Positions 1 through 64,000 of a stretch of DNA of 64,000 nucleotides are shown here, in pieces. The notes under the pieces are model-generated. The model saw nothing but the letters and a program-made list of their open reading frames with translations. It made no database searches and was not told the origin of the DNA. Each line of letters begins with the position of its first letter. Positions within the stretch are counted from its first letter, which is position 1. A program made the translations under genes and the position numbers. Location of the stretch: positions 26,787 through 90,786 of the IMG/VR virus record IMGVR_UViG_3300027733_000042. One strand, 5' to 3'. The DNA is from a virus.

Positions 1-645
1 TTTTGTAGTGTCATTAATTGGTGCAGAGCCAGCAGGTTTTGGTGTTTCTGTAGCATTTACTGGAGAGCTTGGAGTTTCAGGAGTAGCATTACCGGATTCA
101 ATAAATGCATCGTATAGTGGAGCAACTAATCCGCCAGGTAAATTATATAAAATAATTCCTTCGCTCAGATCATCAAGTACAGTCTCAAAATCACTAAATA
201 TTTTATAGTCAGATATTTTTTGTTTGACTTGGGCCATCTTAGCCAGAGCAGATGACATAAATAACTTGAGCCATCCTTCTCCGCCAAGTTCCTTTAATCG
301 TATGTACTTGGTCTTATTTACTGGCTCATAAAAATTCTTGTGTAATATTTTATATTCTGCTTTTCCTGGACTGTCCTTTCCGGCAAGATTTTCAAGAATT
401 ACTGGAGCAAATCCTTCAGGCATAACTTCAGATCCGCCAGCTTCTGGATATACCCATGCAAATAATTCACCAATCGTTGAGAACGATACCTGTGGCTTAG
501 AAAAACTTAGTGAAATCGGGTCAGTTAATTTGATCGCTTTTTGTCGAGCTGCAGTATACTGTGCAATCTTTTCATCTGATTGTTTAATCAGGTCATCTGC
601 CTTTTTATTAAAGGCGTCGACAAATATTTTTTTCTTTTCTAACAC
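1..645 (-). CDS. 5' part of a large late protein running off the window (tape-measure/hub candidate by position)
   Basis: Open frame from GTG at 645 (VLEKKKIFVDAFNKK...) to position 1 with no stop; absent from the ORF track because it is partial. ATAAATA motif at 665-671. Lies downstream of the gp26/gp51-like pair. Confidence 0.7.
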   Translation of the reverse strand, partial: MLEKKKIFVDAFNKKADDLIKQSDEKIAQYTAARQKAIKLTDPISLSFSKPQVSFSTIGELFAWVYPEAGGSEVMPEGFAPVILENLAGKDSPGKAEYKILHKNFYEPVNKTKYIRLKELGGEGWLKLFMSSALAKMAQVKQKISDYKIFSDFETVLDDLSEGIILYNLPGGLVAPLYDAFIESGNATPETPSSPVNATETPKPAGSAPINDTTK

Positions 646-667
646 AGACAGTTATTCTTTTTATTAT

Positions 668-877
668 TTATTTTAGAGATAGCCCTTCTGGTAAATTAAC
701 ACGAAGTGGTTGCGCAGCGACTTGCGTTTCCTGTGAGATAGTATCGTTTGCGGCCTCAATATCTTTTTTAAGTATATTTAACAGCAATGAATATTCCAAG
801 TATTCTAAATTATAAAGTGTATCTAGGGATTGACCCAGCCGCACCGCCAACCGAGCATTAAGCTCCAATAAGTTCAT
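668..877 (-). CDS. T4 gp51-like baseplate hub assembly protein
   Basis: Short ORF MNLLELNARLAVRLGQSLDTLYNLEYLEYSLLL overlapping the 3' end of the gp26-like gene. Size, position and the 'L.nl...E...ll..L' pattern fit gp51. ATG at 877 chosen as start. Confidence 0.5.
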   Translation of the reverse strand: MNLLELNARLAVRLGQSLDTLYNLEYLEYSLLLNILKKDIEAANDTISQETQVAAQPLRVNLPEGLSLK

Positions 878-1865
878 CAAGTCCAGTTGAAATAATGAAA
901 ATATCTTTGACAGTGAAGCTTCCTCCCAAAAAAATATGGCTCTCCGTTTGTGTTTTACATTTTTCGCAAACACTAGCCGCTTTATTTAGGCTGTTTTTTT
1001 CAAGTAGATCCGTGAACTTATGGATAACTACAAATTTTGTTTCATTCCAGTCAAGTGAACTCATTTTTAATTCACTTAATACAGAAAGGTCGATTTTTCT
1101 CCAATCACGAAGTAGGTATGGACCATGCGCATAAAATGAATCATCGATTGCAATTCCACGTTCTTGTTCATCACGACGTTTCTGTTTAAATTTAGCAGAC
1201 ATTCCAATAGTCGGCAAATGAAGTCGAATTGTATCTCCGAGTTTTTCAGATGATATAGAAAAGCATCTCTCTTCTGACGAGTACCATTTCATTACTTCGT
1301 CTGGAAAATGGAAACCCAATAGATTTTTACTTGTGACTTGTGTTTGATTTACATGACCACATTGATCGTTTGAACATTTAATATATGCCCAAAGCTTATT
1401 CTCCTGATTAGGAAAAGTTAATTCATAGATTCTAAATAGAATATGATATTTGTCGACTTCAAGATAATCATTGAAGTTCATCGGCATCATCTGGCCTTTA
1501 ATTTTAAATTTAGTACAGGCATTAAGCACAAAATTTATCTTTTCACGAATATCAATCGGATCAGTTTCATCGATCGTAGACCAGTGACGAATCTCTTTGG
1601 TTTTTGCAGACCTGATTAATAATTCTGCCTTTTCTGGATAGAACAGTCCTCGAGATGGTAGATTTTCAAGATTTAATATTTTCCATGGAGATTCTTCAGC
1701 TGCCGACATTTCAATCATGTTCTGATGACTGGATGCTTTACCTAAGCTGGTCACCTTTGCTGGTTCCTCTGACTTAACTTCAATCTGCGCGATATTATTT
1801 ACTCCATACTTAAGATCTTGTTCATTCAGGAAACGTTCTGCTTCTTCTGGATTGACTGTGCTCAT
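858..1865 (-). CDS. T4 gp26-like baseplate hub assembly / tail assembly chaperone
   Basis: NLPSRGLFYP...LLIRSAKTKE motif and two Cys pairs (CSNDQC, CEKC). Likely start is ATG 1865 (MSTVNPEE). Confidence 0.7.
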   Translation of the reverse strand: MSTVNPEEAERFLNEQDLKYGVNNIAQIEVKSEEPAKVTSLGKASSHQNMIEMSAAEESPWKILNLENLPSRGLFYPEKAELLIRSAKTKEIRHWSTIDETDPIDIREKINFVLNACTKFKIKGQMMPMNFNDYLEVDKYHILFRIYELTFPNQENKLWAYIKCSNDQCGHVNQTQVTSKNLLGFHFPDEVMKWYSSEERCFSISSEKLGDTIRLHLPTIGMSAKFKQKRRDEQERGIAIDDSFYAHGPYLLRDWRKIDLSVLSELKMSSLDWNETKFVVIHKFTDLLEKNSLNKAASVCEKCKTQTESHIFLGGSFTVKDIFIISTGLDELIGA

Positions 1866-1894
1866 TATATGATATTTTTTTATCTTATATATGC

Positions 1895-1928
1895 AAAAAA
1901 GCAACTGGTTCTAAAATCAGTTGCTTTT
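1895..1928 (-). terminator. Rho-independent terminator
   Basis: AAAAAAGCAACTG-GTTCTAAAAT-CAGTTGCTTTT hairpin with A/T tails. Confidence 0.7.
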
Positions 1929-1949
1929 GCTAATTAAAATATGATAAAC

Positions 1950-2417
1950 TTATGAATTGATAAATTGTGAGAATGACATTACATGAGTAGATGTAGATTC
2001 GTAGACTCGTTCAATTGTCTCAGGATAAACTTCCTGTATTTCTAACGTTTTTGGATTCTTTATATAGACTTGGATCGAATTGTTTGTATAATCAGGAACA
2101 ATTTTATGTAATTTGCCAACTACCGATACTCCATTTTCATGGTCAAGCATCGAGTTTACGATAACACCTCTAATTCTGTCACCCGGTTTATAAAATAACT
2201 TTAATTTACTAACTGCAATATCAAAATCTGTATATCCCTTGTCTCCCTTAATTGATAAGTCAACGAATGCTTTTTGAGATATTGAAATACCTGGTGTAAA
2301 TTTACTACGACCTACTGTGAAGTTAAAATCTCCCTTGGTTCCATAAAATGGAATTCCTCGAGTAAAATCTCCTCGAGAAACAAGTGGTGATATATTATTT
2401 TCGTTAACGTTTTCCAT
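1950..2417 (-). CDS. hypothetical protein (KOW/SH3-like YKPGDRIRG segment; C-terminal SFSQFIN motif)
   Basis: ORF track; TAATG coupling with the upstream gene at 2417. Confidence 0.7.
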   Translation of the reverse strand: MENVNENNISPLVSRGDFTRGIPFYGTKGDFNFTVGRSKFTPGISISQKAFVDLSIKGDKGYTDFDIAVSKLKLFYKPGDRIRGVIVNSMLDHENGVSVVGKLHKIVPDYTNNSIQVYIKNPKTLEIQEVYPETIERVYESTSTHVMSFSQFINS

Positions 2418-2818
2418 TACCAAGCAAGTGGAATTCCTCTCTTTTTATAACCAACAATTGTATATTCTCCGCCCGGGTCAGCCGATGTTCCATCAGATTC
2501 ACAGAAGTCAAATTTCTTTAAGTATACGTTAATTACTGGAAATTTCAGAAGATATGCAACTGGATAAATTGGTGCATCTGCATCCTTATTATCGATTCCC
2601 CAGATTTTAACATATTCAGCTGAGACACTTGATAGATCTACAAATTCAACTTTAAATACTGGACCTTTTGCAAAGCCATATTGTTGAAGTTCTCCAATTT
2701 GTTGATAACCTAGAGTGGTTGGTGCGCCGGCTGGAGCACGTTTATCTGTACTAATAAAAGTTGGTTCGTAATTTAATTGATTTACCAGAGTAATTAGCTC
2801 TGCTCCAGTGTGCATCAT
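2417..2818 (-). CDS. hypothetical protein
   Basis: ORF in a tightly packed minus-strand operon. Confidence 0.7.
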   Translation of the reverse strand: MMHTGAELITLVNQLNYEPTFISTDKRAPAGAPTTLGYQQIGELQQYGFAKGPVFKVEFVDLSSVSAEYVKIWGIDNKDADAPIYPVAYLLKFPVINVYLKKFDFCESDGTSADPGGEYTIVGYKKRGIPLAW

Positions 2819-2833
2819 GTGCGTTTTATTTTT

Positions 2834-3376
2834 TTATATCGACTGTCCAAATATTACTAGAGCAGATACTCTAACATTATATAGCAAGTTAGTATTAATG
2901 ATCTTTATCTTATTTATTAAGTCTTCTGCCTTATTTGACTTCGGATTTGTAAAGATCGTAAAAAGATCATATAATGGATATTCAGTAGCAGTTAGAGTGT
3001 CAGTATTCTCCAGAGATATTTTTACTGATTTGTTTACTAATTCAATCGTTTCACCATTCGTGTCATATGTTGGATAAATGATACGAAGCATTACTCCTCT
3101 AGCATATAATTTACCGCTTTCTAATTCGCTACTAGGCGAAAGTATACTCGTTTGATTATCAAAGATTGTAATATCTCCGCCATTCATTTCAGCAGTAAGA
3201 CCGATACATGTGTACCCGTCCACTGGAAAAGCAAAATCGCCAATGCAGAACTCACCATGTGTAGCTTTACCATCGACTACCCGAAAGCATTTATCGTCGA
3301 ATAGTTGCAAGATTGGCTGGTTTTCATAGCCGCCACAATCGTCGCATACATCATTTAAGTTACCAAGTGTCATCAT
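2834..3376 (-). CDS. hypothetical protein (possible structural)
   Basis: ORF in operon, ATGA overlap with the upstream gene. Confidence 0.7.
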   Translation of the reverse strand: MMTLGNLNDVCDDCGGYENQPILQLFDDKCFRVVDGKATHGEFCIGDFAFPVDGYTCIGLTAEMNGGDITIFDNQTSILSPSSELESGKLYARGVMLRIIYPTYDTNGETIELVNKSVKISLENTDTLTATEYPLYDLFTIFTNPKSNKAEDLINKIKIINTNLLYNVRVSALVIFGQSI

Positions 3377-4056
3377 TTTCCAAGTATTTTTTTCATCTTA
3401 TTGCTAAGGCCCATCTTCTGACGTTGATTGGGCGCCAGGTGAGGATTTTGAGTAGGTGTACTCGGTAAAACTGGTGGCTCAACAGGGTGGATTGGAGTTT
3501 CAACTTTTACTTCTTCAATTTTTTCTGGAGCAACAATTTGTTCAGATACTGGTTCTTCAATTTCTTCTGGTTTAGCTGGCTCAATATTATCTATTCCATC
3601 ATACTTAATAAAAAAATGCAAACACGTAAGTGAAATTATTGGAAGTAATCCACCTTCGATTAATGCTAACCATCGGCGCTGAGCTATTGCATTTGATACG
3701 TCTGCGCCAATCATATCAAATGCTGGAGCAGTAAGATCTGACCAGTCTTTAAAACTCTTGGTTGTAACATCAATATCCGAATAACAGAAGTAGATATTGC
3801 CTATAAATTGTATAAATGTTACTAAAATGAATACAAACCATACTGAGAAACCTTTAATTCGAACAGAGGCTGCAGAAATTGCAGACATTGCCGCTATTTC
3901 AATCGCAACAGAAAGATATATTGCCCAGCTGGTTGGATTTGCTAGATCATACCAGCTAATAACATGGGAAATAGAAACAATCATCACTAGGATGATTGGA
4001 ACCAAGAACATTCCACGGATAACTCCGCGCTTATTTAATTTGATCCACTCTATCAT
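3373..4056 (-). CDS. multi-pass membrane protein with Pro/Glu-rich C-terminal tail
   Basis: About four hydrophobic segments (GMFLVPIILVMIVSI; WAIYLSVAIEIAAMSAI; VWFVFILVTFIQFIG; LALIEGGLLPIISLTCLHFF). Confidence 0.75.
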   Translation of the reverse strand: MIEWIKLNKRGVIRGMFLVPIILVMIVSISHVISWYDLANPTSWAIYLSVAIEIAAMSAISAASVRIKGFSVWFVFILVTFIQFIGNIYFCYSDIDVTTKSFKDWSDLTAPAFDMIGADVSNAIAQRRWLALIEGGLLPIISLTCLHFFIKYDGIDNIEPAKPEEIEEPVSEQIVAPEKIEEVKVETPIHPVEPPVLPSTPTQNPHLAPNQRQKMGLSNKMKKILGK

Positions 4057-4367
4057 TATTTCTCTAAATTTTGAATCTCTTTATCAATCTCAGATTGTCG
4101 ATTAACATCAAGTATTTTACGGTCAGTTGATTGAATCATTCTTTTTTCAGTCTTTAACCCTTCAATAGTCAGCATTTTTTGAATATCGGTCTTTGGCACA
4201 ATATTCGAAATAATAATTGAATCGTTTGATTTAATAGTATTTGTTAACTCTGCATTTGTTTTATCAAGTCTACTATTTGTTGAGCAGGTTTTGAAAAAAA
4301 TAATTATTACAAGTGGTAACATTATACGATGTGCCCAAGTGTCTAAAAAGGTGAAAATTTTATTCAT
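4056..4367 (-). CDS. membrane-anchored/lipoprotein-like coiled-coil protein (spanin candidate)
   Basis: N-terminal hydrophobic stretch ending in FFKTC, followed by a predicted coiled coil; late motif upstream. Confidence 0.55.
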   Translation of the reverse strand: MNKIFTFLDTWAHRIMLPLVIIIFFKTCSTNSRLDKTNAELTNTIKSNDSIIISNIVPKTDIQKMLTIEGLKTEKRMIQSTDRKILDVNRQSEIDKEIQNLEK

Positions 4368-4403
4368 CTTGTTTCTTTTTATTATTTATTTAACTGGAAG
4401 GTA

Positions 4404-4865
4404 CTAAAATAGCCAGAGTGCTAGGCCAATTAAAATTAGTGCAAGGGTTGAAAAGTATGAAACTGCATATACTAGGACAGGGCGTTTATACTTTTTGTAG
4501 TCGAATGTGATTTGTAGAATATATCCATAATACTCTTCATTTTTAATCCTGTCATACTCAACTTTAACTGAATCAAGTATTCCCTCCTTAGTTAGGAATT
4601 CAGTATATTTTTTCATTCGATCACTAATCATTTTAAGCTCAACTGATTCAGATGATGTTTCTGAATACATTAATATCTCAGGATTAAGATTTACACCAAT
4701 ATATAAATTGGAATCAGCATCTACTAAAAGACCGATTGCATCTAACTTGCCATCTTTTTGTAGTTCAGCAATTATTGATTTGTACTTTGCAAATCGGGCT
4801 AAGTCTTCAAGACAGCCTTGAAGACTTTTAAAAATTTTTACTGGGTTGATTTTGTCTAAGATCAT
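4404..4865 (-). CDS. hypothetical protein with C-terminal TM anchor
   Basis: C-terminus [24 protein letters not shown]. Confidence 0.75.
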
Positions 4866-5488
4866 ATTATTGTTCGTATTTTTTCTTCGAGATCAGGATT
4901 GTCTTTAATTACTGCTTCTCGAATATCTACTCGAATTTTGCGAAGTTTGGTCTTCACAGTATTTTCATTCATTTTATAGTCGGTCGCAATTTGTCTAACC
5001 TTTTTATTTTTTATCATCTTATCGATTGCGATGTTTTTCATCGTCTCATCGTTAATATTATAAATTTCAGCAAGGGTCTTTGCATATATCTCTTCCACGT
5101 CAAGGTGGTATGATTGTGTTATTTCAAAATCATCGGCTTTATCTACTTTCTGATAAAGATCATCAATATCAAGATGGGTATGCTTTTTCTTATGGTAGAG
5201 GTAATATAGGGTCTCATTTCTAGCGATCGTGTAGATCCATGTAGTAAATCTGCCTTTTTCGAATTTAAACTGTGCGACATTTTTAAAGATACGTTTAAGA
5301 CTATATTGTAGTGCTTCTTCTGTATCAAATTCATTTTTACAGAATTTCCACACGAAAAATTTTAATTTTGGATAAATTAGAGAAGCTAGCTCATTTCGCT
5401 CAACTTCAGTAATTGCATCTGTTAATAATTTTTCAGAAATTTCTTTTATTCTTAGATTGACTCGTTCATTGATTTCGTCGTATCCCAT
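4862..5488 (-). CDS. ECF-type sigma-70 family RNA polymerase sigma factor
   Basis: Region 2 (DTEEALQ...[14 protein letters not shown]) and region 4 HTH ([21 protein letters not shown]). Confidence 0.9.
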
Positions 5489-5489
5489 A

Positions 5490-5801
5490 TTATTTTATTA
5501 CTACCTCGGCGTTATTTTTTAACTCGTTAATTACATTTAAGCACAACTGACATTTTTCATAGGCTTCTGACTTTTCATAGAAGGAGATCGCGTTCTCAAG
5601 ACCACTAATAAATTTATCACGACTCAAGTTGACAGTATAGTCAACCGCATTGATTGTAATATTGATTACCGTGATCTCATGAATTGCAGGATCTCGATAG
5701 TTTGCACAAATAGATTCTACAACTTTATCATAAATTGTAATTCGATGAAGATTAAAAACTTCTTCAAGCGTAATATCACCATTGAATTTGAGGGATGTCA
5801 T
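5490..5801 (-). CDS. hypothetical protein (C-terminal UVR-like E-x-YEKC helix pair)
   Basis: ORF directly upstream of the sigma gene. Confidence 0.65.
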
Positions 5802-5855
5802 ACTCTGTTTTTTTTTATATTTGTGTTGGTTCTATCCTATAATACTATAAAATAG

Positions 5856-7832
5856 TTAATCTTTAAAAAATCTATCCTTTATTTTTTTCATATGTTCCAT
5901 GGATTCCATATCAAACACATTAGATTGAACTTTAGGTCCGTCGCCAGATGCAGGTGCAGTACTGTTTAATCGACGTAGCTCATCAAAATTATACAAACTC
6001 TTTTTATTATTTTCACGATAGACGTTAAATATTTTTTCTTCGAGTTCTTTTCGATATTCAGCTGGAGCATTCTCAAACGTCTCAATTCCTATATCCCAGA
6101 ACTGTGTCGAGTCGAAAAATGGTGCAATATTTATGCAGGTCATAGCTAAATCATCATTTCCATTTTGACCACGATATGCGCCGCCTTTAGTTTTACCAAA
6201 TGACATAAGTTCCATGAAAGTTAAATATTCGTTTGGAATAATCTTATTAATTGTAACTAGATGTTTAAATCGTTCGCAATATTTAATTTTATTTGTTGGC
6301 CCAAGTCGTAATCCGATCTTTGGAACAACTGCCATTTCAGTATGTTTAGTATGAACAAATTGTCCCGTCCAGTATTCAGAATTATCTGCACATCTTGAGT
6401 GAACGATCTCACCTTTATGATTCATCTCCAGGACTATTCTAACTTTGCTAGGATTAAATATTCGATAGATGATAAATTCAGCAGCAGCTGCAAATTGAGT
6501 AACATCAAGTTCATTTGTTCTAAATGTTCCAATTTGAACTAGTGAAATTGCATCTAATTCGTTTCGAACAGCATCCTTCTTCTTTAAGAGTTCAGAAACT
6601 GGCATCGCAACTACTTTGTAAATATTTAAAACTGAATAGTCGCCGCCAACTCCATCTGCAGTATCAATACTGAATAGGTAATTTGCAGCATCATTCTTAA
6701 AGTCTGATAATTGACGCTTTACGTATCTAGGATGCAATTTTAAGTGATCGTTAATATACATACGATCTTCATCTAGTGCAAAATTGGAGTTTTTATAGTC
6801 TACTCGGATATTATTTAATTTCTTAAGCTCATTTGAGCCAAGTAATAATTGATCTGACGAGAAGAACTGAAGTCCATATTCCTGGTTAAAATCATCAATT
6901 GAACCGATATCAGCAATTGCGTCTTCTTTCCATTTTTCATCACGACCAGGTACTTGCCACCAGTCGACTCGAAGGGCAACATAATTACTTCTATTTTCAA
7001 TTGCATCAACCCAAATATCATGGAACTTGTTTTTACCATTTGGTGTAGATGTAATTATAATCTTTGAATTAGGATCGGCAGAAATCGTTGGGAATATTGT
7101 ACGATAAAACTCATCTAATTTTGCTTGGTCAATATGCGCAAACTCATCAATATACAATAAGTTAACGGTTAAACCGATACCTGATTTTTTAGTGGTTGTT
7201 CTACCAACAACACGACTATCATTATCAAATTTTATATTACCGGTATTGACATGTTTAATACCAGGTTTCATAAAGAATGGAAGATTGTCTAATGAAATTC
7301 TGAACTTATCTAATAATTCTCGAGTAGTTGTAAAATTATCTGCAACAAGTAGTGCAGTTTTTTCTGCATGGAATAGAGTAAACCATAAGATAAAGATAGC
7401 AGAAGTCACAGATTTACCAATCTGACGACTTGCCATTAAGATACTATATTTGTTTCCTTGGAATGAAAGTAGAATTTGTTCTTGAAAATCGCGTAACCCG
7501 CCGGCTTCTTTAATTAGTTTGACTCCATCATGCGTTTGAATAAAACAGTAATTATATGCGAAGTAAATAATATCTTCTTTACATTTGGAAAGTTCTTGCC
7601 ATTCATCTGGAGTATATTCAAACGGTAGATTTGCACGCTTGAGATTAATATCATTATCTCTGAATGGAGAATTATGTAATCCCTTAACATCTAACCCATT
7701 ATCAATTTGATCTAATAATTTAGCGATGCGAACAGTCGTCCATATAGAACTATTTGTATCATCGTCGTCTCCGCTCATTCTGGAAATCTTACGTGATGTG
7801 AATGCACCCCTATTTGACATTATATCCTTCAT
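5856..7832 (-). CDS. terL: terminase large subunit (T4 gp17-like)
   Basis: Walker A ASRQIGKS, Walker B LLYIDEFAH, coupling motif ITSTPNG, nuclease motifs IDTADGVGGDYS and NDDLAM. Confidence 0.95.
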   Translation of the reverse strand: MKDIMSNRGAFTSRKISRMSGDDDDTNSSIWTTVRIAKLLDQIDNGLDVKGLHNSPFRDNDINLKRANLPFEYTPDEWQELSKCKEDIIYFAYNYCFIQTHDGVKLIKEAGGLRDFQEQILLSFQGNKYSILMASRQIGKSVTSAIFILWFTLFHAEKTALLVADNFTTTRELLDKFRISLDNLPFFMKPGIKHVNTGNIKFDNDSRVVGRTTTKKSGIGLTVNLLYIDEFAHIDQAKLDEFYRTIFPTISADPNSKIIITSTPNGKNKFHDIWVDAIENRSNYVALRVDWWQVPGRDEKWKEDAIADIGSIDDFNQEYGLQFFSSDQLLLGSNELKKLNNIRVDYKNSNFALDEDRMYINDHLKLHPRYVKRQLSDFKNDAANYLFSIDTADGVGGDYSVLNIYKVVAMPVSELLKKKDAVRNELDAISLVQIGTFRTNELDVTQFAAAAEFIIYRIFNPSKVRIVLEMNHKGEIVHSRCADNSEYWTGQFVHTKHTEMAVVPKIGLRLGPTNKIKYCERFKHLVTINKIIPNEYLTFMELMSFGKTKGGAYRGQNGNDDLAMTCINIAPFFDSTQFWDIGIETFENAPAEYRKELEEKIFNVYRENNKKSLYNFDELRRLNSTAPASGDGPKVQSNVFDMESMEHMKKIKDRFFKD

Positions 7833-7837
7833 GGTCC

Positions 7838-8569
7838 TTAAATTATTTCAGTAAGATCGATGAAATCGTCAGTGTCGTCTTGTTCGATCTCAATATTGTG
7901 TTCTTTCATGAGATCCGATTTATTATTAGGATTAATTAGATTACCCGATACTTTCCCTTTCTGACGATCTTGGGAAGCGACAGGTAAACTTTTTGTAACG
8001 TTTTTAGTTCCTACTGTAATAAAGAACTGGCCTTCCTCTGGACTTGAGCCGACCTTTTGTGTATCTTCGTTTACTGGTTTATCGCGGTTTAATTTTTGAT
8101 ATGTGTCTTCTAAGAAGATGATGTAATTTGCCTGCATCTTAGTTACTGCAGCCATTTTATCTTGTAATTGCCCCATGACCTCGATTAGTCGAGGATGAGT
8201 ATTACCTGAAGTTATTTCTTCCATCACTTTAATGATGGTGATTTTAATAGTCTTCAGCTGAAAGAATAAGTTCGAAATGTTAATAGTATCGAGTTCTTTC
8301 TTGTGTTTTGCGTAGTCACTCTCTTCAAAAATTCCAATATCTACGTAATTTTTAAATAGCGAATTAGTTATTTCGCGAGCTTTTTTCGTGAACTGACTGC
8401 TCATTTCCTCAAAGTCATATGGACTTTCCGTCTTAGTCTCATTGGAAATCTCAGAATCTATAACTAAATCATTTTGATTTTCATTACCTATTGAACCCAA
8501 TAGTGCCTGTATTTCGTCTTTTAAATGTCTTCTATTCTCTTTGTCGATTCCGCCTTGTTTATTTGACAT
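7838..8569 (-). CDS. terS: terminase small subunit (T4 gp16-like)
   Basis: HPRLIEVMGQL resembles the gp16 PRxxEV motif; directly upstream of terL. Confidence 0.65.
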   Translation of the reverse strand: MSNKQGGIDKENRRHLKDEIQALLGSIGNENQNDLVIDSEISNETKTESPYDFEEMSSQFTKKAREITNSLFKNYVDIGIFEESDYAKHKKELDTINISNLFFQLKTIKITIIKVMEEITSGNTHPRLIEVMGQLQDKMAAVTKMQANYIIFLEDTYQKLNRDKPVNEDTQKVGSSPEEGQFFITVGTKNVTKSLPVASQDRQKGKVSGNLINPNNKSDLMKEHNIEIEQDDTDDFIDLTEII

Positions 8570-8573
8570 GAAA

Positions 8574-8819
8574 TTACTTTATTTTATTTTCATACTTGTC
8601 TAATGCTGGATTTGCGTGTATTTTAATCTGTTTTACTGCTTCGACCCATTCATAAACGATGCTATCGATACTTGACAAGTATGAAGTTAACGTGGCATTC
8701 ACGTTAAACATTTGTGAGGATAACGTACGCTTAAGTATTTGGCCTTTGTAATTGAACCCAGTGTGAAGACGTTTTTCACGTCTTTCAAGAATAGGTCTAA
8801 ATATGCTGTTTTTTACCAT
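8574..8819 (-). CDS. hypothetical protein
   Basis: Tightly packed between the baseplate wedge gene and terS. Confidence 0.7.
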   Translation of the reverse strand: MVKNSIFRPILERREKRLHTGFNYKGQILKRTLSSQMFNVNATLTSYLSSIDSIVYEWVEAVKQIKIHANPALDKYENKIK

Positions 8820-8820
8820 T

Positions 8821-10485
8821 TTAGTATGATGTTTTTGGTCGAGGTACTATTGATTTTATTTGAATATTTACTGAGCCTAGACCTTCTTCTGAAAGTCCAG
8901 CAGAGTATGCATTTCCAAAACGATCTGAGAATCCTCCTCGAATTAATGGAAGTTCAGCGTCGATTGTCACAATATCATTAAATTCATCAAGTCCTGTGTC
9001 TACTGCATTTGGATTTGCAATTTTTGCAAGTTCATTCTTCTGTGAAACGAGGTTGACTGATACTGAATCGACTCCATTTACCCCTTCGATAATTTTAATT
9101 AAATCACTCTTTGGAACACGATTTCTACGAGTATTTTGAATAAAGAACGTGCCTAATGCATTTAATATATCGCGTTTAATAATATCAGTGTCAATATCGT
9201 CAAATACGATAACTGACGTATTAATAACATAATTACTAGGAATCGGATCAAGTATCTTAATATCAGTTGAAATAAGTTTTGATCCAGATTTTTCAATATA
9301 TCTAAGAAGTTCGTTCTTTTGATAGTCAGTTAGGATAAATCGGGCAAGGTCAGCATTAAAGTAATCTTGGCCAGTACTAAAGGTTTTTCTAATATCTGGA
9401 ATCAAGAATAGATTAAGTACACGGTTATCGACTGCATCAAGAAATACAGTGATAACTGAGAATAGTTTAAGTTTTCGAAGTAAGACTTCATAATGATCAG
9501 CATTAACTAGAGCAAAGCTTTTTGACATTCTTGGAGCAATAAGTCGAGTTAAGTTAGAATCTTCAGGATTTGACCCAAAAAATGGCGGATGTGTTGTTAT
9601 AACATCAATATAGTCATTTAGATTAATTTCATCGCCTAAAATACTAAAACCGGTATCGATGAATTCAAATTGAACTTTACCTGGATCATTTGTTCTAATA
9701 TTTCCATTTGCTCCCTCAGTAACAAGATATTCTACTGAGATATCTGAACCGAAACTTGGAATTTTGCCATAATTGCCGTTTCCAAAATAAAGATCGATTC
9801 CGCTAGTTATTCCAGTTTTAACCATGTATGCATTATCGCCCCTAGGCATGTCTAACATAGAATCATATTTGGTCCATTTTTCACCATTTACATAAACATT
9901 TACATAGAAATTATCTACATAGAAATTTTGTGGGCTACCGATTGAGAAACTATCGATTGCGACACCCTTTGCGGTAACTGTCTGAGTTTCAACGACTCCT
10001 TGACGAATTTGTAATTTCGTACCATTATCCTTGCCGCTAAATGAAAATTTAACTTCATCTTGTGGAAGATCTAAGATATATGTTAGTCCATTATTTAGAC
10101 AGCGCAGCCTGGTTAAATTTGGAACAATTACAAAATCATATTGTGCGTCAACTGCAGCTACGTTCGTAGAAAGCTTTATCTCACCGATTGCTGAGACTGC
10201 ACGACTTGCATTGTGGCCAGTAAGACTGGCTAATGAATAAACTGAGGTTAATCGAGTTGCTTCATTTATATTAAGTTCAGTAATTGCATCTTCAATATAG
10301 TAGAAAACCAGCTGAGTTAAATTCTCTACAACTAAGAGTAATTGTCCGAAAGGTGACGCTGCCGTGAAAACTACACGGTTCTGATCAAATTTACTGGTTA
10401 AGTAATTTATTGACTGACCGAGTATATCCTCGACATAAATGCTAAGTCGTGTAAAGACTTTAAAATTTTCAGTTGCACTAGTCAT
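8821..10485 (-). CDS. baseplate wedge subunit (T4 gp6 / baseplate J-like)
   Basis: ELNINEA...SVYSLASLTGH, LYFGNGNYGKIP, VEYLVTEGANGN, ALVNADHYE and IIEGVNGVDSV motifs. Confidence 0.85.
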   Translation of the reverse strand: MTSATENFKVFTRLSIYVEDILGQSINYLTSKFDQNRVVFTAASPFGQLLLVVENLTQLVFYYIEDAITELNINEATRLTSVYSLASLTGHNASRAVSAIGEIKLSTNVAAVDAQYDFVIVPNLTRLRCLNNGLTYILDLPQDEVKFSFSGKDNGTKLQIRQGVVETQTVTAKGVAIDSFSIGSPQNFYVDNFYVNVYVNGEKWTKYDSMLDMPRGDNAYMVKTGITSGIDLYFGNGNYGKIPSFGSDISVEYLVTEGANGNIRTNDPGKVQFEFIDTGFSILGDEINLNDYIDVITTHPPFFGSNPEDSNLTRLIAPRMSKSFALVNADHYEVLLRKLKLFSVITVFLDAVDNRVLNLFLIPDIRKTFSTGQDYFNADLARFILTDYQKNELLRYIEKSGSKLISTDIKILDPIPSNYVINTSVIVFDDIDTDIIKRDILNALGTFFIQNTRRNRVPKSDLIKIIEGVNGVDSVSVNLVSQKNELAKIANPNAVDTGLDEFNDIVTIDAELPLIRGGFSDRFGNAYSAGLSEEGLGSVNIQIKSIVPRPKTSY

Positions 10486-10520
10486 TTAGTATAATTTCTT
10501 TAGATTATTTATATCAGCAA

Positions 10521-10547
10521 AAACTTTTTTAAGCTTTTCTATATAAT
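10521..10547 (+). promoter_or_regulatory. promoter AAAC-N17-TATAAT upstream of tmRNA
   Basis: AAAC 10521-24, TATAAT 10542-47; same architecture recurs before S1, H1-like and SSB genes. Confidence 0.6.
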
Positions 10548-10580
10548 ACTCAGGATAGATAATATAGATCTAGCAAATAT

Positions 10581-10963
10581 GGGGTCGCCCGGTTTTGACA
10601 GGTAATTTAGTTCTTTGAAGTGCAGGCCGTGTTAGTATTGGAAACACGTTAATCACCTATATACATTTTAAATGACGAAAAGTCAACTTTCACTTTCGAA
10701 GACGCAATGTCTTTCGTTGGTGCTGATTACGCAGTATCTGCATAGTCACTAGGTCGCACTTACCTGTTTTAAAAAATGTGCACCATCAAGGCACTACGGA
10801 TAGACGTGAGGCATACAGTAAGCCGTTATGAGAGTGAGAAGGAAACTCATTATAAACTGTCCAGAAAACCAAAAATTTTGTCTGTTTCGAAAAATAGACT
10901 AAGCTTGTGAATGAATTTCATCGATCAGTTATTTGGACGAGGGTTCGATTCCCTCCGACTCCA
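10581..10963 (+). ncRNA. ssrA: tmRNA (phage-encoded); tag (A)DEKSTFTFEDAMSFVGADYAVSA*
   Basis: 5' GGGGTCG pairs with 3' CGACTCC-A, including the G3:U alanine determinant. T-arm GAGGGTTCGATTCCCTC, 5' GGTTTTGAC, 3' TAAGCTTGTGA. Tag frame 10674-10745 follows TTAAAT. CCA is not encoded. Confidence 0.93.
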
Positions 10964-11054
10964 CGGGAATACGTCTAAGTGGTGAATTGAGAAAGAAATA
11001 TAAAACTTTCTCGCCATTTTGATGTATAAATAATAAAAAAATACAAATATTACT

Positions 11055-11237
11055 ATGAAAAAGATGATCGTGTTATGCATTGCAATGTCTATCTTGGCTT
11101 CATGTGGAAGTAACAGTGCGCCTGCAACAACAGCGACCGTTGATTCTACTAAAGTTGCGGTTGACTCAAGTGCTTGCTGCCCAGCAGTAGACACTGCAAA
11201 AACAGTTGACACAGCGAAAGTTGTGAAAGTAAAGTAA
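11055..11237 (+). CDS. small lipoprotein with VD(S/T) repeats
   Basis: Signal peptide II MKKMIVLCIAMSILAS-C; own promoter motifs and terminator. Confidence 0.8.
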   Translation: MKKMIVLCIAMSILASCGSNSAPATTATVDSTKVAVDSSACCPAVDTAKTVDTAKVVKVK

Positions 11238-11260
11238 TTACTCTTACTTAACGGAAATTA

Positions 11261-11287
11261 AAAGGGATCCAATTGGGTCCCTTTTTT
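11261..11287 (+). terminator. Rho-independent terminator
   Basis: AAAGGGATCC-AATT-GGGTCCCTTTTTT. Confidence 0.85.
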
Positions 11288-11288
11288 G

Positions 11289-11296
11289 TATAAATA
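11289..11296 (+). promoter_or_regulatory. T4-type late promoter TATAAATA (representative of about 14 ATAAATA sites)
   Basis: Exact T4 late consensus 17 nt before an ATG; a gp55-like sigma is encoded in the window. Confidence 0.7.
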
Positions 11297-11313
11297 GAAT
11301 AAAGGTATCTTTC

Positions 11314-12633
11314 ATGTTTAAATCAATTTCAAATAAAGAAATTTATGACAATTCAAGTCTATCCTTTGTATTTGAATTCTTTACCCCACTAAATAAAAGA
11401 GAGGCAGCTGCAAAGTTTGCTAGAGCACTAGGTAAACATGTAAAATGGTTTGTCGATATCGAAAAAGGTAGCGAACCCACATATGAATCATTTACCGTAG
11501 CTCCAAGATATTCAAACGGATATAAGGAGATTACTCTATCTACTGGTTTTTTACCATACCAGGAAGCAGTTCACATGTTCTTAAAAACAATGAATGTGAT
11601 TGAAAGTATTGGGTACACAACGGACAGATGTTCAGTAAAGACTAGAATTCGTCTTGATGAGTCAAACTTAAAATTACCAATTAAACTTGACAAATTAAAC
11701 AAGTTTAAATATCTGCTTGGAATCAACGAGGAAGAATTATTTAACCTCTGGCCAGTACAACAAAATGAAAATCGTAAGTTATATCAAAATCACTTAAATT
11801 TTATTCAGCCTAGAGATATTTACAATACTGTCGTTACTGAACGCTTTATTGAACGTATGGATCCAACTGAATTCAAATTTCCAGAATCAGATTTCTTTGC
11901 AAATGACTTTTCTGAATTAGGAGAAGGTAATCTTGTAATCAATTATATCGGTGGTAAAGATTATACGAAGAAGAAGAAAGAGGCAGTTTCTGCAATTAAT
12001 CTAGTAATAGAACATTTATTTACGACAATGTCTTCAAATTATTCATACACGGTAGAGGAGAAGAGAAAGATTAATACGATAGTTAACGAATTTAGAACAT
12101 CAATTGACGGTACTCGTAATTATTTTAATTTTAAAATGTTGTACCCAAATATTTCAGTTTATATTGATCTAAAGGATGACCCTCGAATCGTTGAAGCAAA
12201 CTACACGATTCTACGCGAAAAGGTATTTAAGTTAATAGTCGGCGGTGGAATAACTGAAGCTACTATAAACTATGATAGCCGCAGAAAAGCAGTTCAAGTA
12301 AAAGATGCGGTTCTAAAGAAAAGTATCTTAATTGAGGGTATCGAGTTTTATCAGTGTCAAATTGAAGCAGATGCACATCTATGTTTATTTGAAGGTTGCA
12401 CAATTAAACACTCAAAATTACAAGAGTGTACTATCTTCTCAAATAATATCATCAAAGGTTCTAAAATAATTGATTGTGATTACTTAGGTGGAGAAAATGA
12501 GATTAGCATGAGCTATCTAGATAACTCAGAAACAAAGATGATTAATGCTGAACTTAAGGAGTGTCTTGTAAATCGAGGTAAATTCACAATAAATTCAACT
12601 GTTGACAAATCAACAAAAATTATTAAAAAGTAA
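11314..12633 (+). CDS. amidoligase-like (COOH-NH2 ligase) protein with degenerate active site and C-terminal beta-solenoid repeats
   Basis: Motif order FVFEFF / TGFLPYQEA / GYTTDRCSVK / LVINYIGG follows phage amidoligases; perfect TATAAATA at 11289-96. Confidence 0.55.
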   Translation: MFKSISNKEIYDNSSLSFVFEFFTPLNKREAAAKFARALGKHVKWFVDIEKGSEPTYESFTVAPRYSNGYKEITLSTGFLPYQEAVHMFLKTMNVIESIGYTTDRCSVKTRIRLDESNLKLPIKLDKLNKFKYLLGINEEELFNLWPVQQNENRKLYQNHLNFIQPRDIYNTVVTERFIERMDPTEFKFPESDFFANDFSELGEGNLVINYIGGKDYTKKKKEAVSAINLVIEHLFTTMSSNYSYTVEEKRKINTIVNEFRTSIDGTRNYFNFKMLYPNISVYIDLKDDPRIVEANYTILREKVFKLIVGGGITEATINYDSRRKAVQVKDAVLKKSILIEGIEFYQCQIEADAHLCLFEGCTIKHSKLQECTIFSNNIIKGSKIIDCDYLGGENEISMSYLDNSETKMINAELKECLVNRGKFTINSTVDKSTKIIKK

Positions 12634-12694
12634 TAGGTGTAGTATATTCTAACTGCCCGATTCTTTAATAAATAATAAAAATAACTTATACAGG

Positions 12695-15600
12695 ATGCCT
12701 GTTTATAAAAATTTAAAGGCTGTGCGCAAATTAACAAACTCAAGTCTGACATCAATTATTGATATCACAAATTTGAACTTTGCGAGCCTTTCTAATGCAA
12801 ATTTAGAATTTTTAACAAATATTAAATATGATGAGGTTTTAAATACTTTTCAAGTATACCGCGGAACATTTGATTTTGTGAATATTACTGATAAGCTTAG
12901 CTTGACACTAGATGGAATCCCAACATTTACAATTGACTCACTAGGCCGTGCTGAAGGGCAGCAGTTATTAGTTAAAGTAGCTGAAACAAAACGTCAGCGT
13001 TTTACTGATTTTAATGATTGGCCAGAGATTGGTGTTCCAGGTGAAATAATTTACACTGGGATTCAAAACCAACGCCCACAATTTGGAGAAGACTTTATTG
13101 GATATCTTCAGAGTCGTGGATGGGTAAGTTTAACTGAGCCAAATGCTGCAGCATTCTTAACACTATATGAATTAGCAGGAAGTCCACCAGTACCAGCATG
13201 TCCAGCAGCAAATACTGGAATAATTTGGGTAGGTCCTCCAGGTTATGAAACAGCAACTGTTCCAACTACACAAACTCTATATTATACTGATGAAAACTGT
13301 AATATCTACGATCTTACTGGCGGAGGAGGAGGCGGAGCAACACTAATTTCAATCACATATGCACAATTAGTAACAGCAATTGGTGCTGGAACTCTTATAC
13401 CAGGTCAGCAATATTTACTGACTAATTATCAAACAGTATATGACCAGCCAGATTATGATAATAGTGGAGCGATAAAATATCCAATTGTCACAAAGACCGG
13501 AACGGTGGAGCCTCTAATTCTTACTGCAACATCCACGACAACCATCTCGGCAACTGCACTATCTGCTGTTTGGCCAGGAGATAGAATTCAATATGATTGG
13601 AGCTTTTCGTTCACTGAACTTGGGTTACAACCTGCACTTGGAAGAATCTCAGAGCGAATTACAGCAGACGATAATAATAGAACAAGTTATGACCATCGTG
13701 CCGTATTATTTAAAAGATATGCAGATACATTAACTGGCTGCTTTACTGAAATTAACGAACCTTATCCTGGTGCAACATATCGAGACGATACACCTACATT
13801 TGGAGTAGAATGTGATAATATGTTCCTCGGCGGAATCTTTGATGGATTTGGATTTGACGATCCAGCATTTATTGTACCTAATAGTATCTTTGGCGATTAC
13901 TGCGAAAGTGTTACTACTGGAGGCGATTTTTATAATAATACGATTGGGTCATTTGATCCAGTCGGACTTGGAGCATTCTGTTACGGTACAGTATTTGGGC
14001 ACTGGTGTCATAATAATAAAATCGGCGATGGGTTTTACAATAACCGCATTTTTAACGAGTTTTCTAATAACGTAATTGGTAGCGATTTTAACCAAAACGA
14101 TATTGGAAACGGCTTTAGCGAAAACCTTATTGGCAATAGCTTTATTCAAAATACGATTCTAAGCAATTTTAAAAAAAATATTATTTCAGATAGCGTATTT
14201 TTATCAAACGTTATTGATGATGATTTTTTGGGAAACGAAATAACAAAGACGACATTTCAAAACAATAGCATTGAGGATTATTTTCAAAATAATACTATTG
14301 GGGATAGCTATTTTTCAAGTGGCTTTTTCCAAAATAATCAAATCGGTGATTCCTGTTCCAATAACTATATGAGTAATTTTACAGCGAATCAGATTGGATT
14401 TAGCTTTTTTGGGAATGGATCTAAATTTGCGTATATTGATACATTCGATGGAAACCGAATTGGTGACCATTTTGAGAAAAATTTTGCATATAATTTTTAT
14501 AATAATAGAATCGGGGATTACTTTAATAATAATGGATCGCCTGAGTCAAAAACCGGCAGAGTTGCTACGTTTTCTTCAGCTATAACATTTCCAACTGCTG
14601 GAGGGTATACTACTGGAACATATTTAGATATTCCAACACTTGGTGCAGGTATCGGATTTACGGTAGATATTGTCGTAGATGGTGCTGGCACAATTGCAAA
14701 TTTTAGTGATATTGTTTTAAATTCTCAAGGAACTGGTTATCAAACTGGTAATATTGTTGTAATTGATGGAGCAGAACTTGGCGGAGTTAGTGGAGTTGAC
14801 GATATTGAACTTATGATTGAATCTATTTCATTTGTAGCAAATTACTGTTACGAATTTCATGATAATATTATCGGAAACTACTTTCAGACTGGCAATCAGG
14901 TAAATAATTTAAGCTCAAATAAAATCGGAGATTATTTTCAGACAAATGGTGATCAAAACACTCCATGTTCAGACATGAAGAATAATGTAATCGGTGACGG
15001 CTTTAAATTAAATTTTGTAAATACGTTTAATAGCAATCACATAGGCAATGACTTTGTAGGCAATACTGGCTGGTCAAAGAATTCAGTATTTAGTAATTTT
15101 ATATCTAATCAAATTGGTGATAATTGTCATCTAAATAAAATGCCTGATGTCTTCGGTAGCAATAAAATCGGTAACGACTTTTTTAGGAATACTTTTCAAG
15201 GACAGGAGGCTAGCAGTAATTTACAATATTTTGGAATTAATCCAGAGACTGAGCAAAATGATGGAAACGTGATTGGTGACTACTTTGCATACAATGCCTT
15301 TTCCAGTGTAACTGGTAAACTTCACTTTACTGGAAACCATATTGGAAACTACTTCGGCGGACGACTCGATGGTAAAAATGGTCCAGGAAATACTATTTCT
15401 GGAGGGCAGCCGTTTGCAGACAATTATATCGGAAATGATTTTTTCTCAAATTATATTTATTTAGATGGAAGTGGCAAAGCTGGATTTATCGGTAATACTA
15501 TTGGAACTAAATTTTGGTATAATGCGATACACGGAGACTTTTCATATAATACACTTGGTAGTTTCTTTCAAACAAATGTGAGCAACGGATTCCAATATAA

Positions 15601-15763
15601 CTGGACCCAATATGCGGTGATTGGTGTAGATTTTACGGCCAACCCAGCAACTCATGTTTATAACCCATATACATGTAATATATTTGCGAATTCTACTGGA
15701 ACTCTGAGATTAAGTTATTTCGATAATTTGGATGTTCAAATAATAACTGATCCTGATCTATAA
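12695..15763 (+). CDS. tail fibre / receptor-binding protein with Asn-rich beta-helix repeats
   Basis: More than 30 approximate 9-aa N-x-I-G-x-x-F repeats, poly-Gly linker, late promoter motif. Confidence 0.75.
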   Translation: MPVYKNLKAVRKLTNSSLTSIIDITNLNFASLSNANLEFLTNIKYDEVLNTFQVYRGTFDFVNITDKLSLTLDGIPTFTIDSLGRAEGQQLLVKVAETKRQRFTDFNDWPEIGVPGEIIYTGIQNQRPQFGEDFIGYLQSRGWVSLTEPNAAAFLTLYELAGSPPVPACPAANTGIIWVGPPGYETATVPTTQTLYYTDENCNIYDLTGGGGGGATLISITYAQLVTAIGAGTLIPGQQYLLTNYQTVYDQPDYDNSGAIKYPIVTKTGTVEPLILTATSTTTISATALSAVWPGDRIQYDWSFSFTELGLQPALGRISERITADDNNRTSYDHRAVLFKRYADTLTGCFTEINEPYPGATYRDDTPTFGVECDNMFLGGIFDGFGFDDPAFIVPNSIFGDYCESVTTGGDFYNNTIGSFDPVGLGAFCYGTVFGHWCHNNKIGDGFYNNRIFNEFSNNVIGSDFNQNDIGNGFSENLIGNSFIQNTILSNFKKNIISDSVFLSNVIDDDFLGNEITKTTFQNNSIEDYFQNNTIGDSYFSSGFFQNNQIGDSCSNNYMSNFTANQIGFSFFGNGSKFAYIDTFDGNRIGDHFEKNFAYNFYNNRIGDYFNNNGSPESKTGRVATFSSAITFPTAGGYTTGTYLDIPTLGAGIGFTVDIVVDGAGTIANFSDIVLNSQGTGYQTGNIVVIDGAELGGVSGVDDIELMIESISFVANYCYEFHDNIIGNYFQTGNQVNNLSSNKIGDYFQTNGDQNTPCSDMKNNVIGDGFKLNFVNTFNSNHIGNDFVGNTGWSKNSVFSNFISNQIGDNCHLNKMPDVFGSNKIGNDFFRNTFQGQEASSNLQYFGINPETEQNDGNVIGDYFAYNAFSSVTGKLHFTGNHIGNYFGGRLDGKNGPGNTISGGQPFADNYIGNDFFSNYIYLDGSGKAGFIGNTIGTKFWYNAIHGDFSYNTLGSFFQTNVSNGFQYNWTQYAVIGVDFTANPATHVYNPYTCNIFANSTGTLRLSYFDNLDVQIITDPDL

Positions 15764-15779
15764 TCAAATAAAAAATAAC

Positions 15780-16313
15780 ATGGCAGCAGCACAAGAGTCA
15801 ATTTTGGCAAATCTTGAAAATAACTTAAATGATACTATTTTAAAAGAGATTAATGCTCGAGTAAAACTTGAGGTTAATGCGTATGAGATACTAAATAGAC
15901 AAATACTTAAGAATATAAAAAGTAAAGCTATTTTAGAAACTCAAAATCAGAATGATCCAGCAGTTGCCAATCAACTGCATCAATTAACTTCGCAATTAGC
16001 AGATGACACAAAAACTTTTCTTGATGCTACCCAAACAGTAGAGATTAATGGTCAAGCGGCTGGCAGCCTTGCTAGCAAAATTGTGGAAGAGATATTTGCA
16101 GCTCAACCGGTGGCGGCAATTAAAACACCGGCGCTAATTAAATTAGAAGAGACCGCAATTAAAACAAAGGGTAATATTCAAATTACTGCAGCGTATGTTC
16201 AAACCATGCTGGATAATCAATTCCGCTTGAACAATATTCGAAATAAAAGAACTACTGACTCCGTAAAGAATTTTGTTGCTGAACTTACTGTTAAAACGAA
16301 AGCCGTAATTTAA
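15780..16313 (+). CDS. hypothetical alpha-helical protein
   Basis: ORF following the fibre gene. Confidence 0.7.
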   Translation: MAAAQESILANLENNLNDTILKEINARVKLEVNAYEILNRQILKNIKSKAILETQNQNDPAVANQLHQLTSQLADDTKTFLDATQTVEINGQAAGSLASKIVEEIFAAQPVAAIKTPALIKLEETAIKTKGNIQITAAYVQTMLDNQFRLNNIRNKRTTDSVKNFVAELTVKTKAVI

Positions 16314-16858
16314 TCGAAATCTAATTCGATATCAAAATCAAAGTATTTAAACTTTGCAGTAAATGTTCTGAAATCAGGAGTACCTGAACTATATGACAGC
16401 TTAAATCCGTCTTGGCCTGTTAAGATTGGGCGTTGAAAAATAATTGACGCTACAAGATAACCCTGATTATCAAGTAAAGAGAGTCGCATCGGCGGAAAGG
16501 TCGGAGTCTTATTACTAAAATCCAAATAGTCTTTACTGTTTTCAAGAAAGATAAAGTAATTTAAGTACGCATCAGTCAACTTAAAAGTGATTGAAAATGT
16601 TCGAGTAAACAAATCAGGTATCTGAACAGCATTCTTAAAATCCTGTTTCTTACCAAATAGTCGAGTCTGAACAACTGGATCCATTTCCCATCCTGGAAAA
16701 TCTACACTTTGGATAGTGGATGACATAAAGTCATTAATACTATCATATGGTAGTATTAAACTCTGATAATACTTTTTATATTTCTCCTTTACTCGATCAT
16801 TAAAATAATCTGGCGGAAAGGAGAAGATAAATCCATTTTGTCTTGCGTTCAATAACAT
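16310..16858 (-). CDS. tail tube terminator (T4 gp3-like)
   Basis: QSVDFPG and LSLLDN...VASIIFQRP...LSY...FTAKFKY pattern parallels T4 gp3; next to gp15/gp14-like genes. Confidence 0.7.
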   Translation of the reverse strand: MLLNARQNGFIFSFPPDYFNDRVKEKYKKYYQSLILPYDSINDFMSSTIQSVDFPGWEMDPVVQTRLFGKKQDFKNAVQIPDLFTRTFSITFKLTDAYLNYFIFLENSKDYLDFSNKTPTFPPMRLSLLDNQGYLVASIIFQRPILTGQDGFKLSYSSGTPDFRTFTAKFKYFDFDIELDFD

Positions 16859-16891
16859 TATTTGCCTACGTTTTTTACATTTGCCCAGCTC

Positions 16892-16996
16892 TTACTTGGC
16901 AATCGATAATTCATGAGTAGCATGATATTTCAATTCATTTGAAATTTCTAAACTCTCTCCTATAAATTGGATAAAACTTTTTAATCTTGTTTCCAT
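16892..16996 (-). CDS. 34-aa mini-ORF with capsid-targeting-like N-terminus (possible gene remnant)
   Basis: METRLKSFIQFIGESLEISNELKYHATHELSIAK*; ATAAATA motif at 17004-17010. Confidence 0.5.
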   Translation of the reverse strand: METRLKSFIQFIGESLEISNELKYHATHELSIAK

Positions 16997-17006
16997 ATTA
17001 TATTAT

Positions 17007-17792
17007 TTATTCAGACGGTGGAAAATCAGGATCAATAAACACGCTATCTAGTGGCGAATTTGATCCGCTTTGAGATTCGCGTAAATTGATCTGCTTAATA
17101 GTATTTCCTTTGTAGAATGTCGAATGGTCGTCAAAACTAGGGAAATATGTTTCGACATCTAAGTTTAATGTGATTGAGACAGTATTCGTATCAGTATATG
17201 AAAATGCATAATTCTTTTGAAAGTCAGCATTATCTGGAAAGACAATTTGTGCTGGAACTCGAAGACCTCTAAATTGAAAATATCTCACTTGATTCTTATA
17301 ATAGAAATCAAAGATTTTTTCGATTATCTTAAATGTCTTATTAATATTGTCGCTTTCAATTTTTACTGCATATTTTAGTGCAATTGGCATTGTAAATAAT
17401 CTAGATGAAAAAGCTTTCATCTGTTTCTCGTCATTCGCATCACGAGTCTCCTGAGTAAACGTTCCACGAACATACTTATTTGTAATATCTGTTGATTTGA
17501 TTGCAAAAGAGCTTAGCGTTACAATTCCGCGAGGCATCTGTTCATAATTTCCTTCTACATGTTTTGGGTATTTACAATCGGTTGGTAATTCTACAAAGAA
17601 ATCTTTCATGAATCCTTCGTCTCCACCGAAATTATAAAAGAATGGAATTTCATGCTTAGTAACTACATCATCTCTCTTAAGATCAATAATAACATTTCGA
17701 TTTAATAAGTCAAGCAGAGTAAGCGTTGCGTTTCTCATGAAAACGTCTTGTGTATTCTCATTTCTTATATTTTCATGTGTTGAACTCTTCAT
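17007..17792 (-). CDS. tail sheath stabiliser/terminator (T4 gp15-like)
   Basis: HEIPFFY, MPRGIVTLSSF and MPIALKYAV motifs; downstream of the neck gene. Confidence 0.7.
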   Translation of the reverse strand: MKSSTHENIRNENTQDVFMRNATLTLLDLLNRNVIIDLKRDDVVTKHEIPFFYNFGGDEGFMKDFFVELPTDCKYPKHVEGNYEQMPRGIVTLSSFAIKSTDITNKYVRGTFTQETRDANDEKQMKAFSSRLFTMPIALKYAVKIESDNINKTFKIIEKIFDFYYKNQVRYFQFRGLRVPAQIVFPDNADFQKNYAFSYTDTNTVSITLNLDVETYFPSFDDHSTFYKGNTIKQINLRESQSGSNSPLDSVFIDPDFPPSE

Positions 17793-17797
17793 TTAGA

Positions 17798-19942
17798 TTA
17801 TCTGTTTTTTGCAATATATGGAATATTTAATTGTGGTCTACAATTATCAATTAGCAGTAACATTGATTCATCCTTAATAAATTGTTGACTTAGGATAAAA
17901 TCATGCTGTTCTTCCTTGACCATCGTATTAAATAGTCTTAAATTTGTTATCAATAGAGTTGATGTCGGTAGAGTATAATACTGAGTTAGATTGAATGTGG
18001 TCTGAGTCAGAGATGACGCACTTGAAAAGATCTTTTTAAAATCATTGTGATTTATTACATCTGATTGATCTTCTTCAATCGAATATACATAGACTCCGCA
18101 CTGTTTAAATTCATTAGATGCAGAGACAATTAGTCCGTGCCATGCATCACTCTTGAAATTAGCAATATTATATGCTTTGACTTGTGAATTAATAGTGACC
18201 GTGATATTTAGGTCTCCTTCAGGCTGCGTACTGATATATCGGGTAAAATGTGCAGTTGCCTTGAACCCAGTGCCAGTTTCATTATCGTATCCATCTAGGA
18301 AACTAATTGAACTTGCGGCTGCTGGAACATTAAATAAACACGTAAATGAAATATTTTTCGAATCAGTTAAGTTAAATTTCGGTTGAGCTGAATAGACTAC
18401 TGCAGTCTGACGAACTTTAAATTTAGCGTAATCTTTTCCACCAACTGTATCGATTAAGATATCCCGCTGATCTTTAAATGTTAAATTACGATATGCTTCA
18501 ACTCGGATATATCGACCAGAGTCAGATTGTCCAATATGATTTGGAATTGTATCAAATGGTCCGCGAACTCGACAAAATAGAGTAGAAGTACTTTTGACAT
18601 TTTTATCGTTTGTCATCAGAGCACTGTTTTTCCAAGCAGTATACATTTCGCTGCCCTGATATGCAAGTACTACATCATTTGATTGTATAACATTTGTTTC
18701 TAAACTTGGCAGAGTTGCAAGATTCATGCTTTCTGCAGTTAGAATTGGGTCATTTGTTAATTCATAATTTAAGTCAGATAATGGAATAGTACTTAAGTCA
18801 TAGTAGTTATCGATTAGACTTGCAAAATTAAATGTGTATTTTAGTGGACGAATTGAAACTTCCGGATGGATCGCTCGACGCGAAGAGTCAAACGTGGTTG
18901 AAATAGTTGAGTATTGCTCTGGCATCGTTCCGTCCTTTATGTCATCCTTTACTGCTTCACTAAATAGTTGATCTGCACTAAGTATTACATTGTCCAAGAA
19001 GTGACGTGCGTCATCCTTGAGCAGCATGTCGATGTTTGGACTGAATTTTTTAAGCTGTATTTTCCAAAAGGTCGGAGACATCATAAATCCACGGTGCAGA
19101 TATGAGCCTTGAATTTCAAACATACGATTTAGTAATGGAAAATATAAGAAGTCCCTCTTTCGAGGTTCTGAGTTTGTTCCAAAAATTGATTGAAAATATC
19201 GATGGTCTAGATGTATCTCAAATGGCATTTGAAAATCTATTCCAAATTCAGCATATTTCGGCATGTTACTTGGGAATGCATTCTTTGGAACCATTACTTT
19301 AACACACTTACGATCGACATTTTTATATAGTGTCCACTCTTTAAATACATAATCGCCGCTGTCTGCTTCAGGTAGGGTTCTAAAATAGACGACCTGGTGG
19401 CCATATAGTTGATTTGTAAAATAAGACATCTCCTGATACATACTAACTGCACTACCGACTTCATATGGTCTGAAGCTTGGATCGCGGTTAGTAATAATTG
19501 AGATACTTTTCTCATCAGAACAAGAAGAAACTGGAGTAAACGTGGTTGGAATATTTACGCCGACTTCAAATCGAAGTTTAATCTCATTGACCTGAATAAC
19601 TGATGATAATTCATTTGCTGTTCCATCATCGTACTCATATTTAACTTCAAAATAGAAATCATCTGCTTTATCTAGGAAGATAGACGCAGCATCTCCCAAG
19701 TTGCCTGGAGAAACTTCATACCATAGAGACCAGTCCAGCCTGTTTCTAGAGTATCTAATATATCGCTTAAGATTGGTTAGGTCAAGTGCAGTAGGTGAAG
19801 TAGTAAGTACATCTTCTACGAAATCTGTAAAGTTGACAATTCCACATACCGGATCAAGGGTAGAGAAAATTCTAAAGTTTTTACTAAACGTTAACGAATT
19901 TTTCTGTGGGTCTATTAAAATTTTTACGGTAGTCTTTATCAT
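17798..19942 (-). CDS. neck protein (T4 gp14-like) with N- and C-terminal extensions
   Basis: YGHQVVYF and EPRKRDFLYFPLLNRMFEI match the gp14 'P..GDLIYFP....LFEI' motif. Confidence 0.7.
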   Translation of the reverse strand: MIKTTVKILIDPQKNSLTFSKNFRIFSTLDPVCGIVNFTDFVEDVLTTSPTALDLTNLKRYIRYSRNRLDWSLWYEVSPGNLGDAASIFLDKADDFYFEVKYEYDDGTANELSSVIQVNEIKLRFEVGVNIPTTFTPVSSCSDEKSISIITNRDPSFRPYEVGSAVSMYQEMSYFTNQLYGHQVVYFRTLPEADSGDYVFKEWTLYKNVDRKCVKVMVPKNAFPSNMPKYAEFGIDFQMPFEIHLDHRYFQSIFGTNSEPRKRDFLYFPLLNRMFEIQGSYLHRGFMMSPTFWKIQLKKFSPNIDMLLKDDARHFLDNVILSADQLFSEAVKDDIKDGTMPEQYSTISTTFDSSRRAIHPEVSIRPLKYTFNFASLIDNYYDLSTIPLSDLNYELTNDPILTAESMNLATLPSLETNVIQSNDVVLAYQGSEMYTAWKNSALMTNDKNVKSTSTLFCRVRGPFDTIPNHIGQSDSGRYIRVEAYRNLTFKDQRDILIDTVGGKDYAKFKVRQTAVVYSAQPKFNLTDSKNISFTCLFNVPAAASSISFLDGYDNETGTGFKATAHFTRYISTQPEGDLNITVTINSQVKAYNIANFKSDAWHGLIVSASNEFKQCGVYVYSIEEDQSDVINHNDFKKIFSSASSLTQTTFNLTQYYTLPTSTLLITNLRLFNTMVKEEQHDFILSQQFIKDESMLLLIDNCRPQLNIPYIAKNR

Positions 19943-20043
19943 TACTTGCCTACTGATGCTTTATGTTATTTATTTATTTGTTAAGAATAAACTAAACTGA
20001 TATTCGCCGCGTAGTAAAATAAATAATAAAAAGAAGATTAACT

Positions 20044-20865
20044 TTGAAAAAGGATTTTATATTAGACCCGCTCTGGATTACCCAAGGCACCTATTTAGAC
20101 TCGGAATACTTTAACTATGTTCTCTTGGGTGCCAGTGTGAAGTATAAAGAGGAGATCGCAGCTGATAATATTGACCGATTTTATGAGGTCATGTTTCATA
20201 TACTTAATTTGAACAATTTAGCCGTGACCGGTAACATATTTACTGCAAAATACAAAGAAATTTGGAAAGAAGCTAGAATTAAACAGATTCAGGATGAATT
20301 GAAGAAAGTATATGACTTGCCTGAAGAAACTGCAAAGATTTTTAAGAATGCAAATTACGTGTTCTTGAATATTGCTATTGAGTACATGAAGATTCATCTT
20401 GATATCTTGGACAAGATTAAATTATTTCATATGAATAGAGATATTCATTGTGAAAAAGAAATATTTATTGTAACAAATAAACTTGGAACAAATATTTATC
20501 GAATTTGGAAGCTGTCAGATGACCCAAAAAGAAACTTTGGCTACTCTTTCTCAAAGGTAAAAACGATCACTATTCCAGACCTGGCAAGTAATTCATTTGG
20601 AACAGCCGCTGATGCAATAAATGATCCAAAGCTAATTGGATTAACTAGTAGTAAAAATGTATGTTTTGCCGTTATTCAAGAGAAAGAAGATGAATCCATG
20701 GTTGCAAAAACTGTGAAGGACACCCTGCTTCTAAATAAAGGCATTGCTAAGAATCGCGGGTTTGAACCGCTCCTAATTGCCGAGTTATATCGTTATATTT
20801 GGATAGAAAAAATGTTACCATTTACGCTAAGTCAATGGAGATCAGAAAATGTTAAAGAACTTTAA
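20044..20865 (+). CDS. hypothetical phage protein
   Basis: 273-aa ORF with TTG start and promoter motifs upstream. Confidence 0.75.
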   Translation: MKKDFILDPLWITQGTYLDSEYFNYVLLGASVKYKEEIAADNIDRFYEVMFHILNLNNLAVTGNIFTAKYKEIWKEARIKQIQDELKKVYDLPEETAKIFKNANYVFLNIAIEYMKIHLDILDKIKLFHMNRDIHCEKEIFIVTNKLGTNIYRIWKLSDDPKRNFGYSFSKVKTITIPDLASNSFGTAADAINDPKLIGLTSSKNVCFAVIQEKEDESMVAKTVKDTLLLNKGIAKNRGFEPLLIAELYRYIWIEKMLPFTLSQWRSENVKEL

Positions 20866-21820
20866 TCAATTTATTACTGAAGCTCGAGGATTCTCGACAA
20901 CCGTTGAGGAATATGCACAAGTGTGTAAGACTCTAATCAACGCAACGCTCGACAAATATATCGCTGCGAATAGGACTGAGTTTACTAATTTTAGTAAGTC
21001 GATTATACTTAAAGATGCCTATCTAGAAGTATCTCAGGAGGCCGCTACTAAATTTCCATTAGACCAAATTAAGATACTGTTTGAGATTTCGGCAGTTGAC
21101 GAGGAGGAATTTATTCCCTATGCTGCGCACTATCAACGCAATTACAATAAAGTAAAATTAATTGAAGGTAAGGGTGTCAAAGTAAAAATTGATATGTTGT
21201 GTAAATTTGTTGTGCCGAAGACCGGTGGTCAAATTGATCGAGCAGTAATCAATAAGTATTTGGACGATATTTTAAATCATGAATTGACTCATGCATACAA
21301 TGATTACAAAGATCCAAATTTCTTTAAAGACTATCGTCTTGGTATGACGACTCAGTATGCTGCAGAAACATATCCATACTTGATGAAGTCTCGAGTGCTT
21401 AAGCTATTTTTTGATTTGCTCTATGTCTTAACACCGACTGAGATAAAGGCAATTGCTGGTGAGCGTAGCGAATTTAAAAGTCAAGAAGAATTACGTGAAT
21501 ATAGTGGATATCGGTGGTCACAACTCGCAAGAGATTTTGACCCAGATGAATATTATGAAATTATCCTTTCCCAAATCGAAGATCGCCGATTCGTTCAATA
21601 TATTGATACGAAATTTGGTGAATTCTTTGTAAATGTATATGTTGACTCTGTACACCAAGACAGTGCAACAGTTGACCCTAAAATTCTTAGACTTAAGAAA
21701 TCTGCAGGTTTAATGGATGTGTTACGCTTCTTTGAACAAAGAATACATAAGGGCGGCCAAGAACTTTTTAGGAAATTGGCCGCGAAAGTTACTGATCAAG
21801 GATCCGGTAAACTTATCTAG
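20849..21820 (+). CDS. putative zinc metallopeptidase with capsid-targeting-like N-terminus
   Basis: MLKNFNQFITE-A; HELTH at 21278-21292; downstream YVLTPTE. Confidence 0.7.
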   Translation: MLKNFNQFITEARGFSTTVEEYAQVCKTLINATLDKYIAANRTEFTNFSKSIILKDAYLEVSQEAATKFPLDQIKILFEISAVDEEEFIPYAAHYQRNYNKVKLIEGKGVKVKIDMLCKFVVPKTGGQIDRAVINKYLDDILNHELTHAYNDYKDPNFFKDYRLGMTTQYAAETYPYLMKSRVLKLFFDLLYVLTPTEIKAIAGERSEFKSQEELREYSGYRWSQLARDFDPDEYYEIILSQIEDRRFVQYIDTKFGEFFVNVYVDSVHQDSATVDPKILRLKKSAGLMDVLRFFEQRIHKGGQELFRKLAAKVTDQGSGKLI

Positions 21821-21826
21821 TCTAGG

Positions 21827-24800
21827 TTAAGCTCCAGCATATATTATATAATTCATAACTATGAATTCTGGTGAGGGGTCTGTTCCAATACCGGTTGATG
21901 ATAGTATATCACCAACAGTATCAAACGGATAAGTCGCTGAGTCATATCCTACAGGAATACGGTGTTTTAAATTAGGTACCCTAAAGTTAGTTCCAGAAGT
22001 GGATCCATAAACTGTGCCAAGTGCAGCAAATAATGTAACATACGTATATCTACTATGCAGTGTCCCATCGCAGAATAACCAGCCGTTCGGTGCAGTGGTT
22101 CCAGCAAATGGAACAGTTACTCCAATTGGCACTGCACCTAGTCCAGCAATAACTCCATTGACTAATAAGTTATCTCCAATTTCGACTGGTCCGCCGACAT
22201 TTAATCCACCACCAATATTTGCATTTTGAGTTACGTCAAGTTGATCTGCACGCAGTGATTCGATATGTGCACCGCCGGTATAAATACCATCAAAATCAAT
22301 AGCGATAAGTGATTCAACATTTGTAGTATCATCACTACTACTATGTATACCAACATAAATATGTTTTCCGACAACCAAGAATCGTGACGCTAAGAAGTTT
22401 AAATCTTTACAATATACTTGTGTTGGAGGGCTAGTTACTGACCATGTAGAATTAGTAGTGTCCACTCCTCCAGAAACATCAACTTTAAATGCATAGGATG
22501 TTGATTTATCTGAATTAACTGCTAGAACATATAGGCTATTCCCTAACTGTTTCATATCATATATCTCACAGGTACCGCTAGGAATAGTTAGAGTCAGCTC
22601 GGTAATTTTGTCATATATGTGTCTGCACGGATCTGCATCATCACTAAGATCTCCAGCAGCTGATGGCAACATTAAATCAAATATTGTTATTTTATTACCG
22701 TATCCGGCGTAAATATATTTTTTATTTGCAACAATTGCACCACGTTTATTTACAGATGGAAAACTATCAATCGGTATTGCAGTCTCGTACGCTACGTGCA
22801 AACTGCCAAGTCCATCCCAGGAAATGTTACCAGTCTTATTGTTTAAATTAAATACGTCAATTCTTACTTGATAATCGGTGCTTATTTCGTGATTTCCGCC
22901 ACTATGTTGCCAAGTAAGAGTTATAACCTTATCATCAACGATATCCATATCAAGTATGGCATTCTCACGATATCTGAACGGTGCGGACACAGTTGATTCA
23001 AACATGGCTGGGACAGCTGAATTTACCACGACTGGAGTGGTAGGATCGGTAATATTAATTGTCGTGACTCCGCCAAGGGATTCGGTGTTAAATACTCCAA
23101 GTAATGTGTATAGACCGTTTGTTGCAACAACTGCATGATTGCCAGCAATCAATACACGATATGCACTATTTAATTCCGGAGAATCACCGCCAGGCGCCCC
23201 ATATCCAAGTCGAGAGATTCGGCGTGGTGCAGTGTTCCTAACACTATCAAGTTCACATATTTGGAAATATGTTCGGTAGAATAGATGTGCTGGACTGGCC
23301 GTATGGTTTGGAGTACGGTCGTTATGTTGATTATTCACAACATACATGTATTTTCCAGCAATTGCAATATCTGCTGCTCCTGGACCAACTAGTGAATCAG
23401 AACTATTATACGAATCAGTAGAAACAAAACACCCTGGCAGATGTGCTATTACATTTGTCGTTGTTCCATCAAATTTTGCAGACCATTCTGAGATCGGATT
23501 ATTTGGGTTCTCTATTGTAAATCTATCAAAATACCCATATTTTTCTACTAATGTCGTCGGGTTCGGATCGCCAGAAACAGTATAAATAGTATTTCCATCT
23601 CGAGCAATTCCCATATGACCTAAGAACGAACTTGGTGAAACATTCGCAGATACTTCAACGTCTACTGCTCTAGGCTCAGTCGTTGCCACTTGGATAATAT
23701 TTCCACCATTCTGTAAAACGTCGTCATTTAAGTATATTCCATTAAGATCAGAAGCAGCGGTCATCATAAAATAATCTTTCGCTGGATGATTTGTGATATA
23801 TCCAGTCTCAGCCGGAAGATTTGCAATCAGATAGTCTTTTGCGATTCCAATATTTGCTCCATTGATTCCACCATCAGATAGGTAAAATAAGATACCGTCT
23901 GCTAAATTTCCAGTGTTTCCAGTAATTTCATTAAGCCCGTATTTTGAACCAATATATACATGGGCTGATTCGTTTACTGAATCAATAATATTTGCCTTTG
24001 GTGTAATAAATTCAAAAACTCCATTAAAATTACGAGTAAATAGAACTCCAGTCTCAGGTATATCCATTGAAAACTGTGCAACATTGTAGTGATCAGAATA
24101 TACTCCGCCTGGCGGAATTACTCTAAGATATCGCATCTTATAGTTTTCGTAAACATTTGTGAGTATCGGATTTGGATCAGGCAGAGTATCATCTTGGTAT
24201 AACTCACCTAATTCTACATGATATCTACCAATCGAACCAAATCGGTGGTCAACATAGATTGATAATAGTGAATTATAGAGAGTCTCAGTACCAATTTGTG
24301 GCATGACCGGCGTTTCCGCAGGACCATATATAAATCCTGGAGGAATTAGGGCAGCCATCGTATCCTCATCAAAATTATTTAAGAAGAGTATATCGTTATT
24401 TGCATTGTTTCCGCCAACTCCACCAAGTGTAACGTCAGTTATATTGTCTGAACGACGATTGAATAGGATAAATCGATCATCATTTGGAGAACCAATACCT
24501 AATCCTCTAGTGAATGGTGAAGGTGAACCGGCTAGGTAATTATTAATAATTGCAGTTAGATCAAATAAGAAATTCCATGAAGTTCCATCCCATTGCCATA
24601 CTGCAAAATTTGATGAGTCTAAATAAAAATCACCAGGTAATAAATCATCGGGAATAGCTGGATCATCGACAATCGTAGGATCACCCGGCCCAACAAACCA
24701 GATATTTCCTCTAGTTCCATCTGGACCTTGAATACCGCCAGGACCAGCTGATCCTTGATTACCAAGGAATCCTCTTAACCCCTGCTCTCCAATGCCTAAC

Positions 24801-24895
24801 TCTAATAATTTATTAAAGTTGAAGTTTATTTTATCAATTGAAATTTCCTGAGCGTCTGCTGGAAATAGTTCTTTTAAATTAATTCGTATTGGCAT
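21827..24895 (-). CDS. tail fibre protein: collagen-like repeat, propeller-like region, C-terminal phage tail collar domain
   Basis: (Gly-X-Y)9 GEQGLRGFLGNQGSAGPGGIQGPDGTR; VPIGVTVPFAGTTAPNGWLFCDG...FRVPNL...MNYII collar signature; LVIVD-like 'IAGKYMYV' blades. Confidence 0.85.
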   Translation of the reverse strand: MPIRINLKELFPADAQEISIDKINFNFNKLLELGIGEQGLRGFLGNQGSAGPGGIQGPDGTRGNIWFVGPGDPTIVDDPAIPDDLLPGDFYLDSSNFAVWQWDGTSWNFLFDLTAIINNYLAGSPSPFTRGLGIGSPNDDRFILFNRRSDNITDVTLGGVGGNNANNDILFLNNFDEDTMAALIPPGFIYGPAETPVMPQIGTETLYNSLLSIYVDHRFGSIGRYHVELGELYQDDTLPDPNPILTNVYENYKMRYLRVIPPGGVYSDHYNVAQFSMDIPETGVLFTRNFNGVFEFITPKANIIDSVNESAHVYIGSKYGLNEITGNTGNLADGILFYLSDGGINGANIGIAKDYLIANLPAETGYITNHPAKDYFMMTAASDLNGIYLNDDVLQNGGNIIQVATTEPRAVDVEVSANVSPSSFLGHMGIARDGNTIYTVSGDPNPTTLVEKYGYFDRFTIENPNNPISEWSAKFDGTTTNVIAHLPGCFVSTDSYNSSDSLVGPGAADIAIAGKYMYVVNNQHNDRTPNHTASPAHLFYRTYFQICELDSVRNTAPRRISRLGYGAPGGDSPELNSAYRVLIAGNHAVVATNGLYTLLGVFNTESLGGVTTINITDPTTPVVVNSAVPAMFESTVSAPFRYRENAILDMDIVDDKVITLTWQHSGGNHEISTDYQVRIDVFNLNNKTGNISWDGLGSLHVAYETAIPIDSFPSVNKRGAIVANKKYIYAGYGNKITIFDLMLPSAAGDLSDDADPCRHIYDKITELTLTIPSGTCEIYDMKQLGNSLYVLAVNSDKSTSYAFKVDVSGGVDTTNSTWSVTSPPTQVYCKDLNFLASRFLVVGKHIYVGIHSSSDDTTNVESLIAIDFDGIYTGGAHIESLRADQLDVTQNANIGGGLNVGGPVEIGDNLLVNGVIAGLGAVPIGVTVPFAGTTAPNGWLFCDGTLHSRYTYVTLFAALGTVYGSTSGTNFRVPNLKHRIPVGYDSATYPFDTVGDILSSTGIGTDPSPEFIVMNYIIYAGA

Positions 24896-24897
24896 CT

Positions 24898-27800
24898 TTA
24901 GATGAATTTAATTTTTATCTTCGGACTGATATCTTGTCCAGCTGCCGTTGATTTTGGTATGCTGAAGCTTAATATTAATCTGTCTGTTTTATTTATTTGC
25001 ACATTTTTGAATTCTGCGTAACCTAAAGCTTTGCGCTGAATATCATCTAAGAATACAAACGAGATCGGATTTGAATTTTGTACTGTCTTTGTTGAAAAAA
25101 GGCTAGCATTTCTTTTACTAAAGAATTCAATAGTGTCTGTATTGTATAGTTTGAGAATATTTAATTTTATGTAATCCTTAACATATTCTTGAATTGTGAC
25201 GTAGTTTCCAATAAACTCATTTGAATTTACTAGATAATCATTGAATTTTTGTTCGATTCCATCAGCAATAAGGTAATTAGTGATTGCATTGTTTAAATTA
25301 ATAAATCCATCAAGACTAGAGGTTCCCTCTTTTGCAACAATTTCAATTTGAGTAAGGTCAACATCTGATAATTTTTGGCTATCTGTTAGCATTACTATAT
25401 TAAACTGGGTAAGGTATAGTGTTTCAGGAACAGTTAATATTTTACCTAAGAAATTTTCATCTTCTTCTACTCGAACTGCACCAGATGCTGCAGAATATTC
25501 AGTTTTACTAGAATATCTGTGGTGAAAGCCCCAATCCCAATTACTATTTAGTAGGAAATGCGGAGCTTGACCGATTGCGACTTCACCAATTTTTGGATAA
25601 ATTGGAAGATGTGCAGGATCAGATTCAAGATCGAGTATCTTGGTGTTAGCTACCTTAATATGATTAAAATTAGCCAGAGTCAATAAGTTATCGATTTGTG
25701 TATTCAATCGAGTATTACTTAATGGTAAATCGTTTATCTTATTTTTAAAAAATTTGAAATTTGATTTGCAATATAATACATCGTGTGTAATAGGTTCATA
25801 TCCACCAGGATAACGATTTAGCTCAACAATATTGTTTAATTTAGCCTGTTCATATTGATATCCAATTTCATTATTAAATGAGAATTGAGTTGGAACATCA
25901 ATATCTGAGTTAATAATAATTTGACTTGTATTTTCAACATTTGCAACATCTGGAATCTCTAAATAGAATTTAGGGTCAGGTGATAACTGACTCACTCCAT
26001 TTATATCTAGAGAGTATGATTCAAATTCAATAATTGGATCAAGAGTATTTAGGTATTGTTTAAATTTAGAAAAAGACAGTTTTTGTAATAACTTTTCAAA
26101 ATAGTTCTTACCTCCGCCAATCACAAAGAATGTGAAGTAATTTCGGACAACTACTGTGAATCCAGAAGGCAGCGGTAGATTTTGGAAAATTGAAGTAAAT
26201 GGCGGAAGACTAATTGGAGTTACTAAACTTAAATCTGCACCACCTAGAATATCATCAAGACTAAAATTAAGACGATCATCTATTGCACTATCAATTGGAT
26301 TTGAGTTTTGTGGAGCAAATGCTGAATTCGTTTGGTCAATAATATAAAATATTCCAGATGCAGAGTTGCGCATTGCAACTAGACCTAGGTTACTAATTGG
26401 TGTAAATTCATCGGCTAGTGATGCTGGATAATTTGAAATACTTGGTATTTGGGTTGATTTAATTGTTCCTGAGACTGGCGGACCTGCGACAAAATTAACA
26501 CCATTTGTGCCAGCAACTGAAATTGCAAGCTGTGATGATAATTTTATATTTGAGAAGTTATCAAGTCTAGAGTTATATTTTTTATTCTTTAGAGAATAAA
26601 GTAGAGTATGATTTAGGTTTGACACATCAACTCCATCTACTTGTTCAAATTGAATTCGATAATCTCCATATATTGTCTCAAATGGAAGATCTCCACCAAT
26701 TAGTGGTCCAGCATAAAATGTTTCATTAGGTGGAACAACTGATGGTTTTGCACTTGAGAGGCCAACTGGTGAACCCATAATTATGAATTGCTTCCAAAAT
26801 GAATTAATTTGATCAATTGAACCAATTGCAAGTTCAATAACTAGTGTTATAAATTTATAGTCGGTGTGCTCAATAAATCTAAATCGGATTGGCGGCTGAT
26901 CGCGATTGAAGAAATCTTCCTTCACCGGTTTTAAGACGCAGCTAAATTTATAGCCATCGAATCTAGAAGTAGAGTCAGTTGCCACAGGTTTACCGTCTGC
27001 TCCAAATACAGTTGAATTATGAACATCATTAAATATTAACTTAAATCCTTTGAAAAAAGCCTCATATTGTCCTGCAATATTCTTAAATACTTCTGAATAT
27101 CTGAATTGAGTTGGTGCAACGTCTAAGTCCTCTCCATTTATGTCAGTTCCAAATTTTGGAGTATACGTAAAATATTCAATAAAATAATTTGGGTCACTTA
27201 GTAATTTTGTAATATCGAGTGGCTTGTCAAAATAGTAATTATTTTGCTTAGCTGTCGCTAACGTATCTAGATAATTGAATCGACTCTCAATATAGAACCA
27301 CTCATGGGTAAAATTATTTGGGTTTTGTGAACGATCAGTATGATCTGGTGAAAAATTATTTCTACCAAATACAATTTCTGTATTTAATCGATATGGATTA
27401 TCTCTAGAATCGAGTCCATTTTTTATTCCCCATTTTGTGATATATGGAATAATTTTTGAACGCAATGCAAAATCAATACTTTCATTTTCTTTATAGAAGT
27501 CATATTCTGTTTGGGTTAACCCATTTACATATTTTGTCTTTATTGCATATTCGTCAGATGAGTCAGCTGCAATAACTTTAGTTGGATCTTTAAGAATTGA
27601 GAAACCGGAAAAATTACGTAATTCCAAATTCTCATCTTTGATTGGACACATAAGTACATCACCAGGTGTAAATTTTGTTGTTTGTGATATGATTGGGGAG
27701 CCGATATAATTTGAATAATAACATGGCTGAGTCACTGTAAATTCTATGATAGGATTAATAGTGGTTCCAGGCAAAGCGACTTGATAGATATTCCAAGAAG

Positions 27801-30504
27801 ATAAAGGAGTCAATATATTCCAGACCACACTAAGTACGATTAGTGATAGATTGCCAGTTAATGAGTCATACCCTACCGGTGTGTCAACTTGTGCAATAAA
27901 ATAATTGTCAGCATCGTATTCTATTTTAACCTGCTGTAAATGATTTTGAGAACCATCGTCAAATCCATATGTTACAAGTGTTCCAACATTAAGAGTAATA
28001 GAACCACTTAAACTAGATAATAGTATACTCGTTGTTGAGGTAGCTTGAGTTGCAGGATCTTCAATTTTTGCAGTTCCATTATTAATTACAGAGTATCGAG
28101 TATATTTTATGTCTGCCAGATCTCTCTTTGGTGTTAATAAAGCAAGTCCTTCAGGTATGTAATAATATTGATAAAAATCTATTTCTGGAAAATTTAAGTA
28201 ATCGCTGCTATAAAAATCAAAGCTAATATCTTTGATTGGAAATAGTGAAAGTAATCCAAATGCAGGTCTAAATTTCTTGCGCATGATAAAATCAGTGTAT
28301 GCAATTGCTGGAGACTCTGCGTCTTCTAAAACAACTGCACATTTATTGAAATATGCAGAAATTGCGGACTTTATTGTAGACTCAGTAACTGAATTTTCTT
28401 CAGTCACTAGATCAATATAACTGGAAGTTTTTTTAATCTTTGACCAGCCGGAAGTTGTTTTAATTAGGATATTATTAATTTCCTGATTAATCTTAGCCAT
28501 GTGTTCACGGTCGACAATTAGACGATTACCAGTAACTATAGATCCGCCTTTAAATTGGAACATTGTCCCAACGAGTGACGTCCCGCCAGTTTCATCTAGA
28601 TCAATAACTGTGTACTGTGCAGTAGGTGATGTAAAAGATAATTGGTGAATTGCATCAAACTCTCCAGCAACATTACACTTGATAAAAACGTATGAATCAA
28701 ACGCATATGCAGTGAATGTACGATTTCGTGTGCTATTAATTACATCAGCAAGCGCTTTTGCAATTTCATGTTTTAGACCAATCGCGTTAAAATAGAATAC
28801 ATCATGTCCAACAACATTATCATAATCAATATATGAATAAAAATCTCCAGGATTAGGCGTTAGTGTATATCCAATTGCTGCTGTATAATAATCATATTTT
28901 CCATTAAGGTCAACATTTGTTCCATTTGGATGGTATAATCGAATTTCATCGAGGTGACCAAGATTTGAGTTAATTGTAATAACTGAATGCGAGAACCCAG
29001 CAGATTGACTACTAAACCCAGTGTCTTGTAGAAATAGGTCATGAGATGGGCCAAATAACCTAGCTAAATCAAATTTTGCATCACTTAACGTCAATATACC
29101 AGTTCCAATATCTTTTGCGACAAATCCAAAAACTAGCGGAGTCGCTGTTGTGTTTAGATATGTGAATTGGATATCTGATATCCTAGTGACAAAGTAGCTT
29201 CCGGTTAACTCAGTTAATGTATCTGTAATTTGAACAAGGTCATCTGTATTAAAGCCATGTGGAATATTTGATATTGCAGTTACTGTTGTTCCATCGCAAG
29301 TTAATTCAATAAATACTTTTTCTGAATAATTAACAGTATATGGCTGTTCTAGCTTAGGTAAATGTAATTTACCATAGCAATCAGTCACATAATTAAAATA
29401 CAGAGACTCTGAATCTGAAAAAATATCTTCAAACTCAGCCATATTAAAATCAATATTTGTATATGGAACAACTACACCAGTTGAATTTGATTGAACTAGA
29501 GTAGTATCATCTGATTCTAAATACAGTTTTTTAGTATGCGGAGTATTTGGCCAAGTTCTACGCTCTGCGTAAAGTCTTTCCAGGTCGATATCTAATTTTG
29601 ATAATTCTAGCGTATCCACATATAATCCTAAATAACGATTAAATTCATAATTCTCAGAAGTATCATCGGTAAATATGAAATCAAGATTTAGAATATTTGG
29701 GAAAATGACGCCGTTTCGCTCAAATCCACCAGTAATATTTCCTTCAAAGAATTTTAGAGGAGTTGACTGTTTGTATTGATCGTATAATAATTCGCCTTTA
29801 CTTCCAAGAATACCGGAATCAACTATGATTCCATTCCAAGTAGTAAAATCGTCTTCGTTGAATGATACACTTAGTGGGCTTACTGGAAAATTATTACTAT
29901 TAATATATGAACGAATGTATTTACCTGGTTTTGAGGTTTCACTTAGATCAAAGGTTTTAATAATTGTCGCATTCTTAAACAGGTCAATAATAAACTCTGA
30001 TTTTGATTGACCTGTTTCAAAATTTTGTTTTGAAAGATCAATCTTTGAATTTAAAGGATCCTTAATTTTTAAGATTACAAAATAATTAGGTATCTCCTTT
30101 TTAAGATATAGGGGAGCAAAATATGAAAGTCGCTCGTCATACTTATTAGATGGAAAATATTTGATTCCACTAAAATAATTAGAAAAATCGTACTGATCTT
30201 TAAAATCCTTTGATGTTTTAGTAGTGTCGACCTTTTCTGTTAAACCGAAAATAATCTCGTTTGGAGTTTCACCATTTTTAAAGAATTTATGCATATTTCC
30301 AGCTAGAGACTGTGTAGTATCTATTGGAAACCGTGAATAGTCATCTTTTGCAAGTTCAAGATTCGCCTTAATTGAATCTAACCACATATCGCCGGCTTCA
30401 TTAATTGTTATCTTAACATTGCCCGTTAATTTTGGATTAGTTCTAACCAGTTGAAAACTCGAATCTGCACTAAGCGGTTTAGTGTATAATAAGTCTTTTG
30501 CCAT
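24898..30504 (-). CDS. very large virion structural protein (baseplate/tail associated)
   Basis: 1868-aa beta-rich ORF in the late structural operon. Confidence 0.7.
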   Translation of the reverse strand: MAKDLLYTKPLSADSSFQLVRTNPKLTGNVKITINEAGDMWLDSIKANLELAKDDYSRFPIDTTQSLAGNMHKFFKNGETPNEIIFGLTEKVDTTKTSKDFKDQYDFSNYFSGIKYFPSNKYDERLSYFAPLYLKKEIPNYFVILKIKDPLNSKIDLSKQNFETGQSKSEFIIDLFKNATIIKTFDLSETSKPGKYIRSYINSNNFPVSPLSVSFNEDDFTTWNGIIVDSGILGSKGELLYDQYKQSTPLKFFEGNITGGFERNGVIFPNILNLDFIFTDDTSENYEFNRYLGLYVDTLELSKLDIDLERLYAERRTWPNTPHTKKLYLESDDTTLVQSNSTGVVVPYTNIDFNMAEFEDIFSDSESLYFNYVTDCYGKLHLPKLEQPYTVNYSEKVFIELTCDGTTVTAISNIPHGFNTDDLVQITDTLTELTGSYFVTRISDIQFTYLNTTATPLVFGFVAKDIGTGILTLSDAKFDLARLFGPSHDLFLQDTGFSSQSAGFSHSVITINSNLGHLDEIRLYHPNGTNVDLNGKYDYYTAAIGYTLTPNPGDFYSYIDYDNVVGHDVFYFNAIGLKHEIAKALADVINSTRNRTFTAYAFDSYVFIKCNVAGEFDAIHQLSFTSPTAQYTVIDLDETGGTSLVGTMFQFKGGSIVTGNRLIVDREHMAKINQEINNILIKTTSGWSKIKKTSSYIDLVTEENSVTESTIKSAISAYFNKCAVVLEDAESPAIAYTDFIMRKKFRPAFGLLSLFPIKDISFDFYSSDYLNFPEIDFYQYYYIPEGLALLTPKRDLADIKYTRYSVINNGTAKIEDPATQATSTTSILLSSLSGSITLNVGTLVTYGFDDGSQNHLQQVKIEYDADNYFIAQVDTPVGYDSLTGNLSLIVLSVVWNILTPLSSWNIYQVALPGTTINPIIEFTVTQPCYYSNYIGSPIISQTTKFTPGDVLMCPIKDENLELRNFSGFSILKDPTKVIAADSSDEYAIKTKYVNGLTQTEYDFYKENESIDFALRSKIIPYITKWGIKNGLDSRDNPYRLNTEIVFGRNNFSPDHTDRSQNPNNFTHEWFYIESRFNYLDTLATAKQNNYYFDKPLDITKLLSDPNYFIEYFTYTPKFGTDINGEDLDVAPTQFRYSEVFKNIAGQYEAFFKGFKLIFNDVHNSTVFGADGKPVATDSTSRFDGYKFSCVLKPVKEDFFNRDQPPIRFRFIEHTDYKFITLVIELAIGSIDQINSFWKQFIIMGSPVGLSSAKPSVVPPNETFYAGPLIGGDLPFETIYGDYRIQFEQVDGVDVSNLNHTLLYSLKNKKYNSRLDNFSNIKLSSQLAISVAGTNGVNFVAGPPVSGTIKSTQIPSISNYPASLADEFTPISNLGLVAMRNSASGIFYIIDQTNSAFAPQNSNPIDSAIDDRLNFSLDDILGGADLSLVTPISLPPFTSIFQNLPLPSGFTVVVRNYFTFFVIGGGKNYFEKLLQKLSFSKFKQYLNTLDPIIEFESYSLDINGVSQLSPDPKFYLEIPDVANVENTSQIIINSDIDVPTQFSFNNEIGYQYEQAKLNNIVELNRYPGGYEPITHDVLYCKSNFKFFKNKINDLPLSNTRLNTQIDNLLTLANFNHIKVANTKILDLESDPAHLPIYPKIGEVAIGQAPHFLLNSNWDWGFHHRYSSKTEYSAASGAVRVEEDENFLGKILTVPETLYLTQFNIVMLTDSQKLSDVDLTQIEIVAKEGTSSLDGFINLNNAITNYLIADGIEQKFNDYLVNSNEFIGNYVTIQEYVKDYIKLNILKLYNTDTIEFFSKRNASLFSTKTVQNSNPISFVFLDDIQRKALGYAEFKNVQINKTDRLILSFSIPKSTAAGQDISPKIKIKFI

Positions 30505-30508
30505 CTAT

Positions 30509-33500
30509 TTAGAATGTGCTAATTTTTCCTTTTCCTTGAACTAGCGGAGCATCTAATGATGTTTCTTTAGTGTATTGTGCGCTTACTTCAAGGTCAAATG
30601 AAAAAGGAACGTCGTTTTTAATATTAATATCGAGTCCAATCTTCTTCTGATATTTTATATTGTTTAATGTGCCCGCGGTTCTATAACCACCAACATATCC
30701 TAGTCTATCAGAACATCTGAATTGAAATAGAACTGGAATATTGAATGCATTTTCAGAGCCAACTTTTACTTGACTCACAGATCTTGCTGGGAAATTTCCT
30801 TGTACTGATACGGATTCGTAATCTTGTGGGAATAAGTATAAGTATGCACCACAGGTATATTTACCAATTAGATATTCATCATTTGGAGTAAATCCTAATT
30901 TGACAGGATATTGATTATCCTCCAGGGTAGTATTATCAGTAGGAGGTGCTGGAGCAATTCGAGTTGCTTGTTTATAATATTTTATGCCAAACGCATTAAT
31001 ATCTTCCTGTACAGATGTTTCAAAATGTATTGCATGGGCAAATGGTAGGGTTTGTTGTGGAGCAGTTGTATCAACTGCTGTTGGTATAGCTGACGCAAAC
31101 ACAGGTCTAAAAACAGACGACATAAGACCAGGACCAGGATATGCAAAACTTGCACCTAATGATTTAAGATATGGATGATCTTTGCTGATACAAAACTCCG
31201 TTAGAAATCCTCCGCCAACACCGCTTGTGCTAGTGTCAGTTGTTCCATTCCAAACTTTGCTATTTGCCGTTGCAGTAAATGTAACATTTTGTGGATCAAA
31301 CGGTAAATAATGTGCCCAGTTTACTGGAACATGTGGTGTTGTCCCAATTGTTATACCGACACGATAATCATACGTTGCAGAATACTGAGATATTAGATCT
31401 ACTGCTGGTTTGCTTGGTGAATATACTTCTTCAGAAAGTCCATAATTTCGGATACGACTTGTTAACCATTGACTCTTAACTTGTGTTGATTGCTGACTTG
31501 CAATTTGTTTAACATTACCAATAATTGGAGTTACATTTTTGTTTACTCCGACTGGAACTAAGTCATATCTACGATTTAAGTGATAGTCACTATCTGGATT
31601 GGCAACTGGATCAGATGATGTTGCAGTTTCATCAATTCCACCAAATAAGAATGACATTAATTCTAAGGTCGTCGCTGATGTATTTTGAATTGAAATAACG
31701 TATTGTTTTGTAATAATACGACCTTCATTATAAACAGTTGTTCCACCAGTTGTGTCTTTAATAAGATCACGGTAATATCCAGCAAAAAGATTAATTGTAT
31801 CTCCATTTGAAACATCTGTTGTGTTTCCATTAGGATCAATAATACTTACTTTAATTACACCAGAATCTAGTGCAATTGATTGTTGTACGCTATCTAATGT
31901 CGTTTTGATCGATTTTAACTGGTCATAAAGATTAATTACGGCACCTTGAGTTGTATAGAATCCGCTGGCGATGTCCTCTGCTAGGTGGGCAAAGAATTTC
32001 TCACCAGTTGTAAATTGATTTGCAAGGTGAGTATCAAGTCCTCGAGCAATGAGACCTTTTTCAAAGTCGATTTTCGTCTTATCAGCAAATGCTTTTTGAG
32101 TAAGAACCGAAGATTCTTCTTCAGAAGAAACACTTTCTGGAAAAGGTATTTGTACTGCGTTTGACCAATCAGACTCGGCAGCATTATCTGGCCATCCAGC
32201 TTCAGAAAGAGATTTAACTTGTATTTCTACAATTTCTCCCTTACGAATTGTAATATCTAATTGATTTGAGTTTACAACGTCTGAATCAGAAACGTTTTCA
32301 ACGTCCCAAGTATATAAACCAGTCGTTGTATCTAAACTCTTGGTTCTAGGCTTAGATAATTTTTCTGTCCATGGAGAAAATGATGCAGAACGTTTAGTTC
32401 CATCAGTTTCAACAAACGTATGTTGCTGAGCGGTTGGCTGATTTCCAGCTTGACTTAAATAACGATATCGATATTTAAACTGTACAACCGTTTGGTCACC
32501 ATATGTTGACTTAACTGGGTCAGGAATCTGCCAGAATCCACGAACACTGTACTTTTTAGGAACAATGAATTGTGGAGTAGTTGAGATTTGAAGAGTAAGG
32601 TTAGTAACAACAGTTGATAAACTAACTGTTTTTTCATCTCTAGTCTTCTGAACCTCAGTTAATTGTTTTTTAAGACGTTTTGCTTCTTGATCAGTTTTTG
32701 CAGTCGTTGTGATATTTGCTTTAATATCATCGATCTTCTTGTTTAATTCCTGAATCTCTTTCTCAGTCGTAGCTTTTTCTTTAATTGTATTTTGAACCTG
32801 AGTTACGTTTTTATCGTCTTGAATATGTTGATCTGTCTGAACAACTGTGAAGTTTGCAGCAGATAATGTTGGAGCAGTCGGTTTATTTGCAACAATCGCA
32901 GGTAACTTACGCTCTTTTGCCATATTAAGGAGAATTAATCCAAAATCGGCAACGAAATTTGTATAGTAATTGGCTAAGGTTGCTGTTGTATTATCTGGTA
33001 ATGGGATAGTTAAGTCATTTGTATAAACGGCTACTCCATTCGAATAATCATCAACTGTTAAATTTTTAGCCTTGCTAATTGGGCGAATGAATACTACTTG
33101 ACGTTCATTAAATCCTACATTAACTTGTAATTCAGGAGCACGATACGGTGCTGGTTTTATTCTAAGAATACTTGCACCAATTGTAATTGGGTCAATTCCA
33201 AAGATTCTTTCAAGAACGACTTCAGTGTCTGTTTTATTAACAGTTATTACTTTATATTCTGAATCATTATTCGTGATTAAGATATCTCCTTCGGATAAGA
33301 GTTTACTGTTTTTAACTCCAGAAAGAACATCAGTATAATTTAAAGTATTGATTTTATAACGACGACGAACTACTGTAACCGTTTGATCAGTTAGTGCCTG
33401 ATCTACCGTTTCTTCAAGAACACGCAGTACATCAAATGATCCTTTGAATCGATTTATGGCAATTTGAACATCAACTACATTATCATCTTCAAAATAATCA

Positions 33501-34090
33501 ATTGAGTTTGTGTCTAAATCTGTTTTTAAAGCATCGTAATTAATATTGTTTTTGCCTTTATAATTCGTATCAAAGAAAGCAGCAATATCATCGTTATTTA
33601 CTGCATTAACAATAAGCCTCTTTACAACGAAACTGTCAATATCATCAGTTAAAATGTCTGAAATATTTAAGTTTACATAAAGTAATGGATTTAGGAATGA
33701 TTCAAAGAACCAGTTATTCTTAACTCCAAATTCAGTAGGTAGAGCAAGTGCTAAATTTTGAACACTTTCTAATTCTTGTAAAAGTTGAGAAGTTTTCTTT
33801 AATTCAAATTTTCGAACTTCACCATTTGCTGATTTGATTCCAATAACATCACTATTTGTTGAAAGAAGAGTCTCAAAGCGAGTATCAATATCTTCAATTT
33901 TTCCTTTTAAATAACCGAATGATGGGACGTTAATTGAGTATGTTGAACCATCGTTTTTAGTTTGGTTAACATTTACGTTTTCTGATTTCGATTCAAGAAT
34001 ATTCTGTAAACTGTACAGAAAGCTATTCATGTTGTCGATATCAACAACGAGTCTTTTTAAAACATCGGATAGTGTATGTTTGACTTCCAT
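30509..34090 (-). CDS. large virion structural protein with central coiled coil and Ig/FN3-like segments
   Basis: 1193 aa; coiled coil KATTEKEIQELNKKIDDIK; 'VEIQVKSLSEAGWP...ESDWSN' resembles an FN3 end. Confidence 0.7.
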   Translation of the reverse strand: MEVKHTLSDVLKRLVVDIDNMNSFLYSLQNILESKSENVNVNQTKNDGSTYSINVPSFGYLKGKIEDIDTRFETLLSTNSDVIGIKSANGEVRKFELKKTSQLLQELESVQNLALALPTEFGVKNNWFFESFLNPLLYVNLNISDILTDDIDSFVVKRLIVNAVNNDDIAAFFDTNYKGKNNINYDALKTDLDTNSIDYFEDDNVVDVQIAINRFKGSFDVLRVLEETVDQALTDQTVTVVRRRYKINTLNYTDVLSGVKNSKLLSEGDILITNNDSEYKVITVNKTDTEVVLERIFGIDPITIGASILRIKPAPYRAPELQVNVGFNERQVVFIRPISKAKNLTVDDYSNGVAVYTNDLTIPLPDNTTATLANYYTNFVADFGLILLNMAKERKLPAIVANKPTAPTLSAANFTVVQTDQHIQDDKNVTQVQNTIKEKATTEKEIQELNKKIDDIKANITTTAKTDQEAKRLKKQLTEVQKTRDEKTVSLSTVVTNLTLQISTTPQFIVPKKYSVRGFWQIPDPVKSTYGDQTVVQFKYRYRYLSQAGNQPTAQQHTFVETDGTKRSASFSPWTEKLSKPRTKSLDTTTGLYTWDVENVSDSDVVNSNQLDITIRKGEIVEIQVKSLSEAGWPDNAAESDWSNAVQIPFPESVSSEEESSVLTQKAFADKTKIDFEKGLIARGLDTHLANQFTTGEKFFAHLAEDIASGFYTTQGAVINLYDQLKSIKTTLDSVQQSIALDSGVIKVSIIDPNGNTTDVSNGDTINLFAGYYRDLIKDTTGGTTVYNEGRIITKQYVISIQNTSATTLELMSFLFGGIDETATSSDPVANPDSDYHLNRRYDLVPVGVNKNVTPIIGNVKQIASQQSTQVKSQWLTSRIRNYGLSEEVYSPSKPAVDLISQYSATYDYRVGITIGTTPHVPVNWAHYLPFDPQNVTFTATANSKVWNGTTDTSTSGVGGGFLTEFCISKDHPYLKSLGASFAYPGPGLMSSVFRPVFASAIPTAVDTTAPQQTLPFAHAIHFETSVQEDINAFGIKYYKQATRIAPAPPTDNTTLEDNQYPVKLGFTPNDEYLIGKYTCGAYLYLFPQDYESVSVQGNFPARSVSQVKVGSENAFNIPVLFQFRCSDRLGYVGGYRTAGTLNNIKYQKKIGLDINIKNDVPFSFDLEVSAQYTKETSLDAPLVQGKGKISTF

Positions 34091-34098
34091 TTAGTGTA

Positions 34099-36201
34099 TT
34101 ATCTTATTTTATCAATTCTGAATGTGAGCAAGTTTTCGTCAGTACAAATGATATCGAAAATTGGTTTGTTGTCCGATGGTACAAAATCACTATCGTTTAA
34201 AAGAGCGATTGAAACTCCATATGCACCTAAATTCATTTTATTTGTAGCATCGGTGTATAGTTTAATATTATATACATCAGTTACTAACTCGTCATCAATT
34301 ACTAATCGTAAGCTTTGACCTTTTTTCCAAGCGACAGTTGAGTCATTTATGAAAATTTGAAGGTCTCGTGTTAGAACTATTTGATTACCGCCATTTGTAT
34401 GCGCAATATAATTTGTAAAATTGCTTAACTCAATTACATTGTTTGTAAAAATATTCGTAATTGATGTGTTTGATATATTATACTGCTGATTTCCATTAAC
34501 GATTCGAATTCTATTTGGAGTTCGACGATCAATTGTAATTCCTTCACCTGGGCGAACTGTATCTAAGTCGTATGAAATAGTAATATTTGAGGTTCCATTA
34601 AGTATGCTATCAACTCTATCATTAACACTAGTAATGAGTTGCATCATACTATTTGTATTATCAAAAATTGCAGAATTTGCAGCAAGAGCAGTCTCAATAT
34701 TTGAGATACGAATTTTTAATTCATTTTGATCTTGTGTATTAATTAACAAGTCTTTTAATCCTTCTACACTCTGACTTAATTGGTCAAGTTCTAATAACTT
34801 ATCGTTATATTTTGTTTGTAATTGTTTGAACTGTGTTAGAACATCTGTAAATAATTCTAGGGAGAATGTAGAGTAGTCATTGATTGAACGTTCAATTAGG
34901 ACATCTTCAATTGAAGTGTCAAGTTTAAGGTTCATCTTAAATGCAAACGCATTACCATTGATCTTATTTAATGGATCTGGCTTGAACTTTTGAATCACTG
35001 GGATTTGAAATTCAAGGCCGCTTTGTTGTATTCTATCTAAGAAAAGGACTCCATATAAATTGGTTCGGATATCTAATGGTAAACCATTTGAATCTAAATT
35101 ATTTGGGTCATATGTATCATAATAAATTAGGATTGCATTAAATTCAAAATCTCTATTTGCAACGTAATCGTTAAATTGTGCAAATACTTTTATTTCTGGA
35201 TTCTCACTTGCTAGTTTATAGTTGGCTAAGTCAAAATCTAGTGAAATACCATCTAAACTTGTTCGTAAATATTCAACTGTGCGTAATCCAAAGTGTTTAG
35301 AAATTACCTTATCTGCCGCAATATTATATGCTCCAGTAGTATTGTAATTATCTGTGTAATATGCATTTCGGATAGTCTGAGTAAACCAATTTCCTGGAAT
35401 ATATGTTCCAGCAATAGTGTCTTTGATTTGAGCAAAAACACTTGCATCATCTAAGTCATATGACGCTTTCATTGAAAGTCCAAATGGATGAGTTTCATTG
35501 TATTTTCTACCCGATAAGTACTCGATATTTAAAGGATCTGCTGCATTATTTGCAACAGTCATGTTTGGGAAGTAGTTTGCATCGGTAACTGACTTGAAAA
35601 GAACATGTGGAGTAGTTCCTACATTTGTTGGAACGTGAACATAAACTTCAGTATATGAATTGTCTTTTGATTTTAGTGAATTGACAACATCAATATCTGC
35701 AATATATTTTACTATTCGATTATATGTTGAGTTAGTTTCTGGTTTTTCAACAAATCTGGATTCAGTGCCTAGAGTTGTTGTATTTTTCTCGATTGCATTT
35801 GCATCTTGGAAACGAATTGCTCCAAGTTCTTTTAACCATTTCCAAAATACACGTTCGCCGACTGTTAATTTTTCTTCTCTCTTATATTGAGGTCTGCTTA
35901 ATAATAATGCTTCAAAATTAAGTGCATAGTTCTGAAAACTTTCTGCAAGATTAACATTCTCATCAACATGGATTCCATCAATCATATTAGACTCACCTTG
36001 AGCTAAAAATTGAATTTTATTATCTGTTGCAAGAGTGTTTGGAGTACCAATTTCTGGTATTCTTAATAGAGCGAACTTTGAGAAACGCACAGCATTTTCA
36101 CTGTTACTTATCGTAACATTGATGTCTTCCAGAGCACTTTGAAAGTTATAGAAGATACCCTTCTTATTCTGTACTGGTTTAATTAATGGAGTAACTGCCA
36201 T
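34099..36201 (-). CDS. virion structural protein
   Basis: 700-aa ORF with a coiled-coil segment, in the structural operon. Confidence 0.7.
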   Translation of the reverse strand: MAVTPLIKPVQNKKGIFYNFQSALEDINVTISNSENAVRFSKFALLRIPEIGTPNTLATDNKIQFLAQGESNMIDGIHVDENVNLAESFQNYALNFEALLLSRPQYKREEKLTVGERVFWKWLKELGAIRFQDANAIEKNTTTLGTESRFVEKPETNSTYNRIVKYIADIDVVNSLKSKDNSYTEVYVHVPTNVGTTPHVLFKSVTDANYFPNMTVANNAADPLNIEYLSGRKYNETHPFGLSMKASYDLDDASVFAQIKDTIAGTYIPGNWFTQTIRNAYYTDNYNTTGAYNIAADKVISKHFGLRTVEYLRTSLDGISLDFDLANYKLASENPEIKVFAQFNDYVANRDFEFNAILIYYDTYDPNNLDSNGLPLDIRTNLYGVLFLDRIQQSGLEFQIPVIQKFKPDPLNKINGNAFAFKMNLKLDTSIEDVLIERSINDYSTFSLELFTDVLTQFKQLQTKYNDKLLELDQLSQSVEGLKDLLINTQDQNELKIRISNIETALAANSAIFDNTNSMMQLITSVNDRVDSILNGTSNITISYDLDTVRPGEGITIDRRTPNRIRIVNGNQQYNISNTSITNIFTNNVIELSNFTNYIAHTNGGNQIVLTRDLQIFINDSTVAWKKGQSLRLVIDDELVTDVYNIKLYTDATNKMNLGAYGVSIALLNDSDFVPSDNKPIFDIICTDENLLTFRIDKIR

Positions 36202-36224
36202 TTAACCTATTGATTTTTTATGGA

Positions 36225-37196
36225 TTAAAAGAATTCCATACCTACTGTGCTAGTAACAATTAGACGATCGTTTGTATTCTGGTCAAGAATATAAAGGAAT
36301 GATGCATTGTTTCCATAAGGAGATATGATATTGCTATTTAATACTGGTGTTGCGCTTATTGGATTGACTCCTAAGTCATACGATCCGTTATGTATGTATA
36401 CTGGAACTGGCACAGGTAGGGCGCTTAGGTTTTGACCTCCACGAATAACGACTGGCATTGTGTTTCCATTAACAGCAGTTAAAATACTGGTCGATGTGAT
36501 ATTTTCGACAACATCAACAAATGAAATTGTAAATGTACTATTTTGTGCTGGTGGATTCACTGCATCAAAATCAACATATAACACAAATTTTGTGATACCT
36601 GCAGCAAATGCACTAATTCCGTCATACACAAAACCTAGGTTTGGTGCAGTAACGACGCTAAGCTTAACTAAGATATTTTTCTTTGATCCGCTAGTTAATG
36701 TGATTCGAGCTTCCGCGGTAGTTCCCATGTTAGTTAGGGTTGCAGTAACCGTTTCTTTTGATTCGATTAATTGTGCATCAAATTCGAAAGAACTTGTCAT
36801 TTTTGCAGGACCATTTGATACTAATGCATCATTTACAGTCACTGAATTTGCAATAATTGTATCTGCATCGATCTCGATATTAACATTGATTTTATCAACT
36901 GTAAATACTGACTGTGTACTTGAATTTTTTTCAAGTCTTGCAATAATCTGATTTGGTGTTCCAGTTTGGAAAATCAAGCCAGTGTCTTGGATAATAACAT
37001 TTTTTGTCTTGATTGAATTAATCGCGTTGTCTGTACCAATTGATATAGCAGTCAAGTCAATCTCCAATAAGTTAATTAGATCCTCTAATTTGTCCTTAAG
37101 TAACAAACTATTTGCATTGCTAATAGATGCGATATCTGTAACAAAGTTTGTTAAGAGAATTTCTTGAATCGGTAACGAAACAGGTGTAAATGCCAT
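36225..37196 (-). CDS. virion structural protein (fibre-like)
   Basis: Thr/Val/Ile-rich; late motif at 37218-24. Confidence 0.65.
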   Translation of the reverse strand: MAFTPVSLPIQEILLTNFVTDIASISNANSLLLKDKLEDLINLLEIDLTAISIGTDNAINSIKTKNVIIQDTGLIFQTGTPNQIIARLEKNSSTQSVFTVDKINVNIEIDADTIIANSVTVNDALVSNGPAKMTSSFEFDAQLIESKETVTATLTNMGTTAEARITLTSGSKKNILVKLSVVTAPNLGFVYDGISAFAAGITKFVLYVDFDAVNPPAQNSTFTISFVDVVENITSTSILTAVNGNTMPVVIRGGQNLSALPVPVPVYIHNGSYDLGVNPISATPVLNSNIISPYGNNASFLYILDQNTNDRLIVTSTVGMEFF

Positions 37197-37229
37197 GTTC
37201 TTTGAATTATTTTATTTTATTTATTAATT

Positions 37230-40200
37230 TTATGCTCGACTCTTTAATAAGAGACGCTTTCTATCGTTTAATCTAGTCTCAGTTTCTTTAGTATATTGTT
37301 TTCTATCAAGAACCCGAATAAAGTTTTGAATCTCGTTTGTATACTGGGTGTTTCGATTATCGAACACATCGCAGCTTAGTGTAAAATCACCAAGATCTTT
37401 AAATTTCCAAACAAAGAATGGAACGGATTTAACTCTCATTATTTCTTCACCGGTGACTGCATTTTTTAATTTCCAGATAAAATCATGCTTACCATCTAGA
37501 TTATTAATCACAAAAAAGACAATTCCATTTTCAGGAACAGCAAACGTCTCTTCATAAATCTTAATGTCATTAATATTAAATGCATTTTGGTCAATCGTGG
37601 TTGGTAGATATCCAGTTTGAACATCATTATTAAATCTCCAATAGTGAGTATCTTGCCAGAAACTAGGATCCTGTACCGCACCAGATAAAACATCACTTGT
37701 TTTTGCGTGTAAGAACATGGTCTCAACATCAAATACTGGTGAAAGAGATGTTAGATAATCAATTAACTGCTTTGAAAATACTTTTTTCGGTAAGAAGAAG
37801 GTATATTCATCTCCTCGGAAACCAGAACCGCCTCCAGGACTTGGGCTAAATATCGGACTGCCTCCACCTGGATAAGAAAGCATGTGATACATTTCTTTAC
37901 TTAGGTATTCTGCTTGCGCATGGATGATATATTGGTAGTCAGAGTGACGTCCATTAATTATTTCATAGTTAAACAATTTAACTCCTGCATGATCGCTGTC
38001 GTTTAATATTTGTACAAGGTCTTCTAGTGTAGTAAATTGTGGAATTGTATAATCTGAAAATAGAGACATTCTAATTTTGTCTCCAGGTCTAGGATTTCGC
38101 ATATAAAACCCAGCTTCAAAGTCATCTAAATATACGAGATCAGTTAATCGTAGCCAATATAACTCATCGACTTGTATGCCTCTAAAATCATTTAGTGTAA
38201 TTGGAGTATCGCCATCGCCAAGTCCCCAATATGATTTCTTAGGGTGGTTTTGTGCTGGATCTTGATATGGAACATATGTATTTGTGCTTGAGTTATAGAG
38301 TTCAGCATCATATAAATTTTGACCCATACCATATCTGTTCTTGTAGAATGAAATCCACTCCAATAGGTTCTTATAGATATCAATTTTTACAGCAGCATCT
38401 TCATTGTTTAAAACATTAACCTTGGGATAGTAAAGCGGTGACGCTCCAAAATCTTGTAGTTGAACATTTGTTAAATTTGAGACAGAATATTCAAATTTAT
38501 CCTCTAATCTAGCAAAACCGATTATTTCAGGTTTCATGTCGTCATGTACAGTAACAAATTTACTAAATACACTAATATGACCGTAAAAATCATATAATTC
38601 TATCGTAACTCGATATTTTCCAGCATATGGTAGGACGTGACCGATTTCATAGAGGTCAACTAGCTTCCCGCGATGTTCAAAATTATATGGATTTGGAGAG
38701 TCTTTTGTAATTCTCCAATTAACTTCATAATAGTTCTTAAAATCGATATTTTCAAGCGTCCAATGCGGATCAAGTCCAATATTTATGGCATCTAAGTCTT
38801 CAAGCTTTACTCCGCGCAAGTCATCGATCGTAAATCTACCTAAATCGATAGAAAGTACAACCGGCGCACCAATTATACGCTCTGGATCATCTCCAAATTC
38901 CCAAGTGAGTCTATTACGTAGATTTGGAAAGCGTTGTGTTTTAATTTCGTTATAAAATGTTGTAATGTAATCAATTACTGCTGCGTTATCTGCATGGGTA
39001 AGATATCTTTGCCCAAATTCAAATGGATTCTTTGCAGAATCATTAATTCGACCAATTCCTAGGTCAAAACCATTTGTGCTTGCTTGTCGATATAGTGGAT
39101 CAATTGCACGTAGCGTTAAATTTACGTCTTGTCCCGGATATGCAACGATTTCGGCTGGATCATTAAGATCATAGTCAAATATTAGCGTTGAATCATTCCA
39201 ATTACCAATTGTCATCTTTTGGAAGTAGACAAATTCACCAATAATATCTTTGATTTTTACGTTTACTGGTAAAAATTCGTTTTTAAGCTTATCATTTAGT
39301 AGATTTAGCTTATAGAATATTTCATTTACTGTGAACTCAGTAGTTTCAGCGACTACTGGAACTCCATCATCATCATAATTATCAGTTGCTACTGTGAATT
39401 GGTAGACGATAGCTAAGAATTCAGTCTTTCTAAATTGTGAACCGCCTCGGATTCCACTATTTTTATCAGTTAGGTCAAGAGTATCAATCTTGCCATCATC
39501 TAAATAGTCAGAAAGGTCAACCATTAACATTTTATTGAAATATGATGATTGTCGATTAAGATTGGTCCAATATTCTTTTACTTGGAGTGTGTCCTTGTAA
39601 CCAAGTATATTAATAAAGTTAACAAGTCCGCGATATGTTCCAATATATGGATAAATCTGATCCTTATTTACAAGTAATTGCTTTCGAGCGCTATTTAAAG
39701 CTTCCAGATTAGGAAAAGCTTCCTTAATATCATAATCTTTTAGGATATTTGCATCCTCTTTTAAGAATTTAATTCCAAAATTAGTTGCCCAATCACTAAA
39801 TCTCTGTTCTTCTTCAATTCCTTCACCATAGAAATAGATTTCAGCAATCTTTGTTTTGGTTACAGTATTTAAGTAGATTGAAAGTGTTCTTTCGAATATT
39901 ACTTCATCAGTTGGACTGAATGCAATATTAACTTGTAGAGGAATTTTTATGTCTAGCGGAGAGCCGCTGCCCGACGAATCAATATCTGAGTACTTAATCA
40001 CTTTACTTTCGACTTTACTAATAAAGTTTTCATCGAGTTGAAGATCTTTAACTACATCATAGATAAAAAACTGGTCGCTATTTTTATTATTCGTCCATTC
40101 AAAAGAGATGCTCTGGTTTGGTGATAGTACTGGAAATTTGTAGTCACTGCCAACTGTCTCGAGCATAAATAAATTCTCATTATCGAATAAGTATGTAGAG

Positions 40201-40307
40201 ATTCCTTTAAAATAGATCGTTCCTTCCCACACACCAGTAGTTGTGTTTAACTGAAGGTTTAAATTCTGACCCAGTTTATCAAAAAAGTTAAGATTGCTAG
40301 TGACCAT
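37230..40307 (-). CDS. baseplate protein (gp7/P2 gpI-like motif, PKD-like domains)
   Basis: IGTYRGLVNFINILGY motif; 'PYAGKYRVTIELYD' and 'DLGDFTLSCDVFD' PKD-like strands; late motifs upstream. Confidence 0.6.
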   Translation of the reverse strand: MVTSNLNFFDKLGQNLNLQLNTTTGVWEGTIYFKGISTYLFDNENLFMLETVGSDYKFPVLSPNQSISFEWTNNKNSDQFFIYDVVKDLQLDENFISKVESKVIKYSDIDSSGSGSPLDIKIPLQVNIAFSPTDEVIFERTLSIYLNTVTKTKIAEIYFYGEGIEEEQRFSDWATNFGIKFLKEDANILKDYDIKEAFPNLEALNSARKQLLVNKDQIYPYIGTYRGLVNFINILGYKDTLQVKEYWTNLNRQSSYFNKMLMVDLSDYLDDGKIDTLDLTDKNSGIRGGSQFRKTEFLAIVYQFTVATDNYDDDGVPVVAETTEFTVNEIFYKLNLLNDKLKNEFLPVNVKIKDIIGEFVYFQKMTIGNWNDSTLIFDYDLNDPAEIVAYPGQDVNLTLRAIDPLYRQASTNGFDLGIGRINDSAKNPFEFGQRYLTHADNAAVIDYITTFYNEIKTQRFPNLRNRLTWEFGDDPERIIGAPVVLSIDLGRFTIDDLRGVKLEDLDAINIGLDPHWTLENIDFKNYYEVNWRITKDSPNPYNFEHRGKLVDLYEIGHVLPYAGKYRVTIELYDFYGHISVFSKFVTVHDDMKPEIIGFARLEDKFEYSVSNLTNVQLQDFGASPLYYPKVNVLNNEDAAVKIDIYKNLLEWISFYKNRYGMGQNLYDAELYNSSTNTYVPYQDPAQNHPKKSYWGLGDGDTPITLNDFRGIQVDELYWLRLTDLVYLDDFEAGFYMRNPRPGDKIRMSLFSDYTIPQFTTLEDLVQILNDSDHAGVKLFNYEIINGRHSDYQYIIHAQAEYLSKEMYHMLSYPGGGSPIFSPSPGGGSGFRGDEYTFFLPKKVFSKQLIDYLTSLSPVFDVETMFLHAKTSDVLSGAVQDPSFWQDTHYWRFNNDVQTGYLPTTIDQNAFNINDIKIYEETFAVPENGIVFFVINNLDGKHDFIWKLKNAVTGEEIMRVKSVPFFVWKFKDLGDFTLSCDVFDNRNTQYTNEIQNFIRVLDRKQYTKETETRLNDRKRLLLKSRA

Positions 40308-40349
40308 TTAAAAAATAAACGTATTTATGTTATTTATTACAAGTTGATA

Positions 40350-40748
40350 CTAAATGCTGTAAATTGAACTTTCTCCGCTGTACCCCAATGAAATAAATTC
40401 AAGTGGCTCATCTTTATCGAGTCCGGTCTTCTTATGGATCTTTTTCCACTCTTTTGCATACCCATTTTTACACATTTGGGTGAAATATGCAAAGGCATTT
40501 GGATTCTCTGACTTAGTCTCGTCAAAGCTTTTCCAATATTTTAAACAGTCAAGAATAGCTGATTGAATACAGTCCTCTCGATCACGATAGTCTTGAAAAT
40601 AGAGACGATCTACTGCACGATTAGCCAGTGAGATAAAACAGTCGATTGCAAATGGGGTTAGTGCACCAGCTGCCTTGCTTTCAATAATTGCTCGAGTAAA
40701 GTCTTTATTGTTAATATAGTGTACGTCACCACGTTTCTTTCTAGCCAT
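40350..40748 (-). CDS. late transcription sigma factor (T4 gp55-like)
   Basis: HYINNKDF, REDCIQSAILDCLKYWKSFD and NAFAYFTQ motifs. Confidence 0.85.
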   Translation of the reverse strand: MARKKRGDVHYINNKDFTRAIIESKAAGALTPFAIDCFISLANRAVDRLYFQDYRDREDCIQSAILDCLKYWKSFDETKSENPNAFAYFTQMCKNGYAKEWKKIHKKTGLDKDEPLEFISLGYSGESSIYSI

Positions 40749-40757
40749 AGCTATTGA

Positions 40758-41420
40758 TTATTTTGAAAGTCCATAGATCTTTGCAACACCTAAGTACGCA
40801 TCTGTCATATCTATGATTGGAGATAGTATCTTTTCTCCGTCGATTACCCAGTCTTCAGTATTTAATAACTTGTAGAGGTCTGAATCTTTTACTGATTCTA
40901 TAATTGGGTCACTTTTAAATTTCGCTAGTATGTCATGCTTGTTTGCATTACCTTTACAGCCGATTGCATTTTTAAGTTCGCTTGGACTGAAGATGAAAAA
41001 TCTATCAGTTTTATTATTGAGGATTTGGGTTACTAATTGTTGTTTTAAAATGCCAGTCGATTGTGCAATATCAACTAGTGAATTTCCGCTAGAACCAAAG
41101 GAGATACCTTCAAGACATACGATGATATCTTGCTCGTCTTTTACTTCTTCTTTGATTGCGGAAATTAGAATCTCGATTAGCTCTAGATAATTATCAAGCT
41201 TGATTCTTTCTGTGATGTAATATAGTTCGTCCTTTCTTCTTTTTGAAGTAGTTCGTAAGATCTTTAAATTAGGGTAGTATGAATTGATCCAGTCAAAATG
41301 GTCTTCGTCCTTTTTTCTGACTTTAGTATTGACTACTGCTAGCCATTTAAAGTCTTTAAAATCTCTACAGATGCATACACCTGGATATAATATTGAAAAA
41401 TCTATACTTATGATTACCAC
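40758..41420 (-). CDS. RuvC-like Holliday junction resolvase / RNase H-fold nuclease
   Basis: ISIDFS, CLEGISFGS, PSELK...GNANK and DMTDAY acidic motifs. Confidence 0.75.
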   Translation of the reverse strand: MVIISIDFSILYPGVCICRDFKDFKWLAVVNTKVRKKDEDHFDWINSYYPNLKILRTTSKRRKDELYYITERIKLDNYLELIEILISAIKEEVKDEQDIIVCLEGISFGSSGNSLVDIAQSTGILKQQLVTQILNNKTDRFFIFSPSELKNAIGCKGNANKHDILAKFKSDPIIESVKDSDLYKLLNTEDWVIDGEKILSPIIDMTDAYLGVAKIYGLSK

Positions 41421-41531
41421 TCATGGTCGATTATTTTGGATCCTATTTAAGTTATACATCACCATGTATAAATAGTTTCAATATAAATCTATATATTTTA
41501 TTAAAACCATTCCTTTTTCCCTAGTAGAAAA

Positions 41532-41615
41532 GGGTTAGTGGGCGGGAGTACTAGCTAGTCTTTATTCTTTCTTTAATAATTACTATAGAAGTACTTTAGT
41601 ACTACCCCCGCACCC
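41532..41615. repeat. GC-rich imperfect inverted repeat with three AGTACT palindromes in a divergent intergenic region
   Basis: GGGTTAGTGGGCGGGAGTACTA ... TAGTACTACCCCCGCACCC; AGTACT at 41547, 41590 and 41598. Confidence 0.6.
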
Positions 41616-41658
41616 GACAAAATTTTAAAAAAGAAGAAAAGTATAGTATTATAACTCC

Positions 41659-42657
41659 ATGAGACTAGGATATTGCTGCATCAATCTTACTTTAAAAGAT
41701 CAAGCTATCACCACTAATCGTGGTATGACAAAAAAGACATGGCTCGCACAAGGTCTTCCTCGAGCAGCTGAATTAGCTGAAGCCAACATTACTGATTTAT
41801 GTAAAATTCTAGAGTGGAATCTAGCAAATGATATTAGAGTCTATCGTATGTCAAGTGATCTATTTCCATGGATGAGCGAATATCGATTTGAGGATCTTCC
41901 TAATTTTATCACGCTTTGCGAGACTCTTACTAAAATCGGTACATTTGTTCAATTTCATGGAATGCGACTGTCCTTTCATCCTGGACAGTTTGATGTACTT
42001 GCTTCTCCAACCGAATCTGTTGTCACTAAAACTATTTACGATCTTGATCAGCATTCTCGTATCATGGATCTTATGGGACTCCCGGCAGATCCTAGTTTCC
42101 CAATTAATATACATGTCGGTGGATCATATGGCGATAAACCATCTGCACTTGCACGATTCTGTGATAACTTTACAAAACTTGCCCCCACCACTCGTGGTAG
42201 ATTAGTTGTAGAAAATGATGATAAAGCCAGCCAATATGGTGTTGTTGATTTATATCAAGGAATTTATATGAAAGTTGGCTGCCCAATTACGTTTGACCAT
42301 TTTCATCATACTTTTTGTACAAATGATTTATCTGGCGAGGCGGCTGCCACCCTTGCGGCTACTACTTGGCATGGACATACACCATTACAGCATTTCTCAA
42401 GTTCAAAAAAGGTTCACGAAGATTCATCAGTTATTAATCGGTCCCATGCAGATTACTTATATGAAGCTATTACAGATTATGGATTTGATGTAGACTGTGA
42501 AATAGAAGCAAAAGCTAAGGACCTAGCAGTTTTAAAATACTTACAGAATTATAGTATATTTAATCCTAGATCTCTAACTAATATAGAAAGAGAAGTATTA
42601 GAAGAGACTTATAAACAGTCTTTAAAGAATAAACCATCTAGAACAAATAGATTATAA
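41659..42657 (+). CDS. uvsE: UV DNA damage endonuclease (UvsE/UVDE)
   Basis: MRLGYCCIN, YRMSSDLFP, RLSFHPGQF, NIHVGG, LVVENDD, FDHFHH, HAD and EAKAKDLA motifs. Confidence 0.95.
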   Translation: MRLGYCCINLTLKDQAITTNRGMTKKTWLAQGLPRAAELAEANITDLCKILEWNLANDIRVYRMSSDLFPWMSEYRFEDLPNFITLCETLTKIGTFVQFHGMRLSFHPGQFDVLASPTESVVTKTIYDLDQHSRIMDLMGLPADPSFPINIHVGGSYGDKPSALARFCDNFTKLAPTTRGRLVVENDDKASQYGVVDLYQGIYMKVGCPITFDHFHHTFCTNDLSGEAAATLAATTWHGHTPLQHFSSSKKVHEDSSVINRSHADYLYEAITDYGFDVDCEIEAKAKDLAVLKYLQNYSIFNPRSLTNIEREVLEETYKQSLKNKPSRTNRL

Positions 42658-42658
42658 A

Positions 42659-43009
42659 ATGGAAAGAAGATTAGGACCGTCAAAATACAATCCACCAAAC
42701 ATGGAACAGTTCAAGTTTCCAATGGTGGAAGCACTCAAAAAACACTTGTCTGAAATAACACAAGAACAGTTTGACGCTGAATGGGCAGAAATAGAAAAGT
42801 TAGGATTAGACGGACCGTCATTTGATGAAGAAGAATTTAAAAAAGTCACAGGTTGGGACACTCCAGCTGAGTACAGTGCATATTGTTTAGGAAGACACGA
42901 TGAAGCAATAACTATAACTGAGTGGATAAGAAAATGGGATGGAAGTACTAATTCACAGCTAGGCCAAATATTGTTTAGTAAAATAAAAGAAGTAAAAGAC
43001 AAGTTATGA
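42659..43009 (+). CDS. hypothetical protein
   Basis: Small gene in a coupled plus-strand array. Confidence 0.65.
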   Translation: MERRLGPSKYNPPNMEQFKFPMVEALKKHLSEITQEQFDAEWAEIEKLGLDGPSFDEEEFKKVTGWDTPAEYSAYCLGRHDEAITITEWIRKWDGSTNSQLGQILFSKIKEVKDKL

Positions 43010-43209
43010 CATCACCACGAGACACAGCACTTTATAAAATATGTCACTTATTAGACGACAAAACAAAAACCCGTAAACAGTTACGAGTTGAAGTAAAAGG
43101 TATATTACAGGAATATGCTTTAGAAGTTAAACGAGAACAAAAGCAACATATAGAACAATTAGAAAAAAGATCTGAAGCATTCGAAATAGTTAAACGACTT
43201 TTAAGATGA
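43006..43209 (+). CDS. hypothetical protein
   Basis: ATGA overlaps at both ends. Confidence 0.65.
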   Translation: MTSPRDTALYKICHLLDDKTKTRKQLRVEVKGILQEYALEVKREQKQHIEQLEKRSEAFEIVKRLLR

Positions 43210-43619
43210 AAGATAAAAAACACCATACCGAAGAAGAAATACTTGAGTATCCAACTAAGTACATGTACTGTACTGTTGGTGACTTGAAAAAACACATTGA
43301 AAAACACAACATTCCAGATGAAGCTCCTGTTGTAGTACAAAGAGTAAAAGATGTATACTATGATAAACACGGTTGGAAAACATATTTAAAAAAAGGAGAA
43401 CATTACTGGAACATAGTTTACTCCAATGAAAACATGGCTGAAGAAATATTGAGACGTGAACGTGGAGAAGAGCCACATTATTCTATGGAAGATCCTTCTA
43501 AATTCATAAATTCAGATCCTGACTTTTTAGAACAAATGATGGAACAGTACAGTCCAGTGTGGTGTGCTGTGTACTATAAAGACGATGAAAATATTTTATT
43601 TTTAGACTTACATTATTAA
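43206..43619 (+). CDS. hypothetical protein
   Basis: ATGA overlap; ordinary codon usage. Confidence 0.7.
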   Translation: MKDKKHHTEEEILEYPTKYMYCTVGDLKKHIEKHNIPDEAPVVVQRVKDVYYDKHGWKTYLKKGEHYWNIVYSNENMAEEILRRERGEEPHYSMEDPSKFINSDPDFLEQMMEQYSPVWCAVYYKDDENILFLDLHY

Positions 43620-43768
43620 TATAAGTAGTAAGCGTATCAATGCCTAACTATCAAAAAGCAAAGAAGAAGTATGTCAGCTTAGTTAGGGGTTGTAATTTCA
43701 GTGACTTGGATGGTTTTCATACTTTCCTACCAACGAGAAAACGTACGTTTATTTAAAAAACAAAACAC

Positions 43769-43948
43769 ATGAAAACATCATTTAAAATTTTAATTTTAGT
43801 ATTAGCGGCAACGTTGTGTATCTGGCCGTGTCTTGGATATATGTATGACCCAAAGGGTATTACCGCAGGCTGGTTTATGCTTACTGTTGTCACTGAATTC
43901 CTAGTAGGACTCGCATATGTACTTTTCGATAAACCATTCAACGACTAA
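43769..43948 (+). CDS. small two-TM membrane protein (59 aa, below the ORF-track cutoff)
   Basis: MKTSFKILILVLAATLCIWPCLGYMYDPKGITAGWFMLTVVTEFLVGLAYVLFDKPFND*; A-rich leader; TAATG coupling to the next gene. Confidence 0.7.
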   Translation: MKTSFKILILVLAATLCIWPCLGYMYDPKGITAGWFMLTVVTEFLVGLAYVLFDKPFND

Positions 43949-44181
43949 TGACTGGAAACATAGTACATCGAATTGAACCGACGGATTGGGTAGTATGGTA
44001 TGCTGATTCGACCGCTAAAAATGGAATAAGAATATTACCATTGCATCCAGATGACGTGGCTCAAATAAATGAATGGGCAAAAGTATTTGATAATATTGAA
44101 GGTCGAATCGCAAGTAGTCCTGAAGTAGAATTTAATATAACTGAATGTAAGCATGCTAAATTAATTTATCCAATTGAATAA
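43948..44181 (+). CDS. hypothetical protein
   Basis: Coupled ORF (LPLHPDDV motif). Confidence 0.65.
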   Translation: MTGNIVHRIEPTDWVVWYADSTAKNGIRILPLHPDDVAQINEWAKVFDNIEGRIASSPEVEFNITECKHAKLIYPIE

Positions 44182-44182
44182 T

Positions 44183-44689
44183 ATGAACATACTCAAATAT
44201 AAATTGAGGGAGCTACGTTTTATAAAAGTCTTATTCTCACCATTTAAACCATTTTGTGTAAAGTGGTATTGTGGTAAAATTGCAGTTGGCGTCCCATATT
44301 TTTATCCTAGAAAATGGATTAAGAGCAAAGAAAAACCAGGCTGGACTACGACTGTTCCAAAAAAACTAGGATTTAACTACTGTGGACTTGGTTGGAAAAC
44401 TAAATGGACTGATACCGATTATCGTTTTGAATGGTCACCAATTCTATCATTTGTCTTTTTTAAATGGCAGATTGCTCTAATCATTAGTGCAAACCACCCT
44501 TCCCACTATTGGGAAGCTTGGTTGTATTATGAAAACGATACAGATAAAACCAAGTCACAGAAAGAGAGAATAAAACAGTGTATTGATGAATTTCCTCAAA
44601 GATACAAGAGTTACTACCCAGATGGTACTGAAGAATTAATTGATTATTATAACCTTATCTTAAAACGAAAATATACACAAAAAATATGA
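44183..44689 (+). CDS. hypothetical Trp/aromatic-rich protein
   Basis: ORF; ATG 44183 preferred as start. Confidence 0.7.
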   Translation: MNILKYKLRELRFIKVLFSPFKPFCVKWYCGKIAVGVPYFYPRKWIKSKEKPGWTTTVPKKLGFNYCGLGWKTKWTDTDYRFEWSPILSFVFFKWQIALIISANHPSHYWEAWLYYENDTDKTKSQKERIKQCIDEFPQRYKSYYPDGTEELIDYYNLILKRKYTQKI

Positions 44690-45015
44690 GCGGCGGACAT
44701 TTTGATTACAATCAATCCCGAATAGGAATGATTGCAGATGAATTAGAACAACTAATCATCGATAACGGTAGAGAAAAAACCAAAGACGAATTAAAGGAAA
44801 CTTAGCGAGAACCTGAATGGTATATAAAATATCCAGAAGATAAATATCACACTAACTATCCAGATGAGGTTATTGAGAAGTTTAAAGCCGGGCTTATAAT
44901 ACTTCGACAAGCATATGTATACACTCAGCGGATTGATTGGTTACTAAGTGGAGATGATGGTTCTGAAACATTCTTAAACAGATTAACCGAAGATTTAGAA
45001 AAATTAACGAAATAA
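44686..45015 (+). pseudogene. 109-codon gene interrupted by one in-frame TAG
   Basis: MSGGHFDY...ELKET*REPEWY...IDWLLSGDDGSETF...LTK*; TAG at 44803-44805; ATGA-coupled start. Confidence 0.75.
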
Positions 45016-45042
45016 ACAAATATTTAGTAGTATAGTAACAAC

Positions 45043-45459
45043 ATGGAAAACAAAAGAATTATCTTAAATCAAATTCGTACACCAGACGGTACGATTTTAA
45101 AATCAATGACTCGTCATGATTATGTTGAATATACCGATAAAAACGGTAAGGACTACATGGTAGATGGTGGAAATGAATATCTGCGTAGAATTGTACACGA
45201 AGAAGCGCCATATGAAGAACTAACCATTTATGAAGACTCTCCATTTGAAGTTATTCGTGAAAATTACTGTCGTGGAGGTCGTGGAAAAGATGGAACTCAG
45301 CCTCTTACTTGGGTGCCTTTAAGCCAAATGAATGATAACTGGTTAGCTGCATGCATCACATATAATAATGATCGAGGCATGAGCGAAAGCTTTGCAAACA
45401 AAATGTATGCAAAAGAAATAGAATATCGTAAAGTAAACTCTATATCAATTCCTGAATAA
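45043..45459 (+). CDS. hypothetical phage protein
   Basis: PDGTILKS..RHDYV...MVDGG motif. Confidence 0.75.
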   Translation: MENKRIILNQIRTPDGTILKSMTRHDYVEYTDKNGKDYMVDGGNEYLRRIVHEEAPYEELTIYEDSPFEVIRENYCRGGRGKDGTQPLTWVPLSQMNDNWLAACITYNNDRGMSESFANKMYAKEIEYRKVNSISIPE

Positions 45460-45460
45460 A

Positions 45461-45973
45461 ATGGGACAGATACCTGGAGAACTATTTACCCCTGTTTTTT
45501 CTACTACTGATGAATTTTCAGAAGGATATAAGCAGTCTACTTTTTTTGTAGATAAAGAATTCTATAGAGAATATAGAAAGCACATTGCAGCCCTTTCCCA
45601 TACTGCTGCATGTGCAAAAATATTTGTCCTAAATAACTGGGAGAAAATAACAGATTGGAGCAAGTTAAATGTTTCAATTAGAGATAATTCAGGAAAGACT
45701 ACTGAGTATTATAACTATGTTCCATCTGATAGGAAGACTTGGGGAAAGAGGGGAAAGAGCGACGCTGTTCAAAAGCTATTAAAAGATATGGAATTTCGTA
45801 GATCTAAAAAACACAATCCAGTAAATGAATTATTTGGAGTTGTTCTAGATCCTACAGATGGAGATTTCTCCTTAACAATAAACAAAAAAGACCATTTATG
45901 GATAGATGATGAATCCGTAATAATTATTGCTGACTATATTGAAAAAAACCTAAATACTAATGCAAACGCTTAA
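45461..45973 (+). CDS. hypothetical protein
   Basis: Coupled ORF. Confidence 0.7.
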   Translation: MGQIPGELFTPVFSTTDEFSEGYKQSTFFVDKEFYREYRKHIAALSHTAACAKIFVLNNWEKITDWSKLNVSIRDNSGKTTEYYNYVPSDRKTWGKRGKSDAVQKLLKDMEFRRSKKHNPVNELFGVVLDPTDGDFSLTINKKDHLWIDDESVIIIADYIEKNLNTNANA

Positions 45974-45976
45974 TCA

Positions 45977-46729
45977 ATGTACACACTCGCTGAAATACAA
46001 AAAATGGTCTTCTTTGACTTGGAGACAGCCTCTACTTTTCCAACATTAGATGGATTAAATGCTGCAAATCCAAGAATGGCTGACCTTTGGAGCAAACGAT
46101 GTAATTATCTTCGTTCCAGATTCGATGAAAATAAAGACATGAGTGATGAACAGCTATATGAAGCAAAGGCTGCTCTTACTCCTGAATTTAGCAGAATTGT
46201 CTGCGCATCGTTTGGCCGTGTCACTTTCAGTGACGACCCAATTCTCGGTTCAGTGCCATCATTAATTATCAAGAGCTATTCTTCATTTGATGAAGCCGAT
46301 GTTCTTAGTGGAATCAATACAGTATTCACCAAATTTGCTGCATATAAATTTGCTGGGCATAATATCAAACGATTTGATGTTCCAATGATGTGCAAGCGAT
46401 TAATTATGGCAGGTACACAATTGCCGAAGGGATTACAATTGACTAATTTAAAACCTTGGGAAATGCCACTAATCGATACTTCAGAAATTTGGAGTTTTGG
46501 TGCATGGCAAGAAGGATTCAGTTCATTAGAACTCTTAGCGACTTCCCTTGGTTTAGAAACACCAAAGGACGATATTCGTGGAGATGAAGTTGGAGATGTA
46601 TTTTGGAAAGAACGAGATATTCAACGAATCACCGAATATTGTCAAAAGGATGTTCTTGCAGTTGCTCAAGTAATTTTAAAACTATCAGGTTTTACTGTAG
46701 TAGAAGACTATCAGTTACAAACACCCTGA
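45977..46729 (+). CDS. PolB-like 3'-5' exonuclease (DEDDy)
   Basis: FFDLET, GHNIKRFD and YCQKDV exonuclease motifs I-III. Confidence 0.9.
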   Translation: MYTLAEIQKMVFFDLETASTFPTLDGLNAANPRMADLWSKRCNYLRSRFDENKDMSDEQLYEAKAALTPEFSRIVCASFGRVTFSDDPILGSVPSLIIKSYSSFDEADVLSGINTVFTKFAAYKFAGHNIKRFDVPMMCKRLIMAGTQLPKGLQLTNLKPWEMPLIDTSEIWSFGAWQEGFSSLELLATSLGLETPKDDIRGDEVGDVFWKERDIQRITEYCQKDVLAVAQVILKLSGFTVVEDYQLQTP

Positions 46730-46731
46730 TA

Positions 46732-49139
<2,408 letters not shown>

Positions 49140-49167
49140 TCCGGCCATTTTTATGCCGACTTTAATC

Positions 49168-49196
49168 AAAGAGACTGCCAAGTGCAGTCTCTTTTT
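49168..49196 (+). terminator. Rho-independent terminator
   Basis: AAAGAGACTGC-CAAGT-GCAGTCTCTTTTT. Confidence 0.85.
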
Positions 49197-49234
49197 AGTT
49201 TAATAAATAATAGTAGATAAAATAACTATTTTCT

Positions 49235-52200
49235 GTGTCATCTGTATTAGATCTATTAATTAATGAAGTTGCGAATATCCTTGGAATAACTCCAGCGGAA
49301 GTTCGAAGTAAATTTACTCCAGCTGAGCTTAGTGATCTGCTAAATAGTTCATTGTGTGAACCGCTAGGTGACACAAATATACTGTTTGATACTACTGAGA
49401 CTCCATGCGATGATTTAGCAGTTCCAAATCTGCTTCCACCAATCGACGCTGGCGGTATTGATATTCCAACTGGTGATAGCCAGCGTGGGGTACAGAAGTG
49501 TATTGATAATGTTGAAGAAACAAATAAGATAATTGAAAAACAAATTGATACTTATAATCAACATAAAATCCTTCGCGATAAATTACTCGAATATCGTGAT
49601 AATTATGCTCCAATCTCATATTATTTTGATGAACGATCGAAGGAAGTCGCTCGAATACTTGGAATTTTTGACCCAATCCTAATTGAACTGCGACGTCTTC
49701 AAGATCTTGATGCAAAATTAAATACTGATCTTTCACAAAATGAAGCGCAGATCGTTACTCTTGCAAAACAATATGCAACTAGCTTTTCACAATCGGACAA
49801 GGCAGCGTATGACCATGCAGTTGCTACACGCGATGTTATTACTGCACAAATCCAGACAAACCTTTCAAATATTGTTAAGCAGGAAGACACACTTAAAACA
49901 ACAAGTGATAGTTTTCCAATTTTTAATAATGAATACTATAAAGCTCTTTCTGGATATCTTACAAATGATAACTATGATAACACTGATTTTGTAACATATA
50001 TTGGTGGAGTGCTTGATAATTTTATTACATACTCCGATGTTGCAGGCATAAATGCACAATTTTATCGATATTCAAGTTGTATTCGAACCAACTTTATTAG
50101 CGGCCGACCACAAAGTATTAAACAGGCAATTGAACGTACTTATTTTACATTTGGTATAGAATTTACAAATTTACACTCAATTCGAACTCAAAAAGAGAAG
50201 TTTAATAAACAGACAGGTGACCCATATACTGAAACCCAAGATCAATTAATTCAAACAAGTCCATTACTTGAAAAACATTCATTTTTTCAAAATGCTCCAT
50301 ATTTTTCTTTAAGACAGTTTGAAATAATCGGCGATACTCTGCCAACTGGTCGGGTTTATACTGAATATTACAACCTATTTAAAGACCCAATTAATAATTT
50401 CTTTTCAATCGAGGAGCGTGGACTTACATCAAATGTTAATCTGGTTGATCCAAAATTAAAAGGTACTGGTTCTGAGACAAAGCGCGAAAATGGAGCAGAA
50501 TATTATATCCAAAATATTGAATCTGTTCAAGATTTTTATACAACATTTGATGCTAGATTTGAAAAACGTAAACTTGAGCGTCATGCCCAAGTAATTGAAC
50601 CAACACAAGATATTATACGTCTCGCGATGCAAACTATTGCACGAAAGGAAATACAACTTCTTCTTGCACTAGGCAGAGTCAACAAATATCTTCCAGGAGA
50701 AAGCACAGCTCTAACCAGTGTGCTTGATACGGTTAATCGACAAAATACCGAATTTTTACAAGGACTTGCTGATTTAGACTCTGAAATTTCTAGAATAACT
50801 CAAAAACTTGATGTCTTAAAACCGACTCCGCAGAAGATCAAAAATCTTCTAAAGGAAAAGAGTCCAGAATGTTTTGATAAAATTGATACGTCAATTGAAG
50901 ATGACCCAACTGCAGATTGCGGCGGTGCAAAATCAATGCTTGGAACAGATCCATTTTTTGTAAATAGTATTAATGGGTGTGACCCGACGCTGCCAAATCA
51001 AAATCAAATCTGTTATTGGGTAGAGTTTGCAAAAATCGCAACACTCGTTGGATTATTGCCTCTACCAAATATCCCAGAGTTCACAAAACTTAGATATTGG
51101 CCAGTCGGATTAACAATTCCTTATCCTGGCGGACTCGTTAAGATTCCGTTACCGATTATGTGGATTCCATTAGTCGCAATTTCAACTCCTCTTGGAAATG
51201 TCGTGCTCTTTTTAACAGTAAATGGAATTTTTATTTCACCAGTTGTATTTTTAGTATCAAGCAGTGGTTTTAAGCAGCATATACTAACAGTAAAAGGTCC
51301 ATCTAAGAAATTTGGATATACTGGAGAAGACGCATCAATTAAACCTGGAATTCAAGTACCTGCAAGTCTTCTTGCAATTAAAGCAAAAGCCACTCGTCTT
51401 GCACAGGAAGCTTCGCTTGGCGTAAATCACATGTTGTCAGCAAAGGAAAAACTACAATTGCAGCAACAAAAAAATATTCTCGGTGCAGCCGAGACTGCTG
51501 CTAATCGAAATGGTAATGCCATTCGAAAATTAAAAGTTGCTCGTGAAAAGAAAAATCTTGCACGCGCAACTGAACATTTAAGCGATGCTGAAAAATTAGC
51601 AAAAATAGTAGATAAAGCAGATTCAGTAAAAGATATAATCGATGATGCTAAACATGCAATATTAAATCGAATCGATGATCTTGGCAAGCCAGCACTTGGT
51701 AAATCAAATAGTATTAAAAATAAAATAACTGCTCGACACGATAAATTATTAGCAGATCTTAAAAAAACGTTAGTTGATGGCGATGATTCAAAAGCCGCTC
51801 GTATCAGAGTTGAATTAAGCACTGACGGAATTAGTCTAAGTGATAAACGAGATGCAATTAAAGCCGATCTAATGTCATACTTTGATCGTATTAAATTTCC
51901 AAAGATTACATTACCTAAAGATTCATCAACGATTGATCCAAAATTAAATGCAATTGTTGAATTTTTAAGTCATATTAACGAATTTTCAAGTATTTATAAA
52001 ACACAATTCTTTTCCAAGGATGATTCGAAGGTTCAAAAAATATTTGCCATTCAGTTAGCTAAGAGTAAGGATAAGATTAAGAAAGCAACAGCCAAAGCAC
52101 TCTCACAAGAAGGAACACTTGATCTTGATACTGAACCCGATAAAGCTAAAAACATTTTAAAAGATACAACAAAAGTATTAACTGACGCAGTTAGTGGAAA

Positions 52201-53728
52201 AGCAACATCAACTACCGCAGATAGCGCAAAAAAGAAAGTAGAGGCAGCTAAGGAAAAAGTAAAAACTGAAAAGGATCCAGCAAAGCGTGCAAAACTTCGT
52301 AAAGACCTAGAAAAAGCACAAGTCGGATTATCCGATGCTTTTGAAAATGAGCGCGTAAAACAGGCACTGGCCCTAACTCCAGCGGTTATTGCAACACTTA
52401 GTCAAATTAGTATAGATTTCAATCCGTTCTCTCCATGTTGTAAGAAAAAAGAATTTAAGTTGGAACTAGGGATTAGCCCAGCAGTGCCAATATTCAATTC
52501 TGCAAAGAGCCTAATGAATAGTTATATTGCTGGAATGTCTGTGCAAGATCTTAAAGTGTTATTTGGTGGAAAAACTAAAATTTCAGCTAGAGATATTCCA
52601 ACAGCTTACTTAAGTTTAATCAAAAAGAGTATTCCAGCAAATCTTGAGATACCGCTACCTGACATTAATCTTTTAACCCTAGCGAAATCTTTTTCTGGGA
52701 TATTATCTTCTTTATTTGAGTTAAAAGCACCCAACATGAGTGCCCAGCCAGCACTACCGCTGAACCTGACAGTTGACTTAAATCTATTAAAGAAACCACT
52801 GGCTAATTTATTATTGACTTATCTTGAGAACAGCTTACCTGATCCGTTTCATAGCGCTGCAACACCCGCAGTAACAGCCCTGCCGCTATTATCTGGAAAA
52901 GTTAAAGCAGGAACAAAGGCAATCATTAGTAATAAAGCAATTTTAGATAAGAACATATCAATTATAAACTGTGAACCAGATACTTCACAAAAGTCCGCAA
53001 TTTCCAGTGGAATATACTCACCAAAAACTTCGTCTACTGCAACAACGTCATCGGCATTTAGTTCAGGGAATGTTATTGTAAATACAAAGAAGGATATTTT
53101 GCCGAATTTTCAGACGCTTGATCTTGATTTCTTAAATATTAATCCTGGAGACTTATTAGCAGTTCTTAAGAATTTTGTCGATCTTAAATTCGAGGAAGTT
53201 GAAAAATTACTTGAACCATTTTATAATATCTTAAAGATAGCAAAGGGACTAAAAGGAACAAACTTAAATCTTCTTGAATCAATACAATTCAAGCTTCCAC
53301 CATATGGCCCAGCCGCAGAGGGCATCCATACTGCAATTACTACTCTTAAAAAACAGATACCTAAATCTGCAACATTAAAGATAATTGATACGGACGCTGT
53401 TTCCGCTGGTGCAAAATTATTAGAACACGCACTTGGCCCAATTGCAAATTCTCCAATGCCAGCATTGCTTGTTGCTGGAGCTGGTGCAGTTGATTCGATG
53501 TTGCCATCTCTTAAAATACCAAAGGTAGATACTGCGTCTGGTGCTATTTCTACTCAAGATGTTCGAGCAACAACTTTTGCTCTACGATCGTTGCACCCAC
53601 TACTTACACAAGACGATCTTCCTCCTTGGGAGCGATTAACTATTAAAAATATACTGTTCCTATTATTTGTTGATGAATTTATTTCAAATGCAGCAGATAA
53701 ATTAGGCTTTTTTAGAGCTTTTATCTAA
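49235..53728 (+). CDS. 1497-aa late protein of unknown function (coiled coils, Pro-rich hydrophobic segment)
   Basis: Long ORF with GTG start; ATAAATA at 49203-09 right after a terminator. Confidence 0.75.
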   Translation: MSSVLDLLINEVANILGITPAEVRSKFTPAELSDLLNSSLCEPLGDTNILFDTTETPCDDLAVPNLLPPIDAGGIDIPTGDSQRGVQKCIDNVEETNKIIEKQIDTYNQHKILRDKLLEYRDNYAPISYYFDERSKEVARILGIFDPILIELRRLQDLDAKLNTDLSQNEAQIVTLAKQYATSFSQSDKAAYDHAVATRDVITAQIQTNLSNIVKQEDTLKTTSDSFPIFNNEYYKALSGYLTNDNYDNTDFVTYIGGVLDNFITYSDVAGINAQFYRYSSCIRTNFISGRPQSIKQAIERTYFTFGIEFTNLHSIRTQKEKFNKQTGDPYTETQDQLIQTSPLLEKHSFFQNAPYFSLRQFEIIGDTLPTGRVYTEYYNLFKDPINNFFSIEERGLTSNVNLVDPKLKGTGSETKRENGAEYYIQNIESVQDFYTTFDARFEKRKLERHAQVIEPTQDIIRLAMQTIARKEIQLLLALGRVNKYLPGESTALTSVLDTVNRQNTEFLQGLADLDSEISRITQKLDVLKPTPQKIKNLLKEKSPECFDKIDTSIEDDPTADCGGAKSMLGTDPFFVNSINGCDPTLPNQNQICYWVEFAKIATLVGLLPLPNIPEFTKLRYWPVGLTIPYPGGLVKIPLPIMWIPLVAISTPLGNVVLFLTVNGIFISPVVFLVSSSGFKQHILTVKGPSKKFGYTGEDASIKPGIQVPASLLAIKAKATRLAQEASLGVNHMLSAKEKLQLQQQKNILGAAETAANRNGNAIRKLKVAREKKNLARATEHLSDAEKLAKIVDKADSVKDIIDDAKHAILNRIDDLGKPALGKSNSIKNKITARHDKLLADLKKTLVDGDDSKAARIRVELSTDGISLSDKRDAIKADLMSYFDRIKFPKITLPKDSSTIDPKLNAIVEFLSHINEFSSIYKTQFFSKDDSKVQKIFAIQLAKSKDKIKKATAKALSQEGTLDLDTEPDKAKNILKDTTKVLTDAVSGKATSTTADSAKKKVEAAKEKVKTEKDPAKRAKLRKDLEKAQVGLSDAFENERVKQALALTPAVIATLSQISIDFNPFSPCCKKKEFKLELGISPAVPIFNSAKSLMNSYIAGMSVQDLKVLFGGKTKISARDIPTAYLSLIKKSIPANLEIPLPDINLLTLAKSFSGILSSLFELKAPNMSAQPALPLNLTVDLNLLKKPLANLLLTYLENSLPDPFHSAATPAVTALPLLSGKVKAGTKAIISNKAILDKNISIINCEPDTSQKSAISSGIYSPKTSSTATTSSAFSSGNVIVNTKKDILPNFQTLDLDFLNINPGDLLAVLKNFVDLKFEEVEKLLEPFYNILKIAKGLKGTNLNLLESIQFKLPPYGPAAEGIHTAITTLKKQIPKSATLKIIDTDAVSAGAKLLEHALGPIANSPMPALLVAGAGAVDSMLPSLKIPKVDTASGAISTQDVRATTFALRSLHPLLTQDDLPPWERLTIKNILFLLFVDEFISNAADKLGFFRAFI

Positions 53729-53774
53729 ACCATTATCTGCTTTAGGTGTATAATTTAATACTAACAATCAAAAT

Positions 53775-54950
53775 ATGACCGAACAATTAATAGATGAAAG
53801 TATCTTTCAAAACACCGGTAAGTATAATACTTCCGTAAAATTAACCGACGAAGATAAACGCAATCGCGTTAAAGTTTTCTGTAAAGAATCATATGCTCAA
53901 GAGCTATATGACGCCATGATCGCATATGATAAGTCTAGCGGTCGCACCCTTATGGGCAAAGATTTAGTAGATGGCCAAGTCTATAAAGTAACTGCAAAAA
54001 CGATTTCGCACAACGACCGTACTATTCTTGCAGAAGAAGTAAATACTAAATGTACTGTTACTATTCCATTCAGAGAATACTCAAAACCATTGGAAACATT
54101 GATGAGTGGCGAAACCTCACGTACTTTTTTAGTTATTGTATACAAATCATCTGGATATGGAGAATTTTTTGCTTCTGAAAAGAAAGCACTTTCTATCTCG
54201 TATAAACAAGAGTTGTTCGCTCATCTTCAAGAAAATACTTGGTTTGATGTTAAAATCACCAAATTAATTAAAGGTGGATATCTTGCAATCTACAAAAAGG
54301 AGATTGAATGCTTCATTCCTGGATCTCATGCTGCTGCAAATGTTGTTCATAACTTTAGCGAATTGCTTGGCAAGACGCTTACTGTGATGGTCGATAACTA
54401 CGATGCTGCAAATAACTTATTCATTCTTTCATATAAGAAATACGTTACGCACTCTATGCCGACTATGATTAGTGAACTACAATTTGATAAAGAGTATGTA
54501 GGAACTTTGACAAATCGTCCATATGACTTTGGAGTATTCGTAGAATTTGAAGGATATTATACTGGACTTGTCCATAAATCTGAATTCGAAAATTATGATG
54601 AGATCTGCAAAACAATGAAGTCTGGCGATAAACTTAATGTGTATGTGAAAGACGTAACCTCTAAGGGAAATCAATATCGTGTTGTTCTTACTTTGAGTAA
54701 AGATCAAGTAAGTAATGAGAAGATGCAATGGCAATCTCTTCGTAATCGAACTGAAAATCACTGCTTTAATTACAGTGTAAGCGATAATAAGAGCTCAATT
54801 TCAATTGATATTGATGGCGAAAATTTCGAAGTTTCATTAAGACGTAAAGATCTTGAAAAAAATCTAACCAAATATCCACTGGTTAAGGTATTCAAAGTTG
54901 ACCCAATCAATAAGAGACTTAAATTTGAATTCGTTGAATCCGTTTCATAG
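53775..54950 (+). CDS. rpsA: ribosomal protein S1-like (tandem S1 domains)
   Basis: S1 repeats VKITKLIKGGY...CFIPGSH and GTLTNRPYDFGVFVEFEGYYTGLVHKSE. Confidence 0.85.
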   Translation: MTEQLIDESIFQNTGKYNTSVKLTDEDKRNRVKVFCKESYAQELYDAMIAYDKSSGRTLMGKDLVDGQVYKVTAKTISHNDRTILAEEVNTKCTVTIPFREYSKPLETLMSGETSRTFLVIVYKSSGYGEFFASEKKALSISYKQELFAHLQENTWFDVKITKLIKGGYLAIYKKEIECFIPGSHAAANVVHNFSELLGKTLTVMVDNYDAANNLFILSYKKYVTHSMPTMISELQFDKEYVGTLTNRPYDFGVFVEFEGYYTGLVHKSEFENYDEICKTMKSGDKLNVYVKDVTSKGNQYRVVLTLSKDQVSNEKMQWQSLRNRTENHCFNYSVSDNKSSISIDIDGENFEVSLRRKDLEKNLTKYPLVKVFKVDPINKRLKFEFVESVS

Positions 54951-54974
54951 TACAAAATATAGTAGTAATCTAAT

Positions 54975-55005
54975 AAAGCAGCAATATTCAAATTGCTGCT
55001 TTTTT
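54975..55005 (+). terminator. Rho-independent terminator
   Basis: AAAGCAGCAAT-ATTCAA-ATTGCTGCTTTTTT. Confidence 0.85.
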
Positions 55006-55043
55006 ATTTAGATAAATAATATAGACGTAAATATTAACTAACT

Positions 55044-55532
55044 ATGAAAAAACACATCAAAGGCTTTTATAGCTTTCTTTTTGAACAAGATATGGCAGCT
55101 ATGCCTGGAATGCCAACTCCTGCAGCGCCAAAGAAAGCTCAGCCAGTTCACTTTATCTTTATCGACGATGCAGATGGTGATAATATTCGTAAGCGAAAAT
55201 ACCCAGATGGTAGCATGTCAGTCGATTTTCCATCATATTCTGTTACTCCTGAAGAAATTAAAGAGTGGGCAGATAAAAATATACAGTCTACTGGTAAAAA
55301 TAAGATTTCGGACACAGTTATTGAATTGCGCCGTAAAAATATAGTAAATATTGTAACAGGAGACAAAGTAAATATTGGAGATGATGATTTTCCATTTATT
55401 GAAAAGTTAAAAAATGCAGTTTCATCAGATATCTTTGGAACACGCGAACCTGATATACAAATTATATTCACAAAGGACGGCACTCCAACCACCGAAGACA
55501 TGAAAGTTACATTTATAAAACACAAGAAATAA
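55044..55532 (+). CDS. hypothetical late protein with capsid-targeting-like N-terminus
   Basis: MKKHIKGFYSFLFE-Q; ATAAATA at 55012-18. Confidence 0.7.
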   Translation: MKKHIKGFYSFLFEQDMAAMPGMPTPAAPKKAQPVHFIFIDDADGDNIRKRKYPDGSMSVDFPSYSVTPEEIKEWADKNIQSTGKNKISDTVIELRRKNIVNIVTGDKVNIGDDDFPFIEKLKNAVSSDIFGTREPDIQIIFTKDGTPTTEDMKVTFIKHKK

Positions 55533-56281
55533 TGCTCAAATCATTCGCATCTTTTATAAATGAGTCAGATGACTTCCAACAAGATTTTATTAAAGATCTT
55601 GCTCTAAAGTTAATTGCGAAAATACGTACTGCTCATGGCCAAGAGTCTGAGCAGTATGAAACATTTGCTGGTATGGAATTTAGAGAGCCATTCTCATTTG
55701 ATTTAAAACTCGAATTACGCAGAGATTCTGCATTAACTGTCAAATCTGATGAACACTTTAAGAATTTACCATGGGAGCAACTTAATTATGCTAAACATGG
55801 ATATTGCATTGACGCAAATACTAAAGTCAATAATGGTGATTTAATAATTCCTGAGATAATTGTGACTCTTGTTATGAATCCGAAGGCTGAACCTGGACTG
55901 TATACCATGTTACATGCTAGATTAATTGATATTCTTACCCATGAACTTAATCATGTTGATCAGATTGGACTACAGAAGGACCCATTTACTGAAAACCCAT
56001 CAGATGCTGAGACTCGTGGTGACGCAAAGAAGAGTTATAAGTATTTTTTACTTAAGGACGAAGTTGAATCAATGGTTGAAGGCATGTATGCACGATCGCA
56101 ATACCTTGACACCCCATTAGATTACGTATTTGCTGATTATTTGCAGCCATTTGTACAATCTAAGTATATGACAGCCGATGAATATCAAATCGTACTTGAA
56201 ACATGGGTAAAATATGCCCTAGAGCGTTATCCTGATGCATCTTTTTCTAATAAAGTTGAGAAAATAGTGAATTCGCTATAA
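55532..56281 (+). CDS. putative zinc metallopeptidase with capsid-targeting-like N-terminus
   Basis: MLKSFASFINE-S; HELNH at 55940-55954; downstream YFLLKDE. Confidence 0.7.
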   Translation: MLKSFASFINESDDFQQDFIKDLALKLIAKIRTAHGQESEQYETFAGMEFREPFSFDLKLELRRDSALTVKSDEHFKNLPWEQLNYAKHGYCIDANTKVNNGDLIIPEIIVTLVMNPKAEPGLYTMLHARLIDILTHELNHVDQIGLQKDPFTENPSDAETRGDAKKSYKYFLLKDEVESMVEGMYARSQYLDTPLDYVFADYLQPFVQSKYMTADEYQIVLETWVKYALERYPDASFSNKVEKIVNSL

Positions 56282-56325
56282 AACTAAACAAGTCAAACTA
56301 GTATAAGATAGTAAAAATTATCAAT

Positions 56326-56595
56326 ATGAATCAGTTTGAAAAATTAAAGGAAGAAGTAGCGGCTGCACAATCTGCAATCTTTGATCCAATCAACACCATT
56401 CTTGCCTCCGCTGAAGAAGATGCTCAGAAATATTATGTAAAGGGTGTACGCAGCGCTGGAAACCGCTTGAAAAAGAAAATGCAAGACATTCGAAAATCAA
56501 TTAAACACCCTGCAGTTAAAGCACAAATGACAACTGTCCAAGTGTCTGCAAAAGCACTTCGTGAAAGCTTAATCGAGGAATCAAAAACAAAATAA
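56326..56595 (+). CDS. histone H1-like (Hc1-type) DNA-binding protein
   Basis: EEDAQKYYVKGVRSAGNRLKKKMQDIRK resembles the Hc1 'DA....KG.K.AG.R.RK' motif. Confidence 0.7.
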   Translation: MNQFEKLKEEVAAAQSAIFDPINTILASAEEDAQKYYVKGVRSAGNRLKKKMQDIRKSIKHPAVKAQMTTVQVSAKALRESLIEESKTK

Positions 56596-56613
56596 GAACC
56601 TATCTTACTTTTT

Positions 56614-56641
56614 AAAAATGCCTCTTTGAGGCATTTTTTTT
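56614..56641 (+). terminator. Rho-independent terminator
   Basis: AAAAATGCCTC-TTT-GAGGCATTTTTTTT. Confidence 0.85.
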
Positions 56642-56651
56642 GTCTAAACTA

Positions 56652-56678
56652 AAACTTTTACCGACTTGTTAGTACAAT
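56652..56678 (+). promoter_or_regulatory. promoter AAAC-N17-TACAAT upstream of SSB
   Basis: Same architecture as the tmRNA promoter; follows a terminator. Confidence 0.55.
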
Positions 56679-56704
56679 AGTTACAAATAAAACATATACA
56701 CATT

Positions 56705-57739
56705 ATGACAGATTTTTTCGATCTACCAGAGGATGCATTCTCAAAAGGGAAGAATGCACAAAAAACAAAAAAGACTGATCCGAACGTTTACGATCCGGAT
56801 CCAAATGCACACAACGGTTCCTACAAATCAGTATTTAGGTATGTTCCTTATATTTTCGACAAAACGAAAAGTAAGTATACCAAGTATTCTGCTAAGTTTT
56901 GGAATCCATTGACTAAAGAGTCATTAATAATTGATTGTCCATCAAATACTGGACAGCCATCTATTCTTTGGACAATTGAATCAGTTCTACGTTCTCTTAA
57001 AAAAGAAGAACCAGAAGTAGTTGAAGAAATTGGAAGAAATTTTTCAAGATGGTACACACATCACTCAGCGGTATATGTCAAAAAAGACCCACAGCGCGCT
57101 GACCTTGAAGGAACAATTAAAATCTTTAAATTCAGAAATCAAATCGATCAAGTGATCGAAGCGCAAATGCATCCTGAAGAATTAGAAGGACTTGAAGGAA
57201 TTAAGAAAATTAATCCTTACCATTTACTTGAAGGAAAAGACTTCTTATGTATTGTTGGTAAAAAGACCAAAGATTTCAGAGACTGGTCAAAATGTAAATT
57301 CATGGATGAAGTAACTCCATTTATCTTTAAAATTGGTGATAAACTAGTTCAAGTTAAGAACGAGGAAAAATCAATCAAATTGGTTAATGAGTTCTTACTG
57401 AAGAATACTCCAAAAATGGATGAGTATTACCACCAAGAATGGACTGAAGAAACTTTTGAAAAAGTAGCAGAAGCGATTATTGCAGCTATTCCACAAAGAC
57501 CTATTTTGGACATGATTCTTGAAAAGAGCAAAGACCAAAAGATGAATGCCTTAGTTCGTGGAAAAATGAGACCAAATAAGTCAAATAACCCAACTTCTGC
57601 AGTTAAAGAAGACTTAGACTTTGGAACTAGCGTATCTACTCCGACGCCTGCTGCTGAAAAATCGCAAAGTGCTTCATCTGCACCGGCTGCAACCACTGCA
57701 ACCGATGATGAATACGATGCTTTATTTAAAGACCTATAA
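56705..57739 (+). CDS. single-stranded DNA-binding protein (T4 gp32-like)
   Basis: YKSVFRYVP, VYVKKDPQ...EGTIKIFKF, NPYHLLEGKDF, and acidic tail DDEYDALFKDL. Confidence 0.85.
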   Translation: MTDFFDLPEDAFSKGKNAQKTKKTDPNVYDPDPNAHNGSYKSVFRYVPYIFDKTKSKYTKYSAKFWNPLTKESLIIDCPSNTGQPSILWTIESVLRSLKKEEPEVVEEIGRNFSRWYTHHSAVYVKKDPQRADLEGTIKIFKFRNQIDQVIEAQMHPEELEGLEGIKKINPYHLLEGKDFLCIVGKKTKDFRDWSKCKFMDEVTPFIFKIGDKLVQVKNEEKSIKLVNEFLLKNTPKMDEYYHQEWTEETFEKVAEAIIAAIPQRPILDMILEKSKDQKMNALVRGKMRPNKSNNPTSAVKEDLDFGTSVSTPTPAAEKSQSASSAPAATTATDDEYDALFKDL

Positions 57740-57753
57740 AAAAATCAGAATAA

Positions 57754-58053
57754 ATGTCAAACGAACCCGAATCAACACCTGAGGTTGAACAAAATCAACT
57801 AAATGATGAGCAATTGAAAACCAATCTATTATTTGGTACTATAGCTTATAAGGATGAGGAATCGTATGAAAATTTCATTCACAATATGAATCTTAGTCAG
57901 GCGCTATTTGTTTTAATAGCGTCTGCTAATTTTGCTCAAGCAAAAGGTGCATTCAATATTTTAGAATCTGAAGTTGTGGCAAATGCCGTTCGTACGATCC
58001 GTAAAAATTCTAAACCAGTTCAAGAGAGTAATGACCCAGTAAAACAAGAATAA
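57754..58053 (+). CDS. hypothetical protein
   Basis: ORF between SSB and RNase H. Confidence 0.7.
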   Translation: MSNEPESTPEVEQNQLNDEQLKTNLLFGTIAYKDEESYENFIHNMNLSQALFVLIASANFAQAKGAFNILESEVVANAVRTIRKNSKPVQESNDPVKQE

Positions 58054-58056
58054 CAC

Positions 58057-59196
58057 ATGGATTTAATAGTTGATGGAAATGCCTTCATAAATGTTGCAAT
58101 TAGCGTAACTAAATCGCTTGCAATGAAGGACAAGCGTACCGCTGATGCATATTATGTCAACGATTTATTTAATGATGGCGGATTTATGCTTAAGGAGCAT
58201 ATCCGAGTTTCATTTAGAAACTTTAGTTTTACCTACTTAAATTCACTAATTGCACCTATTGGGACATCTCTCGGTAGCGTGCATTTTGTTTTTGATTCAA
58301 AAAGCTGGAGAAAGGAATATATTAATTCCTTTTTTGAAAAGTCAACATTTACGACGACTTCTGCGCCAGTAGAATTTAAGTACAAAGGAAACCGAAAATA
58401 TGATGACCATCACTATCTCTTTTTTGATTATTTTCAACAAGTAATCATTCCTGCGCTAAATGAAAAATGTGGAGTAAATCATTACAGATTTAAAGGGACT
58501 GAAGGAGATGACATAATCGCATATCTATGTGAAACTCTGTCGCAAGACATTCTCGTTTATTCAGTAGATCAGGACTTAAAACAATTAGTTGGAATACCAA
58601 ATAAGAACGTTCTACTTATCGTTCCAAAACAAATGAGTAAAACAAAAAAGATATTTGTTCCACCGACTCTTATTCCAGAAATGGCAGATGACGAAGTTGA
58701 CGATTTCTTTTCATTGAACGATGCGCATATTGCCGGAACGTCAACTGATAAAATCATCAAATCTTTCATAAATAAAGACTATGCTGAACAAACCGTTGAT
58801 CTTTCACATGAAGTTCTTACTAAGATTCTATTAGGCGACAAGTCAGATCATATTCCGAAAATCACGAATATATCTCCGGCAAAAGCCGCCAAAATCATTG
58901 AATCGCTTCAGTCAAAGTTTGGAGAATCATTAATTTCACTATTGGATGACTTAAATGAAGAATTTATTTTAACAGTATTAGAAGAAGTTAGTATAGTAAA
59001 CAAACTAAAGGATTTGGATAAAATTAAGGAACTTAGAGACCACTTACTCTTTAATATTAAGATAATACGTCTAACTACTAAAGTTTTCCCAGATGAAATC
59101 CAAGACGTCCTAGTATCGTTCTTTAACGAATATCAACCGCTTAAATTCCATGCAAAGGAATTTGTAGCTCTTAAAAATAATTTATCTACATTATGA
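58057..59196 (+). CDS. 5'-3' exonuclease / RNase H (T4 rnh, FEN family)
   Basis: LIVDGN, FVFD, YKGNRK, EGDDII, SVDQDLKQL and GDKSDHIP motifs. Confidence 0.9.
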   Translation: MDLIVDGNAFINVAISVTKSLAMKDKRTADAYYVNDLFNDGGFMLKEHIRVSFRNFSFTYLNSLIAPIGTSLGSVHFVFDSKSWRKEYINSFFEKSTFTTTSAPVEFKYKGNRKYDDHHYLFFDYFQQVIIPALNEKCGVNHYRFKGTEGDDIIAYLCETLSQDILVYSVDQDLKQLVGIPNKNVLLIVPKQMSKTKKIFVPPTLIPEMADDEVDDFFSLNDAHIAGTSTDKIIKSFINKDYAEQTVDLSHEVLTKILLGDKSDHIPKITNISPAKAAKIIESLQSKFGESLISLLDDLNEEFILTVLEEVSIVNKLKDLDKIKELRDHLLFNIKIIRLTTKVFPDEIQDVLVSFFNEYQPLKFHAKEFVALKNNLSTL

Positions 59197-59492
59197 AACC
59201 AGTATACGAAAGAATCCTAGTTAAACCAAAAGGAAAAGAAACCAAAACACAAAGCGGCATTATGCTGCCTGCGAAAGCTGTAAAACGACCAAATGTTGGG
59301 ACTGTTATTGCATGCGGAGATGGTTCAGTCAATAACCCAATGTTAGTAAAACCTGGAGATCTTATCCTGCATAATCGTTATGCCGGGCTTGAACTCAATT
59401 ATAAAGGTGAACCACATTACATAATCATGTCGAACGAAGTTATCGCAATTTTAGATGATGAATCTGAAATACGCCTCGATGAATTTGAATAA
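59193..59492 (+). CDS. groES: co-chaperonin GroES
   Basis: KPVYERILVK, mobile loop ETKTQSGIMLP, GTVIACGDG, VKPGD..L...YAG. Confidence 0.93.
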   Translation: MKPVYERILVKPKGKETKTQSGIMLPAKAVKRPNVGTVIACGDGSVNNPMLVKPGDLILHNRYAGLELNYKGEPHYIIMSNEVIAILDDESEIRLDEFE

Positions 59493-59493
59493 T

Positions 59494-59910
59494 ATGAAAC
59501 ACACAATTAGAAGAATTCTTCAGCTTCTTGCAATTAAGTGGTTGCGTATCTTTGCACCACGTGATACTAGAGAACCTAGTGCATATGAAAAGGAATGCAT
59601 TGCAGTATGTAAAGCACTTATTTGCCAAGAAGACAGTGTTCTATTAATCTCTCCTATTTCAGGTAAGAGATACATCAAGAGCGATGATAATCAAATATTT
59701 ATTATTATTCAGGCAAGTCAAATAACTATCGTTAATCATAATTATAGTTATAATATCGATATCTGGGGAAAAGCGCTTAGTCGAATTGTAAATATGTTTG
59801 ACCTTGATGTTGAAAAACGCAGAGATGCTATGGAGACTGAAATTAGATCAAATGTGAAACATTCATTAAGTAACATCCATAAAACTCTAACCCGTGCGAC
59901 CGTTCACTAA
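59494..59910 (+). CDS. hypothetical protein
   Basis: ORF after groES; ATG 59494 preferred as start. Confidence 0.7.
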   Translation: MKHTIRRILQLLAIKWLRIFAPRDTREPSAYEKECIAVCKALICQEDSVLLISPISGKRYIKSDDNQIFIIIQASQITIVNHNYSYNIDIWGKALSRIVNMFDLDVEKRRDAMETEIRSNVKHSLSNIHKTLTRATVH

Positions 59911-60178
59911 CCTTTTTTATACAGGAATAACCATTATTAGTATTCCAGTAGGACTTATTATAATTGCGATAGTTGCCGGATTACATAAACCGATTGTTCC
60001 ACTGCCTAAAGAAAAAGTTATCATACCTGCAGTTCTTTCGCAACCTCTGCCAAAGATCATTCATGATACGATTCGACTGGAAGCACCAGTAATTAAACCA
60101 AAGAGAAAAAAGACAAGTGTTGATAGTTTAATAACTCATCGAGATACTGTACCTCGGATATCCGATACTCTTAAATAA
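59894..60178 (+). CDS. membrane-anchored Pro-rich protein with D(S/T)x sequons
   Basis: N-terminal TM helix; DTI, DSL, DTV and DTL motifs. Confidence 0.6.
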   Translation: MRPFTNLFYTGITIISIPVGLIIIAIVAGLHKPIVPLPKEKVIIPAVLSQPLPKIIHDTIRLEAPVIKPKRKKTSVDSLITHRDTVPRISDTLK

Positions 60179-60179
60179 C

Positions 60180-60212
60180 AAAAAAGGAGAAGATAAAATC
60201 TTCTCCTTTTTT
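60180..60212. terminator. bidirectional Rho-independent terminator
   Basis: AAAAAAGGAGAAGAT-AAA-ATCTTCTCCTTTTTT between convergent genes. Confidence 0.9.
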
Positions 60213-60231
60213 GTTTTAATAGGCTTCAGTA

Positions 60232-63204
60232 TTAGAAGCTTGGAATAAATCCTGTAGATTCAGAGCTTAATGAACCTCCAACTCTAGTGATTGTAATTCT
60301 ATTGATAAATTTGTGGATTCCTCGTGGGAAGTCTACTTTAATATCAATAATCGCAGTATTTGCTGAAATCACCTCATTCGTATTGTTTGATGAATCGAAT
60401 GTAATTGTATAAGAACTTAATCCTCTTGCTGAAACAACAGCATCTAAATAGTTTTGAACAATTGTCTTAACTCTCATTCTTGTGATCTCATCGTTAAAAT
60501 CAAATAAGAAGTTGAAAAGGATCTTCTCAATATCTTTTTCGATAGTAGATAAGTTATCACGAACGTGAGCGTTATTTAACGCTGAGTTAATTCGTTGGTA
60601 TGCAGTGTTGTTTGAGAACAATAAGATACCGAATCCTCTACGTTTAACAATTAAGTTATGACCAATTGGTTCTAAGAAATCTCTGTCATCATCAGTTAAG
60701 TCATATTCAATTCCAACTACATCAACATCATTGATTGCTCCACGTTTACCGCCGGCTACAATCAAGAACGGTGTACCATTTTTGAATTTTCTAACATATA
60801 AGTTAGAAATATATCCAGCTGGTGGAACTGAGATGTTTTTGCTTCCGCTTCTTACGATTAAGTTAGGGAAGTTAAACATTGAGTAGGAAGATAATGGAAC
60901 TCCATTTACATCTTCTTCTGCAAATTTGAATAATTGTGTTGGTTGTAATGAAAGATCTCCACCGTCTGCAATAAGTCTTGCCGAAACAAGTTTATTTGAT
61001 GTATCAATAAAGCTTGGATCAACTGATCTTTCGAATTGTTGAATCGATGGTGAATTTAAAATCGCCATAGCTTGACCATTCATTGCAGCAAGTTTAGATA
61101 GGTAATATTTAGAATTGTTTGAAATCTCACCTTCATAAGTATCAACAACATATCTAAAGTCTACAACTTCACCATTTGCAAGAGTTTGTGGAATAGAAGT
61201 ATCAGTAAATAAGTATGATAAGATTCCACTTTGACGATCTCCTGTTCCATTAGGAAGTGATGTATCACGGATTTTAAATCCTTTTACATATTGTCCTTTT
61301 AAAGTAGGTACGAAATTGTAAATACCTTTATAAACTTGAATTGCATTTCCGGTAGTATCTAATCCAATTACTTCATCGGTCGTTGGAGACATTACTGTGA
61401 TTCTATAAGAAGCAATATTTGGCGTTGATAAACTTACTGGAACCTCTGTTCGAACTTCAATAATTTTCAATAAACGAGCACGACCACTAGTCGTTTTAGC
61501 TTTAATATATTGATTAACTTTGATAAATTCATCAAATGTTGCTCTGTTAAGAGTATTGATGCTAACAATTAATCGGTTTGGTTGTAGGATCGTATAATCA
61601 AGGAAATCCGTAGTTAAATCAAATGTGTGTTTGAAATCAGCACCACTTGCTAATATAACTTTAATATATTTACCAAGTGTTCCTAAAATTGGAGTATTTG
61701 CATATGAATTAATATCGTCTTGGTTAATAAATGTATTGTCTTGATATGTAACAAATTTAATATATGGAATAGGAATAGTTCCATTTGCTAAATTATCAGT
61801 AACTTTTACATAATAATTAACAATACCGTCTGTAACAACATCTCCATTTCTTAAGAATCCTTTCATATATGAACTATATAAAGTACTTCCGTGCATTGCC
61901 GCAAGATACGTATCTCCACTTGTTGGAGTAATTTCATATAAATCGCCGTTTGCAACTGGATTAGAGTTAATAAATCCAGCATTAAAGTTAGTTTCTGTAT
62001 CAGCATCAATAAGTTCAAAAACAAGTTCAGAATCCGCCGGGCGAGAATAACTTAGTGTATCAATCAATGGTGTAAAATCCGCAGTTGTTGTATCAGGATT
62101 AAACCCTCCATCATCAGCTGCATATATATCATCTAAATTTAAGTCATCATATCCGTGTCCTACGATATCTACACGATGTGTATGAACGTCTTGATCAGCA
62201 AATGCATCCTCAGTTAAGTCAATTAAGTCTAACTTCTCAACATCAAGTGCACACATAATTCCAGTAGTTGGGAATAGTCTATTTACTAGACGATCAATTG
62301 ATACTGTTAATCCACGTTGATCTTTAAAATCAGGAATTAGAGTTCCAACTGTTCTGCTTATTACTTTGATTTCGCGAAGTGCAAAGAAATCTGCAGATTT
62401 TGAAGATTTCAATCCAGATTCATCAAAGAATTGTTTATAAATTGGGTCTTTTGCAAGTTTTAAATAATTTGTCCAGTCGCCATTAACTATAATTACTTCA
62501 ACGAAATAATCAGAAATAAAATCATCCTTGTGAAGGAATGTTGGAAACTCAATATCTGATCCAGCAATAGTAGAATACCATTCTTTTGCAGTTACATCAA
62601 ATCCAGCAACAGCAGCTTTTCTAACCCAAATTGTAGTATTTGAGTTTCCTAAGTTCACAAAAGATAATACTTTGTTTGAATCAATAGTAGTTGTTCCAAA
62701 TCCACCTGGATTTGTTATAAAATTGTCAAGTAGTGCTAGGTTTTTAGAACGATTGAGTTGTGCAGAATCAGCAAACCATAATCTTCTTCTATTGAAGAAT
62801 TCAACTATTGGATATTGATTAATTACAGTCTCCTGATCATTATTGTTTGATGCAGCTTCAGTGTTGAATGTTGTGAAGTATGCATTGTCTAAGTTTAAGG
62901 TATCACTTGTGTCCAATGGAACTACATTTAGTGCAAATACTGGACCTTCTCTAAGAGCAACTTCGATTGTTCTATGGAAGAAGCTACCAGCTTTTTCTAA
63001 TTTTGGGTCTATTTCACCATACACAGCTTTTAATGTTCTAACATCGCTGACGAGAACTACAGTGTTGAATGGACCAACACGACTAGATCCCACTATAAGT
63101 CTACCAGTGGTAAGAGGAAGTACTACGTTTTCGCTTTGGTCAATTTCGATAGTATAAACACCGCTCGACTTAAAATTATTTAGGTTGATGCTTGATTCGG
63201 CCAT
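60232..63204 (-). CDS. contractile tail sheath protein (T4 gp18-like)
   Basis: SSGVYTIEIDQS, G.SRVGPFNTVV, VPPAGY, AGGKRG, FDFNDEITR and DSSNNTNEVI motifs. Confidence 0.92.
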   Translation of the reverse strand: MAESSINLNNFKSSGVYTIEIDQSENVVLPLTTGRLIVGSSRVGPFNTVVLVSDVRTLKAVYGEIDPKLEKAGSFFHRTIEVALREGPVFALNVVPLDTSDTLNLDNAYFTTFNTEAASNNNDQETVINQYPIVEFFNRRRLWFADSAQLNRSKNLALLDNFITNPGGFGTTTIDSNKVLSFVNLGNSNTTIWVRKAAVAGFDVTAKEWYSTIAGSDIEFPTFLHKDDFISDYFVEVIIVNGDWTNYLKLAKDPIYKQFFDESGLKSSKSADFFALREIKVISRTVGTLIPDFKDQRGLTVSIDRLVNRLFPTTGIMCALDVEKLDLIDLTEDAFADQDVHTHRVDIVGHGYDDLNLDDIYAADDGGFNPDTTTADFTPLIDTLSYSRPADSELVFELIDADTETNFNAGFINSNPVANGDLYEITPTSGDTYLAAMHGSTLYSSYMKGFLRNGDVVTDGIVNYYVKVTDNLANGTIPIPYIKFVTYQDNTFINQDDINSYANTPILGTLGKYIKVILASGADFKHTFDLTTDFLDYTILQPNRLIVSINTLNRATFDEFIKVNQYIKAKTTSGRARLLKIIEVRTEVPVSLSTPNIASYRITVMSPTTDEVIGLDTTGNAIQVYKGIYNFVPTLKGQYVKGFKIRDTSLPNGTGDRQSGILSYLFTDTSIPQTLANGEVVDFRYVVDTYEGEISNNSKYYLSKLAAMNGQAMAILNSPSIQQFERSVDPSFIDTSNKLVSARLIADGGDLSLQPTQLFKFAEEDVNGVPLSSYSMFNFPNLIVRSGSKNISVPPAGYISNLYVRKFKNGTPFLIVAGGKRGAINDVDVVGIEYDLTDDDRDFLEPIGHNLIVKRRGFGILLFSNNTAYQRINSALNNAHVRDNLSTIEKDIEKILFNFLFDFNDEITRMRVKTIVQNYLDAVVSARGLSSYTITFDSSNNTNEVISANTAIIDIKVDFPRGIHKFINRITITRVGGSLSSESTGFIPSF

Positions 63205-63329
63205 TTCTATACAGATATTTTTAATTATTTATCCATATAGATTTTAATAAATCGAAAAAAATACCAAAAATAAAGATCCATGAGGATAGACCAAAGTATA
63301 ATAAATTAAATACTGTTTTGTAAATACAT

Positions 63330-63764
63330 ATGAAAATATCTAAAGTTAGAGACGTAAAAACACCGACCAGAGGCACTTCAAAAGCTGCCGGCATAGATTT
63401 TTATGTTCCGAATGATTTTGAAGAAGTAATTGTCTTTCCAGGCAAGTCGATTCGAATCCTTTCTGGAATCAAAGTACGAGTACCTGAAGGATATGCGCTA
63501 ATCGCATTTAATAAGTCAGGAGTAGCATTGAGTGGATTGGATGTCGGCGCTTGTGTAGTCGATGAAGATTATCAAGGAGAAATGAGTTTACATTTATTTA
63601 ATCCGACGGATCTTAGTATAATAATTAGCCCAGGTAAAAAGCTTCTTCAGATGATTTTGCTTAAAATGAATTATGAAGAGGTTGAAGAAGTTCCATTAGA
63701 AGAACTTTATCCGGAAGTAAGTGAACGCGGAGAAGGCGGATTTGGGTCAACTGGCTTACATTAA
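63330..63764 (+). CDS. dut: dUTPase
   Basis: AAGIDF, KSG, VVDEDYQGE, LQ and RGEGGFGSTG motifs. Confidence 0.96.
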   Translation: MKISKVRDVKTPTRGTSKAAGIDFYVPNDFEEVIVFPGKSIRILSGIKVRVPEGYALIAFNKSGVALSGLDVGACVVDEDYQGEMSLHLFNPTDLSIIISPGKKLLQMILLKMNYEEVEEVPLEELYPEVSERGEGGFGSTGLH

Positions 63765-63781
63765 TTAAAAAAATCATAAAT

Positions 63782-64000
63782 ATGGACGTAGTACCAGGTG
63801 GAGGAGAAGCTCCAAAATTAAACATTAAGCTTGAAGATGCACCTTACATTGAATGTGAGGCGTGTCAGCATACCGTTTTCGAAGAGAAGATGATGATTAA
63901 AAAAGTATCTAAGTTTTTAACAGGAGGTGCACAAGATTCAATCGTTCCTATCCAGGTAATTGCTTGTGCAAAATGCGGTAATGTAAACGAACTATTTAAA
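63782..64000 (+). CDS. partial zinc-ribbon protein
   Basis: MDVVPGG...CEAC...CAKCG; open to the window end. Confidence 0.7.
   Translation, partial: MDVVPGGGEAPKLNIKLEDAPYIECEACQHTVFEEKMMIKKVSKFLTGGAQDSIVPIQVIACAKCGNVNELFK

What the first reader, a model, noticed from the sequence alone, without database searches (positions are those of the whole stretch)
10581..10963. Phage tmRNA with an unusually long tag ending YAVSA
Seen: an intact tRNA-like domain and a 23-codon tag, (A)DEKSTFTFEDAMSFVGADYAVSA. Known: most bacterial tags are about 10-11 aa and end in YALAA/LAA, the ClpX determinant. Inference: the phage supplies its own ribosome-rescue RNA. The extended, hydrophobic, SA-ending tag may reroute or weaken degradation, or may counter host anti-phage RNases that create non-stop mRNAs or cut host tmRNA. 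No smpB is present in the window.
Basis: partly seen in the sequence, partly recalled or inferred. Interest (0 to 1): 0.7.

Follow-up and report, generated by a model that had tools for sequence, protein, structure and literature searches.

The report
Phage tmRNA with conserved long tag
A large lake phage carries its own ribosome-rescue RNA whose 23-residue tag, more than twice as long as that of its likely hosts, is kept as a peptide in dozens of related phages, whereas the odd 'SA' ending is only a one-letter strain variant.

Summary
Window 10581-10964(+) is a full-length one-piece tmRNA (ARAGORN; Rfam RF00023 94.2 bits, E 2e-35). It lies between phage baseplate, terminase and tail genes of a 90.8-kb IMG/VR virus record.

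The 23-codon reading frame is real. In relatives pN/pS is 0.28 and 0.23 in that frame, against 1.8-3.3 in the other two frames. A at -4 is invariant in 32 of 32.

The tag is the hallmark of a large family of uncultured aquatic (mostly lake and freshwater) phages, with 66 distinct sequences. In 21 of 53 related loci the gene sits at the same spot.

Bacterial genomes sharing the 29-nt 3' end are mostly Bacteroidota. 98 of their 107 tags have 8-9 residues (GENNYALAA type).

65 of 66 family members end in AA. A 99.2%-identical contig from another lake reads Ala (10737 T>G).

No smpB was found in this record or in five related records.

Phage tmRNAs and long tags are already known. The conserved phage-only tag is a modest novelty. 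This scan has reported comparable long-tag phage tmRNAs on other DNA.

The parts
10581..10964 (+). one-piece tmRNA (ssrA) gene of the phage
   Evidence: ARAGORN. Rfam RF00023 at 94.2 bits, E 2e-35, model 1-374 of 374. The same hit appears in the whole record.
10581..10587 (+). 5' strand of the acceptor stem (GGGGTCG), G3 opposite U at 10960
   Evidence: Read. It pairs with 10956-10962 (CGACTCC). The G3:U pair is the alanine identity element; that assignment is established knowledge and was not assayed here.
10670..10673 (+). frame-setting upstream bases (AAAT), with A at -4 from the resume codon
   Evidence: A at -4 and at -3 in 32 of 32 distinct family sequences. [quoted passage not shown]
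10674..10742 (+). tag reading frame, 23 codons: DEKSTFTFEDAMSFVGADYAVSA
   Evidence: ARAGORN. The Rfam alignment puts the consensus resume codon on GAC. pN/pS is 0.28 for codons 11-23 and 0.23 for the 13 codons of the aromatic-acidic core, against 1.8-3.3 in the other frames.
10737..10739 (+). TCT (Ser), codon 22: the one-base strain variant that makes the tag end in SA instead of AA
   Evidence: 10737 T>G (Ala) in X3, in part of X2, and in the X19 and X20 contigs. T is kept in a 142-nt X2 contig. 24 of 25 unique 23-codon tags have Ala here.
10743..10745 (+). stop codon TAG of the tag
   Evidence: The stop stays at this position in 25 of 25 unique 23-codon tags: TAA in 12, TAG in 13.
10935..10963 (+). 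T arm, 3' acceptor strand and discriminator A (the 29-nt 3' end of the tRNA-like domain)
   Evidence: Exact copies in 5 viral contigs and in at least 120 bacterial genome contigs, mostly Bacteroidota by the 80 titles printed.
8821..10485 (-). baseplate wedge gene, divergent neighbour of the tmRNA (synteny anchor)
   Evidence: phrog_219 baseplate wedge subunit, E 3.1e-27. 65 related loci were fetched with it. The tmRNA lies within 400 nt upstream and divergent in 21 of the 53 loci with enough flank.
5856..7832 (-). large terminase subunit (phage context)
   Evidence: Pfam Terminase_6N, E 2.9e-15. phrog_5989, E 4.6e-49.
21827..24895 (-). tail fibre/collar protein on the other side of the tmRNA (phage context)
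   Evidence: Pfam Collar, E 2.3e-18. phrog_9116 tail protein, E 5.7e-21.

Best explanation
This is a working ribosome-rescue RNA carried by a large phage of roughly 250 kb from lakes, whose host is probably a member of the Bacteroidota.

Inferred course of events:
- The RNA is transcribed during infection and trimmed.
- It receives CCA from the host, because CCA is not encoded.
- Host AlaRS charges it with alanine through the G3:U pair.
- It binds host SmpB and EF-Tu, because no phage smpB was found.
- It enters ribosomes stalled at the ends of broken or stop-less mRNAs.
- Translation resumes at GAC, four bases after the invariant A.
- Ala plus 23 residues are added, and the ribosome is released at the tag's stop codon.

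Shown here: the tag is translated and its amino-acid sequence matters, because both halves are under purifying selection as a peptide.

Inferred design of the tag: it has two parts.
- The C-terminal part, D-[LYV]-A-V-A-A in the family, is an ordinary ssrA-type Ala-Ala degron for the host Clp machinery.
- The conserved aromatic-acidic block ahead of it, [ST]-[FWM]-[TS]-[FY]-E-D-A-[MLI]-[SA]-F-V-G, is a second recognition element. It may serve Lon or FtsH, or an unknown adaptor.

The Ser in this window's copy is a neutral or mildly weakening strain variant. The likely benefit to the phage is more rescue capacity and faster recycling of ribosomes and amino acids while host and phage mRNAs are being cut.
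For: - Gene and fold.
- Phage context and synteny.
- Frame and translation: pN/pS is 0.28 (codons 11-23, 25 unique tags found through the 5' half of the tag) and 0.23 (13 core codons, 21 unique sequences found independently through the 3' end of the tag). The other frames give 1.8-3.3. The stop alternates TAA and TAG at a fixed place. A at -4 in 32 of 32 matches the E. coli A86 rule (PMC2481249).
- Tag conservation against a diverging RNA body: the tag stays nearly constant while PK1, helix 2, PK2-4 and even the acceptor stem diverge (alignment).
- Canonical degron end: AA in 65 of 66 distinct family sequences. Terminal Ala-Ala is critical for ssrA-like degrons in E. coli (PMC10862746, one passage read).
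- Long, aromatic-rich tags as Lon signals: Mycoplasma (PMC8403727, passages read).
- Dependence on the host partner: SmpB in 0 of 1 and 0 of 5 records.
- Link to Clp proteolysis in other phages: a full-length ClpP gene sits 50 nt upstream of the tmRNA in contig G005.
- Hint of expression: contigs of two lake RNA libraries (two studies) cover relatives' tmRNAs at summed depths of 30-200, against 0-29 on the flanks. They end at 10964, directly followed by Illumina adaptor.
Against: - No assay was done. Charging, SmpB binding, tagging and degradation are all inferred.
- The RNA-library evidence is weak. It rests on assembled contigs, mostly of relatives 90-95% alike; the depths sum several strains; and DNA carry-over is not excluded.
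- The host is not identified. Four Vampirovibrionales MAG contigs share the same 3' end and have 19-22-residue tags.
- Nothing found here would read the extra block. The record and its relatives hold no SspB, ClpS, Lon_C, AAA_2 or ClpB_D2-small.
- Part of the nucleotide conservation may serve RNA structure. There are small hairpins inside the frame, one with compensatory synonymous changes in 4 of 32 sequences.
- 32 of 53 related loci lack a tmRNA at this spot, so the gene is dispensable for the lineage.
- Both family searches used fixed DNA patterns, so members with other codons were missed, and each half of the tag is unbiased in only one of the two sets.
Confidence: 0.78

Rival explanations
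1. Rerouting or sparing tag. The long tag with its SA end is built to weaken or redirect ClpXP degradation, so that rescued products survive or go to a different fate.
For: The window's own copy ends AVSA, and a 142-nt contig from a second sample keeps the T. One other phage tmRNA (G005) is predicted to end ALSA, and Cellulophaga phage Calle_1 is predicted to end AVGV. Terminal Ala-Ala is critical in E. coli (PMC10862746), so Ser at the penultimate place could lower ClpX affinity.
Against: 65 of 66 distinct family sequences end in AA. The last two Ala codons use all four third bases while staying Ala. That means selection for AA, the opposite of escape. A strain 99.2% identical reads Ala. The base that differs lies in the loop of a 4-bp hairpin, so it changes nothing in the RNA.
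Confidence: 0.08
2. Decoy. The RNA is not translated, but soaks up host SmpB or AlaRS to shut down host trans-translation. This was proposed for the TLD-only RNA of mycobacteriophage DS6A.
For: No phage smpB was found. The DS6A precedent is described in PMC4131195 (passages read).
Against: The full mRNA-like domain is present (model 1-374). The tag evolves under peptide-level purifying selection with a fixed stop and an invariant frame-setting A. An untranslated decoy would not show this.
Confidence: 0.04
3. Host DNA, a prophage junction or an attP remnant. The tmRNA is the bacterial ssrA at the edge of an integrated element, or a copy kept for integration.
For: ssrA is a common integration site, and fragments of it occur in prophages (PMC9004378, passages read). 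The 3' 29 nt are identical to many Bacteroidota ssrA genes.
Against: The gene is full length. It has virion genes on both sides and the same divergent position next to the baseplate gene in 21 related contigs. The record holds no tyrosine integrase. G+C is even across the window. The tag differs from every bacterial tag retrieved, and its coding DNA was not found in 401 sampled Bacteroidota genomes.
Confidence: 0.02
4. RNA-level constraint only. The long frame is conserved because the mRNA-like domain needs this sequence as structure or as a binding site, and the peptide itself is irrelevant beyond its AA end.
For: There are small conserved hairpins inside the frame: GAC-GAAAA-GUC, CGAA...UUCG and GCAG-UAG-CUGC, the last with AU to UA switches in 4 of 32 sequences.
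Against: Synonymous divergence is high (pS 0.41 and 0.57) while amino-acid divergence is low (pN 0.11 and 0.13), and only in this frame. The RNAalifold consensus energy for the region is weak, -6.5.
Confidence: 0.08

Closest known systems
Chromosomal one-piece tmRNA (SsrA, Rfam RF00023) of Bacteroidota (Flavobacteriales, Cytophagales)
   Same: It aligns end to end (nhmmer, about 30-42 bits over positions 1-384). The 29-nt T arm plus acceptor 3' strand is identical. Both have the G3:U pair, a resume codon for D or G, and a C-terminal A-x-A-A.
   Different: Bacterial tags have 8-9 residues in 98 of 107 loci, GENNYALAA alone or with a second stop in 55, against 23 here. The aromatic-acidic block has no counterpart in them. 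The gene lies in a phage virion-gene module. The tag-coding DNA was not found in 401 sampled Bacteroidota genomes.
Known phage-encoded tmRNAs: mycobacteriophages Bxz1, Cali, Catera and others, Bacillus phage G (PMC4131195); huge phages (PMC7162821); Cellulophaga phages Calle and phi38:1, crAss-like cr50_1 (GenBank annotation); 402 of 18,146 phage genomes (PMC9004378)
   Same: A complete tmRNA in a lytic-type large phage genome, usually without smpB nearby. ARAGORN predicts a 22-residue tag for Calle_1, so long phage tags already sit in public records.
   Different: Outside the 3' 31-35 nt there is no detectable sequence similarity to them. The papers I read list such genes but do not analyse tags. 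The peptide-level conservation of one long tag across dozens of contigs is not described in them. The huge phage LR756500, one of the nearest terminase relatives, has an ordinary 10-residue tag, GNNAEMRMAA.
Long ssrA tags of Mycoplasma, read by Lon
   Same: A tag of more than 20 residues, enriched in aromatic and hydrophobic residues ahead of the C-terminus (PMC8403727).
   Different: Mycoplasmas lack ClpXP, and their tag switched protease. Here the canonical AA end is kept as well, and the likely hosts have Clp, Lon and FtsH (general knowledge of Bacteroidota, not tested here). No degradation data exist for this tag.
Two-part ssrA tags with an adaptor site (E. coli AANDENYALAA with SspB; the Caulobacter tag ending FAVAA, recalled from memory and not checked here)
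   Same: The architecture is the same: an upstream polar or aromatic segment plus a C-terminal xAA. Upstream elements of ssrA matter for ClpA and SspB (PMC10862746).
   Different: No SspB in the phage records. Among the 14 control genomes the SspB family rang only in E. coli and Caulobacter, not in Bacteroides thetaiotaomicron. No partner for the upstream block is known.
Other long-tag phage tmRNA families reported earlier in this scan (e1-5410262, 35 residues; e1-6091712, 37 residues)
   Same: A phage-only tmRNA with a tag several times the host length and a conserved core (AI notes; not checked here).
   Different: This is a different tag family by length. Whether the cores are related was not tested. 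First-reader notes e1-5965035, e1-5340404 and e1-5391752 probably describe members of the present family.

Membership tests
tmRNA (SsrA), Rfam RF00023, one-piece form | Covariance-model score above the curated gathering score over the full model | tested here: met
   94.2 bits against 47, E 2e-35, model 1-374 of 374, not truncated. ARAGORN agrees.
tmRNA (SsrA), Rfam RF00023, one-piece form | tRNA-like domain: 7-bp acceptor stem with the G3:U70 alanine identity pair, discriminator A, and a T arm with a 7-nt TTCGAnT-type loop | tested here: met
   GGGGTCG / CGACTCC with G3 opposite U. A at 10963. GAGGG-TTCGATT-CCCTC at 10939-10955. Posterior probabilities are high there in the Rfam alignment.
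tmRNA (SsrA), Rfam RF00023, one-piece form | Frame-setting A four bases upstream of the resume codon | tested here: met
   A at -4 in the window and in 32 of 32 family sequences. The rule comes from PMC2481249.
tmRNA (SsrA), Rfam RF00023, one-piece form | Tag reading frame without a start codon, ending in an in-frame stop, and translated | tested here: met
   23 codons plus TAG. Peptide-level purifying selection appears only in this frame. Translation itself is inferred from that, not observed.
tmRNA (SsrA), Rfam RF00023, one-piece form | Tag ends in a hydrophobic Ala-Ala type degron | tested here: inconclusive
   The window ends AVSA. 65 of 66 family sequences end in AA, and a near-identical strain reads AVAA. 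The effect of Ser was not assayed.
tmRNA (SsrA), Rfam RF00023, one-piece form | Pseudoknots (PK1 before the tag, PK2-4 after it) and helix 2 joining them to the tRNA-like domain | tested here: inconclusive
   The Rfam alignment places helix 2 and the PK1 hairpin with high posterior probability, but the PK2-4 region with low probability. That region differs strongly among relatives. I made no covariation count for these helices.
tmRNA (SsrA), Rfam RF00023, one-piece form | Works with SmpB, is charged by AlaRS, and rescues stalled ribosomes | not testable with these tools
   No smpB in the record or in five related records. Use of the host proteins is inferred.
Phage-encoded tmRNA (as opposed to a host gene or a prophage junction) | Lies inside a phage genome with phage genes on both sides, and recurs in related phages | tested here: met
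   Terminase, baseplate wedge and tail collar genes flank it. It is an IMG/VR virus record. The position is syntenic in 21 of 53 related loci. No integrase.

The most novel reading that the evidence does not exclude
The conserved aromatic-acidic block of the tag, about 13-15 residues ahead of the ordinary AVAA end, is a phage-specific address. It would mark the unfinished proteins made in infected cells differently from host-tagged ones and hand them to a particular partner. That partner could be Lon or FtsH, a protease built with a phage ClpP as in related contigs, or an unknown adaptor. On this reading a widespread group of lake phages reprograms the fate of stalled-ribosome products, rather than merely adding rescue capacity.
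Probability: 0.3. Interest if true: 0.7.

Novelty: new variant of a known kind. Interest (0 to 1): 0.45.

Why it matters
Phage tmRNAs are listed in genome papers, but their tags have hardly been looked at. Here a tag 2.5 times the likely host length is held constant as a peptide across many lake phages, while the RNA around it drifts. Selection is therefore acting on what the tag does after translation.

That makes a concrete question testable with simple reporters and pull-downs: do phages only boost ribosome rescue, or do they also decide what happens to the rescued products?

There is also a practical point. ARAGORN misses or mis-frames the tag in many members. Automatic annotation therefore under-reports this family.

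Tried and rejected
Searches for a reader of the extra tag block in the phage came back empty:
- SspB (PF04386): 0 of 5 records.
- Lon_C (PF05362): 0 of 5.
- AAA_2 of ClpX, ClpA or ClpB type (PF07724): 0 of 5.
- ClpS (PF02617): 0 of 6. This followed a lead from note e1-5340404.
- ClpB_D2-small (PF10431): 0 of 6.
- Generic AAA (PF00004) hit only G004 and G005. I did not follow these hits.
- ClpP family (PF00574): 4 of 5 relatives, but not the window's own record. In the closest relatives (G001, G002) the match is partial, positions 24-147. The G002 gene lies next to a 412-aa ORF without a family and may be a prohead protease. I therefore do not count it as a tag reader.

Other checks that led nowhere or were weak:
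- Tyrosine integrase (PF00589): none in the record.
- Cultured relatives: Flavobacterium phage MaF61 has no tmRNA, and Phage C48C1 has only sub-threshold tRNA-like hits.
- blastn of the tmRNA against 50,697 phage records found only the 3' 31-35 nt, in 9 records.
- RNAalifold on the mRNA-like region gave only three small hairpins and a weak energy of -6.5. I did not build a covariance model, because the RNA is too long for the calibration limit stated by the tool.
- The promoter and terminator scan gave one sigma-70-like site at 10466-10495 and no terminator after the gene. Bacteroidota and phage late promoters are not covered by that scan. A 7-bp hairpin plus a T run at 10989-11020 is visible in the sequence, but its 10-nt loop is outside the scan's rule.
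I dropped it because the spacing of the aromatic residues differs. No test was done.
- TAG read-through was considered and rejected. 12 of 25 unique tags stop with TAA at the same place.
- Parts without cover in the read layout (10776-10911 in the RNA runs, 10980-11047 in all runs) are not used as evidence.
- Supplementary tables of PMC9004378 (list of phage tmRNAs) and PMC7162821 could bear on whether this tag family was listed before.
Full report
**1. Is it there?** Yes. ARAGORN reports a single RNA gene in the 64-kb window: a tmRNA at 10581-10964(+) with the tag DEKSTFTFEDAMSFVGADYAVSA*. Rfam's covariance model RF00023 matches 10581-10966(+) over its whole length (1-374 of 374) with 94.2 bits, twice the gathering score, and E 2e-35.

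The following can be read directly from the sequence:
- The 5' strand GGGGTCG pairs with CGACTCC at 10956-10962, and G3 lies opposite U.
- The discriminator is A at 10963.
- The T arm is GAGGG-TTCGATT-CCCTC.
- CCA is not encoded.
- The resume codon GAC is at 10674 and the stop TAG at 10743.

**2. Phage or host?** Phage.
- The window is bases 26787-90786 of a 90.8-kb IMG/VR virus record that CheckV rates 36% complete. That implies a genome of roughly 250 kb.
- To the left of the tmRNA, on the minus strand, lie a baseplate wedge gene (8821-10485, phrog_219, E 3e-27) and the large terminase (5856-7832, Terminase_6N, E 3e-15). To the right lies a tail-collar protein (21827-24895).
- G+C is flat at 0.31-0.39. 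No integrase is present in the record.
- The terminase is nearest to uncultured huge phages (LR7565xx), Flavobacterium phage MaF61 and the Lak phages, at 29-36% identity.

**3. Relatives.**
- The baseplate protein retrieved 65 related viral loci.
- Searching them with eight tmRNA queries (nhmmer), 21 of the 53 loci with more than 600 nt of upstream flank have a tmRNA within 400 nt of the baseplate gene's start, divergently oriented as in the window. The other 32 have none within the fetched locus. Three loci with short flanks hold a cut copy.
- ARAGORN alone found only 18. It misses the closest relatives (L011, L012, L055), which carry an unusual T loop.
- Subclades have different long tags: DEKSTFTFEDAMSFV..., GNTSIWDVINGFVGAPATEVEYA[IV]AA, GNTNFWSLVN..LLAA. 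One 207-kb relative has a 13-residue version, GNSFVGAEMAIAA, read from the alignment. The FVGA core is shared.
- Of five larger related records, four have a tmRNA above the Rfam cut-off and none has SmpB. The window's own record has none either.

**4. Is the 23-codon frame real?** I collected family members in two independent ways.

First set: a DNA pattern over codons 3-11.
- It found 14 viral and 34 metagenome contigs. Several are the same contig filed in both collections.
- 48 complete tags, counting the window's, were read from them. One further locus is cut.
- 38 of the 49 sequences examined (the window plus 48 loci) have enough flank, and they give 32 distinct 450-nt sequences.
- For the 25 unique 23-codon tags, taking only codons 11-23 (outside the pattern), Nei-Gojobori pS is 0.41 and pN is 0.11. 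The ratio is 0.28 in ARAGORN's frame and 2.9 and 1.8 in the other two.

Second set: a pattern over the last seven codons.
- It found 38 viral contigs, 29 of them new. 28 of the 29 read the same tag family. The exception, L280, looks like a protein C-terminus.
- For the 13 codons upstream of that pattern, 21 unique sequences from 37 loci give pS 0.57 and pN 0.13. The ratio is 0.23, against 3.3 and 1.9 in the other frames.

Further support:
- The stop codon stays in place while switching between TAA (12) and TAG (13). The last Ala codon uses all four third bases.
- A at -4 and -3 from the resume codon is invariant in 32 of 32. In E. coli the equivalent A86 sets the frame four bases downstream (PMC2481249, passages read).
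- The Rfam alignment also puts the consensus resume codon on GAC.

So a different resume codon does not give an ordinary tag. The long tag is translated, and its sequence is selected as a peptide. The alignment shows the contrast by eye: the tag is nearly constant, whereas PK1, helix 2, the PK2-4 region and even the acceptor stem differ widely.

**5. The 'SA' ending.**
- Over both sets, 66 distinct nucleotide sequences carry the family's core. 63 end AVAA, 1 AIAA, 1 ALAA, and only the window ends AVSA. The 29 loci of the second set were selected for an AA end. In the first set, which was not so selected, 47 of 47 other complete tags end in AA.
- Contigs of public runs were laid on 10300-11300. 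They show 10737 T>G, that is TCT Ser to GCT Ala, in three places: a 395-nt contig of lake run X3 that differs from the window at only three positions; one of two X2 contigs at that place; and all contigs of the two RNA libraries that cover it.
- A 142-nt X2 contig with no differences keeps T.
- Ser is thus a genuine variant seen in the likely source sample and in one more sample. It is a strain-level single-base polymorphism in a family whose consensus is the canonical Ala-Ala end.
- The base lies in the 3-nt loop of a small hairpin (GCAG-UAU-CUGC), so it does not touch RNA pairing.

**6. Host tag.**
Of the 80 titles printed, 4 are Vampirovibrionales MAGs and the rest carry Bacteroidota names: Flavobacteriaceae, Flavobacteriales, Cytophagales, Chryseolinea, Reichenbachiella, Amoebophilaceae and others.
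- ARAGORN found a tmRNA in 107 of the 120 loci. 98 tags have 8-9 residues: GENNYALAA 55, GENKYALAA 10, GESNYAMAA 9, GENNFALAA 8, and so on. Nine are longer, at 13-22 residues, among them the four Vampirovibrionales tags. All but one ambiguous tag end in AA.
- The window's tmRNA aligns end to end with these genes at about 30-42 bits.
- The 72-nt tag-coding stretch was not found in 401 genomes sampled across the phylum, apart from one 24-nt match at E 0.008.
- The host is therefore probably a Bacteroidota member, and the phage tag is neither the host's tag nor a recent copy of it. The host itself is not identified.
- A 2025 paper describes large aquatic 'moraphages' with predicted Bacteroidota hosts, DnaJ and DnaK, and kinship to Lak phages (PMC12619734, passages read). 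This phage may belong there. I did not test that. By the listing the paper does not contain the word tmRNA.

**7. Mechanism.**
- Shown: a structurally complete tmRNA in a phage, a translated and selected tag, a canonical degron end in the family, and no phage smpB in the DNA at hand.
- Inferred from established knowledge of trans-translation (review PMC8012679, passages read): charging by the host AlaRS, delivery with host SmpB and EF-Tu to stalled ribosomes, tagging, release, and degradation by Clp, Lon or FtsH-type proteases.
- The same review gives 8-35 residues as the natural range of tags, so 23 is long but not unheard of.
- The aromatic-acidic block is reminiscent of the long aromatic Mycoplasma tag that Lon reads (PMC8403727), and of the upstream adaptor-binding part of proteobacterial tags (PMC10862746). 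This is a resemblance, not a test.
- A functional link between phage tmRNA and Clp proteolysis is suggested by another phage contig (G005). There a DnaJ-like gene, an unknown gene, a full-length ClpP gene (208 bits) and a tmRNA with a 27-codon tag follow each other on one strand. ClpP ends 50 nt before the tmRNA.
- The window's own genome also carries tRNAs, Y-RNA-like genes and Ro60, according to an earlier follow-up on the same record (e1-6048398; not re-tested here apart from the three tRNAs seen). That fits a phage investing in RNA and translation upkeep.

**8. Expression.** Only a hint. Contigs from two lake metatranscriptome libraries (two studies) cover the 5' two-thirds and the 3' end of the tmRNA of close relatives, 90-99% alike. 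Summed word depths are 30-200 there, against 0-29 on the flanking genes. In both libraries contigs end at 10964 and run straight into Illumina adaptor sequence (tables 2, 7, 8). That would fit RNA molecules ending at the mature 3' terminus. Contigs cannot show level or strand, and DNA carry-over is possible.

**9. Known or new?** Phage tmRNAs are known:
- eight mycobacteriophages and Bacillus phage G (PMC4131195);
- huge phages, with SmpB in some (PMC7162821);
- 402 of 18,146 phage genomes (PMC9004378);
- annotated tmRNAs in Cellulophaga and crAss-like phages, one of them with a predicted 22-residue tag.

My literature searches found no paper that analyses phage tmRNA tags or describes this family. 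Supplements were not available. Within this scan, follow-ups on other genomes have already reported phage tmRNAs with conserved 35- and 37-residue tags, and first-reader notes describe 24-residue tags that are probably members of the present family. These are AI notes that I did not check.

My verdict is a new variant of a known kind. It is of moderate interest for the conserved two-part tag and of low interest for the 'SA' ending that prompted the finding.

Noticed in passing
L248:58-2040 and G005:C1:44751-45126 (152-kb IMG/VR contig): One strand carries, in order, a DnaJ-like gene (DnaJ_C 94.7 bits), a 156-aa unknown gene, a full-length ClpP gene (208 bits), a 50-nt gap, and a tmRNA (90.7 bits) with a predicted 27-codon tag ending ALSA. 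This looks like a phage 'proteostasis' cluster.
   Followed up: partly
L011:4167-4548, L012:2869-3250, L055:5524-5905: The closest relatives (95% baseplate identity) have a tmRNA whose T arm reads GGGGC-TATCGTAT-GCCCC instead of the usual 7-nt TTCGATT loop. ARAGORN does not call them, but G002 (the L055 contig) scores 86.5 bits with Rfam.
   Followed up: partly
L004, L006, L262-L290: ARAGORN gives wrong or no tags for many family members (for example VDYAVAA, EMTKSQLSLTKML, APVPLMGL, VKADLEH...), although the conserved frame reads the long tag. Automatic annotation will therefore hide this family.
   Followed up: yes
L097, L103, L109, L130 (Vampirovibrionales MAG contigs): These share the exact 29-nt 3' end with the phage and with Bacteroidota tmRNAs, but have 424-434-nt tmRNAs with 19-22-residue tags (AETQTARNNVVAFARPVRAIAA and similar). 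By their titles, two come from Lake Mendota bins.
   Followed up: no
L018:5466-5910 (207-kb contig, 77% baseplate identity): At the syntenic spot lies a tmRNA with a short tag, GNSFVGAEMAIAA. It has the FVGA core and the AA end without the 10-residue N-terminal block, plus an insertion of about 60 nt in the pseudoknot region. It is either the ancestral short form or a deletion.
   Followed up: partly
window 10565-10572: The palindrome TAGATCTA lies 9 nt before the tmRNA 5' end. It is kept in the closer relatives (L203, L208, L212, L013, L206) but not in the more distant ones. It may be a promoter or processing signal.
   Followed up: no
window 10731-10741 and family alignment: A 4-bp hairpin, GCAG-loop-CUGC, is formed by the last four tag codons. 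4 of 32 sequences swap GCA..GCU for GCU..GCA, a compensatory pair of synonymous changes. A second hairpin spans codons 8-15 (CGAA...UUCG), with inner pairings that differ between the M-S and L-A tag variants.
   Followed up: partly
window 11056 onward (+): A small ORF starts MKKMIVLCIAMSILASCGS..., a lipoprotein-type signal peptide with a lipobox Cys. It lies just after the tmRNA. A first-reader note reads Bacteroidetes O-glycosylation sequons in it. RNA-library contigs cover 11048-11257.
   Followed up: no
G000:C1:2593-2633 region (L002:1405-1691), outside the window: tRNA-Met(CAT) twice and tRNA-Asp(GTC) on the minus strand of the same phage record. Earlier notes place Y-RNA-like genes and Ro60 next to them.
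   Followed up: no
L250:1258-1965 (G002, closest large relative): A 235-aa ClpP-family protein (82 bits, partial profile match 24-147) lies next to a 412-aa ORF without a family and a sigma-70-like gene. It is probably a prohead protease. By synteny, I estimate the corresponding place would lie just beyond the 5' end of the window's record.
   Followed up: partly
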